Below, in pieces: positions 1 to 55,998 of a stretch of 55,998 nt of DNA. The notes under the pieces were generated by a model, which saw nothing but the letters and a program-made list of their open reading frames with translations, had not been told where the DNA came from and ran no database searches. The position numbers and the translations under genes were made by a program. The DNA comes from Perkinsus olseni (lineage: Eukaryota), in NCBI GenBank assembly GCA_013115125.1, contig JABANN010000181.1:1-55998 (forward strand), given 5' to 3'. The first letter of the stretch is position 1. Every line of letters begins with the position of its first letter.

Positions 1-2302
1 AGATCACTTAAGCCTAGCAGTAGACAATATCACAATACATTGCGTGGCGAGCGACAGCCGACACGACAACAGTATCCGAGGAGAGTCTTCCCAGTGAATA
101 AGAGCAACAAGCGAACCGCGATAATAATAGTCACTAGGTTTTCGTTGGCTGAAGATTTGCAAGCTGATGATCACCCCGAGACGTTCAGAGAACGCCTTAG
201 CGCCCAAGTCTGTTGAAGCAACTACTAAGTTTCGCGTTGAGTTGTATGACTCAACGATTATAAGTTGAAGGCGATGCAGAGTTACACTCCAGTATAGAAG
301 TGGGAGGACGACATGACAGTCAACTGCTGCCACATAAGGTTCCACATACTCTCACATGTGCATCTACCCATGCCTCCTAGTTCCCAGTTCGGAGTCTACA
401 TGAAGATGATAGATCCCCCTTGGAAGGAGAGGCTAACTCTCAGAGTGATTAATCACGGGATACGCCCGCTCATAACGATGAATGATTCACGGTTATGAGC
501 TGGTTCTCCCTGCGTGGCTCCCCCAAATCGTTGTGGATACGCGATCGTCATCATCCCCCAAGCTGCTGCCAGTTGTGTGGCGTGTTTTGGATGAGACAAG
601 CCGCGTCTCGTCCAAACGCGGGTCGCGAGAGCCCAATGGACGAATGGAAGCCGCTGTATGCGGGGAAGATTGCAGAAGCGCCACCGGCGGCATCAATGAT
701 GCCGCATCATCCACTCTTCCTCGTGAATACATCCACCGGCAGTACTATCAGAACGCCCGACTGCTATCCGATCCCATCAGATTGTCGCGTCAATGCATAC
801 GCAACCGTATGGGTGAGGATACGAGGCCTGCACTGAGGGGGTGATTCACTCACTGATATCATCAGCGAGTGAAAACTCTTTACGAAAGAGACGCCGCATA
901 TTCCACGACTCGTGGCCCACGGTAACACGCGTATCTTAGACTCCCTCCCGCGCGTGTGTCCCAACTGTTAGTCGGGAACTCTACCCTCCGACGATTTCCC
1001 CTCCAATAAAACCCTGGCTCGTTCTTCTCTACGCCTGAGATCTGTCTAATAAGTAGACTTTGATGTCTTGCGGCAAGACTCTCGCCGAACTTCTTCAGCC
1101 GAAGCCCAATTGGCGCAGAGGTGGCAGCGCCTGATATCTACCGGATCACCAGGGATCGATCCCGACAGTCAGCTATGTGGGAGTGGGGTGCCACAACCGC
1201 CGAGCTAGGACGAGTCAATTCCTGAGTCGCACTTCTTCATCGTAGGCCAGCACAAATTGTACCATTCTTCAGGCGCCAAGTGAACCGTAATTCTTCGGCG
1301 AATAGGCCAAGACAATATGCGACAGTGGCTCTACGGATCGGAAGTTACCACTTCGCTCAGATAACCATTGTGGTTTATACCATCAGCTCAACTGGCAGCT
1401 TGGCATAAACCGGGCGTGATATACATTAGAAACTACGAAGACGGAGTACTGCTTGTTGCTATGCTGTGAATAGGGTGTTGGGATGGACCAACTTCGCGTC
1501 GTGAACATAAGTCTGCACTAATCTAGGAATGGACTGAGCTTTCCCATCTCATACACCGGAAGGGGAGAATCCTTCCAGTCACGACCTCGAGACCGCGCGA
1601 TGAAACGCATGTCTCCACTTGCTTCGGCATGTAACTCATCAACAATAAAAAAAGCCAGTGAGTTTCCATGTGTGTTATTCGGGTTGTGGGTTTTACACAC
1701 CAGGAGAGCGCGACCAATCTGACGACAAGTCACGGATCTCTAGTACATTCGTCGGGACGTTACCATGATGAGGTAAATGCCAGAGTTTTTTATCGACGGT
1801 CGAACGGGGACGAAAGGGACGGGATGTGTGTGCTAGCGACACTGGGTAGAGCACTCCAGGATGATGCAGTTTCTCGTGATACTTAACATGGCCGAGTTGT
1901 AAAATTCTAGTACCGTGGTATTTTGTTCTCGCCAGAAGAAAGACGGCTCTGCGAGTCGCGTGAAGTCGCCCTTCCGCCTTTCAGTTTGTACAAATGTTTA
2001 TTCGGTAAACGATTTGACTGGCTCTGCAGCCTCAGTATTTGAGCCACCTGCAGCTCTTTTGGCACAGTGGTACAAGGACCCCGGGTTTTTCAACACGCTT
2101 TCCATTCAAGAACTTTGAATCAAAGTAGTTATCCCTTCATTCAACCAGCGTATCGGTGTCGATTGTTGGGTCGTTGGTCCGGTAACAAAGTCTCTTGGGC
2201 CAAGTGTGATCAGAACCTATTTCTTTAGTGCTACGCTGAGTTGTTCCATGTTGCGAGCCATAAAGGATAATCCATTCAGGCAACCGCCCTAAAGGAAATT
2301 CC

Positions 2303-2359
2303 CGTCACGCGCGGGTTCGGTGACCCGGAAGAAGGCCACCGGGGTCACACGCGGTGACG
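2303..2359. repeat. GC-rich nested imperfect inverted repeat (hairpin)
   Basis: cgtcacgcg...gtgacccgg aagaaggcca ccggggtcac a cgcggtgacg: inner and outer arms are near reverse complements. Confidence 0.6.
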
Positions 2360-2587
2360 CGATGCCATCACTCCCACCCGTTGCCGCTAAGCTTTCGGAA
2401 GATCATCTGCCATTCAAAAAGCTGGATTCGAAATCCCTGGATTATATATAGGGTGCCGACTTAAAAAGGGCCCACCCCTCATAGATTTTTGGACCGGACG
2501 AGCTAGGAGTTGTAGCTTACACCAATCGAGAACTCTCGAGTCCCGTTCTCAGCCGCATCTCACTCGTGAGTTCTAAGTAATCGATAC

Positions 2588-2698
2588 ATCGAACAGAATG
2601 CCAAAAAATCGCAAAAAATCGTTGGCAAAATCACAGAGGCCATGTTGACGCTGTGAAGTGACTATGATTGACTGCGATTTTTTAGCATTCGGTACGAT
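2588..2698. repeat. ~110 bp element with 26-bp imperfect terminal inverted repeats (MITE-like)
   Basis: gaatgccaaaaaatcgca (2596-2613) vs tgcgattttttagcattc (2673-2690) pair at 17/18. Extending to 2588/2698 gives 23/26. Confidence 0.65.
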
Positions 2699-2908
2699 AT
2701 TTGGAGGGTAAAACTCGCGAGTGAGACGACGCTGGGAACACGATTGTGTAGAGCTTGACGAGAGCTTTCGATCGGTGTGCGTTACAACTCGCAACTCGTT
2801 CGCACGAAAGAATCAAGAGGGGTAGACCCTTTTTAAGTCGGCACCCTGTAACAAGGCACGGGAACGGCAATGGATACAAGCCATATCTTGTTAGGTGTTA
2901 TGCCCTCC

Positions 2909-4309
2909 ATGCGAATCCCATTGGCATGCTCTTTCGCTTCGCTGGTCGGCGCCACCGATCCTCCAAGCAGCACTATCGTATCCATCAACTCTGCTACCGG
3001 TGATGTTGACATCAGTCAGCTGCCTGCAATGCTGACAAAGGCCGGTTACACTCCCGACCCGGAAGTTGCTTCCTTCTTGGACACCGCTGAGATCACCACT
3101 CTTGAATATGTCCACTCGCAGGTGGTTCATACTCCACCCCACACCATCGACAGCGAAGCTCTCTGCAACTTCGTTAAATCGGCCAGCAGCAAGCTATTAT
3201 TGCGATCTGAATGCGCTGCAGATGCCAACGGCGAAGCCTTTGGCGGTCGCGAACAAAGCCCGCCGAAGAAAAAAAGAGCGAATTCGGCCAAGCTCGATAT
3301 GGACCTGCACGTTAACGACCCCGATGCCGTCTACCAGAAGCATCTCAAGTGGATGAACATGGGCAAGGTTTGGCGACTTGCTTTTCCTCATGTCAAACGT
3401 AAGGTCGCGGTGGCCGTCATAGACTCCGGTATCAACTGGAACGATCCTGATTTCGCCCCCTTGAAAGGAAGAGTCAAGAAAAAGAGCGGCAGCTACTTAG
3501 ACGGTGGCTGGAACTTCATCACCGATTCATCAATCATGACGTTCGTGGACTCTCACGGCACGAACGTGTGCAAAATCCTCGCTGCGAAGGGTAACAACTC
3601 GGTTGGTATAGCTGGAGTTGCTCCCAATGTAACATTGGTGCCACTACAAATATTGGACGAAAACGGCAAAGGGCCTCTGTCACGGTTCTTGGCAGCCCTC
3701 CACATGGCTATCGATCTGGAGGTGGATATCGTCTCAATGTCCCTAGGATACTATTTATCGGGTGCCCAAGCACGCCTTATGCAGAGAGGACTTCGCGCTG
3801 CACAGGAGCGTGGTATAGCACTCGTGTCCGCTATCGGATATGCCTCTGAGCTGCGTGAGGACGATTATCCTTGTCGTTACGGTGGGCCACTTGCTTTATG
3901 CGTCGCCTACATGCAAGATGACAAGACCCGTAATGTGCTGCACACCAACTCGGGCTGGGGCAGAAGAGTTGATGTCGCAGCTTATGGTACGAATATCTTC
4001 ACTGGCCGCGATGAGAACGGAGAGTTACGGTACTTCAACGGTTCGTCAGCCGCCACTCCGATCGTCACCGCCCTTTTCGCTATGCTACTATCAATGGATA
4101 TCGACCCAATGGTGGCGAAGCGGCTGATTTTGAATAACGTAGACCCTGTCGAGTGTGAGATGCCCTTCCTAATGCCGCAAACGATACGAGGTGGCGCCAT
4201 CAATGCTCTTCGGACTGTGCAGCGCGCCATCCATCTGCTCCCTCCACACGGTCTTCATCGCAATGATGGCTCTGTGCTCAGTGCCCTCGATTCTCGAGTT
4301 CTTCATTGA
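2909..4309 (+). CDS. Subtilisin-like serine protease (S8) precursor, copy 1, intronless
   Basis: Motifs VAVIDSG (Asp), HGTNV (His), GVAPNVTL, VDVAAYG and GSSAATP (Ser). ORF is open from 2870; the start MRIPLACSF at 2909 was chosen by alignment with copy 2. Confidence 0.93.
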   Translation: MRIPLACSFASLVGATDPPSSTIVSINSATGDVDISQLPAMLTKAGYTPDPEVASFLDTAEITTLEYVHSQVVHTPPHTIDSEALCNFVKSASSKLLLRSECAADANGEAFGGREQSPPKKKRANSAKLDMDLHVNDPDAVYQKHLKWMNMGKVWRLAFPHVKRKVAVAVIDSGINWNDPDFAPLKGRVKKKSGSYLDGGWNFITDSSIMTFVDSHGTNVCKILAAKGNNSVGIAGVAPNVTLVPLQILDENGKGPLSRFLAALHMAIDLEVDIVSMSLGYYLSGAQARLMQRGLRAAQERGIALVSAIGYASELREDDYPCRYGGPLALCVAYMQDDKTRNVLHTNSGWGRRVDVAAYGTNIFTGRDENGELRYFNGSSAATPIVTALFAMLLSMDIDPMVAKRLILNNVDPVECEMPFLMPQTIRGGAINALRTVQRAIHLLPPHGLHRNDGSVLSALDSRVLH

Positions 4310-5862
4310 TTCCTGTACTTGTGGAGAGCTAGGAGTGCCGGATTGGAAAGTCTACAGTCAGGACCAGGCTTCACCTTTCTCCTTAGCCTCTGAAAGAAGC
4401 GTGTTCTTACGACTCATCGTTTGATATCATTGTCTTCTCTGCGCACTCACCGCGGACTTTTTAATACATGAGCCAAATCGCTAAGAGGAATTTTACCCTT
4501 TTCGCTTTTACTATTTGCATAAGATCAGGACCGCTGCTTTCCGACTTCGACAAGTTCCGCACACAAATCTTGCGTTGATTCGTGCTGTTCAACCTGGGAC
4601 GAGAAAAAAAACTGACGGTTGGACCGCCTAATGACTCGTGGGTTCCCGAGAAACTCGCGAGACAGTTGCGGTCATTACTTGATGCTGTGCGCGTATGCAA
4701 AGCGAAGCGATCGATTATGCGCGCAGCGATCGAATACAAAATGCATTATACTGGCGAAAGTGGTCGAATGGAAATACTTTAACCCGGACTCCAACTGCGG
4801 AACAGTGCCGATGCTGTCGCGTAGGGAAATGGAAGTCTCACTGTAACGCAGGACGCCGTTAACATCCTCAGCCAACGCTACAATGCGGACGATAATGATG
4901 GTGTTCCATTATGATAAACCTATCACCATAAACATCAACGTTTTTGCTATCTTGCGTGGGAGAGAATATCCGACCGGAACCCGTGAATCCGCAAGCCTCC
5001 AAGCGGTCTAATCTACTCAAAAGCTCCCATACTTCGATCCCAACTAACTCACTTTGAACCTGGAAAATGGGGCTCAGAAAACGACAAGAATGTTGCTCAA
5101 ACCTCCCACTATGAGGTTTAATGAGCTTATCGCCTCATCGTTGACGACGACACGTACAGTAGGCTAGCAGTCTACTAAGCAGCAGACCAAATTTGAGTGA
5201 ACTGGCCTCCGAAAACTTTTGAACCGATGAATGTTGGTAGCTCTACGCTCCCCGACCTTTTGCACAGCCGAACAGCGCCTAGGATGTGAGCGAGGCTTCC
5301 AGGATGAGCATAGTTCGTCGTAACTCTACAACTCCTAGCGTTACGCACTCTGACATGCCGAGTCCCGCCTTGGAAGGGTGGATCCCCTCATATTGAAGTT
5401 GACTCCGCGCGCAACAGTGCAAAGGCGAAAATAAAGATTGCCAGCCGGACTTTCTCGCCAGCGAACAAGATATTCAACGAAGATCGCAAACCGGTAGGGA
5501 TGGGACCACGCGAGGAAGCAACGACGAAGAAATTCGATACCTTGCTCTGGTTGTGAGCTGCCACGCTCGAAACTTCGGCCCTTCACAGGCGAGAAAGTCC
5601 TTTTTCCGTCGAGCCGAGAGTGAAGGAGCGCGAGCAGCGAGATAGATAACCATCTCTAAGATATGAGAATCTCTGAAAGTGATCTGATATGTAGGATAGC
5701 AGCGACGTACAGAAGGGTTGAAAATGAAGTAATGATCGGGAGGGACGTGGCGAGGTGAAGGTCTCCGGGCGAGGTGCCGAAGAGCTGTTGGGCCGACATT
5801 TTGGGCCCTGCTTCAGCCAAGAACCAAGAAAGGCTCGAGCACTACGCAGACTTGCGCAGAAA

Positions 5863-7200
5863 TCAGTCACCCAGACCAAAGCCATCATCACTACGAAGCT
5901 CAGACGAGCTCAATGGTAGCATACTGATAGCGTGCTGAACAGTGCTCAGCGCATTGATGGCCCCACCCCTTATGAATTGGTTATTATTTTTGGATGTCAC
6001 CTGATCTACGTTAGCTAGCAGGAGCGGCTTCACCAAGTCCGGATCGACACCCATTGAGAGTAGGATAGCAACAAGGCCGCCAACAATCGGTGCCGAGGCT
6101 GATGTGCCATCGAAATACCTCAACTTACCGTTCTTGTCACGACCACTAAAGACTCGTGTACCGTAAGCTGCGACATCCACCCCCTCGCCCCAGTTGGACT
6201 TTGGATGTAGAACGTTCTGACTCCTGTCGTTGTCCAGGTTAGCGACGCAGATGCCAAGTGGGCCACCACACCAACAAGGGTATTTGTCGGAAGCTTTCTC
6301 ACCACGGTTACCGGCTGAGGACACGAACAAGATGCCATTCAACTGCGCAGAACGGAGAGCGCTTGAAACAAGGTGCTGTTGCGCCGTGGTCAACCTGCTG
6401 AAGTAGTATCCGATAGCCATCGTGATGACGTCAACCCCCAAATCAATGGCCATATTGATAGCTTCCGAGAGGAGCGATAATTTGGTGTATTTTGGGTGAG
6501 CGAATATCTGCAGTGGCACCAATATGACATTGGGAGCAACTCCAGCCATACCGACCAAGTTGTTACCCTTAGCCGCGAGGATTTTGGAGACCTCAGTACC
6601 ATGGGGTTCTTTGGTCGTCTGGTCGGTCGACTGGGTAAAAAAGTTCCAGCCTCCTGCCAAGGAGCCACCACTTTTCTTGGCCAACGTTCCCTTCAACGGA
6701 GCGAAATCGGGGTCTGTCCAGTCGACACCGGTATCGATAACGGCCGCCTTGACCGTCCGAGTGACATGAGGACGGGCGAGTTTCCAAACTTGGCTCATGT
6801 CCATCCACCCAAGGTGCTTCTGGTACTTGGCATCGGGATCGTTCACGTCTAGTTCGCCATCAAGTTCGAAGATATCACCGCTAGCATCTTCAGCGCAGTC
6901 AGACTGCAATGACAGCTTGCTGCTGGCCGATGTCACGAAACTGCAGAGAGCTTCGCTGCCGATGGTGTGAGGTGGAGTCTGAACCACCTGGGAGTGGACA
7001 TATTCAAGAGTGGTGATCTCAGCGGTGTCCAAGAAGGAGGCAACTTCCGGGTCGAAAGGGTAACCGGCGTTTCTCATCATTTTTGGCAGCTGACGAACGT
7101 CAACATCACCGGTGTCAGACGTGATGGAAACGATAGTGCTCTCCAGAGAAGCGGTGGCGCCCGCGAGGGAGGCGTGGAGGGTTATGGATGGGATGCGCAT
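5863..7200 (-). CDS. Subtilisin-like serine protease (S8) precursor, copy 2, intronless
   Basis: Motifs AAVIDTG, HGTEV, SSAGN (oxyanion Asn) and GTSASAP. Collinear with copy 1. Start MRIPSITL at 7200. Confidence 0.95.
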   Translation of the reverse strand: MRIPSITLHASLAGATASLESTIVSITSDTGDVDVRQLPKMMRNAGYPFDPEVASFLDTAEITTLEYVHSQVVQTPPHTIGSEALCSFVTSASSKLSLQSDCAEDASGDIFELDGELDVNDPDAKYQKHLGWMDMSQVWKLARPHVTRTVKAAVIDTGVDWTDPDFAPLKGTLAKKSGGSLAGGWNFFTQSTDQTTKEPHGTEVSKILAAKGNNLVGMAGVAPNVILVPLQIFAHPKYTKLSLLSEAINMAIDLGVDVITMAIGYYFSRLTTAQQHLVSSALRSAQLNGILFVSSAGNRGEKASDKYPCWCGGPLGICVANLDNDRSQNVLHPKSNWGEGVDVAAYGTRVFSGRDKNGKLRYFDGTSASAPIVGGLVAILLSMGVDPDLVKPLLLANVDQVTSKNNNQFIRGGAINALSTVQHAISMLPLSSSELRSDDGFGLGD

Positions 7201-10046
7201 TGGAGGGAAAGTCCTGGAATTCCCGAAAACGTGTACAACTCTCAGCCATCCACTGCGAGGCTGTACGGATGCCCACATCCGCAGCCAGAACGGTTGTTAG
7301 ACACTCCACCATACTTTTCTGGAACCCTGGTTTCATGGGTCGCCACCTCGTTGCGTTCAGTATATCACAAAATATAATGACCGTAGGTGAGACAGGACAC
7401 GAACTGGCGGAAGAGGAAAAAAGAGAGCAATCAGCCTGGTCTGGTCACCATCGTGTGATCGAGAAATCGCTTGGCGTGACAAACTGTACGCTATTATCCG
7501 CACCGTCTGCATTTCGACTCAGGCGGATGGTGGGCCTCATCGGTCTAGTTCCTGGCTGTGGAATCCATAATACCACGCGCGTTCATTGTATGGAGCCGCT
7601 ATCGTGTCGCTTACGTGCCTCCGCCTTACAATCACGGGGCCATCGCTACTAGGCGCCGCCAGTTGGTCACCTTATCTTTCTAATAGCCGATGATTTCATC
7701 TCTGGAGCAGGAGGGACACCGGAGCAGCTCCATCCCGGTGCTCAACCCAGCGGAGGCGGTTTGTTCCCACCGCGTTTATCGGGCCCATCACTGGTGGCTT
7801 GTCACAAAGCCGCTGTCAACTTGACAGTGTCCAGATCCCCGTGGCAGTGCATTGGATTATGCATTGGAGTCTCACCCACGTTGGGCAAAACACTTGTGAA
7901 AACGCATAACGCATAACGTGAAATGGGTGATGAGAGGTCGAAACGCGAAAAACGGTCAGGTGTTAAGCATACCGTCATCTGTAGCGCGTTGATCTCACTT
8001 CGGGTAACGCAGTTACCACGTTACGCCACGTTATCTCATTAGCGTTTCTCGCCTTATTGGTAGCAAATTGCAACTAGCAATCCTCACACAGGAGGATTAG
8101 CGTGGGTGAAATTCACATGATGAAGGAAATTCATCATTCATAAATTCACCCAACACATGATGCAGCAGATGAGCTAACTCGGAGCGCGCCATGATGTGCT
8201 TCAATTGCGCTAGAGCTATTCAATTGCAACCATAAGCAACTGAAGAAGGGCGGTAATCGCGGATGTAAGCTGAAGTCAGCCCTCGGCACCGTGGATGTGG
8301 AGATCGACACCAGATACCGATGTCTTGGTCCCTCGTGGACGCAGACCGAGGCGTTCTCTGGTACCCCACTGAACAGTAGTGGGAGGAACCAAGCATGATT
8401 TGGTGTGGCTCTGACGATGCGATCGAGGAAATGATTTGAATCGGTCTCACTGCAGAAGCAGACTTGACAGTGTGCGTTATGACGCGAAGTGTTATTGCAA
8501 CACAACATATGACGTTTTTCGCGAAACAACATCTCGTAGAACTGTTCAAGACGAGGTGGAACTCCATTGAATGCACCAAAGGAAGTGAATCATGCTGCAT
8601 GATTCATGCAGTTGTTGTTGCTGTTGTTGTTGAATCATGTAAAGTCACTGACGTCATTGATGATGCACCAGTAAGAGCCATCTCTATTATCTCCCCAGTA
8701 AACTCCGACAGATTATCGTTGGCATCACTACGATGGCGCCGGTGCATACATCAGAGCAAGTCGATTGGTGTGACGAACGCTGTCGGTCGTGGCAGAGATC
8801 GAGAACATCCTGATGGTCGTTAATAGCGACTCGTTATGACATTTGAGGTCACTTGGATTCTGGTCATACGGCCGAGCCCGAACGGCACTATGTCACATTC
8901 ACGATTCGAATGCATCACTGGACTCCACACATAAGCTGTTGAATCTGCTTCCGCTTGCTTCCCTACCAAGGATTGATGTTCAGTACCGTCCACGCGCTGA
9001 AGCCCGAAGGCTTCAGAGACCTCAGCCGCGTCTCGGCGCGGTATGCCCAGAGCCACTTGCGGTGTGAAGCGTTCAGATCACGTCCACGGCGGAGAGTGGA
9101 CGGCTGGGTTGCGTCCGGGCCACTCGAACCTAGTGCTTAGCTACCATGGAGACTGTCGAGGGCATATGTATTTGCACGACGACCTGCACTCAGACTCTGA
9201 GCCTCAGAGCGAATATGCTGACAGGGTGGCGAGCGGGCCGGCAATTTTCCTCCAACCCGTCACGGAGCCGGGAAGATACAACCCACGCCCTCCTCAGCTG
9301 TGCCATGACCGTCGCGAACTCTCAGTCGCCGGAAACAGAAGCCAGTCACATCCAACTTGAATGCAGGCAAGCATGGAGTAGGACGCCGTTACTTCATACT
9401 TGGTGACTTACTGTTTTACTGGTTTCACATTCAAAGTAAGAATGTGGAGCCGACCACTGGTTTCATCAATTTTTCGCGATCATTTGGTAGCCCACTCTCC
9501 CTACATCTTTACTTGACTAACGCAACATCACCGTCCAATATAGCAGAGCAACTCCAATGGCCGAACAATGCTGTTGATGCTACCATAATCCCGTAGCAGA
9601 ATTACAACTCTCAATGATACAGAGGACCCCGTGCACATTCTCAGATATGACTACAACGCTCGATGATGATCATAATGTTGTCTCGCCATCGTCATCACCC
9701 TGACTCTTGAGCAGCAAACATAATATCAAACCCAACGATGAGACCGGGGCATTGATGGCGTTCAGGGTTATGCCACTACAGAAAAGATGGGCGACTCATC
9801 TCTGTGTCAACGCTCGATGAGCAACAAGGGAAGCATCAAGTAGGAGCCCTCGGCACCCCGAAGTCTCCGCCGGCCACAGCGGGAGAGACGGGCTAACTTC
9901 ATAATACTCAGCCCCTTCTGCCGCAACCACCACCATAATCAATCAAAACTAGTAATGTTAAAGAGTGTCATCGGTAACGACGATGATGACCACCAATCTA
10001 CTGGACTTCAGCACGGAAGAACTTAACAACAGAGGGGTGCTTAAGA

Positions 10047-12375
10047 CTATTGCTGTGAGTGCTGCTCATCGTTCTGCCGTTGCTCCTCCTCGTCATCGGG
10101 CCGACCTTCTGTTCGGTTCTCGATTTGTTGCTGCTGCTGTTGTTGTTGTAGCTGCTGTTGACGCTGCAAGGCCAAAGCTGCTGCCCGGTAGTCATTTCCG
10201 AGCTGGGCTGCTATCATCGCTACTGCTGCGTTTTGATCAGCGACCGAAGCTCCTTCCTGGTGGACCACTGGATCCGGTCTGAAGATATCCACGTCAAGCC
10301 CCCAGCCGACCATCGCCGACACGCTCAAATCCCATCATGATGATGATGCATAGCACGAGCTTAGTACTACCTCGCTGGGGGCAACAAGGGGGGCGGTACA
10401 TCGCGACTGATCCTGAATACAGTCCTGCCTGCCTGTACTGTGAGAACCGGGGCTTTCGGAGATTCTGCTCCCTCGGCCGGTTCGGCTGAAACAACGACCG
10501 CAATGGAAGGCAACGTCACAATTTTGAGCCGATCGACAGAGACAGTCACTAAGTTTCCAGCAACAACGGCATGGCCGAATACTCCCTCTAAGCAGATGAA
10601 TCCGACAAAGTTGACCGAGAACGGAACCTTACGTGGTAGTGCAGCCTCGATCACTCGCGGCCTTCGCAGAGCAACAAGGGTGCCAAATTTGGAGTTGTGG
10701 TCCTCTAGGACAAACCGACCATCTTCCGTAAATGATACAGTGGCATGCCAGCGGGAGATGGAGACCTGACAGATCAAGCTCGCGGCGCGGTGACACTGAG
10801 GACTCCACCCACATCCGCGATTCGAACGTCACTTTCGTGGCCTCTCCCGAGGCGCAGCATCTTCTTCCCAGCGAGCGATATGACATAGACTCCTCTGGCA
10901 TGGACAGACGACTGGCTGTCAGTACCTACAGCGAGGCCTTTGGAAGGACGCTTCAGATAAAGGCACGACCTTCAGTTTGACCACCGCCGATAGGATCAAC
11001 TCTCATCATGTTCTCCAAGACCATGTATGGCGCTCGCGTCTCCGGCATTGGCACCTGAGAGAAGGAAGAATGACAATACCCTGAGGTTAGATGAACCTAC
11101 TAGCAGCTCCACATGGCCATCATGGAGCTTCACGTAGAGAGGGTAGTTGGTACGGCACAGTTCACACGCAAGCTGTCGAAAGAGATATCTAAATCAACCA
11201 ACACTGAGACCCTACAAGGTGACTCTCCCAACTACGTATGAGCCGGCCCTTGCTGCTCGGAGCCTGAGGTAAAGGAAGATCCGCATATGGCCACTGGGAA
11301 GACTAAAGATACTACCGGAATTGAGACTGAGTCGGCCCTCTACCCAGTGTCGTAGGCACCCCAAGTGGACATAGCGAATCGATCCCCGACACGCGCAGGC
11401 CTCAACTAACGGGTCCTCATCCGAACCGCTGGCCTGAGAGGAGAAAACAGGAAAATCTACGTCTTCGCCCTTCACTGTGAGCATACCTCTAAAAGACAAA
11501 TCCTGCAAGGCATCCCATCGGCTTCGGGAGGAGCGCAGGTGGCCATGGAGGTTTGAGACTCCGGGCCCATGAGGTCAGGCCTCACCTAGGGAGGACTGGC
11601 GGTGAGGGCGAAGGGTTGGTGTGGTGAACTCACTAGCTCCTCTGATTCGTCCCCGCAGAGCTGACGAACCCTCAGTTTAAAGCGACCTAGTTTCACGACA
11701 TCTCCTTCGCTCATGCTGTACGGACCAAGCTGAAAAATGAAACATTACCTCCGGAGTATCTTAGGTTGATGCATGAAAGATGCAAAATAGCTCAGGGAGC
11801 AGCTCGGTGGTCGATTGCGCCTACGTCTCTGATAACCATCCACAATTTCTTAGCCGACCATCGAGACCCTTCAGGCTGTTTCTCTGCCGGTTGTATGAGG
11901 TATCTGACCGCCATCAAGCATCTCTCGAGACTACAAAGCATGGCAATTAACAAGACCAGAGACATTCCGCTGCCAAAACCAAGTCGATGCCTCTGGTAAC
12001 CGTGGAGGGAAAAAGAAAGGTTGATGGTTGGCAAGCATACCGTGGTAAGCCCAGGCTACTACTACTTGGTGTCAAAATTAACGCATTTCAAAAGGTAGTC
12101 AGTGTGCTCAGCAGGTTCCACTATCTCCCCATTGTCAGCTTCCATCGACACCTCTCCTGAAGCATCGCGACAGCCCTGTTTCTGCTGTCTGGAGAAACCA
12201 CTTCGAACCCGAGTACGATGGCCTTACCATTTCGCCTGATGAACCGTGCATTACCGACAACTTGGAAGTTGGACTTGGTTATGTTGCGGCTCTCGTAGTC
12301 GAAGAGCTCATGAGAGTCTCTGGTCCATGTAGTGCTCTCAATGTGGATGGGAGGCGGAGGTGCATTTCGTGACAT
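10047..12375 (-). CDS. FHA - RINGv (C4HC3) - FHA protein, putative phosphopeptide-binding E3 ligase, multi-exon
   Basis: N-terminal TWTRDSHELFDYE. RINGv spans CRICLLE / ACACRGSIRYVHLGCLRHW / CELC. The C-terminal FHA shows SISRWHA...LEDHNSKFGTL, followed by a polyQ tail. Confidence 0.85.
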
Positions 12376-12617
12376 TAATAGTAAGGGGCGGACAGCAAGG
12401 GGACCGACTGAGCCATTCGTAATAACAACGACAGGGGTAAATCCATCGCTCTACGTCGCGCCACAGGGTCCCTCAGAGACTTGCCCGTGGTGAGAGCTAG
12501 CGACAAGCGTCAAGGTTGCCGGATATGTCAAGAGGCACCCGATTTCAATCGGAGATGCCTAATTGCATTTAGCGCTCGCCCTAAATCCTTTGTTCCAGGC
12601 TCTCCGTCTCCAGCCCT

Positions 12618-13110
12618 CTACCGAAGCTGACTCTGTTGCTTCCACTGACAGTCATTCATGCTTGATGGACGGTCCGCTGTAGTCTGGGGGGGACTTAGGC
12701 ATTTTCGCGGTCCTTTTTGTGGTATGACCGGGTCAACTCCCTCTACTACAGTCCAGGTGGCCGACCCCCTCCGCCCCAAGTACGTCAACACTACCGGAGT
12801 TGTCAACACAGCCGTCCTTGGCATCAGCGGCGCGTGGTAGGGCTTTCCATGGTGGGGGCTTCTGTCCCGACTAGCCCCTTCTAGGTTGTACTTCTACTGC
12901 GTCCCGCTCCGTCGTAAGGAGTGGTACGATATTATGATGGACTATGTTCATCACAAGAGGACTCAGTACGCTTCCAACGTGCCGGAAAGGGCGGTCCGGA
13001 CGGCGCTGAGGGTCCTCAAGTGAGTTCAAAGGCCTGCTAACCACAGGGGACCTGGTATCTTTGGCAGGCTTCGATGAGGTTGGAAGTTGCAGAGAGAAGA
13101 TACTCGCCAT
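12618..13110 (-). CDS. Possible short spliced hypothetical protein (S/P/R-rich)
   Basis: ORFs 12871-13110 and 12618-12824 could be joined through an intron ending at cagtag. No recognisable domain. Confidence 0.3.
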
Positions 13111-13208
13111 GGCGTGATGTTAGGTTTATTTTATTTCCACTGCAAGTGTGTTGCGTAGGCTAATAGTGGAGGCCTGCATCAGCAGTAGTAGTTTCTGTTA
13201 GAGTCACG

Positions 13209-16200
13209 ATGGTAGCAGAAGCAGACAACATCAAAGTGGCGGTTAGGGTCCGCCCCTTCAGTGCTAGAGAGATCGACCTGGGTGCTCACAGCACCATCAC
13301 GATGTCTGGTCGTGAATGTGAGACCGGGGTCAATCTACGGCACCTTCAAGAGAATATCTTGCGAGTCAGGTAAGGTTGTGAGTGACGAAAGCGGCGTAGC
13401 GTCAGTGGCTGGGGCTCGTGAAGGGAAGCAAGTGCAGACCAAGACCTTTGCCTTTGACTACTGCTACAATAGCATGGACCGGACCTCATCGAACTTTGCT
13501 GATCAAAACAAGGTGGGTGCCACTGGACCGCACTCGCTACTGCTTCCGAGCGGAATAGCAGTACACAGTATAGCAGTACTAGTACATCCTTTGAGTAAAT
13601 AACAGTACTTGTAGCTACTTCCACCTAGGAGTACTACCTCAGTACCAGCAGGTTTACAACGATCTCGGCGAGGCGGTATTGGGTAACGCTCTTCAAGGGT
13701 ACAACGGCTGTGTCTTCGCTTACGGGCAAACGGGGTCGGGGAAGAGCTACTGCATGCTGGGAGGAAAGGGAGACCCGGGTACGCAGGCTAAGGCCTAGGG
13801 GCGATAGCTGACTCTGCTGTGGCGATCAGGAATTATTCCGCGCATAACGAAGGCTCTGTTCACTGCTGCTGCTGGCAAGGGCAAGAAGGAGGGCTATGCT
13901 CAGACCAGGGTGTGGGTCTCCTACCTCGAGATTTACAATGAGAGAATAAAAGATCTGCTAGCGACTGAACAGAGGGATGGTAGCAGAGGGAATAGTCGTT
14001 GTTGGCGGCGAGACGATCACTTTAGGGGAGACAGTGGCGATATATGACAAGCCTGGCAGCGGCGTCTTGGTGTCGGGCATGGTCGAAGCCGCCGTCGATA
14101 GCATCAAGGAAGTCAAGGGACTGTTGGACTATGGCACTGCTCAGCGGTGGGGTTATTGAGAAGGGCGCTGGTCTGGTGTCACGCTTGACCCTTTAGGGCG
14201 GTTGGAGCCACTAACATGAATGCCCAGTCGTCTCGTTCTCACGCCGTGTTCATACTACGACTACAGAGGGTGTCTGCGGATCCTGCTGTCAAGCCGGACT
14301 TGGACGCTAGGTCAGAGATCGCTGCTCCCTTCTTGAGCGTCATTGTATTGGGGTCTCAGAATCAACCTGGTGGACCTGGCGGGCAGCGAGAGGCAGGACA
14401 AGAGTGGTGCCAGCGGCGGACGGCTGAAGGAGGCCATCGCCATCAATCAGAGTCTCTCGACGTTGGCTAGGGTGATAAGTCCAGCTGCCATAGCGTTGGT
14501 AGAGATTGGGGTTCAGGTTATATCCGGCCTGGCCGAGAACAAGACCGCCCATATTCCCTTCCGAAACTCGAAGCTCACCTTCCTGTTGAAGGACTCACTG
14601 TCGGGGAACAGCAAGACATTCATGGTTGGTTATAAGATTCTTCGCTGTGCGCGAAGATTCCCGCCAGGTCGCCTGCATATCCCCGGCTTTGACGGAGTTG
14701 TCTGAGACCGTGTCTACGCTTCGCTTCGCTCACTCAGCGAAAATGGTGAAGACCCGTGCCAGGCAGAATACGATCAAGGTGGGGGCTGTTCACGACTTGA
14801 CTGCCTCGGGAGCGACTCGGCCTCAGGCTGATGCCGAGATGGAAGCCCTGAGGAAGGAACTCAAGGACCTGGGACAGCAGTTGTCTACTCATGATGGCAG
14901 CATGAAGGACTCCCGCCACAGCGAGGAACAGGACGATGAGATCAGGCGTCTCAAGGTGGGGCGTGTGGGCAGGGCTGGGAAGGGTAGGGGCCTTTGCATG
15001 GTAGGCTGAGCTAGAGGAGAGAGAGCAAAGAATGAAGACGATGGCTACGGACTTCGAAGAGCAGCTTAAAGCAGCGCGAAAGGCAGCTGAAGAGAGGGCT
15101 AAGAGGCTCGAGAAACAGGGTCTTGTGTCCACGGTGAGACGGTCTGGAGGGGGGGGGGGCGCTCGGATGGAGGATACATCTTCAGGAGAGCATCGCTAAG
15201 GATAAGCCGTACCTACTCAATGTCTCTTCGGATCCGATACTGAATGGCACTCTGGCGTGGCAGCTGGACCGCAGCGCTGGGGGGATCCTCTTGGGTAGCG
15301 ACAAGAAGAGGGATAAGGTGATGATGGATGGGGGACGACAGGGGTGGGCCCGACAGTGGTGGTGATGATGATCAGATTGTTGTGGTTGGGTTGGGCATCC
15401 CTGATGGAGAGCCCCTATGCAAGTTTACGGTGTCGGATGCTGCTGACCAGCACACAACGGTCGAAGTTCTCTCTGATGAGGGTGTGGTGACTCTCAACGG
15501 CCTCAAGCTTCACAAGGGAGGGCAGCCCACGAAATTGTAGTACCTGGAGATTCTCGGGCGCGCGCTTTTTTCATTGTGTATATCCGCTCAGACGGCATTT
15601 GGACAACCTTGTGTGCGGCAAGGCCATCATGTTGCGCATGCACTACCCGAAAATGGGAGGCTCCAGGCAGACCTTCGAGGAAGCTCTGTCGAAGACCTTC
15701 GGGGCCCTTGTACAGGAGAACCATCTGCCTTCAGAGCTGGCTCACTACCTGCAGAAAGCAAGGCACAAGTAAGGTCGCCCGGCGCTGCGTTGTTGTTGAT
15801 CTGAGGGCCTTCGGTCAGGTGGGGGAAGAGTGGCAAGGAGTATAAGCTCATCGAAGAGTTTGCTGTGGTGAAGTTGTTCCCCTTGGTAGACGAGGCCAAC
15901 CTGATTTCTAAGGACATGTTCCCTTGTCGAAGGTAGCGTCAGTTGATGTTGCTGGGCGGTTTGATGACGATGCTGGGCAGGTTCGAGTTCAACGTTGAGA
16001 TTTTTGTGGACAGGGTGTGTCCTGAGGGAGAGATCCTCGACCCGGAAGACTATGTCTTTGCGAGACTAAGTCGCCAGACGTCCCCCGGGTCTACGGATTT
16101 CAAATCCATCTGTGGGCATGGCATTGGTTATTGGTAGTAGCGTGAGAGTGCTGGTCATGCAGGTACTTTGACGTACTCCCAGCTGGAGGGTCGGCTGGAG

Positions 16201-16760
16201 GTCATGCGGGAGATCTACCACGTCTTTCACAAGCTGGCGCCCCACGAGCGGGCCAAGCTGTGTGGCGTCAAGGTGACGGTGTGCGTACTGGAGTTGTGGT
16301 CTTCGATGTTCATGGCAGGCACCGAGTAACCCCAAGGAGAAGGTGGATCTCCATCTCCACCCGGACTCGGACCCTTGGCTGCCGCATGCGATCATTCGAG
16401 AGGAAGTCATCGTCCATGATAAACCGAAGGTGCCGGCAACAGCCCCTCCCCCACCCAGTAGTAGGAAGGAGGAGGGTAGACAGAGCCCTCCCGAGCAGCA
16501 ACCCCTGTTGGAGCGTGACGATACCTCGGAGAGTGATGAGGACTATGCGGTAAGAAGAATTGCCCTGCCAACGGCATATTCACCATCCCGGGATTCGTCG
16601 GCACGCGAAGATGGATGGCTCGAGACTGTCTATTGCCTCTCAGGAGTATACGCAGTTCTCGTATAAGAGAGCTCGCTCGGACAACTGGCGAGCGTGGATA
16701 TGCTTCGGTGGCCGCTTTGTAGGTGAAACTTCTTAGAACTTATCATCAAGCCATGTTAAT
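13209..16760 (+). CDS. Kinesin-3 family motor (KIF1/KIF28-like; motor, coiled coil, FHA-like), multi-exon; 3' end uncertain
   Basis: [87 protein letters not shown]. Post-motor [10 protein letters not shown] and [10 protein letters not shown] are typical of kinesin-3. Confidence 0.92.
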
Positions 16761-16936
16761 AGTGTATAAGGTGTTACTTCATGCGCAGTTGTCGCCGCCA
16801 AAAACCGCAACTCAGAGGTTCGAGTTGTAAATAAAGAAGTTCATTTTCGCCGTCGTTGAAAAGGCTGTGAGATATGCTTGGTCTCAGTGAATTTCGTGGC
16901 GCGCGAGATCGGTGGTAGTTTGATTGGCTTTACATA

Positions 16937-19900
16937 ATGGCATCTTCCGACGGTGATGGTGACGGTGCATCTTTGATGCGGATAATGATCATCACCGACA
17001 ACCACGTGGGCCACAAGCAGGTGACTTCGCCATGACCGCTGCGCCCAGTAATTATCAGTGCCTTTGCTGGGAACAGGACGACCCCGTGAGGAGCCTGGAC
17101 TCTGTCTGTGCGTTCGAGGAGGCCATGCAGAGAGCGAAGTTAGCGCAAGTTGATCTCGTAGTTCACGGTGGTGATCTCTTCGATATTGCAAGGTGAGCTA
17201 GAGGTGTCAGAAAATCGTTTCTCCTAGGTGGGAAGGGGGCATGGTCTTCAATCAGGCCAGATCGTTTGACCATGAAGCAAGTGAACGAGATACTGCGGCA
17301 GACCGTCATGGGAGACCAACCTATTCGGATAGAGGTCAGCATCGACCTAAGATACCACAATTCTGAGGTGGTCTCTAGGTCCTCCCCACCCAAGACGAGA
17401 ATGGCGTCGTCAGGGATGAGCCGCCGAACTACGAGGATCCCAACTACAACGTCGGCCTGCCAGTGTATACTTGCTGAGTCTCTATGCCTTGCCCGACTGC
17501 TTATCGTCAGGTTCATGATTCATGGCAATCATGATGAGCCAGGGGGAGCTGGGAACATGTCGGTGATTGATTTGCTACATACGAATCGGCTGGTGCGTAC
17601 TGCTGTCCTCGGGTTGCCCGCGGTCTATTGGTTAGCTCTCGCAAATTGGCGTTCACTCACGATACTCGCTGCTGGGTCAGTGAGGAAGCGCGTTTGCTGG
17701 TCAAAGAGCTTCTCAACTGTCATTACCCTGAGCCTCTCACTTGTGACTGTGAGATTGCTCGCTTCAGGTCAACTACTTCGGCCAGCAGATGGACCTCGAC
17801 CGCATCGTTATCAGGCCGATACTAATACAAAAGGGCGAGACGAAGCTAGCTCTCTACGGCCTGGGCAACATGCGAGATGAGCGGCTCAACCGAGCCATCA
17901 ACGCTGGCAAGGTGGGGTCGCTGCGTCTCGCTGTTCACGAGGCAATCTGAGGGTTCAGGTCAGATTCGAAATCCCGCCTGGTCGCGGCGACTCGGAGTCG
18001 GAGAGTGAGTACTTCTCGGTTATGTTGGTGCATCAGAATCGATATAAAGGGGTGGCGGGAGGCGTCCCTGGGAGCAGCTCCCTGCAGAACTCACAACTGC
18101 CGAGTACACTAAGATGGTGTCGTCGTCGTTACCATGTGTGGCGTGTTAGGCTTCCTCGACTTGGTCGTTTGGGGACATGAGCATGAGTCCATAGTCGACC
18201 CGGTGGAGACTGCTCAGGGGTTCTCCGTGCTGCAGCCCGGATCATCAGTATGTGTGGAGAAGCCGAGGGTCGGTCGCTCAGCGTTGTCTTTGTAGGTGCA
18301 GACCTCGCTGTCCGCTGGTGAGAGCCTTCCCAAGCACATCTTCCTATTGGAGCTGCTCAAGGGCCGCGGCTGGCGGACAACTCCCATACCGTTGACCAGC
18401 CCGCGACCGCTGCTGGTCCAGGACGTGGTGAGGGCACTTCTCATGACCGCTGTTGACGATGGCTGTCAGTCTATGAAGGAGCTGATTGCTCAGAGAGAGA
18501 GTCGACCGGACGGCAGCGGCGAGAAGATGGAAGAACTGGTGGGTTCCACTCGACCGTCTGCTCGCCCTCGAGGTCACTGGCAGTCTGTAGGCATGGAATT
18601 CCCTCAGCGATGTAGTGAGAAGGATGGTGGCTCATGGCAAGGAGCTCGGCAAGGCACAAGTATTGGCCTACAAGAAGTGGCTGGAGGACAACAATTTGAC
18701 GCCACTGTACAAGCGGGACTCGGATCGGGCGGTAATACATCGCTGGACTGGCCGTTGGGGGCCACCGGCTGTGGTCAGGTCCGGCCGCTGATTCGAGTGA
18801 GAGTGGATGTGACGGTGGACGAGGGTGATGATGAGGGTGGTGGCGTGTCCGGCCTGCCTGTTGGGAGCAGCTATCCCGTGATACCGAACCAAAAATTTGG
18901 GCAGCAGTTTCTCGAGGAGGTTGCCAACCCGGCCGATATACTGTTGTTCCATAAGAAGAAGAAACGACCAGTGCGGCAAAGAAAGAATGAGCGTAGGGCG
19001 TGCGCGTGCGTGCAGGTTTTCAACTTTCTGCCGTTGTCAGTCCAATTGAACCTAGAGGAGCATGTATCAGCTGGAGAGAGTGATGATACAGCAGCCGACA
19101 GGGACCTGATGCAGGATATCATTTTTAACTACGTCAATGGCGCTGACTGCCTTGACCTCATCCCTGAGACGCGGCTGAACGAAGTGGTCCAGGAGTAGGC
19201 CCCGCAGCAGGCCCAGGTCGATGAGCACTCTTCGCGGTTGGTAGGTATGTACACAAGAACGAGACCACGGCTATCACGCACTTCGTGACCGACGTCGTGA
19301 AGCAGACTAGCGAGTCGATAGAGGCAGACAGGAGTCACGTACCAGCACAGGAAGGGGTCATCAGGGAGGCCGCTAGGACGAGGGCGGAGGGCGTCCGCCG
19401 TACCGCTGTCGAAGGGGCGCCGCAAGTAGGTTGCGCTTCACACCCTGTCTTTGCTATGGTTTCCGCTTGGTCAGTTTGACGGCGGGAGGGCTTCGGGTAG
19501 GGTGGACGGAGAGCTGTCCTCCCCGGCAGCATCGTCATCGAGGGGATCTTCGACGACTACCAACAGCAGAGGGAGGCTCCCTCTCGTCAAGGACGAGTTC
19601 GATGAGTCCGACGAGGAGTTCCGATCGGTGGTCCCCGCCAAACCGAAGGGAAGGGCTAAGGCGAAGGCGAAGGGGAAGGCAAAGGCGAAGGCGAAGACCA
19701 AACCCAAGGCCAAGAGCGCCTCGAGGGCCACGAAGCGAAGTCGAGATCAGCATCCAGCCGCATCCAGTGGGGCAGCCGCGGCTCCTGTTTCTAACGAGCC
19801 CAAGCGAGTAAGGACGGCGAGTACGGCTGGTCCCAGCAGCTTCGCCGCCTTCCTCAATGCTGACTCGGACGATGACTCGGATGAAGATCCCATCGAGGAC

Positions 19901-19999
19901 AGCTGTCCCTCTTCCTCAGCACGGAGCTCCGTACCTCCGCCTGCCGCCAGGGTCTTGCCCTGGGCCGGCCAGCCGAGAAAGACTATGAATAAACGATAG
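16937..19999 (+). CDS. MRE11: Double-strand-break repair nuclease MRE11, multi-exon
   Basis: Spliced motifs RIMIITDNHVG, GGDLFD, EDPNYNVGLPV, IHGNHD, YGLGNMRDERL, HQNR, WGHEHE, QPGSS, PLIRVRVD and NQKFGQQFLEEVANPADIL. Confidence 0.95.
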
Positions 20000-20063
20000 T
20001 TTCTTGCAGCCTCTCTGCGTGTTGAGTTCACACCAGTAGTCATGTCACGCGTGCTACAACCCG

Positions 20064-20115
20064 TGCGTGCAGACGATGATTCGGGCGTTGCGTGCAGACG
20101 ATGATTCGGGCGTTG
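20064..20115. repeat. Perfect 25-bp tandem duplication
   Basis: cgtgcagacgatgattcgggcgttg at 20066-20090 and 20091-20115. Confidence 0.95.
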
Positions 20116-20228
20116 AGGAATCGTAAGAAAGCAAGAATCAGTAATCTTGATTTGGCTGAACTTGCGTGCTCCGTCCTGAAAGACGTGCTTGCTACCTGCT
20201 CTCACTTTAGTTGTTCTTTCCCTGACTA

Positions 20229-22685
20229 ATGTCAGAGGGTTTACCAGAGATTCCGTCGTTCGGTGCGGAACCCCGGTGTACGGGTCCTGATGCTGCTTCT
20301 TCGACCTCCACCGCAGACTTGGTCCCCCATCACCTTACCACACTTTCCGCAACTCAGTCGGCATCACAACTTTACCCTATCAGTGCTGATACGGCTCATG
20401 CGGCTGATATGATGAATGACGATGGTAGCTTCGGCCAACAGGAGAAGTCACCACCGGACCTGCTGGAGGCCATCAGCAGCGGCAACGACCCGACTGCGGG
20501 CCCGTCCTCGTCTGCGTCGGCCAATGGTGACGGGGAGAACCCGGTATTTATGTCGATGATGGGAGCTGCTATGGCTGCAGCACAACTCCAGAATATGAAT
20601 CAGCAGATCCAGATGCAGCAGTACATGCTGTTACAACAGCAGCAGGCACTTATTGCCCATGCCCAAATGAAGAGGGGGACACCAACACCAACGTCAGGAG
20701 GAGTCCCACCGCCACCAGGATCGCCTTTGGACGGCACCGAGTCCCACATATCCTCTCCGACGTCTGAGGCGCCTCCACCGCCTACGGCTGGCATGTCTGG
20801 GCAGCTGACGGCGGCGCTGATCTCGGCTGGCGCTCACTCTCCTGGAAGCTCGGTCCACAGTGACGAGACCAAGACGCTCGATCTCGGTGTCACCACTCCG
20901 AAGGTGGAGACATCTCCCGGCAGCAGTGTCAATTCTAACTACCATATGACTGAGTCGGACGTTGGCACTCTGCCGCTGGTTGCTGTGACGGACGACTGTT
21001 GCACCCTAGATGGTGACAGCGGTGATATGAAGTACGGGGAGCTCACACTGGATGTGGGCCCTGAGCAGGGCCCTGCGGCAGGAGGTCAGCAGACGGGCAT
21101 GCCTGGCTATGATACACAGGCCTGGCAGCAGTTCCAGCAGCTGCAGTACAATCAGTGGAGCTACGCGGCGGCAATGAGCAACCCATGGTACTCTCAGGGC
21201 TATGCTGGTTCGAGAGGGTATGCTGGTCAGGGCGGCCACGACATGATGAGGGGGGATACCGTACGGAATGGATCGGCGGCAGCGGCGGAGGCGGTGGCTG
21301 GGATCAAGCGGCGGAAGAAGCCCTATGCGGCCCCTAAGGGCGTGTGGCGAAATAATGGTGGTTACAACGCGACTATCTACGTCAATAAGAAGCGGATCTA
21401 CGGTCCAGTGAGACGGAATCTGGCCGACGCTGTGTCGGACAGGAGGGTGATGGAGGATTCTGTGGACTCGGCCAGAGCCAAAGTCGAGCGGATGATCGAA
21501 GAGCAGCATAAAGTCTTCGAGTCTGATCAGGCGAGGGAGTCCTTCATTGCAGAGGAGAGCCATACGATGATCCGGGAAGTAGTGGCGAAATTGAGGGCGG
21601 AGCGAGGCACTCACAACTCGGCCAATTCGGGTCCTTCCGACCCTCGGCCGTCTGTCCAGAGTTCGTTGGCCTCTCAGCAGTCGAGAAGGCCAGGTGTTGT
21701 ACCGTCTCTGGCGCAGGCTGTCTACGGCACGGCTGCTGCGGCCGCTGCACGTCCGGGTAATATGATGCCCTTCATGATGCCCTACCCGTCTGCTGTGTGG
21801 CCGAGGTCTATGAGTGCCAGTAGCAGTAGTAGCCCACCACTGCCGAGGGCCAGGAAGCGAGAACGGTCCGTGCCGAAGGAGGACTCTAAGGGAACGGCTG
21901 CTGGTGTTAAGCTGGATACTATGCCGACAACGACTAAGTTGGCTCATAGTGTCCTTTTCGGTGGTGAAGGGTCTCTCCCTACTACCGATATAGAGATTCC
22001 CGCTGACCTCCCGGGTGCTAATGAAAGCTTCATCAGTGACCCCAAGCGGGCGAGGACTAGTACGGCAGCGACAACAACAACGTCATCATCATCATCATCT
22101 TCTTCTTATGTACCCTTGTCACCCCTATTCAATCCGGGCTCGCCGCCCTTGTCAAGTCGACTGTTCTCATCAGCCCTGCCCAAGTACTTGCGAAGCCCCG
22201 CGTTCCCTGCCACGCAGCTCACCCCATCGAGGGGCGCCCCTCCCTTCGGCCCCAATGGTGTTCAGGGCCCGATAATGGATGATGACATACAGCTGGAGGA
22301 CAGTGCTATTGAATCGGGGGCGGCTGGTCTCTACGGCAAGGGAATGTCTACGTCATTCGGGTTCCCTTTAAGCCCGACCTTTTTGCCTTATCAGACGCCG
22401 TCGGCGACCTTCCCTTCGTCAGGGGCCGCATGCACCGGGACTATGAGTGCGAGCTCGGCATCATCATCTACTACAGCGGCTACCCCCACTGCAGCTAATA
22501 TCACTACTACTACCATTACCCCTGCTTCTACCTTCTCAACGGTGGCCTTTAACTCGCCTGGTCTTCAACCTGCCGCCTCATCTTCCACCCAAGCTGCTGC
22601 CGCATCCTTCTGGACACCACACTTACAGTATCTTAAGCATAGCCCGGCGTTCGCTAGTCAAAGCAGCGCCGCTGCTGAAGGTTGA
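20229..22685 (+). CDS. Low-complexity 818-aa protein with a putative AP2-like DNA-binding domain (transcription factor), intronless
   Basis: Single ORF. KRRKK basic patch is followed by PKGVWRNNGGYNATIYVNKKRIYGPVRRNLADAVSDRR, which resembles the AP2 three-strand plus helix pattern. Flanks are Q/S/P/A-rich. Confidence 0.7.
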   Translation: MSEGLPEIPSFGAEPRCTGPDAASSTSTADLVPHHLTTLSATQSASQLYPISADTAHAADMMNDDGSFGQQEKSPPDLLEAISSGNDPTAGPSSSASANGDGENPVFMSMMGAAMAAAQLQNMNQQIQMQQYMLLQQQQALIAHAQMKRGTPTPTSGGVPPPPGSPLDGTESHISSPTSEAPPPPTAGMSGQLTAALISAGAHSPGSSVHSDETKTLDLGVTTPKVETSPGSSVNSNYHMTESDVGTLPLVAVTDDCCTLDGDSGDMKYGELTLDVGPEQGPAAGGQQTGMPGYDTQAWQQFQQLQYNQWSYAAAMSNPWYSQGYAGSRGYAGQGGHDMMRGDTVRNGSAAAAEAVAGIKRRKKPYAAPKGVWRNNGGYNATIYVNKKRIYGPVRRNLADAVSDRRVMEDSVDSARAKVERMIEEQHKVFESDQARESFIAEESHTMIREVVAKLRAERGTHNSANSGPSDPRPSVQSSLASQQSRRPGVVPSLAQAVYGTAAAAAARPGNMMPFMMPYPSAVWPRSMSASSSSSPPLPRARKRERSVPKEDSKGTAAGVKLDTMPTTTKLAHSVLFGGEGSLPTTDIEIPADLPGANESFISDPKRARTSTAATTTTSSSSSSSSYVPLSPLFNPGSPPLSSRLFSSALPKYLRSPAFPATQLTPSRGAPPFGPNGVQGPIMDDDIQLEDSAIESGAAGLYGKGMSTSFGFPLSPTFLPYQTPSATFPSSGAACTGTMSASSASSSTTAATPTAANITTTTITPASTFSTVAFNSPGLQPAASSSTQAAAASFWTPHLQYLKHSPAFASQSSAAAEG

Positions 22686-22929
22686 CTCAACAACATCACC
22701 ATTACCATTACTGTAGCTATATTACTAACAAAAATAATAATATCGTCATCATCATCGTCATCATCATCACTACGTCAGAACTCAATCCCCTTTATCATTT
22801 CGACTGCTCGACGTGTTGCGTTGCTAGTGAAGAATCTTAGGTTGAAGGGTGAAGATACCAGAGAGGTCAAACAGAGCACCTGTGCGTATGCAATTCGTCA
22901 CACTCTTCAAAGCTTCTTTTTGAGACCGA

Positions 22930-25212
22930 ATGTTACAAAGTCCGGCCAAGTACATAGTAGGGTCGCGGGAGGACCACCCACCTGCTGACGGGCAGCACAG
23001 CCGACCGAACTCCCTCCCTCGGTCGCTACAGTGCGGAGACATCGTCAGGGGCGGCGGAGCCGATGGGGATGCCTACAAGATCACGAGGGTGTTGGGCCAA
23101 GGAGCGTACGGTCAGGTGATGGCTATTCGGCTGTTGGTGGCGACAGGAAGTGCCGGGGCAGGTTTTCGTGGTGGAGTCCTCACTGGACAAAAAACTGTAC
23201 TGCTTGAAGCGAGTGGGCCTGCGGGAGGTCGACCATTGTCAACGGGAGCAAGTGAAGCAGGAAGTGCATCTACTGGAGACTCTCAAGGGCCATCCCAACA
23301 TTGTGTGGTAGTACTCGAGATCCCCTCGGCCGATCATACTGCTGCTCAGCCACAAGGAGTCCTTCGTCACACCAGACGACGCTATCTGCATAGTTATGGA
23401 GTAGGGCTGGCTTCGGCCTCCCTGGCTCGACCATCGTGCTCAGGTACTGCTCTTCGGGGGACCTGGGCGCCCACATTCAGAGCCTTTGGGGTGGCGGATC
23501 GCCTCCAACAGGACTGGAGGACCTAGCCGTGGACTGGCTGATTCAGATGTGCTTCGCCCTGCAGGCGCTGCACTCTCGCCGGGTGGGCTAGTGGCGGCCT
23601 CGGAGGTGGCCATCGCTGCATCCACAGGTCCTTCACCGGGACGTGAAAACCGAGAATATCTTCCTCATGCGCCCTTCCGCCCCTGGACAAGGCAGCCTGG
23701 TGCTCAAGCTCGGGGACTTCGGAGTTAGCAAGGTAATAGGGCAGACCGGGGCATAGACAGCGGCCCTCTGGACAGATGCTGGGGAGCCCCTCGTCGGACC
23801 CGCTGCTCTCTAGGGCAGCTCTAGCGACTACTATGATCGGGACGCCGGTCTACATGTCCCCGGAGATGTACAAAGGGAAGTCTTACAGCTTCGAGTCGGA
23901 CGTCTGGGGCCTCGGTTGTGTCCTCTACGAGGCACTCCATGGGCGATATGCCTTCGAGGCGGACAGCCTGCAAGGGTTGGCCCTGAAGATCACGCAGGGC
24001 CACTACGGCCGCATGACGTGTAGTGAGGGCATGCAGGAGCTCGTATCCTTGATGCTGTGCGAGAGTCCCAAGAACCGGCCCAGTCTGCAGGCGATCCTCG
24101 CACTGCCCATCGTACGGACGAGAATCATACCGACTTTGAAGGGTGTTTGCTCATGTGTCGAGTCCCACGCCGGAGCTAGGGCGGCCCAAGAGGCTTATGA
24201 AACGCTGTTGGCCCAGCTGGACTCCATGGGACTGGGGCGAATTGTGGAGCCAGAGGCCAGCTTGCCGAGCACAAGGGCTGCGGAGCTTCGGCGCCCAGCT
24301 GAGAAAGAGAAGATGAGGACGGAAAGGGAACTGGTTGAAGACCTACAGGAAAAGCTACGCACGACAGCTACGGGCAGGCTGTCGAGGGGCGTCTCAGCTC
24401 GGCTCAGGGGTGCCCGATCGGAGTCACGCGACAGAGGGGGAGCGTACGAACCGGTACCGTACCGGCCGGGGAGGGGGGACAGTCGGACCGGTGGTCAGGA
24501 TGTGGCCGGCCTGACGTACTTGCTAGAGTACGAGCATATTAGCAAGGAGAATCTGGCCAACCCGTTCAAGCCGGTTCGACCGCCTGTGGTCAACTCCCCA
24601 CAAGGCTCCAAGAAGGTTCGCCCTCTGCCAGCCTCTCCGTCCTCTACCGGGCGTGTAGACCCCGCAGCAGCCAGCAGGCATGAGAAACCCTCTATGCATG
24701 ACTTGGGCATGGTCCACCAGTCCTCCTCCTTCACCGCTCGCTGTGGCAGACCAGCTGCGCCCGATGCTCGACCACCATCCGAGGTCCCGATCGAAGCCAT
24801 GAACTTGGAGAGAAGTACTCCAGCGGGACCCGTTCGCCGCCCTCGAGGGCACGAGGCAGTGCCGATGCTGCCGCGGTCACGCTTGCGGGCTGCCAGCGTG
24901 GATCCGCTCCCTTCAGGGTCATCACCGAACCGATGGGGTGCGCGGGCTGGGGAACAGCCTCGCCTGCGGCCGCTGGATGAGCGCGAACGAACCCCAGTGG
25001 AAGAGGACGAGCGGAGACGAAGGGAAATCAACAGCATCCTTAGGAAGGTGCATAGAAGGCGGATGGCGTTGCGGAAACAGAACATGGAGATCCGGATGCA
25101 TCAGTACTCTCTCGGCTACGAGGAGTCACCGGCGGACTTCATAACGGGCGGTATGGCTCATCCCCGGGGCGAGTTCGAGTCCAGTAGAGTACGGGCAACA
25201 GAGGAGGGATAA
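22930..25212 (+). CDS. NIMA-related (NEK) Ser/Thr kinase, multi-exon
   Basis: LGQGAYG, YCLK, HPNIV, CIVMEYC, WLIQMCFALQALH, LHRDVKTENIFL, KLGDFGVSK, TMIGTPVYMSPE, DVWGLGCVLYE. Confidence 0.92.
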
Positions 25213-25439
25213 CTATTGCTGGGGCTAGGTAGTGCCGTGGGTGCCCTGATGACCATGTCCGCTCGTACAAGTCTCGTTGGGCTATCATGCCTCTCTGTGG
25301 GGCTTGCGTTTTGTTAATGGGGGTGGCGGTTTCCGCTGAGAGATTCGACCCCCTGGTCCGGTCGATTGACGGCCGTATCGTTGTTGCTAGAGTCCTCCCA
25401 GTGGTTGCTCCCTACTATGGCAGGCTGCTGTCCAGGAGC

Positions 25440-26567
25440 ATGACGTCGGGTCTCATTGTTCCCGTAGAGGTTGTCGAGCTCATCGCCGACTACTCCTTGC
25501 GGATAGGCCTCGGCTTCGTGCTCAATCTCAGTGCCACGTGTCGCCATTTCGCCGCTTACCTCCGGAAGCCTGCGGTCGCCGTACAAGTTGTTCAGACCAT
25601 TCAAGTAAGCAGCTCCACGCTCGCTGAGTCAGCGCAGCTCATCTGCCAGGCCCTCCTGCTGCCAGCCTCAGTCATCCGTCAACTGCCAGCGGCAACCTCG
25701 GATACCCTATCGGATTGGCTGGGCTTCCTCAGACGCCAGCAAGCCTTGCAGAGCATATTTTCCCGACAAGTCTTCAACGGTCAGCGCCGTTCGCAGTCCC
25801 TGGTGGATCTGCACATCCCGCGGCCTCCAACCTGCAATTCCGAAGGGGAGTGGATCCCCACCCCAACCTATGGCCTCCTCTCACGAATAACGGAGGTGCG
25901 ACTCCGACCGATCTCGGCTGACAACAGCGGTCGTTTCGAAGCGACTGAGTACAGTAGAATAGAAAGACTTGAGTGGCTCGAGCATGAAGGGACCGCTAAT
26001 GAAGTGGTGAAAAGGTGGTACTACTTCGCCACCACAGCCTTTTCGACGCTTGCTGCGCTCAGGTCCCAGCATCGACTCTGCCGCACACCAGCGGGTGCTC
26101 TTTATCTTCCATTAAAGCTTGGAGAGCCGCTCAGTGAGTCCTTCAGTGACATCCGATGGATCGTAGTCAACTGCGACGTCCGTTTCGACCGATCCATATG
26201 CAGCGCGACCCACTCCGCCGCCAGCAAGGTTGTCGAGCAGGATTTCCGAAGTCCGCAGATGGAAAGTTTCGGCGGAAAGATACTTTGCGGTTCCCGTGGC
26301 AACGACGACTACCTCTACATGGTGGACCCCGCGGAGGCTAGCCTATCAGGCTACTTCGTCATCGTCTACCTCTCACAGGACCTCACACAGCAGAGTGACC
26401 TCATACTGTTCAAGCGTGATGGTAAACTGATACTGTCTATGGGACGGACGCTCGAGGCGGCGGTTGGTACAGAGTGTTTAGCGTTGCTCAAGTGTCGGAT
26501 GCTGAAGAGGCGGCCGGAGGAGCTTCTGGAGCTGCCGGAAAATATTAGATTCGTCGATCTTGAGTGA
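25440..26567 (+). CDS. Hypothetical protein with N-terminal F-box-like motif, intronless (ORF open from 25287)
   Basis: LIVPVEVVELIADYS...VLNLSATCRHF resembles the F-box consensus. The rest is unrecognised. Confidence 0.55.
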   Translation: MTSGLIVPVEVVELIADYSLRIGLGFVLNLSATCRHFAAYLRKPAVAVQVVQTIQVSSSTLAESAQLICQALLLPASVIRQLPAATSDTLSDWLGFLRRQQALQSIFSRQVFNGQRRSQSLVDLHIPRPPTCNSEGEWIPTPTYGLLSRITEVRLRPISADNSGRFEATEYSRIERLEWLEHEGTANEVVKRWYYFATTAFSTLAALRSQHRLCRTPAGALYLPLKLGEPLSESFSDIRWIVVNCDVRFDRSICSATHSAASKVVEQDFRSPQMESFGGKILCGSRGNDDYLYMVDPAEASLSGYFVIVYLSQDLTQQSDLILFKRDGKLILSMGRTLEAAVGTECLALLKCRMLKRRPEELLELPENIRFVDLE

Positions 26568-26857
26568 TGACCGTGATTCACCATCATGGTCTGCTATTAT
26601 ATATTATCTAAGGAGGGTTTAGTTCAGTCAGGGTTGGTGGCAGACTCCCGTTTGGCGAGTGGATAATTTGGCGAAGGTGTGGTATGAAGCACACACTAAC
26701 TTGCGAGAGCATTTCACGGTGCATTGAAGGTTAGACATTACTCTTCGTCATTCCTGCGGTATCGCTGTGAATGCTTTGATTGATCGGCCCTCCACAACGT
26801 CACGATGTAACTTGTCTGTAATATCGCCAACAACACATCAAGAGCCCATCAGAAACA

Positions 26858-29242
26858 TCAAGATGGGTGACGATCATGATCGGGAACATCCCCATCCGTA
26901 GCGCTTTCATCAGCCACAGTCTCACTATATGACTTAGCCTCTTTCTTCCCACTCGCCAAGTGAGCGAATTGATCGAGTATGACGTCGGTGCGCTTTTCCG
27001 TGTCACCAGGCCACATATACTCGCTGACGCACAGGACCCGGTAGCCTTTGGTGCGAAGCGCCTGCAGCTCAGCGTATTTCGCAGCTGTTACGGTGTGTCG
27101 ACGCTTTTTCATCGTTTGTGAGGCGAGAGCGTCCGAGTAGTGGTACCTGAAGGTAGATGATGCTGATCACCGTGAGCCCCTTCCCTACCAGGTCTTATGG
27201 CCGTTCGGAAGGGCCTCCAGAATGACCCAGTCGTCGGGGCCGAGGGCAGGCGCTTTGGGAACCTCCACCTCTACATCGTAATCTCCATCCGCCATTGCTG
27301 CCCGTCTCTGCGCGAAAGCAGCGACTTGCAGAGGAGCTATCACAGCTAACGATACGACAGGTCCCGCGGTCACCGCGGCCTCCCTCACTTCAACCCCTGT
27401 CCAGTTCTGCCGTATGTGGTCCAGCAGGGCCATCTCGAAGGCGCACCTCGGCCGGTTGGCCTGTACCGGTGGGGCTGATGCTCCCATGGATTTCCCCACA
27501 TCAGTGAGGGCGAAGAGGCCCAAGGCTGACGCCACTTCCGGGTCCTTTCTTGCCGCCCGTCGGGCCTGGGCGAGCGCGGGCTGCAACGTGTCGGCCGTCA
27601 TGGTGTCAGGCTGGCGACCGGGAGGTTGCAGTGCAAACAGCGCGGCCGAATACAGGAGTGACGCTGCCGCTGAGGACTGAGTGGAGCTCCAGTCGGCATT
27701 CTGAGCGGCTATGTAGACCCCTAGGTGATCTGCAACGGTTGGTAGAGACAGACGGGCCAAAGCTGAGGCGAGCATCGACAGGATCGGTGGCGGCAAATCT
27801 GGCAGGGGGTAGAGGGTGCTGTTGCAAACATGAACCCAATGGGTGTCGCGGATGCCCAGCCTCGAGTACACGCTGAGCGCGTGAATGACCACCTCAGGAG
27901 GCGGCACTCCTTCGTTTTTGGCCTTGAACTTGAGCAGGCAGGTGAGGAGACACTCTCGGGCTTCCCAGGTTGGCGAGTCCTCCAGGACCACGCCGGCCAG
28001 ATGACAGACTTGCTCGAACGTCAGGAACCTCGCGGAGTCTCCGCGAATCAGCCGATAGAAAATCGTTGACTCAACCTTTCCGTGCTCATCGAAGCTTGGA
28101 TTCTGACGTAGGAGCCTGAGAATCTCCAGGCACGACGCCGGTGTGAAGTGGCGGATCCTATACAGTATCTCAGGCAGGAGCTTCCTCGTCTCAATGACAG
28201 GCAACTGTGCCGTATACCGCATGAACCTGACGATGTCGCACGGTTTCATCTTGGCCGTCAACTCCTCTATGCGGCCATTGAGGGCGGGTATCAGACTGGG
28301 TGGTACCAACCCATTGGCCTCGAGCTCCTTGGGCGACTGCCGATAGACATTGACCACAGCCAGCATGACGTGAGCTACATCCATGTTGTTGAAGACTCTC
28401 TCCTTATTAATATTCTCCACCACCTGTTTGAAGAGCATTTTCAAAACCGGGCGGTGCGTTATCGTCAGCGGTTTGGTCGTTTCTTGCTGCTCCTCACCGT
28501 CATACTCCTCGAAGGGCTCGTCTTCCTCCCCTTCATCATCACCATCTCGATCCTCATCCTCGGTGGCCTCTTCCAGTCCTGCACTCCCGAGAGGACTAAA
28601 GCCGTGTAGCAGCAGCGACAGCGTATGCCCGTCCGTCAGCTTGGGGATCCTCGCTGTTATCTCACTGGCAACGCTGCTCCTTGCAGCCTCCATCTGTGTA
28701 GCACTCACGCTCAGTCGTGCCAATGAATGAAGGAAAAGGGCGATATCGTTGGGAGATGCCGCATGCCTGTCCGTCCCAGAGATCCGCCGGAGCCCCATGG
28801 TGAGAAGCTCGTCAACCCAGCGCTTGTCACCGCCGAGGCGCATCTTGGCACCGGCGTTGAGGGCCATCACTACGTCTCGGAAGGACATCTTGTAGTTCAC
28901 GTTGTTGCCCTTCCGGACTACTTCATCCAGCAGGAAGCGAGCCAGGGCTGGGGAGCGGCTCTTCCCCAGGGCAGTGGCGTCGAGAATAAGGCAGAGGTCG
29001 GTGACGAGGAGCTCGCTGCGGAGGGCTGCGGCTCGGAACATGTATGCCTCCCAAAGGTCCTTCTTCCAGATATGCTCCCGAGCTACTTTCTGCATACTCC
29101 GCCGAAGCTCGACGGGAGCCATCTTGTAAACTGCCCCGACAGGGGGAGCCCCTCGGAGCATCAGCCGCTTGTTTGCAGCGAGGGCGGCCTTGGGGTTCTT
29201 TCGCGCCTTGCCGATCATCTTGGGAACGACCGAGGCCATCAT
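26858..29242 (-). CDS. Helical-repeat protein with C-terminal RAP domain (organellar RNA-binding), one intron near 27150-27188
   Basis: Repeats such as SPNDIALFLHSLARL and PPPILSMLASALARL. The tail WVILEAL...YHY...LQALRTKGYRVLCVSEYMW fits the RAP pattern. Confidence 0.72.
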
Positions 29243-29358
29243 GGCGAGAAATAACTGGCAGAGAGCATCGATCTCTGTGAGGGAGCCCACAAAACGCATT
29301 TGGGCGCCGTTAAAAATTTGATCAAAATTCATGGTAAAAATGACGACAGACGACACCT

Positions 29359-32300
29359 CTATTTGGCCGAGTCGAAGTTGAGAGACGCTAGTAAATCATC
29401 AGAAGCGAAGCTGGGTAGCCTGAGGAAGGTCCGAAGATTCTCACCAGCGAAAGACAGGCCAACTTACGTGACATTGAGCTTCGGGTTGGCCTTCATGGCC
29501 TCAGTGATACCCACTCGAGCGTTGGCATTCTCGCTCCAGCACCTGCACAGGGCGGGGTCTCCTACTGAGATGTAATGATCGCCCACCTGCGGGCCATCCC
29601 GTTGGTGACGTCCCATTGGAGCATCGCTCGCGCTCGACGTTCAGCGTCGGCACTGCCATCCAGGACGAGACCAAAACCACCGTTAATAACCTACAGGAGC
29701 GTGGACGGATCCTAGAGAGCACGCAGGAGAGGCTACTTCGCCCCAGCCAACTCCACCACCGTTGTGCAGAGCAACCCAAGTGGCCCCTCGGCACGCGTTG
29801 CCAGCAAAGGTGTGGACGGCCATGTCCGCGGTGAAACGACTACCATCGATGATGTTGGCCGTTTCGCGATATGGAGAGTCCGTCCCTAAGGCAAGATATC
29901 TCCCGAAGGCCGACGATGTCCTACACCTTACCCGACACATCATGGTGGTCCCGACTGATCGCCACGGGGCCGTGCAGCCTGCCAGAGGCAACAGCGTTGT
30001 TCATGGCCACCGCTATGGCCATTCTTCCGGGGCAGTCAGCGTAGAGGATACGGGCTTGGGAGCCTACTACCATCGTGAGGCACCGCTACGGGCAGCCGAG
30101 GAGACCTCACCGACGACTAGCTTGTTGGGCCCGGCAGTTCTGATCCAAGTGAGATTGTCTCGGTAGTGGCTGATGCTCTCCATCGGTACGTCATCGCCTT
30201 TCATCAAACGCTCGAGCTCCTCTGCGGCGATGCGGTCGGTGGTCTCAAGATCGGCAGGGTTGTTGGAGAGGCAAACCCAACGGTAAGGGCCGAAACCGAG
30301 AGAGAAGACGTCACCCATGATGTCCTCGAAGTACGACGGGTATCTGGACGCTCCATGGCATACTGGTATTTTTCATCTTATACGGGATTTAAATGCAACC
30401 AAGTCACTAACGATGATACAATGGTGGAAATCTTAATGAGTATCAATAGATAGTGATAGGAAGGAAATGGAGAAGTTGTGATACAGATACAAAGCATTGA
30501 CAGAGTACAGGGCAGATGAACAGAGCCAGCCATCGCAGAGCGGACCATCGACCCACCTGAACTCTCCGGTCGATTTATCCTTCACAACATCAGCTCCGGC
30601 TCGACTGGCTTGTAGTAGGAATGCATTACCGTAGTCCCAGAAGCGCATGCCTCGAGCTGCCAGCTTGTTAACGGCCGCTACGTGACGAACTAGCGACTCC
30701 TCCACCAGGGATTTGAACTGAGCGGGGTCCTTGGCGAGGATCTCGTTACCCTGACGAAGAAGCGCAAATAGACGAACAGACGAACGCTTTCCGATTTCTA
30801 CTTTGTCATAGGATACGCCGGCTGGGTAGTAGCCGCCACCAAAGGGGTTGTGAAGGCTAGTCTGGTCGGAGCCCAAGTCGGGAGTCAGACCAGCGTCCAC
30901 CAGGGCCTCCCACAGGTCCACCACATTGCCAAGGTAACCGAGAGAGACGGGGCGTTGGGCGGCGAGCGCCTCCTTGGCCAACTCGATCACTTCCGAGGCG
31001 TCCCTTCGGTACTCGTCCAGCCACCCTTGATTGACACTGGCAGACGTTAAGACATCATCGAGGCCTCGAGGCCCTTCATCCTCACCGCTTCATTAGTGCC
31101 GCCTCCGATACCTCTGCCGTTATTGAGACTGCCCGGCAGATCTTGGCAGCCTTCGGTTGAGCGCCACTCATGCCTCCCAGGCCTGCTGTTACGAACAGCT
31201 TCCCTGAGTAATGAAGGGTCCGCAACCATAACACGCGCTCTTACTACCCTTGAGGTCCTCGACGCTAAGATAGAGCCTGCCAGCGTTGAACAAAGTGATG
31301 GCCGTACCGTGGACGATGCCCTGACTGCCGATGTAGCAGTAGCTGCCAGCGGTCATTTGGCCGAACTGGGTAACACCCATAGCGAACCTAAGGAGCTGTG
31401 CTTGGCGGCATTGTTGGTGAGTGAGAGAGCTGACATCTTGTTGTAGTCCTCAACACTGGAGTAGTTAGGGATGACCATACCGTTGCTGATGATCACCCTG
31501 GGAGCATCGGCATGGCTGGGGAAAAGCCCCATGGGGTGGCCCGAGTACCTGAAATACCGTAACTACCGTCGAAATAGAGCAGGGTAGGGCGTTGCTACAT
31601 AGCGAGAGTCTGATCTCCCTCCATGGTCTGCAGGTAGTGCATCGTGAGGTGGTACTGAGCCCAGTTCTGAAATACTGTCCCGTTGCCTCCGTAAGTGACA
31701 AGCTCATGGGGAAACTGCGCGACATCAGCGTCTAGATTGTTCTGAATCATCAGCATTATTGCAGCGGTCTGACGGCACCTGATGCAGTACAAGAACACGG
31801 CACAAACGACAATAAGGGAGTCATCAGCTTCGCCGGGGTTCACTTTGCCGGGTAGTGGTCGATTGGACGGGCGAAAACAGGCTCAACGGGCCGAAAACGA
31901 TACCTAATGGCGGAGCAGCAGAAGCCGGACTTGGAAGGACATCCCTCATCGGCTTCGACCTATCAAGTAGCGCACGAAAAATATTGAAGCCTACATTCTG
32001 CCGCTATCGGTGCTAAGGCAGCGGCGAAGAAGCTTCCACCGCCGGTTGCCTAGGCCGCCTGTACCGGGACTATCAACTCCCCACACTGTCATGCCAGAAT
32101 AAATCCCATACGAGCATCCACTGGTGGGTATTACATATAAATGTGGCCGTATGCGTCAAGCTCCCGAGCAAACTCCGTGGCCAGTTCGGCATGGCATCTC
32201 TCAGGGAAGTAACGCAAAGCGTTCTTAACAGCTCGACGACACTCAGCCGGAGTGAGGGCGTGGGGCCTACGAGGGGCGTGAGGGACCTGCCCGTCATCAC

Positions 32301-32455
32301 GTGAGCTCTATCGCGAGGAGGACTACTCCTACGGATGGATCTCTCTGAAAATTGAACTTGGGAGGCAGAGGTTCGACTTGAAGACCGGGGAAGTCCAGGG
32401 TCAACTTCGGCTGCTTATCAGCATGAACTGCTGCTGCAGAGGGGTCAAACGGCAT
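29359..32455 (-). CDS. UROC1: Urocanate hydratase (long UROC1-type), multi-exon
   Basis: [117 protein letters not shown]. Confidence 0.97.
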
Positions 32456-32699
32456 TGTGAACGGGAGTCTACTACGCGGGCAGCGGCAAGGACGTCATGG
32501 AAGCGTCGCTCAAGCGAGACGAGGGAGCGGACGAGCTCTACTGTAACCTAAGCATGGGGTGAGGGAGACATTTATAAAAATTTGTGAACCTTTATCCAGG
32601 GAGAAACTTATTGAAGCTCCGCTTGAATAACTTATCCCTTACGATGATCGCCACCTCGGGCTGATCGGCAGACTGAAAGCTGCGCTGCGGGGAGAGCGG

Positions 32700-35600
32700 T
32701 CAGAGGTTTCGGCAGAGAGTTAAAACTTGTCCCCTCGACATCATGTCGATAGGGGAGACCTCATCGATCTGGCTAGCCTCCCTTTGTTTCAAATAGGGCT
32801 CCACAACTTCCCATACCGCACCAGACCTAACGTCGTGAACTTCCGAAGATGCCCCGCTCTGGGCAGACTCACCTAATGAGGTCGGTCACTTTGTCAATGT
32901 CAGGCGCCAAGTAGCGATCCTCATCGTAAGGCTCAACGCCGGCTGATCGCACCAAGTCATACACAGCCTCCAAGGGGGCAGTGCTGCGGCAGGGTCTATG
33001 AAATTCCAAGGCCTGCGAGATGAGAATCTTTCGACGCGTATCTTGCCACCTTCGACCTACTTGACAAGCGGCCATGAGCTCGATAGCGATGACAACTTCA
33101 ACATTGGAGATGACCTCAAGGCATTTCCTAGCCGAATACCCTCCCATAGACACATGGTCTTCCTTGGCCGCAGAGGTCGAAAGCGTATCGACGGACGAGG
33201 GGTGGCAGAGCACCTGAGCAAAGATTTCCGCTCTGAACGACGGCGATTGCCCCGAACCTTGTTCTCGCTGGTCAGCGCTGCAGCTGTGCAATGGGCGATC
33301 ATGAAGCCAGAGTTGAGTCCGCCGTTCTGGACCAGAAAAGCTGGTAGGTTGGACAGGGCCGGATTGACCAGCCGCTCCATGCGGCGCTCTGAGATGTTCG
33401 CTAGCTCCTGTATGCCGATCGCCAGGTAGTCCAAGGCCTTGGCTGGGTACCTAAAACGAGGGGTCTGTGGGGAGGAGCAGCAGCACAGAGGGCCTACTCG
33501 CCGTGGAAGTTGCCTCCCGAGATGATGAAGCCACTGGTACCGAGCAGCAATGTCTCCATGAGATGCGTCTAAGAGGAAAAGTGATCGGCGATGGCTCTGG
33601 TGCGGGGGCCTACGTTGAGGGCTGTGTTCTCCTGTTTAAAGTTCTTGAGCAAAGCGCGCATCTTCTGGATCTCCTTGCGGGCGTCATTCAAGTCGGATAT
33701 GTCACTGGCGTCATCAGGGCCGTCCAGTAATGGGAACTACAACAGCATCTAGCACCATGATAAACCTAAGATACTCCTGGCCGACTACACTGTCATCGAA
33801 GCTGGTACTGTTCTCTTGAGAAGGAGGGATGGGGCTGAGAGGCGTTGCACAGACTGGCGTGGTAGCAGCACTACCTGCAACAGCGGCAGAACTCCGGTCA
33901 ACCTTGAACGCAGCTCACCCAGTCTTACCCTTCAAGGTCGAGCTGGCGTCACCAGAATGGCCTCTGCCACGGGTGCCAGCGGGGGCCTTAGCACTACCGG
34001 TCGGATAGAAATCCGCGCCGCCCGTGAAAATCATGGGGTTATCAGTAGCAGAGTTGAGCTCGACGTCCAGCAGGCGCTTAACAAACTCGATGGTTTCAAA
34101 AACAACGCCGTGGACCTGCACACCAGCATAGTCGAGGAGGAGAGGCGAGGCGATCAACCAACTTCGAGTGAGAGTATTGGTCATCAGTTTGCTGACCTGA
34201 GGAACACAGCGCAGAGTGTAGGCATCCTGCACTTTCCCGCTGTAGCGGTGGCTGTCGAAAAGGTCGGAGGGCTTCTCAGGCTCGAGTAGGCCGCGTATCC
34301 TAGAGGCCACCAGGTTCTGGCCGCAGTGTGGCCTCGCCGCGTGGATCTTCGGGTGGAAGGCATTATGAGTACCTACAAGAGCAACTCATTTCTCTTAGAG
34401 CCGAAGACAGTACCGCACCCATGAGGGCTTCCAAAGTAATAGCGCAGGTGACGTCAGCGCATCTCGCCACGTTGATCGACCTCATGACGGCTTCACAGCC
34501 CAAGCTGGAGATCAGCTGTGTTCCGTTGATCAGCGCTAATCCTTCCTTTGGACCCAGCTCCAGTGGCTCGAGTCCGTGTCTGAGAGCGCAGCATGACAGG
34601 AAGGGTAACCACAGAGCTGAAGGGACCTCTGAAGGACCTCTCCTGCGGGCTTGGGGTCGGTCGATTGGGGCTCCCACATGAGCCCTTCCCCCAGTAGGCC
34701 CAGGCACAGGTGGGCGAGCGGGGCTAGGTCACCGGAGGCACCAACGGTACCTGAACCGCGCGTAGCAGATACGTCGGCAACACTAGTGGCGACCGGTCAC
34801 CTTGACAGGGCACCACTGACAGGCAATCCTCGTTGAACGCTGCGAGCATCTTCTCCACGGTTTCAGGTCTAGCTCCCGAATGGCCGCAGGCAATGACGTT
34901 GACACGGAGAGCCAGCAGCATCCTCGTTCTCTCACGGGAGAGAGGGGGTCCAACACCAGCCGCATGCGAACGAATAAGATTAACCTGCAGGAGTGAACCC
35001 GGATACTGCAATCAGAGCGGCTACTGTATATTGTATACTGCGAAATTATATTAAAGAGGTATCATCTCTAGAGATTACTCAGTATTGGCATGATTTGTTC
35101 ATTAAGTATATCAGTATTTATCGTACGTTAGATGCTCTGTGAATATTAGTATATAATGATGAGATCTGAACTACATATTATTAAGGCCCACCTGCAATTG
35201 GGATAGCTGGTCCGGCGCTACGATAACGTCGGAGAACATACCGAAGCCGGTGTTGATGCCGTAGGCCACTTCCTTCTTGTCGAGTATTTGGTCGATCACA
35301 TGACGCCCTCTGTTGACCTTACAACTGTGACGGTACTGAGCAGGACGCTGGTGATCTTTCTCATGGTACTTTGTCCCAGGCTGCCGGGGAGAGGGTGAGC
35401 TCGACGTTGCCCTTAGACAGCTCCATCAGCTTCTCACAGGTCAGGCTATGGCCGTCCAAAACGCATATCTGAGCATCCAACTCACCCGACAGAGCTACGG
35501 CTGGTTCGTAGCGATGGGACTAGGCAAAAGCAGGCGACGAGTTGAAGCAGTTATTCTCTTGCAAATGACCCCGTGTAACCGAGAGAGACGAGCAAATGCG

Positions 35601-35718
35601 GTAGTATGCGTTTAATGAAGAGTAGTACTTATGTCTCACTTACGGTCCTTTCAGGAGCCCGATTCGAAACAACCGCTACGCCATCGCCGCCCCTAGTCGC
35701 TGTGACTGCGTTAGGCAT
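32700..35718 (-). CDS. HAL: Histidine ammonia-lyase (histidase), multi-exon
   Basis: [33 protein letters not shown] (MIO-forming ASG), [53 protein letters not shown]. Confidence 0.97.
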
Positions 35719-35980
35719 GACAGCAGATGACGGAGACGAAACTCTCTTCATCAATGACAGGCTCATGACGAGTTTCGTATCACGCACGAGTCAACAAAAG
35801 ATACGCCCCCATTTAAGATTGATGTTACTAACACTAGACCAAGCATCCAATTTAACCACCACAATGAGATCTATTTAGCTTCATGGCATCACCGCTTCAC
35901 GACAGCCTCCACCGTCGTCGACAGCCACCAAAAACTGACGAGTGAAAACGAGGTCTAAACAATAGCGTTGGGAAGGAGCT

Positions 35981-37817
35981 CTAATTGGTGTAGCGATCAC
36001 AGGCCTTCACCAGCAAGTCTTGAAGGGGCCCGAGCAGTCTCTTGAAGCTCCGTCTGCAAGGCAACGCTGATAGGAACAGCAGCAGGGGCTCCCTCACCTG
36101 TCTAAGGCGAGGAGTTTGGCGTCGGTCTTGGCCCTGACACTGGCCGCTCTAGGCTCCCCACGGAGCAGGGCAAGCTCGCCGAAGTAGTCACCAGAGTCGT
36201 AGCTCATGACCTGAGCTCGAGTGCAGAGCCGACAGAAGGAGATGTTCCTTACAACTTCCTGCTCTCCTCCATCACGCTCCTTCAAGGCTTCACAAGCACC
36301 CTCCTCAATAACGTAGAAGGTGTCACCAGGCTCACCTGAGGAGCTCCCATACCGACACAACTGCACGAAAGGGGAACTCCCTTCCATCACGCAAGACTGC
36401 CAACAGTGGCTTCGGGAGCTCAAAATGACATCACTCGGAATCGAAGGAAGGAAGGAAGGAGAGGATGCGGCCTTACCCTGTGTGACAACCATTTCCCCAG
36501 CGGCAACAGAGACCGGCTTGAGGGCGTCAGCTATCTGACCCCTCTCGTAGGCATCCATGGAGGCCAGCAGCGGCACGGACTTCAAAAACGATTCGTAGCG
36601 CTCACGCTTGTGGGCCGCGGCATCCTGAGGGACAAAGCAACGATCAGGATGGACATCAGCGATGGGAGCATCGGATCCGTGCAGCCTACTACTACCTTGA
36701 CGATGTGATTGAAGGTCTCCCTGTCCAGCCTCAGCAGACGACAGTCAGTCTTGGCCTCGATGGAGGCAGCGCGAGGGCAGTTGTAGAGCAGGGCGAGCTC
36801 ACCGAAGACGTCACCGACCTCGCACACTTTGAGCATCTTCTCTTCCTCATCACCCTGACCAAACCACATGCCAGCGAGGATGCTGGCCATGGCGACTCAC
36901 CGGGAATTTCTTGTAGACCTCGAGCTCGCCGCTCTCTACGACGAATAGGAAGTCCCCATCATCGCCTTGGTTGATGACACGCTCCTTGGCGCTGACAGTC
37001 TCCTACGAGACATACTCGTAGAACTTCAGTTGGTCAAGAACGTAAGCTCACTTCCTTCATGGCGTCAACGACAATAGCAAAGTCGTTGTTTTCCAAGGCA
37101 GCGAAGAGGAAGGACTTAGAGAGCACCTCCTTGATTCTGACAACATCCAGGACAGCCTCCACTCAACAGCTGGCGGCCGTCGAAGCCTACCTAGCCTTCT
37201 GCTCATCCCCCTTGGGGTAGACAGGGGGCGTGAACTCCTTCTTGACGTTCCAGGCACCATAGGCCTCCGCGCTGACCTAAAAAGAGCAAGCTGCCGAGGG
37301 ACAGCTCATCGCTGAGGAGGGGTCCTACCGACGCCCGGGCCTTGCTGCGCTGCGCCTGACTCTGGACGAAGTTGTCGGGAAGCTCGTCAACGTAATCATC
37401 ATCATCCTCGTCTTCGGAGTCTACCACGGAGTCGTTATCCTGAGCAAGGCGGCGTTCCTGATCACGAGTTCGGGGATTTACGGTACGCCATCAGTGGTCC
37501 CCTGAGCGTCGCCGCCGCCGTGCTTGAGCATCTCACGGAGACTGTTGATTTCCTTCTTGAGCTGATCGTTCTCGGCCTGTAGGGAGTCCGCGGGGGCCTC
37601 CTTAGAGCCGCTTGACTTATTCTCGCGGAGGTACCTGGGAACAGAGCTCACCGGAAAAGGAGGCAGGGGAGGTCGGGCACTTGATCATGAATTCAACAGG
37701 GTCGTTGGGCATCTCAGTGAGGCACTCGGTGACCATGTCCTCTAGGAGCGGGTTGAGCTTCTGGATGATGTAGGTCTTCTTGGCCTCGGGGATCCGTAGG
37801 GAGTCGAGAGAGCTCAT
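35981..37817 (-). CDS. PKAR: cAMP-dependent protein kinase regulatory subunit, multi-exon
   Basis: Two cNMP phosphate-binding cassettes, [15 protein letters not shown] and [15 protein letters not shown]. Inhibitor site RASVSAEAYG and an N-terminal docking-like helix pair. Confidence 0.95.
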
Positions 37818-38101
37818 CAAAAAAACTAGTCGACTGCGAGGAAGGGTTGATAGGCTCGATCGAGGAGCCAATATTGAAACCCAGAATTGATCCTGAAGCC
37901 TCACTTTACGTGCAAAAAATCACTTTCAGGATTGACCCAGAGTGCCAGAATGCCTCTTTTGGACGGGGGCACCGTCGGGGGGCGTAGCAAGACTAGAAGT
38001 AGCGTAACACGACGCCGAACGAACAAGGGAAGAGATAAGCGGAAAAAGGTAGCCGACTCCACGGCCACAGTCAGACCTAACCGCAGGGAAAGTGACAGGG
38101 A

Positions 38102-38933
38102 ATGGTAGAGCAGGAGGCCTCCACGACTGCGGCTCCCCACGGCAAGCGGCTTCACACGAGGTACGAGCGTCTAAGCTCCTCCGACCGCACGAAGACCCGT
38201 CCCTTCACTTCCAGGATCACAGAGGCCTGCTGCGGCTGACTTAGGTCAGTTCAGTTATGGTCCTGAGGAAAGGTGCATGCTGAAGGGGGGAGAGACCCGT
38301 GGTGACACACCGGCCTTTGGAGAAGAAGAAAGACGCAGAGCGAGACAATCTTGAGCCGACGCGACAACGCATAATCGTTCTTCGATTAAGTGGGCTAAAA
38401 CGTCGTAAGGTATTTTTTCCGAAATAATCGCTGTTAAAGGCGACGCTCTTTCATGACATCCACGACAAAGAATTGCCAGCTGCGAAGGGTAGAGGAAGAA
38501 CTCACAAGAGCCGGGTAAGGCTAAGTTATGGAAGATTGACTAAGGGTGGTGCTCCACCCGCCCGACCCATTTTGAATCTTGCCATGATCGACCTCGGATC
38601 TTCTCGATTCGTCGGTGCTCAGGTGGAATGTGAGCTCTACTGGAGCATTGAAGTTCGGATGCCACTTCCTCCTCTATGCTGGTGATAAGAACGACGTCCA
38701 TTCTCAATATGGAGTTGTCGTCAGCGACGCAGAGGACCCCATAGACTACCTCGAGGTGGCCACATGGGAGGCAGTCGAGAAGCTCCAGCGTCTCCATTGG
38801 TCAGGTCATAGGCCTTACACGCCTCTGCCATTCAGTTGGGAAGGATCTCTTAGTCGCGGAAGTGGGCACGGTGGGAGATGGCCGCTCGATTCGGTGGACC
38901 TCTCTGTCACGGTGGAAGCCTCATATCGCGTGA
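38102..38933 (+). CDS. tRNA-splicing endonuclease catalytic subunit (Sen2/Sen34 type), multi-exon; start uncertain
   Basis: Spliced reading ELTRAG|WNVSSTGALKFGCHFLLYAGDKNDVHSQY...DYLE|VIGLTRLCHSVGKDLLVA...LSRWKP retains the Tyr/His/Lys catalytic positions. Confidence 0.85.
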
Positions 38934-39030
38934 AAAGTTTCATAATTTTATGCGATTTTGATTCTAGTGTTGACCAGGGGCGTCGGGTAAAATTTTGTGG
39001 CGATTTTTCAGCCTTATCCCCATTGAAAGT

Positions 39031-41362
39031 ATGTTCTCGGGTCCTCCAGGGGGGAAGGGCTTCGGCGGGAAGGGCGCTGGTTTTCCGGGCGGTAAAGGCT
39101 TCGGCCCGCCCCCTCCAATGCCGCCGATGCCGCCCATGCCAGGTAGTTGGGGTAAAGGCAAAGGCATGCCCGAGTGGGGTCCAATGTGGGCCGGCAAGGG
39201 TAGTGGTAAGGGAAAGGGGGGCTTCGACCATCCTCCGCTCCGTGGTGGTAATTGGAGCCCTCCGCCTGGGGGTCGCCATGGCCCTCCCGGGATGCCGCCA
39301 GATCTAGGGCCACCCCCATCGGGTATGATGATGCCCCCACCCCTTCCCTCCCAAGGCCCTCCCATGATGGGAGCTCAACGCCCACCAATGATGGGTATGC
39401 CGCCCATGCCTGGTGGCGCCCCTCCTGTGCCGCCGGCGATGCCGATACCGCCTGTCCGACCGAATATAGTGCCCTCGGAAGGGACCATGCACGGGCGCTC
39501 TACCGCGGGCTCGAGGAGACCTGCGTACAAGCCGGGGACGAGTGGGGTCCGACGAGGCCTTCTGTTTGCCTTCCATCTTGATCCTAGGGCGGACAAGGAG
39601 CTGCTGGATGAGATGTTCAGAGTGGCTGCGGCACCTGCTGATGATGAGAAGCAAAATACGTCAATTACAGCGGAGCGACAAGAGGCGATTGATAAGATTA
39701 ACGATCAATTTATACAGCTTTGGCGAGTCCCCGGAGAGACCTTCGCCATCGCCGAGTACCGGTCCTGCGGGGCGGCGTTCAAGGCTCAGCGGGCTCTCAC
39801 TGGGATAAGGCTTTTCGGTCGGGAGATCTATGCTAGGGTGGACAGGAGAACGCAGGACATGATGCATCATTGGAGGGGTGTCAGGGGCAGAGAGGTTGCT
39901 AATAGGATTGCCAAGGAGGGGTATGAGGTGCCTAGCAACTTGATGGACTTAGTGGATGATGAGATCTATCAATTGGTAGTAGTTGGGCACAGGGAGTATA
40001 CCTACGATTTCCGTCGCTTTACGACAAATGTGGTAGAATTGTAAATGAAGAACCCTTAAAATCACAGTGCGGCACGCTGTCCTACGTATGTGGGTTCTAT
40101 CTTTTCTATCCAATGCGAGTAATGAATTTTCTGAGCCTGAGGTCTGAGTGTGATAAATCTATCGGCGCAATCCTACTCAGACTGTGTCCCAGAGTATTCG
40201 ACCGTTTATGCCAGTGCTTACCATGGCGCGCTTTACCGTCGAAATTTAATGCTACCCATACACCATCAACCTGTTCACTGCCTTCTCAGGTTAATCGCGC
40301 GAAGGGTATACTATCGGACATAGCTCGGGCTGGGGAGGCCAGAATACAGTCTGAGAAATCCCAGGCCAACGCCAGGGGTGCCGAGAACTGGAAGGGCTCC
40401 CTGGCTAAGAGGGAGGAGAAGCGCATAGAGACGGTGTTGCTGGGGAAGGCTGAGCAACAAGAGAAGTTGTCCAAAAACCAGCAGCAGCTTGCTGATGTAC
40501 TGAGGGAGCGTGCCCTGAGTGAGGGTGGTGTGGGTTAGTGTTGGCTCTGTGGCAGGTGCAAGCGCAGTATCTCGAGGCCCGAGCTGCAGCTGATAAGGTT
40601 GATCGGGAAGCGGAGAAACGTGAAAAGCATGAGAGGAAACGACGAAAGAGGGAGCACAAGAGTCGTAGTACAATGAGCATCCATGAGCTCATATCTTTGG
40701 TAATGTATCTTGCATGGTTCGACCTTGGATATTGCGTATCTTTGCTGTGCGGCAGGTCCCGAGTGAACGTTCGGATATCTATCGTCATCCGATTGACTGG
40801 GACTACGTGCTGAGTCAGTCCACGACGGTCCAGCAGACTCTATGGACGTGGGTCCGCAGGCAGGTAGTACATCCTTCCTAGCGGTATCTTGACGACGCCC
40901 GTGTCATATACGAGGTCGAAAGATACTCCCGGTGTAGCTCCAAGATACGCGTGAGATTTGAATCGGGTTTTTGGGCTTAGGTGTCGTTGTGGTTGGGCAG
41001 TCCCGACAGGGAACTAACCGACTGGATCATGAGGATGATCAATCGGCGAACTGAAGCCCCTGACTTGACTAGAGAGGTACTAGTTCGGGTATCTTAGGTT
41101 CACTCTTGCACTTCTCATGACAAGGGTCGGCATAGTAGTGCATACCCTAGCGCGTATCTTCGAACTAGTTGGCTTGTGATAATGATCCCGAGTTCGATCC
41201 CCCCTCCCAACATGTCGTTCCCTTCAGCTCCGACTTGTCGTGGATGAGGAGGCTGATGCCTTCGTCGAGCAGCTCTATCGGATATTAGTTTGCGAGACTC
41301 TGCGCAAACAGTACTACCTTCGGGAAGGGGCGGGTCTCAGCTCGTCAATTTTCGAGCGCTAG
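39031..41362 (+). CDS. RBM25/Snu71-like splicing factor (Pro/Gly-rich, RRM, charged region, PWI), multi-exon
   Basis: RRM-like TFAIAEY...RALTGIRLFGREIYARVD. PWI-like IYRHPIDWDY...LWTWVRRQ...LTDWIM...VVDEEADAFVEQLYRILV. Confidence 0.8.
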
Positions 41363-41769
41363 AATTTCCAACGCGCCCCTCTGAATAAGGAAGTCGGGTC
41401 AGTGTTGCCTGCCAGTCTAAGTTCGCAAGCTCCCTCAGTAATTTGGTGTTGCTCGCTCAGGTACTGTCCGAATGCTAAAGATTCCCACCAGAGTTGGGTT
41501 CCGCTTACGGACCGAGTGGGTGCAGCGGAAGGAGATGAGAGTGACTCTGATGAGGAACTCGTGGATGAACCTCGATCGTCACCGAATGATGTGGAAATGA
41601 GCGCTGCGCCATAAAAATACGGTGTACCCCCACTGAATACTATAGCTTTCCGCAGCCCTTTGCTGTTGAGCCCGGGAGGAACCCACTAGGTGGTGGATAA
41701 CAGATCGTCTTTCTCAGCCTTTAAATTGGTCGGATCTCTGTTTCCGTCGTCACTATTAACGATTGTAAC

Positions 41770-43745
41770 ATGGAGTATGGTCAGTCGGCTGCCGTCATGC
41801 AAAGAGAGCGCGTGGATACCGCCCTCTCGGAGGTGGCGGACACGTGCCAGAGCCTGCCCGAGCCCGACGCTCAGCCGGTATGCTGTGAGGTGCCTCGGAG
41901 GAGTAGGAACGCAGCCTCTTCGCTGAAGGGCCATTTGGGAGCTTCGACTGTTGGAAGCTTCGATACTATGTCGAGTTACTCGGTACGAAGGGGCCTGTCA
42001 TCGATGCTGTGGTGTTACGGTTTTTCCATCAGTTTTTCGACAACGATTGCCCCAGTGCAACTCCGTTTGCCGGGTTGAGAATGGGCGGATATCTCGAGGA
42101 CATCGGAAGAGAGGTGCCACCGGAGTTTTACCTCTGGGGGTCTTCTCATCAGATTCCACTCGAAGAAGGGAAGAGGTGGAAGAACGTAAAAACCTTCGCT
42201 GTGCGCTCTGGACTTGGTGCAAGGGGTATCTTTAGGGCGAAGATTCTTGTTTCGTCAGCCCCGTTGGGGCAGGAGTAGCCGACGGTGTCGGCGAATGGGG
42301 CGAAGTACTGAAGGTCAATCCGAAAAGATTCGCCGACGAATTAATGGCAAATGCGGAGAATTTGCTGTCTCGAGATGAGGAGGAAGATGACGACTCGTAC
42401 GGAGGAGATAGACATTGCTTAGTTCATGACGGTGGCGAGGTTCATCGTTCTGGCAGGTCCCCTAGTTCCCGCGCAGCTCGTGTCTTGACGGAAGCTCATC
42501 AGCGGACCAAGTCTTATGGGAGCTCCACTGGCTTAGTTGCTGTCGTTGAGGGATCCCAGCTTGGTATTGCCAACGTTGGTGACAGCGTCGCCATGGTCTT
42601 CAGACGAGAGAAAGAGGGTATGTAGTAACTCACCGAAGGCTACTTCCCTCGTTGCAGTACTTCCTTCGCATCTCGAATCAACTGTATTTAAACGAAATAT
42701 TGGTTTGCCCTCATCGTATCCGTAGGTGCTTTACAATACGGTTAGCAGCTTGACGAGAAGAGGTGTATCCTGCTGATTTAGCGGGATCCACCTCTTGTCG
42801 CTCAACAGCGTTGAATAGTGAAAGCGAACGATTAGCTCTATTAACGATAACTAGTTACGCTCAGTATTCGATACAAGTTTTCTATAGCCTGCGTAGTAGC
42901 GACTTGTTCATGGAGTGCTTTACAGAATTTCTACAGTGATTATAAATTACGAAGTTCTCATAGAGCGCATGCGCTTGAATTTGTGACTACTGAAGTTTGG
43001 TTGCTCAGGTGAAGACAGAGAAGCGGTTTTGTGGACGACTGAAAACCAGCACACTTTCAATATGCCCTACCAGCTCAGTCGTGTTCCGGAGGCCAAAGAG
43101 TGTGATACACTGGCCGAGAAATTCCCGGAGCTCGTCCGAGCCGTGAGGAACAAGGCCGGCTGCACAGCGGTGAATTCGAGAGAAGATGGAGTAGGGCGCC
43201 CTGCAGCAGATAGGTTCAGGTTGGAAGTGCTCTTGTCAGGTATCTTGCGAGAGGTGCGACCTCCGCGAAGGTGATCTCGTCGTCCTCTGCACTGATGGCG
43301 TGACGGATAACCTCTGGCCGAGCAGAATCAGCAGCATCTTGTCCGAGGCTGTATCGCCTGTGGAGGCCCGTCGTATGGGCTGCACACCGACGGCACCGGA
43401 GGAAGTAGCGTCAGCCTTGACCGGCGAGGCCCTCGAGAAGAGCAAGATGACCAGGAGGTTAGCTTTGCTCCTTGAGGGGGTTCCTTCCTAGGACGTCCGA
43501 AGTGTCTGGACTTGTCGTTGATGTGCAGATACAAAAGCCCTTTTGCAGCGGCTTTCCGTGCCCATTACGGCACCTTCTACTCTGGCGGCAAGAGAGATGA
43601 TATTACTGCGGTCGCCGCCTGGGTCGTGTGCTCCGTCCCCTCTAGCCCTTCTGACGAGAGCGCTGCTTCGGTGGAGCGGCGTGGCACCTTCGACAGCTTT
43701 ACGACGTCTAAGTCGAGCGACAGCCTCGGAACATGCTTACCCTAA
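41770..43745 (+). CDS. PP2C phosphatase, PTC7 family, multi-exon; start uncertain
   Basis: GEDSCF, GVADGVGEW, GSST, ANVGDS, QHTFNMPYQL, GDLVVLCTDGVTDNL, SPF...GGKRDDITAV. Confidence 0.9.
42750..42805 (+). repeat. Intronic hairpin
   Basis: aagaggtgtatcctgct-gattt-agcgggatccacctctt forms a stem, extended by cga/tcg and ttga/tcaa. Confidence 0.75.
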
Positions 43746-44898
43746 GACTCGGAGATTATCACCTTTATTTCATTCCTTTGATACATTGTCTCATGGACTC
43801 AGTGTACCATTTTTGGGGGCCCTTAGAGCCCACAACAACAACTAGGAGGAGGGCATGGGTGATTTCCGTGCCTGCCTTAGTTCGGGACTGCGCTCCCTCG
43901 TCATCATAATTCCACTCTCCCTGTGGTGGCCCTATGACCCCAGTTTCCTGCAGTAGAGAATGCGGATATTCTCTTATTAGCATATGGTAGAATGATCGTG
44001 TAGGCTTGCTTGCTTGGCATTGACGATACCTGTACCAGTAGCTGCTTAGTTAATAAAGATGACTATTCAGTAGTCCTTTACTGCCTTTGCCACTACTAAG
44101 TGACAGCTGTCTCCCGCTTGCTGAGGGCTATCATTCGCTGTATTACTAGTACTACTACTTTATCACAACCTCTACGACTTCTGCTGCTTTGCTTCTGTAT
44201 CATCATCATCGTCGTCGTTATTAGGATTTCTAATGAAGATCCGAAGGACATCTCAAGTGCTGTCGCCGTCGCTGCTGCTTTCCTTTTATTTTTCTACCGG
44301 TCCTCCTTCCTCTAACCACTACCAAACCGTCTGCTCGCCCGTCACGTTTCACGCTCATCAGCATGATTCGCTGTACTATATTATAGCGTCGCTTTCTCTT
44401 ACTCTATATTCTCATTCTACTTTTTCTCACAGACTCTGCGCTCTCCGGAGCAAAGTGAGCGGCCGAGCAGTGACGAGTCCTCCACCGGATATCAGAATCC
44501 ATTTTGTCCCACCTGCCACCAGTCGTCACAGTTGCCGAAGTCCTTGCTGGAGAGGCCGCAGCAAGAGTCTCAATTTTGTCGTCACATTACAGCGAGTGCC
44601 GTGCACCTGACGATGCCGTCGTGGTCGGAGCGCTAACGCCGAAGCTGTCACTTATTGAACCATTTCGTGGTAGAAGAAGAAGAAGCAGCAGCAGCAATCG
44701 CTTTTTCCTATAGCAGCACTTAGAGGCCTTGGCGGCTACTTGTATTGGGTATTGTCCCAAGCCGAATCTGTTCTGAGTCCTCCGTTATGGCGTTGAGTAC
44801 TTCAATTTACCCGGGCGGTGACGGTATGGTTCGCGTCTTCTACTCGGGGCAGCATGCGCGAGTCTAATCTCAGCGGCAATTCCCAGTCTTTTTGACGC

Positions 44899-46218
44899 AT
44901 GCCGACCGATCCCACCTTCAAGTCAAGCGCTGGCGTACGCTTCCGGCGAGCTTTCGACTACACAGCTACAGGCTTCTGCGTCGCTTTCAACGCCTTCCTC
45001 TTCGTCTGGGGTGCAGGGAGCGTTGCCACTAGTAAGGTGTCTCTTCGTCAGCCTCGGTCCCTGTCGTCGCATGGTGGCTCTCCTGTTTGCAGGTATATGG
45101 AGCCTGTTACAGCACAGTTATCTAGGCTCGGTGCTGTCGATATTTCTCGCGCTCCTCTTCAACCTCCTCATGATCGCCACGTCTATTTACGGTTGTCGGG
45201 CGCTTGGTAGCAAGGGTCTCTCGAAGCAAATACGGTAAGGGGAGCTGACTTACCTAGTGTCAGGACTTACCATTTTCTAGGTACATGTGCATGGCAGTCA
45301 TTCTGTTGGTGCTCTTCTCAATCCTTCTAGCGAGCCAGTCTACTGACTACATAGCCACGCAAGCCATTAAACGCGACGGCGCCAACGCCTATGACAAGCA
45401 GATGGAGACTTCCGAGTACGACGTCCTGCACGACTACAGAAGATCGTAGGGCCCACTAAATGCGATTACGCGCGCTCGATATCGGCCCGGTCCCCTTAGG
45501 TTTTTTGGAGCCTGGGAGACGGCGAACTGCTCTGGCGGGAACTGTTCAGTTAACGGGTGAGGACGATGTGGTTTCTGTCTCGGATTTCAGTAGCGCTGGC
45601 GCTTCCAACACTTCAGGTGCCTCGAAGATCCTGTCCGCTTCGAACCTGTCTCGTGCACCGAGGACTCGAGTTTAGCAGCGCAGATCACTGCAGACGGGCG
45701 GAGGTAGCGGCTTGTGGCTTCGTTCTTTGTTGTTGCGTTCAACGCTCATTTCTCCAGGTATAACCATTCACACGAATATTTCCTTTGGTGCTACGCGGAC
45801 CAGGGAGTTCGGGCCCGGAGCGTCGATCTTGCTGAGGGGATGGTCAACTCCCTTTGCTGTACGGTGACGAGGTCCCTCTGACCTCTGGGAACTCCGCCAA
45901 GCTGGGGTCTCAATTTTGGTATCGCGAACCTGCGTGTGGCTGCTTGCAGATACGAGAGAGTTCGCCATATCCTCTTCGAGCACCGACTCCCTCGTGGTGA
46001 TGATTCTCCTAGCAGTGGCCATAGGCTCTATGATATTGGTAGGTTGGTCGCCGAAGCAGAGACAGTCTATCGGTTGCCTTCAGGCCGTGATCTCGGTCAT
46101 TGTTCTCGTCTCACGGCCGCATACGTGGCAAGACGACGACTTCCGTTTCGTGTCCGACGAGGAGATGTTTCACAAGGCATCAGCATCAGCGGAACCTCGC
46201 CCCTTTACGGTCGAGTGA
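44899..46218 (+). CDS. Four-TM tetraspanin-like membrane protein, paralogue 1, multi-exon
   Basis: Three N-terminal hydrophobic helices with YGC after TM2, a Cys-containing large loop, TM4, then the tail VSRPHTWQDDD. Confidence 0.65.
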
Positions 46219-46515
46219 CCATCGCCCTTCATCGTTAAGCCTTCGCGTTTTCTACTATACCCTTCTGTTTGTATAATGACAATTATTTGCACCTTAACAG
46301 CCCGCAATTCGGTTTCACCGCTGACACGTACAGCCTAGAGCTCAGCTGGTTGACGAATCTCAGCGTGGCAATCAGGGAAAGTTGGTCAACACTGATATTG
46401 TACAACGCGATAGGCCGTGCACCTCTCCGCCACGCGGCCTGAGTGGGTTCGGCACTACTGGAGCAGCGCAACGCGAGTGAGCAGGAATTTTATCAAGTGT
46501 TTCTTGGTTGTTCAC

Positions 46516-48010
46516 ATGAGCCAGCCCAAAACAAGGACCTTCCCGAATCGCCGAGCACAAGCCCGACACTGGTTCGAGTTGATTGCTAAGATCCTCTGCA
46601 TATCCTTCAACGGTGCCCTACTCTTCTTCGGCGTCGCCTCTCTCATAGTCAGTAGGCCGGGGCTGAGCACCCGACTGAGACGGGTGGTTGTTGATCCTGT
46701 TTGCCAGGTACGTGGCGGCTCTACACTCACGACTTAGTGGACGGTGCTATCGTGCTTTTCATCAACATCGTCTTCGCTATGTTCGTAGTGGCCATATCGC
46801 TCTACGGGTGTAGGGTCATAGGCGGCAGTAACGTCAACCGCCAGATACGGTAAGGGGGAGGCGTCCTACTGGCAACACGCCCACCTACTTCCCCGTTCCA
46901 CGATCTGCGGTTTGCCAATGGCGATAGCTATGGCATTGTATTATGTGGATCGTAGTTGAAGCTCTCTGCAGGGGATGGGCGCGGTGAGTATAATACCCTG
47001 AGCTGCATCGTTCTCGAATCAGGTACGGCTTCTACGCTTTCGTATTGTTCCTGATTAATGTCGGCCTCTTGTGGCACTATGTGATTTACAAGAAGGCCTT
47101 TAAGAACATCACGGAGAATGGTGCCAATGCCTACGACGACCCGGCGGACGGCAAGGAGAACAGCCTCCTCGATTCGTTCCGCAGCTCGTAGGCTACCAGC
47201 TGCAGTCAGGGACGGCAGCAGATTCTTCCCGTTGTCAGGTTCTATGGGTATTGGAATGACGGAAACTGCACAGGAGGGGAGTGCTCCAGTGCTGGGTAAG
47301 GGCGGCGCATCTTATGGTAGCCGACCATTCTTCTGCGTGCGATGTCGATATCTTTCAGCTGTGTCGGCTCTCCCATCCCGTTCGAGCCTGTTGTGTGCGA
47401 GAGTGACGGTGGCTTCGGTCGTTCTGTGACGGACGCTGGGCTTAAGTGAGTGGACGGGTATGGGAGTCGCCCATCAGAGTCCCCATTGACTCGTGCCCCG
47501 GCCTTCTATCTTGTATCTTCGCCCTCTGTCCGTCACAGGTTCGCCTCAGGTACGATCGGACTACCGATTACCTCCTCGAGTGTGTGGACAATCAGGATAG
47601 GGCATCTGATGAGTCCGTCGGAATGGTCACTTCCCTCTGTTGTAAGCTCCGCCGGCCAACGCTTCAACAGCTCGGCTTCTTCGTAGATACACGCGAGGCC
47701 TGGGCAGCTGACCAGAAGGTCGACGCCATGTTCGGTATGATCATCACAGCGATCTTCGTAGCCTTCTTATTATTCGTAAGCGCAGCTCGGCCAGTTCGAA
47801 GCGACTTGGCTGCAACGCTGCTCCGCTCAGGTGCTCCTATCAATTGTCTTATTTGTGTCGAGGCCGCGGACTTGGCAAGACGACGACGTGCCTTTAGTGA
47901 AAGATTCGGAACTCGAACTGGCTGACCTGCCGCCATTGGAAGCAACGCCGCAGGAGAAGCAGGAGCAATCCAGCGTCCATCACCTGCTAGTTCCGCCTCC
48001 ACCAGTCTGA
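46516..48010 (+). CDS. Four-TM tetraspanin-like membrane protein, paralogue 2, multi-exon
   Basis: Same architecture and first intron positions as paralogue 1. Shared SLYGCR...QIR, GANAYD, NC(S/T)GG, FEPV.C, GMV.SLC, DTRE and VSRP.TWQDDD. Confidence 0.65.
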
Positions 48011-48299
48011 TGCTTATTTTTTATGATTCTAATGCTCGATAGCCCGACTGCTTCAAGCCTACTCTAAATTGTCTCCCCTGCAAGGATTGAGTCGTGTTGT
48101 GAACGTGTCAATTATTTCCCTGCGGGTGGTGGAGAGTTTCGAAGCTACTGCCGCTAGGCCATAGCCTCAGACCGCTATGGACCATTTGTTCGTGGTTGAG
48201 CTTGAACCCACGCGCCCTTGATGTCACTGAGCAACGTGCAGAGGCAGGAAGCCGCCGGCCTTCTCTTGGACCATTCTCATAAGAGACTCCTCAAGCCGC

Positions 48300-49430
48300 C
48301 TTCAATTCAGAGTAACCATACCACAAATCCACCAGCTTACCCCAAGTAGGAGCCCGGCAACACGCTGGGGCATCCGGTTCCGGTAGATCACCCGAAGCGG
48401 AGCCTCTCTCTGGCCGCAGCGGGGAAGTGTACTCAGCATGGTCTTCCAGCCAGGATCAGCTGGGAGCTTCCCATAGATCAACCACGGGTACGTGGATGAT
48501 GAGCCTTGGTCAAGGCTGCGCCGCACTCCTCCAGGCAAGCGTCCTTCGCCGCCCCGAGGGATGGCCTCGGAGCTGTCCACGAGTCGCAGGGCGGCCTATC
48601 ATCTGATGAGAGAGCGACTGAAGCTCTCTGGTGGACGAGCCGGCAAAGACAAGCTGAGAACCCGCCGGAGCAAAGTGGTAGGCGGCAGTTCTCCTTTTTG
48701 GGACGGAGGTCGGGCCTCGTCCATTGAGCTGCCTTGGTCGTTTGCTGGCTCGTTGTTGCCCTCTTCGTAGGTGACCACTTTCGGTACGGCCCCACGCTTC
48801 GGATACAGGAGCCTCCCAGGCAGCACCCCTCGGAGGAAGCTCTCATCGTCGAATACGAATAAGCTGCGCAGGGGCGACAACGTTGACTTGTCACAGAAGG
48901 TGCCGCCCAATGTGTCTTCTGTGGACCTCACTATGCGCTCAGGGGTGGGGCATTCCGAACTGCTCCCTGCCCTGCCTAGGCTGGGGCGGCGATACTTGCT
49001 CATCGCCCGTCCCCAGCGGTTCAGAGATGTCCCATGCGGTGGAAATAGAAGTGCAGACCTCGCCGCGGAGTCACTCCCAGTACAGTCCCTGAGGGTGCCG
49101 GCCATGACGCCGCCCTCTCAGGCACACCGCCTCCCGCTCCTCGTGGTCCGACAACGATTCAAGCCACAGCTTTGTGAGAGCCACATTCACTGCAACGGAC
49201 CATGTGCAAGCGACAGCTTCTCGGTCGCCGACGAGCGATGTACGCCCGTCTGAGTGCAGCGGCACTCTGAGCTTGTTTAAAGTTGCAAACTAGATAGGCT
49301 GGCGGATGCGGTCTAGCGGACAGGCTCTCAGCGTCAGGCACCGTCCCGGCATTCGCCACCACTAGGAAGCAGTGCATCTCACGACAAGGGCCAGCAGACT
49401 GTCGACGGAGCTCAGATGTGAAGCGGGGCT
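48300..49430 (-). CDS. Possible hypothetical multi-exon protein; bounds uncertain
   Basis: Long open frame 48599-49105 plus flanking minus-strand frames and GT-AG candidates. No domain recognised. Confidence 0.3.
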
Positions 49431-49666
49431 TACCCTCGACGGTAGATTATTCAACCTTTCAGCTCCGGTAGTGTGGTGACCCCCGTCAAGGCCCCCTATG
49501 TGCTCACGGATCGTGTGAATACAGAGGTCAGGGATACACGATTATCCACCGCTTCCCGCGATCCTCTCCCGTGTGATATCAGGTATCGCCTGTTAATACT
49601 AGTAGAGTAAAGGACCTCAGCCCGAGCGCACTTCCGAAGCTCAGCACGAGAGACTTCCTGCGTCGA

Positions 49667-50230
49667 GTGTACATCGCAGATCAAGGAGCGACGCCCGCCA
49701 CAACATGCTCGACCCCGTACAAGGAGCAACAGACTTCACGATCTATGTCACCGCAAACACCGCAGCTATCGACGCCCCTCAATGTCCATCATTCGGCCAG
49801 GAGGAAGATCGAAGTACCGGACGGCGGTTTGCCTGGCGACTGTTTTTTTTGGTAGATCCGTACCTCATCTCCTCCACGGATGGGCCCGAACCAGCGCGGA
49901 ATGGAGTGCAGCATGCCCCTGCAGATGAGCCTGCCGTTGAGCACACCTCAACATGCTGGCCTGGACCGGTCGCGTGGCCCTCCCACCTGCGAGCGATCCT
50001 GCCCTCTCTCTCCGTGCTGTAGATCGACTGTGATAGCAGAGACGCACTACGTCGAGAACCCACTGCTCACACCGCAAAGGATAAGATTCTTTCCTAGATA
50101 CCGATCTGTCTCAGTTCGTCAACCTCTATCATTACAGCGGCAGGTTGTCGTGTCCCCCCCAACTCTGCTATATACAGCAGCCCCGCCCGTGACTGTGCGG
50201 ACCTATAGGGTTATTCATCAGGAATTCTGA
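49667..50230 (+). CDS. Possible short S/P/T-rich hypothetical protein
   Basis: ORFs 49667-49855 and 49880-50230 have similar composition and could be joined by splicing. Confidence 0.3.
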
Positions 50231-50442
50231 CTTGCCGATAATCCATTCATAACTCTAAGCATGCGCACCTCATGCTGCATGGCATATTCATTTCCGTGAA
50301 GGATTTGGTTCTGCGTTCTTCAGCAGGGGAGATAGGAGATTCATAAGAGCGAGTACTTCGCTTTGAAGTTTTCTTGACTGGACAACACAACAGTACAGCG
50401 TGGAAATATTATTGCAATGCGGGCATGCGCCTCTCTGTTCAA

Positions 50443-53123
50443 TTAACCCTTGCTTTGGCTGCAATAGAGTCGGCCTTCCCGTTGAGAGCGGCCATTTCGG
50501 CCTCGACTGCGTGTAGCCGTCCGTCTATCTCCTACCAGCCAACACCATTCAACCGTCAACCGCCCGCCTCCTTTTGCCTGACCGTACTCGCCTACTTGCT
50601 CACGCTGCCGCCTCTCCTTCGCGGCATCTTCCATCTCTTGGATCTTCTCCCGTAACACCGCGAGCTTCACTTCTCGCTGCAATGCTTCTTCGTCGGCAGG
50701 CGGGATCACCGTTGGTGCTGAGACAGCAATACCTCCAAAAAGGGGCGCCACAGGGCAAACGCTGAGCTGATCAAGCGTTAGTGAGCCAGCATTGACCTTC
50801 TATTGGGTTTCACCTCGCTCAATCACCTTGGAGACCGTAGGGAGGGACGGTCGTGCAGCCTTACCTGCCGGACTGCCTACAAAGACCTTCTCAGCCAGAG
50901 TTGCGTCAAGATCTTTTATCTTCTGAAACACTCCAAGTTCGATTAAATGCGAGAGGACTCCGTTGCAAACTTTGCTATAGAACCTGTTCACAGATGGAAA
51001 ATTAACCCGAACCAGCCGAACGAATCACTTTCGCTGGATCCGCAGGTCCGTTTCGTGGTCCAGAGGCCATGAATGTGGATCGTACGTGAGAACCTGCGAT
51101 AGGCGAAATGCTCTGGCGACGCCGAGCAGACGCGAACCTACATCCTGGCAGTCTTTGATCTGGTCGATTAGCCACTCAGTTAGTAACGTCTCCCGCCCCA
51201 CGACCCCGGGGTGCCGGGCCGTGTTCTGATTTTCCACCATTCTCGCAATGCGAACTAAAGATTGACTGGGACGAAGTCGAACTCAACTCGGAGGAGTGTT
51301 ATCATCGAAACAATCCGAAACGCTCATTGAAATGAAACCACATGCATTCATACCGGTGGTGCGCCTGAACGGCGACTGCCCAGACGCACATCACTAGAGA
51401 CTGCGAGTCCAACGGTCGAAGGGACATGACGCGGTCAACGGCGTCGAAGAAGATGGCATCCTCGAGGACGTAACCAGTGACACTGGCCGACCAGAGAGCA
51501 AGCGAGAGATCTTGCGCCGTCCCTCGCCGGATTGCGGGTCCGAGATCCACCATGGGATAGCCAGCGCCTTTGGTGACGTAGGCAGCCATGGTGGCAGTGA
51601 GACGCTCCGACGTTCGAGCCACAACTGACGCCAGCTGCCATAACTCTTCAGGGACCTTGGCACCGACCACGTCACTCGCCCAGATGAGCTTGGTCAAAGA
51701 CTGAGCGTCAGCCGAGTTGGCGACGAGCACTCGTTCGCACGCCTTCAAGCACAAGCCGCTTGAATGGTATCCGGACTTGGCGATGGCGTACGCTATTCCA
51801 CACTAAAAGCAGAGAGCAATTTCAACTCGACAAGGAGAAATATGTCCTCCCGAGCCTTACTGTCGCTCGAGCATCATAAAGGTCAGGATTGTTGCACACC
51901 ACTGCAATGGCCTTAGGCGTGAGCACGCTGTCCAGCGCTTGCATTCTAACCAGGGCGTGCAGCATCCTCGATAGCCCCTGGCCCGTGAAGCTACAAGAAA
52001 AAGAATCTGTCGCCTAACTCCTCGAGGACTCTCAAGCTCACTAAGTCAAATTGATCTTTGTGAAGACAGCGAGGGCCTTGCCGGCATCCGCCGCCCACTT
52101 AGGACGGGCTTGAAGCCGCTCTTCCGGGAAGAGAGACGCCAGAGCAGCCGCCACCTCCACCACGTTGCGTGCAGTGAATTGGTCATCGAGCTTGGGGGCT
52201 ATCGCATGCTGCCAGACAGCGCCCCTGAATCATGGACCGAATGCGGAAATACATGATAAATAGATAGAACTCACATTTGGGCTGTTGTGATGCCCGAGGA
52301 ATGCGGCGACGATATCGCTGAGCAGAGGAGGGCCACCTCAGCTGGTCGAAGCCTTTTGGCGATGTCTCCCCTTCCCAGGTAGGAACAGAGCTCCGCCCAG
52401 CAGGCCTTGCCACGAGAAAGATACTCCGATCATCACTGGGCGAAGGGACCGACCTCGATGTCCTGCTCTTCCTCAGACCCAGCAAGGAACGGCTTGATTC
52501 GCGACAACGACCAGAGGATACAGGCGGCATCCCCTGTAGATATCTTCACAGCTTCAACCCGAACCCGGACGGCGTGGTCGAGGACGAGCTTACTGACATC
52601 ATAGCGAATACACCGAGGAGGCCGTAGAACAGCAGAATGACGCTACGCTATTTGACGCCGCCTGTCGTGCTGCGGCACGTCGCCGATAAGCTTCGTGAGA
52701 GCGTACACTGCGTCGGAGATTACCCTGCCGCTGACCAGTATGTGACTGGGCCGACCCCACTTGGCAGTCTCGAACTCCAGTAGCTTGCCGCCGAGCTCGA
52801 TGAGTACATCCACGTCCCGCGAACCTATGAACCGTGACAACGATAAAGACACGGATCTGTGCACCACAGCGTCGCCGCGGCACGAAGATGCGCCTCAGCC
52901 ACGTACGAATGGCCGACTCACGTTGCGCTCTGAGCTTGTTCATCGCCAGATTTATGTTGCTGACGGACATGACCCCGAGGTGGCTCCTGGCGATTTCCGC
53001 CGGGTCGCAGCCATGTTTGAGCTTCTGTTGGAGCTCTGCTTGCCGGGATAGCTGCCATGATGCTGGCCTTATACTGATGGTCGAAAATAGCCGCCTTGGT
53101 GCGCGGGAGGGATGAACCGCCAT
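50443..53123 (-). CDS. Helical-repeat (HPR/OPR-like) organellar RNA-binding protein, multi-exon; 3' end uncertain
   Basis: Presequence-like start MAVHPSRAPRRLFST. Repeats FTGQGLSRMLHAL, DAQSLTKLIWAS, TAQDLSLALWSA and DSQSLVMCVWAVA. Confidence 0.6.
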
Positions 53124-53613
53124 TAAGCGATGACGCCTAAGGGCAGCCCGTCAGGCGTTCTACTGCAGAGGCTATACACATGAAATGCCATGGAACTTCG
53201 GAGTCAACATCGAAGCTGCTGAAGTTAAGTCGGACTCTACTCAGAAATCAAAGTTTCAAGAAAACGCCCGATTAAACGACGACACTCGAAACTTGTAACG
53301 GCGTGAGCGCTCAGCTACTTCATCTTTAGAGTGTCGGGCCCGGACTCCGCGGAATAACGGCCCGCATACGAATGCTCGAAGACTGAGAGGAACTGGCACT
53401 GAGAGGATTACCCAACCAAACGCAAGAAAGACAGGCGAGGTGAGCATCGAGTTAATGAAGTTAGTGAAAAAGCCGTGAAAAAGGTGAGTAGCCGTTGGCT
53501 ACTAGCATGGTAACCGAGAATAAGTATAAGTAAAGCGGCGCCTCCGTCTAAGGCAGCGCTTCTATTGCTGTTTGGGGTAGTAGCGTGGGTTATACTACTC
53601 GATGCGGCAAGCC

Positions 53614-54795
53614 TCATGTTTGCCCCCCTTGGACGGGGTGCTTTTCAACAATAGGCCGCACTTTGGTAAGTTCGCAGCCCCTGGGATCTCCCCTGTTCTG
53701 GTAAGACTCGCTGACGTCCCAAGCGCGAACGGCGGTGTTGCCCCAGTCCCACACCAAAGGAAAGTGGCCAAACGGGGTTGGCTTGTTACCGATGCCAACG
53801 AAGTAATTCTCGTCTCGCTGGAGCATTTCTGGCGGAGCGTACGAAGACGCGTAGATGCTGTGGTTCATGGTACCGTCAATCTGGTAAATCGCCGGGATTG
53901 GGGAGAACCAGGATGCATTCAAAGGGGACTTCGCGTTGGCCTGGTCCACCATCACCCACCCACGATACGGCAGATCCGGAATGAAAGCTTCGACCTGACG
54001 AACGGCAGCTCTCCACATGCATTTCCTGGCGCGCGAAAAATCCGCGGGACTAGCGATTCTACAGCATGACAAGCTAGTGTAAATGCTCCCCCGATACCCA
54101 ATCGTGATTTCCGCAAGCATCATCAGCATCGCCATGAGGGCACTTATCCGGCCCAAGGTTCCAATGAGGAGTTCCCACGATCCTTGCGGGGACGCCAACT
54201 GCTCTTAAAGCCGATACCAGGAAGATGGACAACCCTAAGGTCGCACGATGATGCGGGGAAAATGTGGTATCACTGCCTACCAGTACAGGATGAGTTTTTC
54301 CTCTCGATAACTTCATAAAGACTGTACGCGTTGAGCCCTGAGCCCGTCCCAGAAGCGAACTTGATAGGTGGGGTGGTGTACGACCACGCCTCACGGTTCA
54401 GAGTCTCCACCGCGCAGGTAACGTCCTTGCACCCAGCCACGACCCTCCGCATGAATCTACTAAACTTGCGCCCTTCAACACTACGACACCCTCTAAAGTC
54501 GTCGGCCTCCTCGGTGAGCGAAGCGTAGGGCGGCAAGATACCATTCAACAAGAACATAATTTCGGGTACATATCTTTTTTTCCCTCCACGGCGAGCCCTT
54601 CCAGGCAGCTATGGCTTTGTCTACTTGACACGCTAAGAATGGTCGGCCGATTTTCGAACTCTCGTCCATCGGTCTCAAGTACTTCCTCATAAAGTACATC
54701 GAGCGGCGGAAGAGACGACCATAGTCGTCGGCGATAGGAGACGCCGCAGTGGAGAGCATTACTACTACGACGATGATGCACGGCCAGAGTAGCAT
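53614..54795 (-). CDS. Secreted transglutaminase-like (Cys-His-Asp) protein, multi-exon, apparent frameshift near 54575-54581
   Basis: Signal peptide MLLWPCIIVVVVMLSTAA, then PYASLTE, SSCTGLSIFLVSALRAVGVPARIVGTP, GNHDWVE and WVMVD. Confidence 0.8.
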
Positions 54796-54939
54796 AGTGT
54801 AAAGTAAAGAGACAGCCTAAAAAGCAACGAGCGTACCCGATACGCCTTCCAGGCTGTCAGTGGTTATCTGTGTTGTCGGTCCCCACCCATAACGAGCGAG
54901 CAGAGGAGCTGGCCAGCCCTTCTCTGGAGAGCTGCTGCT

Positions 54940-55930
54940 GATGGTTAGATTTGCGGAGCACTTTAGGTAGACTCTACCTGGTAGAGGATCGACACTTGAA
55001 CTCTGACTACGATACCGTTAACTCGAGACATACTCCGTCCCGGACGGTGGAGCGAAATAACAGCGAAGGGAGAGGATACAGGGTTTGAGTGGCTGACATC
55101 AAAAATAAGGTTGCCGAGGCGACCCAGCATGGCTCAGTGGCCATGCCACACGCCGCTGTATGGGCCACGTGTACACCCGTAGCGAAGCTGGCGTCCGCGC
55201 CGACGAATTTTTTCGGAACATGAACGCCTACAGTACCGGACATCTAAAGATGCAAATTACGTGTGCAGAGGTAACTTTTTCCCTAGACCGAGTTTGCACC
55301 TGAAGTTTCAGCCGTAGGGCCTCACTGTATAGCTGTATTGCTTGCGATGTGTCCGCAACCGTTTTTCGAAATATTTCCGAAACGGCTTTTTTACACATGT
55401 CCCACCTAGGAATCGAAGCGAGAGTAGGAATCACCTACACTCGTGCCACCTCCTCACCCTCCTAGCTTCAGCTTCCCGTCGCAGCTCAGCTCAGCCAGCC
55501 GGATGGCCGGTTTCCGTAAAATGGCCTTCCCCCCTCTACCAGTCTGTCGCCTTCCATTCTTGCTCTCTTCGCAGTCTCTTCCCTCAGCCACGAACCTCTC
55601 ACCTTCCGCGACTGTCGATTCAGCATGCGCGTCAGTCGCGTCGACGGGTTCTGGACGGGCCACAGCTTCGACATAACTCTCAGCTGCTGCCTGCCTAGTT
55701 TCAATGACGGCTTCCACTGTAATATCAACGCTTGCGGGCTTCTTCACTATCGGGCTGGGGACTTCACCCAACGTCACTCTGCCTATCAGAACTGTGATCG
55801 ATATAAGTCAGCTCCTGCCTTTGAACTACACATGCTGGCCAACTTGCATACCTCCTTGATACCTCCTACCAGCGGAGGAATCCCAATTCTCCAGATTTGC
55901 ATAAAGGTTAAGTGCGCACTGTAGAGCTGC
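54940..55930 (-). CDS. 3' part of an unidentified multi-exon gene running in from the window edge
   Basis: Consecutive minus-strand frames 55454-55777, 55228-55434 and 55007-55243 are separated by GT-AG introns. Confidence 0.45.
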
Positions 55931-55997
<67 letters not shown>

Positions 55998-55998
55998 G
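55931..55998. repeat. (TTG/CAA)n microsatellite, 22 perfect units, truncated by the window end
   Basis: Direct inspection: TTG repeated from 55933 to 55998. Confidence 0.98.

Follow-up and report, generated by a model that had tools for sequence, protein, structure and literature searches.

The hut operons of bacteria bring together hutH and hutU, which encode the enzymes of the two opening steps in histidine catabolism; hutI, hutG or hutF and the repressor HutC are frequent companions. Catabolic clusters assembled from rearranged native genes occur in fungi, such as the yeast DAL allantoin cluster and the GAL, proline and quinate clusters, and the usual working definition of a eukaryotic metabolic gene cluster requires at least three pathway genes. 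Operons resolved by spliced-leader trans-splicing occur in nematodes and kinetoplastids. The histidine-to-glutamate pathway of a parasitic protist, Trypanosoma cruzi, has been described (PMC12203737).

In Perkinsus olseni, the genes for histidine ammonia-lyase (HAL) and urocanate hydratase (urocanase) were found side by side. The window analyzed is a whole contig of 55,998 bp. On its minus strand HAL extends from 35718 to 32700, followed by a stop-to-ATG spacer of 244 nt (32699-32456) and by urocanase from 32455 to 29359. Pfam matches were obtained on 11 of the 13 stop-to-stop ORF pieces (29683-35519, minus strand), with urocanase N, Rossmann or C domains on five of six pieces of the one gene and Lyase_aromatic on six of seven pieces of the other. 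Together with guided gene models built on the window sequence, these matches bear out the preliminary description, which had the two genes adjacent on one strand in pathway order, about 245 bp apart, and each with many spliceosomal introns; the gene models give 14 GT..AG introns in each. The spacer holds the 3' UTR of HAL, as judged from sequence and RNA contig ends, and a TATAAA hexamer at 32576-32571.

The HAL model begins at ATG 35718, ends with TGA at 32702-32700 and comprises 15 exons encoding 674 aa, with PF00221 on six exon ORFs and tblastn matches to the HAL proteins of P. olseni and P. marinus. Its 14 introns measure 44-207 nt and 13 of them are confirmed among the RNA joints listed. 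Another in-frame ATG, upstream at position 35766, is probably not part of the mRNA. Over its 674 aa the model shares 98.4% identity with the P. olseni allele P0250, which scores 652.3 bits on TIGR01225 (hutH; equivalog cut-off 539.15), the runner-up family being tyrosine 2,3-aminomutase (361.6, under its own cut-off). The top PDB match is a histidine ammonia-lyase, 6v6h (606.7 bits). The Ala-Ser-Gly triad, which forms the electrophilic MIO cofactor of HAL, is encoded in exon 5 (34627-34750); in translation the motif starts at residue 166 of the model and it is invariant across the rows of alignment A1. By family cut-off, triad and PDB match, the protein is a histidine ammonia-lyase, predicted to deaminate histidine to urocanate. 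Between NSATDNPM and SGGNFHGE lies a protist-type insertion (33498-33928) of about 110 aa in Perkinsus, with a conserved DL..A..EI...R motif. It is found in 10 of 11 rows of alignment A1, being missing in sheep HAL, and in none of the prokaryotic HAL matches. No solved counterpart of the insertion was seen among the PDB matches, to which the query aligned in two stretches, the first reaching to about residue 350.

The urocanase gene (29359-32455) has the three domains PF17391, PF01175 and PF17392 in order, on five exon ORFs. Its model runs from ATG 32455-32453 to the last coding base and stop at 29359, with 15 exons encoding 689 aa. The 14 introns are 44-231 nt long, and two are confirmed by RNA (joints 31904-32134 and 32287-32332) among the joints listed; there are 19 more joints beyond the listing, and the tallies of RNA-confirmed introns for both genes count those listed. 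Over 669 aa its exons match P0001 without a difference (100% identity). Exon 3, of 60 nt (31844-31903), was recognized by tblastn with P0002 and P0241, and the 669-aa model deposited for this contig lacks it; an RNA joint, 31900->32132, agrees with its upstream border. The allele P0241, 96.7% identical to our model, scores 417.2 bits on TIGR01228 (hutU; cut-off 375) and falls far under the cut-offs of the thiourocanate hydratase models. The top PDB match is a urocanate hydratase, 6uek (884.9 bits); we take both 6v6h and 6uek to be T. cruzi enzymes. Domains, hutU score and PDB match identify a urocanate hydratase, which would convert urocanate to 4-imidazolone-5-propionate.

The two genes are part of a compact run of four genes on the same strand. 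Upstream lies the gene for a regulatory subunit of cAMP-dependent protein kinase (PKA; 35981-37817, minus strand; PF00027 and tblastn with P0251), the stop of which (35983-35981) is 262 nt before the ATG of HAL. Downstream, an open frame of 736 codons (27185-29332, minus strand) matches no Pfam family and has its first ATG at 29332, 26 nt past the urocanase stop. Unrelated neighbours are therefore spaced as tightly as HAL and urocanase, or more tightly. The deposited models join the PKA regulatory subunit and HAL into one, and the deposited P0244 (1341 aa) joins the 736-codon frame to urocanase.

HAL and urocanase are adjacent, non-homologous genes of one pathway, which is one mark of a metabolic cluster; the window holds only these two pathway genes, flanked by the PKA regulatory subunit and the frame with no family, and so falls short of three. 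When eight HutI proteins of prokaryotes were searched against the window by tblastn, the best E was 0.06. Pfam searches of 181 of the 204 window ORFs of at least 90 aa, the other 23 being those inside HAL and urocanase, detected no amidohydrolase or FTCD domain, a scan that short exons could escape. These results agree with the preliminary description, which had seen no hutI or formiminoglutamate-processing genes in the window. Among ORFs of at least 90 aa, Pfam likewise revealed no hutG, hutF, hutC, regulator or transporter (hutI alone was sought by sequence).

Both genes are expressed and spliced, as seen in RNA contigs from two runs of different studies (X4 and X1). Spliced HAL contigs of 2197 and 2184 nt end at 32563 (X4) and 32569 (X1), just past the TATAAA hexamer, and the urocanase contig starts at 32473, leaving a gap of 90-96 nt. 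No bridging or bicistronic RNA over the uncovered positions 32474-32562 was found among the RNA contigs listed. HAL and urocanase thus probably each mature as their own mRNA, with ends presumably close to those of the contigs, though RNA contigs can neither prove mRNA ends nor rule out a rare bicistronic precursor. In both runs the word depth of the pair is several-fold higher than that of both flanks; the runs were chosen by this stretch, which makes depth a poor measure, and we take the difference as only a hint of co-regulation.

In phylogenetic trees, with support given as SH-aLRT from short searches only, both proteins lie among eukaryotic sequences. The Perkinsus HAL belongs to a eukaryotic side of 49 rows, split with a support of 100 from 20 prokaryote rows, a narrow sample of 15 marine Thermoplasmatota (Marine Group II-type) archaeal rows and 5 bacterial-genome rows; when 42 additional, unlabelled metagenome rows were taken in, the eukaryotic side comprised 52 rows, again with 100. 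The urocanase falls in a clade of 33 rows (support 98) that contains all 22 labelled eukaryotes and none of the 30 prokaryotes, and in a second tree in a clade of 35 rows (support 97) with all labelled eukaryotes except the chrysophyte-labelled P0397 and again none of the 30 prokaryotes. Animals, amoebozoans, oomycetes and other protists are the clade mates of both proteins. Among the 120 HAL matches listed, none of those named is prokaryotic, and the closest named ones are from oomycetes.

Within P. olseni the linkage is fixed: the order is kept in all five assemblies, as consecutive accessions on contigs of equal length. In P. marinus, the one other species checked, the annotation places urocanase (XP_002785732.1) on a scaffold of 207,324 bp and HAL (XP_002787093.1) on another of 483,855 bp, so that linkage beyond one species is not seen as annotated; the HAL model there, of 570 aa, is truncated towards its 3' end, and the separate scaffolds could reflect an assembly fault. 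The synteny comparison proposed earlier therefore came out in favour of linkage among assemblies of the species and against it in the annotation of its relative. As the P. marinus genes are annotated as non-neighbours, selection within the genus is not supported, and the linkage looks young, at the species or genus level.

Two eukaryotic HAL contigs from metagenomes are informative about linkage elsewhere, and one of them shows the two genes adjacent. This contig, L068 (9,106 bp), has GT..AG introns and carries HAL head-to-head with urocanase, with 112 bp between the ATGs. Its HAL has the protist-type insertion and is closest to an MMETSP transcript (68%), and its urocanase falls in the eukaryote clade. 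The urocanase continues in frame into HutI, the imidazolonepropionase (TIGR01224 positions 2-55, E 1.4e-12), and the same junction is present on two fragments, P0372 (hutI E 7e-58) and P0411 (hutI E 1.8e-47). On the other contig, L067 (8,330 bp), no urocanase adjoins HAL. L068 adds a new argument for a non-random linkage of hut genes.

This is a real catabolic pair of two eukaryotic genes of vertical origin, each probably with its own mRNA, and we judge it slightly better than an even bet that their linkage has been kept by co-regulation. Two native genes have come into tandem within the compact four-gene run, and the arrangement may have been retained through an advantage in co-regulating two consecutive catabolic steps. 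Selection for linkage is plausible, and we lean slightly towards such an advantage over mere accident, given that at least one unrelated protist also has its hut genes joined. Of the eukaryotic metabolic mini-cluster suggested in the preliminary description, the selected co-location is thus still live, given that L068 also links HAL and urocanase, and the transfer origin is unsupported.

A serious competitor, to which we give a substantial but lesser probability, is that the genes became chance neighbours in a gene-dense region through neutral rearrangement in the lineage of P. olseni, with no effect on expression and no selection. The different scaffolds in P. marinus would fit this, as would the equally short or shorter spacers to unrelated neighbours, the linkage of two genes only, without hutI, and the L067 HAL without an adjoining urocanase; very many windows were scanned, so that some pairs of consecutive enzymes would be expected. 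However, the odds of adjacency for two named genes are about 2/N, or 1-2 in 10,000, if the Perkinsus genome has, as we assume, 10-20 thousand genes, and on L068 the same genes adjoin in a different orientation, urocanase there being fused to HutI, on one of just two informative contigs. The greater depth of the pair in both RNA runs also speaks against chance neighbours, within the limits of that measure.

A broader version of the argument for selection, which we put forward tentatively and consider rather doubtful, is that selection repeatedly gathers the hut genes of protists, with the tandem pair of P. olseni made as one precursor that is processed at the 90-96-nt gap and the pair of an unrelated marine protist sharing its 112-bp control region. 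Repeated clustering may aid co-regulation or the handing over of the labile intermediate 4-imidazolone-5-propionate, and the precursor in P. olseni would be processed by polyadenylation and spliced-leader trans-splicing. If this were true, no catabolic pathway before hut would have been known to form clusters convergently, both in bacteria and in several lineages of eukaryotes.

It is unlikely that the four-gene run, or at minimum the pair of HAL and urocanase, forms a unit of the nematode or kinetoplastid type, in which one precursor would be resolved into single mRNAs through HAL polyadenylation and the trans-splicing of a spliced leader onto urocanase. Perkinsus does have spliced-leader trans-splicing; the leader is carried by over 14% of P. 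marinus ESTs (PMC2868825) and the Perkinsus leader ends in AG (PMC9399869). The urocanase contig begins at 32473 as AG after unlike sequence, the break that an assembler would be expected to make if leader-bearing and unspliced forms coexist, and the short gap after the HAL contig ends (32563, 32569) and the shared direction of the four genes, with 26-262 nt between them, would also suit such a unit. Against it, none of the RNA contigs listed bridges 32474-32562, no loose leader letters are reported at 32473, and the flanking genes of the run have a much lower contig depth than the pair, poor as that measure is here. The portions of the literature available to us contain no report of polycistronic transcription in Perkinsus, and a unit of this kind would be a property of the whole run, not of the hut pair.

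It is extremely improbable that a hutH-hutU operon passed from bacteria into an ancestor of Perkinsus and gained its introns later: many bacterial hut operons have this gene order, a urocanase match about 200 nt or less after HAL was seen at bacterial-type loci, and the Perkinsus urocanase is as much as 64-66% identical to long-form prokaryotic ones, but such identity is equally true of all eukaryotic urocanases, the HAL bears a protist-specific insert unseen in prokaryotic matches, no prokaryote is named among its 120 listed matches, and both genes nest with those of animals, amoebozoans, oomycetes and other protists. The position of both proteins within eukaryotic clades rejects an operon transfer specific to Perkinsus, and the old intronised operon transfer raised earlier is not supported by the same trees.

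Compared with the known systems, the pair resembles bacterial hut operons in that steps 1 and 2 are adjacent on one strand with HAL first. In contrast to these operons, the Perkinsus genes are of eukaryotic type, with 14 spliceosomal introns each and separate mRNA contigs, prokaryotic ancestry is found for neither gene in the trees, no hutI, hutG or regulator adjoins them in the window, and nothing points to a shared promoter. The pair is neither a bacterial-type operon nor a recent operon transfer. With the spliced-leader operons of nematodes and kinetoplastids it has in common same-strand genes, trans-splicing in the organism and the short distance between mRNA contigs, whereas neither a polycistronic precursor nor a leader on the urocanase mRNA is seen in the Perkinsus RNA contigs. 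T. cruzi likewise has HAL and urocanase in a parasitic protist; we know of no report of their linkage there. L068 is similar in its adjoining eukaryote-type HAL, with protist insert, and eukaryote-clade urocanase in an intron-bearing genome, but differs in divergent orientation, 112 bp between start codons, fusion of step 3 to step 2 and lineage. Since both are ordinary eukaryotic genes with their own mRNAs, the pair amounts to a minor feature of gene order, not to a bacterial operon that was transferred. Although it has two genes only, without a transporter or pathway regulator, in an order not seen in the P. marinus annotation, it has in common with the fungal catabolic clusters that vertically inherited, non-homologous genes from a single catabolic pathway were brought together within a eukaryotic genome.

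The models of histidine ammonia-lyase (HAL) and urocanate hydratase (urocanase) were built from the window sequence with deposited Perkinsus proteins as guides. On the minus strand, HAL runs from an ATG at 35718 to a stop codon at 32702-32700 (15 exons, 14 GT..AG introns of 44-207 nt, 674 aa) and urocanase from an ATG at 32455 to 29359 (15 exons, 14 GT..AG introns of 44-231 nt, 689 aa), with a spacer of 244 nt between the HAL stop and the urocanase ATG. The adjacency, strand, order, spacing and intron richness of the pair, as given in the preliminary description, are all borne out by these models. The urocanase exons are 100% identical to a deposited P. olseni protein over 669 residues. A second in-frame ATG lies upstream of the HAL start, at 35766; ATG 35718, at which the region given in the preliminary description ends, is the likelier start, because the 5' end of HAL as assembled is at approximately 35,745-35,753 (from RNA contigs of 2184 and 2197 nt and the depth of the last bin). 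The lengths of these contigs favour a first intron of 175 nt (35643-35469).

Pfam matches were found in 11 of the 13 stop-to-stop ORF pieces on the minus strand between 29,683 and 35,519, the three urocanase domains being matched in five of six pieces and the aromatic amino-acid lyase family in six of seven. The P. olseni allele proteins exceed the NCBI equivalog cut-offs for hutH (HAL, P0250; 652.3 vs. 539.15) and hutU (urocanase, P0241; 417.2 vs. 375), and the HAL model contains the MIO-forming Ala-Ser-Gly triad. Judged by family membership, the two enzymes would catalyze steps 1 and 2 of histidine breakdown. Deposited records exist for both genes, urocanase under its name and HAL with a name from UniRef, and several of the deposited models are faulty. 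Owing to the tight gene spacing, the regulatory subunit of PKA is wrongly fused to HAL in models of 1002 and 1095 aa, and in a 1341-aa model urocanase is wrongly joined to the frame that follows it. From the 669-aa model of urocanase on the window's own contig, the 60-nt exon 31903-31844 is missing.

The pair lies within a run of four minus-strand genes, comprising the PKA regulatory subunit (stop codon 35983-35981), HAL, urocanase and a 736-codon frame of no known family (minus strand, first ATG 29332). Since the spacers along this run are 262, 244 and 26 nt, tight spacing and a common strand characterize the region as a whole rather than the hut pair. A scan of the HAL-urocanase spacer for bacterial promoters and terminators, which is ill-suited to a eukaryote, gave no sites. 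Among the remaining ORFs of the window of at least 90 aa (181 of 204, the other 23 lying inside HAL and urocanase), the Pfam scan identified two subtilases, an FHA/RING gene, a kinesin, Mre11, a protein kinase, a tRNA-intron endonuclease and a PP2C, and neither an amidohydrolase nor a formiminotransferase. A tblastn search of the window with eight prokaryotic imidazolonepropionase (HutI) proteins, three of them verified as hutI equivalogs, likewise gave no match (best E 0.06). Together, the Pfam scan and this search agree with the earlier statement that HutI and the formiminoglutamate-processing genes are absent from the window. The two subtilase (Peptidase_S8) frames, at 2852-4306 (+) and 5866-7296 (-), are of about 480 codons each and about 1.5 kb apart, and are probably a pair of paralogues.

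Twenty sequencing runs contain all or part of the stretch, mostly about half of its sampled words, as is expected of spliced RNA. We compared the contigs of two runs over 26,800-38,200: X4, which is RNA on record, and X1, guessed to be RNA, with contigs free of introns. The contigs of both are spliced, and the 15 joints listed of 34, all with CT..AC ends on the plus strand, confirm 13 of the 14 HAL introns and two of the 14 urocanase introns. The HAL contigs end at 32563 (X4) and 32569 (X1), 131-137 nt past the stop codon and 2-8 nt after a TATAAA at 32576-32571, and the urocanase contig starts at 32473, 18 nt upstream of its ATG. As the contigs end and start apart, and none of the X4 and X1 pieces listed covers 32474-32562, the simplest reading is that HAL and urocanase mature as separate mRNAs with 90-96 nt between them; contigs do not establish transcript ends, and a rare common precursor may escape them. 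The urocanase contig opens with AG, and the Perkinsus spliced leader is stated to have AG as its last bases (PMC9399869), which is no more than a hint of trans-splicing. If leader-bearing and unspliced molecules occur together, this AG is the very point at which a graph assembler would be expected to break. Contig depth suggests that the pair is more expressed than its flanks; the runs were chosen with the same stretch, so that depth is a poor measure for ranking. One X1 contig (31874-32161) is unspliced through the 231-nt urocanase intron, alongside the spliced form, and represents either intron retention or DNA in the library.

In all five P. olseni assemblies the HAL and urocanase accessions are consecutive and their contig sizes equal (55,998, 107,016, 29,676, 16,358 and 368,195 bp). 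The single urocanase annotated in P. marinus ATCC 50983 lies on a scaffold of 207,324 bp and the single annotated HAL on another of 483,855 bp, with accessions 1,361 apart. The P. marinus annotation thus speaks against conservation of the linkage within the genus, with an assembly or sequence fault at the 3' side of HAL being possible, because the P. marinus HAL model (P0124, 570 aa) ends about 110 residues early and departs from P. olseni in mid-exon, within the exon matching window 33213-33061. Its early end could stem from an error in the sequence, a break in the assembly or a premature stop codon. The lists of HAL and urocanase matches were also compared for equal largest-record sizes; apart from P. 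olseni, only the starfish Patiria miniata shares a record among the matches listed (HAL-like P0238 and urocanase-like P0338, 46,651,055 bp), which means the same chromosome and not adjacency.

The search with a HAL exon listed 120 proteins, with no prokaryotes among the named rows, and the matches listed after Perkinsus were oomycetes, MMETSP and EukProt protists, nematodes and other animals. The taxon number in one MMETSP label pointed to a fungus and was disregarded as unreliable. With full-length urocanase, the matches listed included amoebozoans, Palpitomonas, lancelet, corals and others at 60-66% identity, intermixed with Bacteroidota at 62-63%; long-form urocanases of prokaryotes likewise reach 64-66%, which called for a tree. 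In the HAL tree, computed from 69 rows by an IQ-TREE short search under a site-mixture model, the three Perkinsus rows fall within a 49-row side of animals, oomycetes, other protists and unlabelled metagenome rows, separated from 20 prokaryote rows with an SH-aLRT support of 100, the nearest sisters of Perkinsus being two unlabelled proteins (99). An enlarged tree, with 42 metagenome HALs of 40-53% identity added and four long-branch paralogues removed, gave a eukaryotic side of 52 rows, again at 100. The urocanase tree (66 rows) places Perkinsus in a 33-row clade (98) that holds all 22 labelled eukaryotes and none of the 30 prokaryotes, and a repeat with 70 rows gave a 35-row clade at 97. All these supports come from short searches, and the sample of labelled prokaryotes for HAL is narrow. 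Perkinsus, oomycete and other protist HALs share an insertion between NSATDNPM and SGGNFHGE that is absent from the sheep enzyme in the alignment; it is about 110 aa long in Perkinsus (window 33498-33928, minus strand) and shorter elsewhere, with a conserved DL..A..EI...R motif, and lies outside the coverage of solved HAL structures.

In prokaryotes, hutH directly follows hutU in 15 of 59 urocanase loci, all from marine Thermoplasmatota (Marine Group II-type) archaea (L006, L009, L010, L014, L015, L018, L023, L024, L027-L029, L033, L037, L039 and L051). Of the prokaryotic sequences in the urocanase tree, the long-form urocanase of these loci came out closest to the eukaryotic clade, at a support of only 82.

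Scanning metagenome contigs with an alignment of protist-type HAL left 80 loci, of which 27 also have a urocanase match; most are of bacterial type (40-49% identity, no insertion). Two eukaryotic contigs were informative. In the first (L067, 8,330 bp), HAL has a GCD14 tRNA methyltransferase gene on one side and an L1-domain gene on the other; a TELO2-like gene follows at a greater distance, and no urocanase was found on the contig. The second (L068, 9,106 bp) carries HAL with the protist insert (L068:2893-4835, plus strand, 600 aa, one GT..AG intron of 140 nt) head-to-head with a urocanase gene (L068:12-2780, minus strand, at least three GT..AG introns), the two ATGs lying 112 bp apart. In the last visible urocanase exon the reading frame stays open past the C-terminal domain and leads into the N-terminus of imidazolonepropionase (TIGR01224 positions 2-55, E 1.4e-12, the best among amidohydrolase models); the exon ends at a GT on the contig edge. 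Steps 2 and 3 of the pathway are thus fused. In the trees, the L068 urocanase lies inside the eukaryotic clade, and the HAL of the same contig clusters with an MMETSP transcript. By this contig, steps 1, 2 and 3 are linked in at least one protist far from Perkinsus. A search with the junction piece among 1.84 billion representatives found the same urocanase-HutI domain order in two fragments, P0372 (hutI E 7e-58) and P0411 (hutI E 1.8e-47); an ESM Atlas look-up of P0372 gave scores of at most 0.86, which serve as leads only. By eye, the urocanase intron at 732-1023 and the HAL intron at 4066-4205 of L068 share GC-rich stretches, which resemble inverted copies of a single element and call introner elements to mind.

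Two proteins with the opposite order, a complete HutI ahead of urocanase (P0397, EukProt, chrysophyte label, 1026 aa; P0399, 938 aa), were left out of the eukaryotic evidence, since their urocanase parts lie on long branches among prokaryotes. They may be contaminants, transferred genes or neighbouring genes merged into one model.

Most likely, HAL and urocanase each give an mRNA of their own, spliced and polyadenylated. Their linkage can be read in three ways, here in falling order. The first is co-location for joint regulation, with selection as a proposal: read-through or a chromatin neighbourhood common to both genes would aid joint regulation, and native genes would have been rearranged into a pair, as happened in the catabolic clusters of fungi. 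Second comes a neutral accident within a gene-dense genome, with which the close spacing and the strand common to the whole four-gene run agree; a purely accidental pairing in P. olseni is nevertheless made less likely by the linked hut genes of the distant protist L068, in a sample of only two contigs. Third is a possible polycistron spanning the run and resolved by the spliced leader. The leader was reported on more than 14% of P. marinus ESTs (PMC2868825). In dinoflagellates, which are the sister group, polycistronic mRNAs are stated to lack evidence (PMC7789003). In favour of a polycistron, the AG with which the urocanase contig starts, as the leader ends, is a hint only. A Perkinsus-specific transfer of a bacterial operon, which the preliminary description had offered as an old, intronised one, is rejected because, in trees from short searches and with a narrow sample of labelled prokaryotes for HAL, HAL (100) and urocanase (98 and 97) both fall inside eukaryotic clades, and because the HAL insertion is shared with oomycete and other protist HALs.

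Fungi are well known for clustering native catabolic genes; to our knowledge, such clusters have hardly been described in protists, and none for histidine utilisation. A full-text literature search, judged by listings and abstracts, turned up no report of linked hut genes in a eukaryote, nor any that names Perkinsus with HAL or urocanase. If the linkage is selected, it offers a small, tractable case of gene order serving regulation and points to a wider occurrence of adjacency and fusion of hut genes in protists. Perkinsus is tractable because it is culturable and transfectable (PMC2868825), trans-splicing and gene-dense. If the linkage is due to chance, the finding is an ordinary one, yet it corrects several fused or incomplete deposited gene models. 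We file the pair with the small clusters of native catabolic genes in eukaryotes, selection being only a proposal, and the likeness is to the catabolic clusters of fungi, in which, as proposed for the Perkinsus pair, native genes were brought together by rearrangement.
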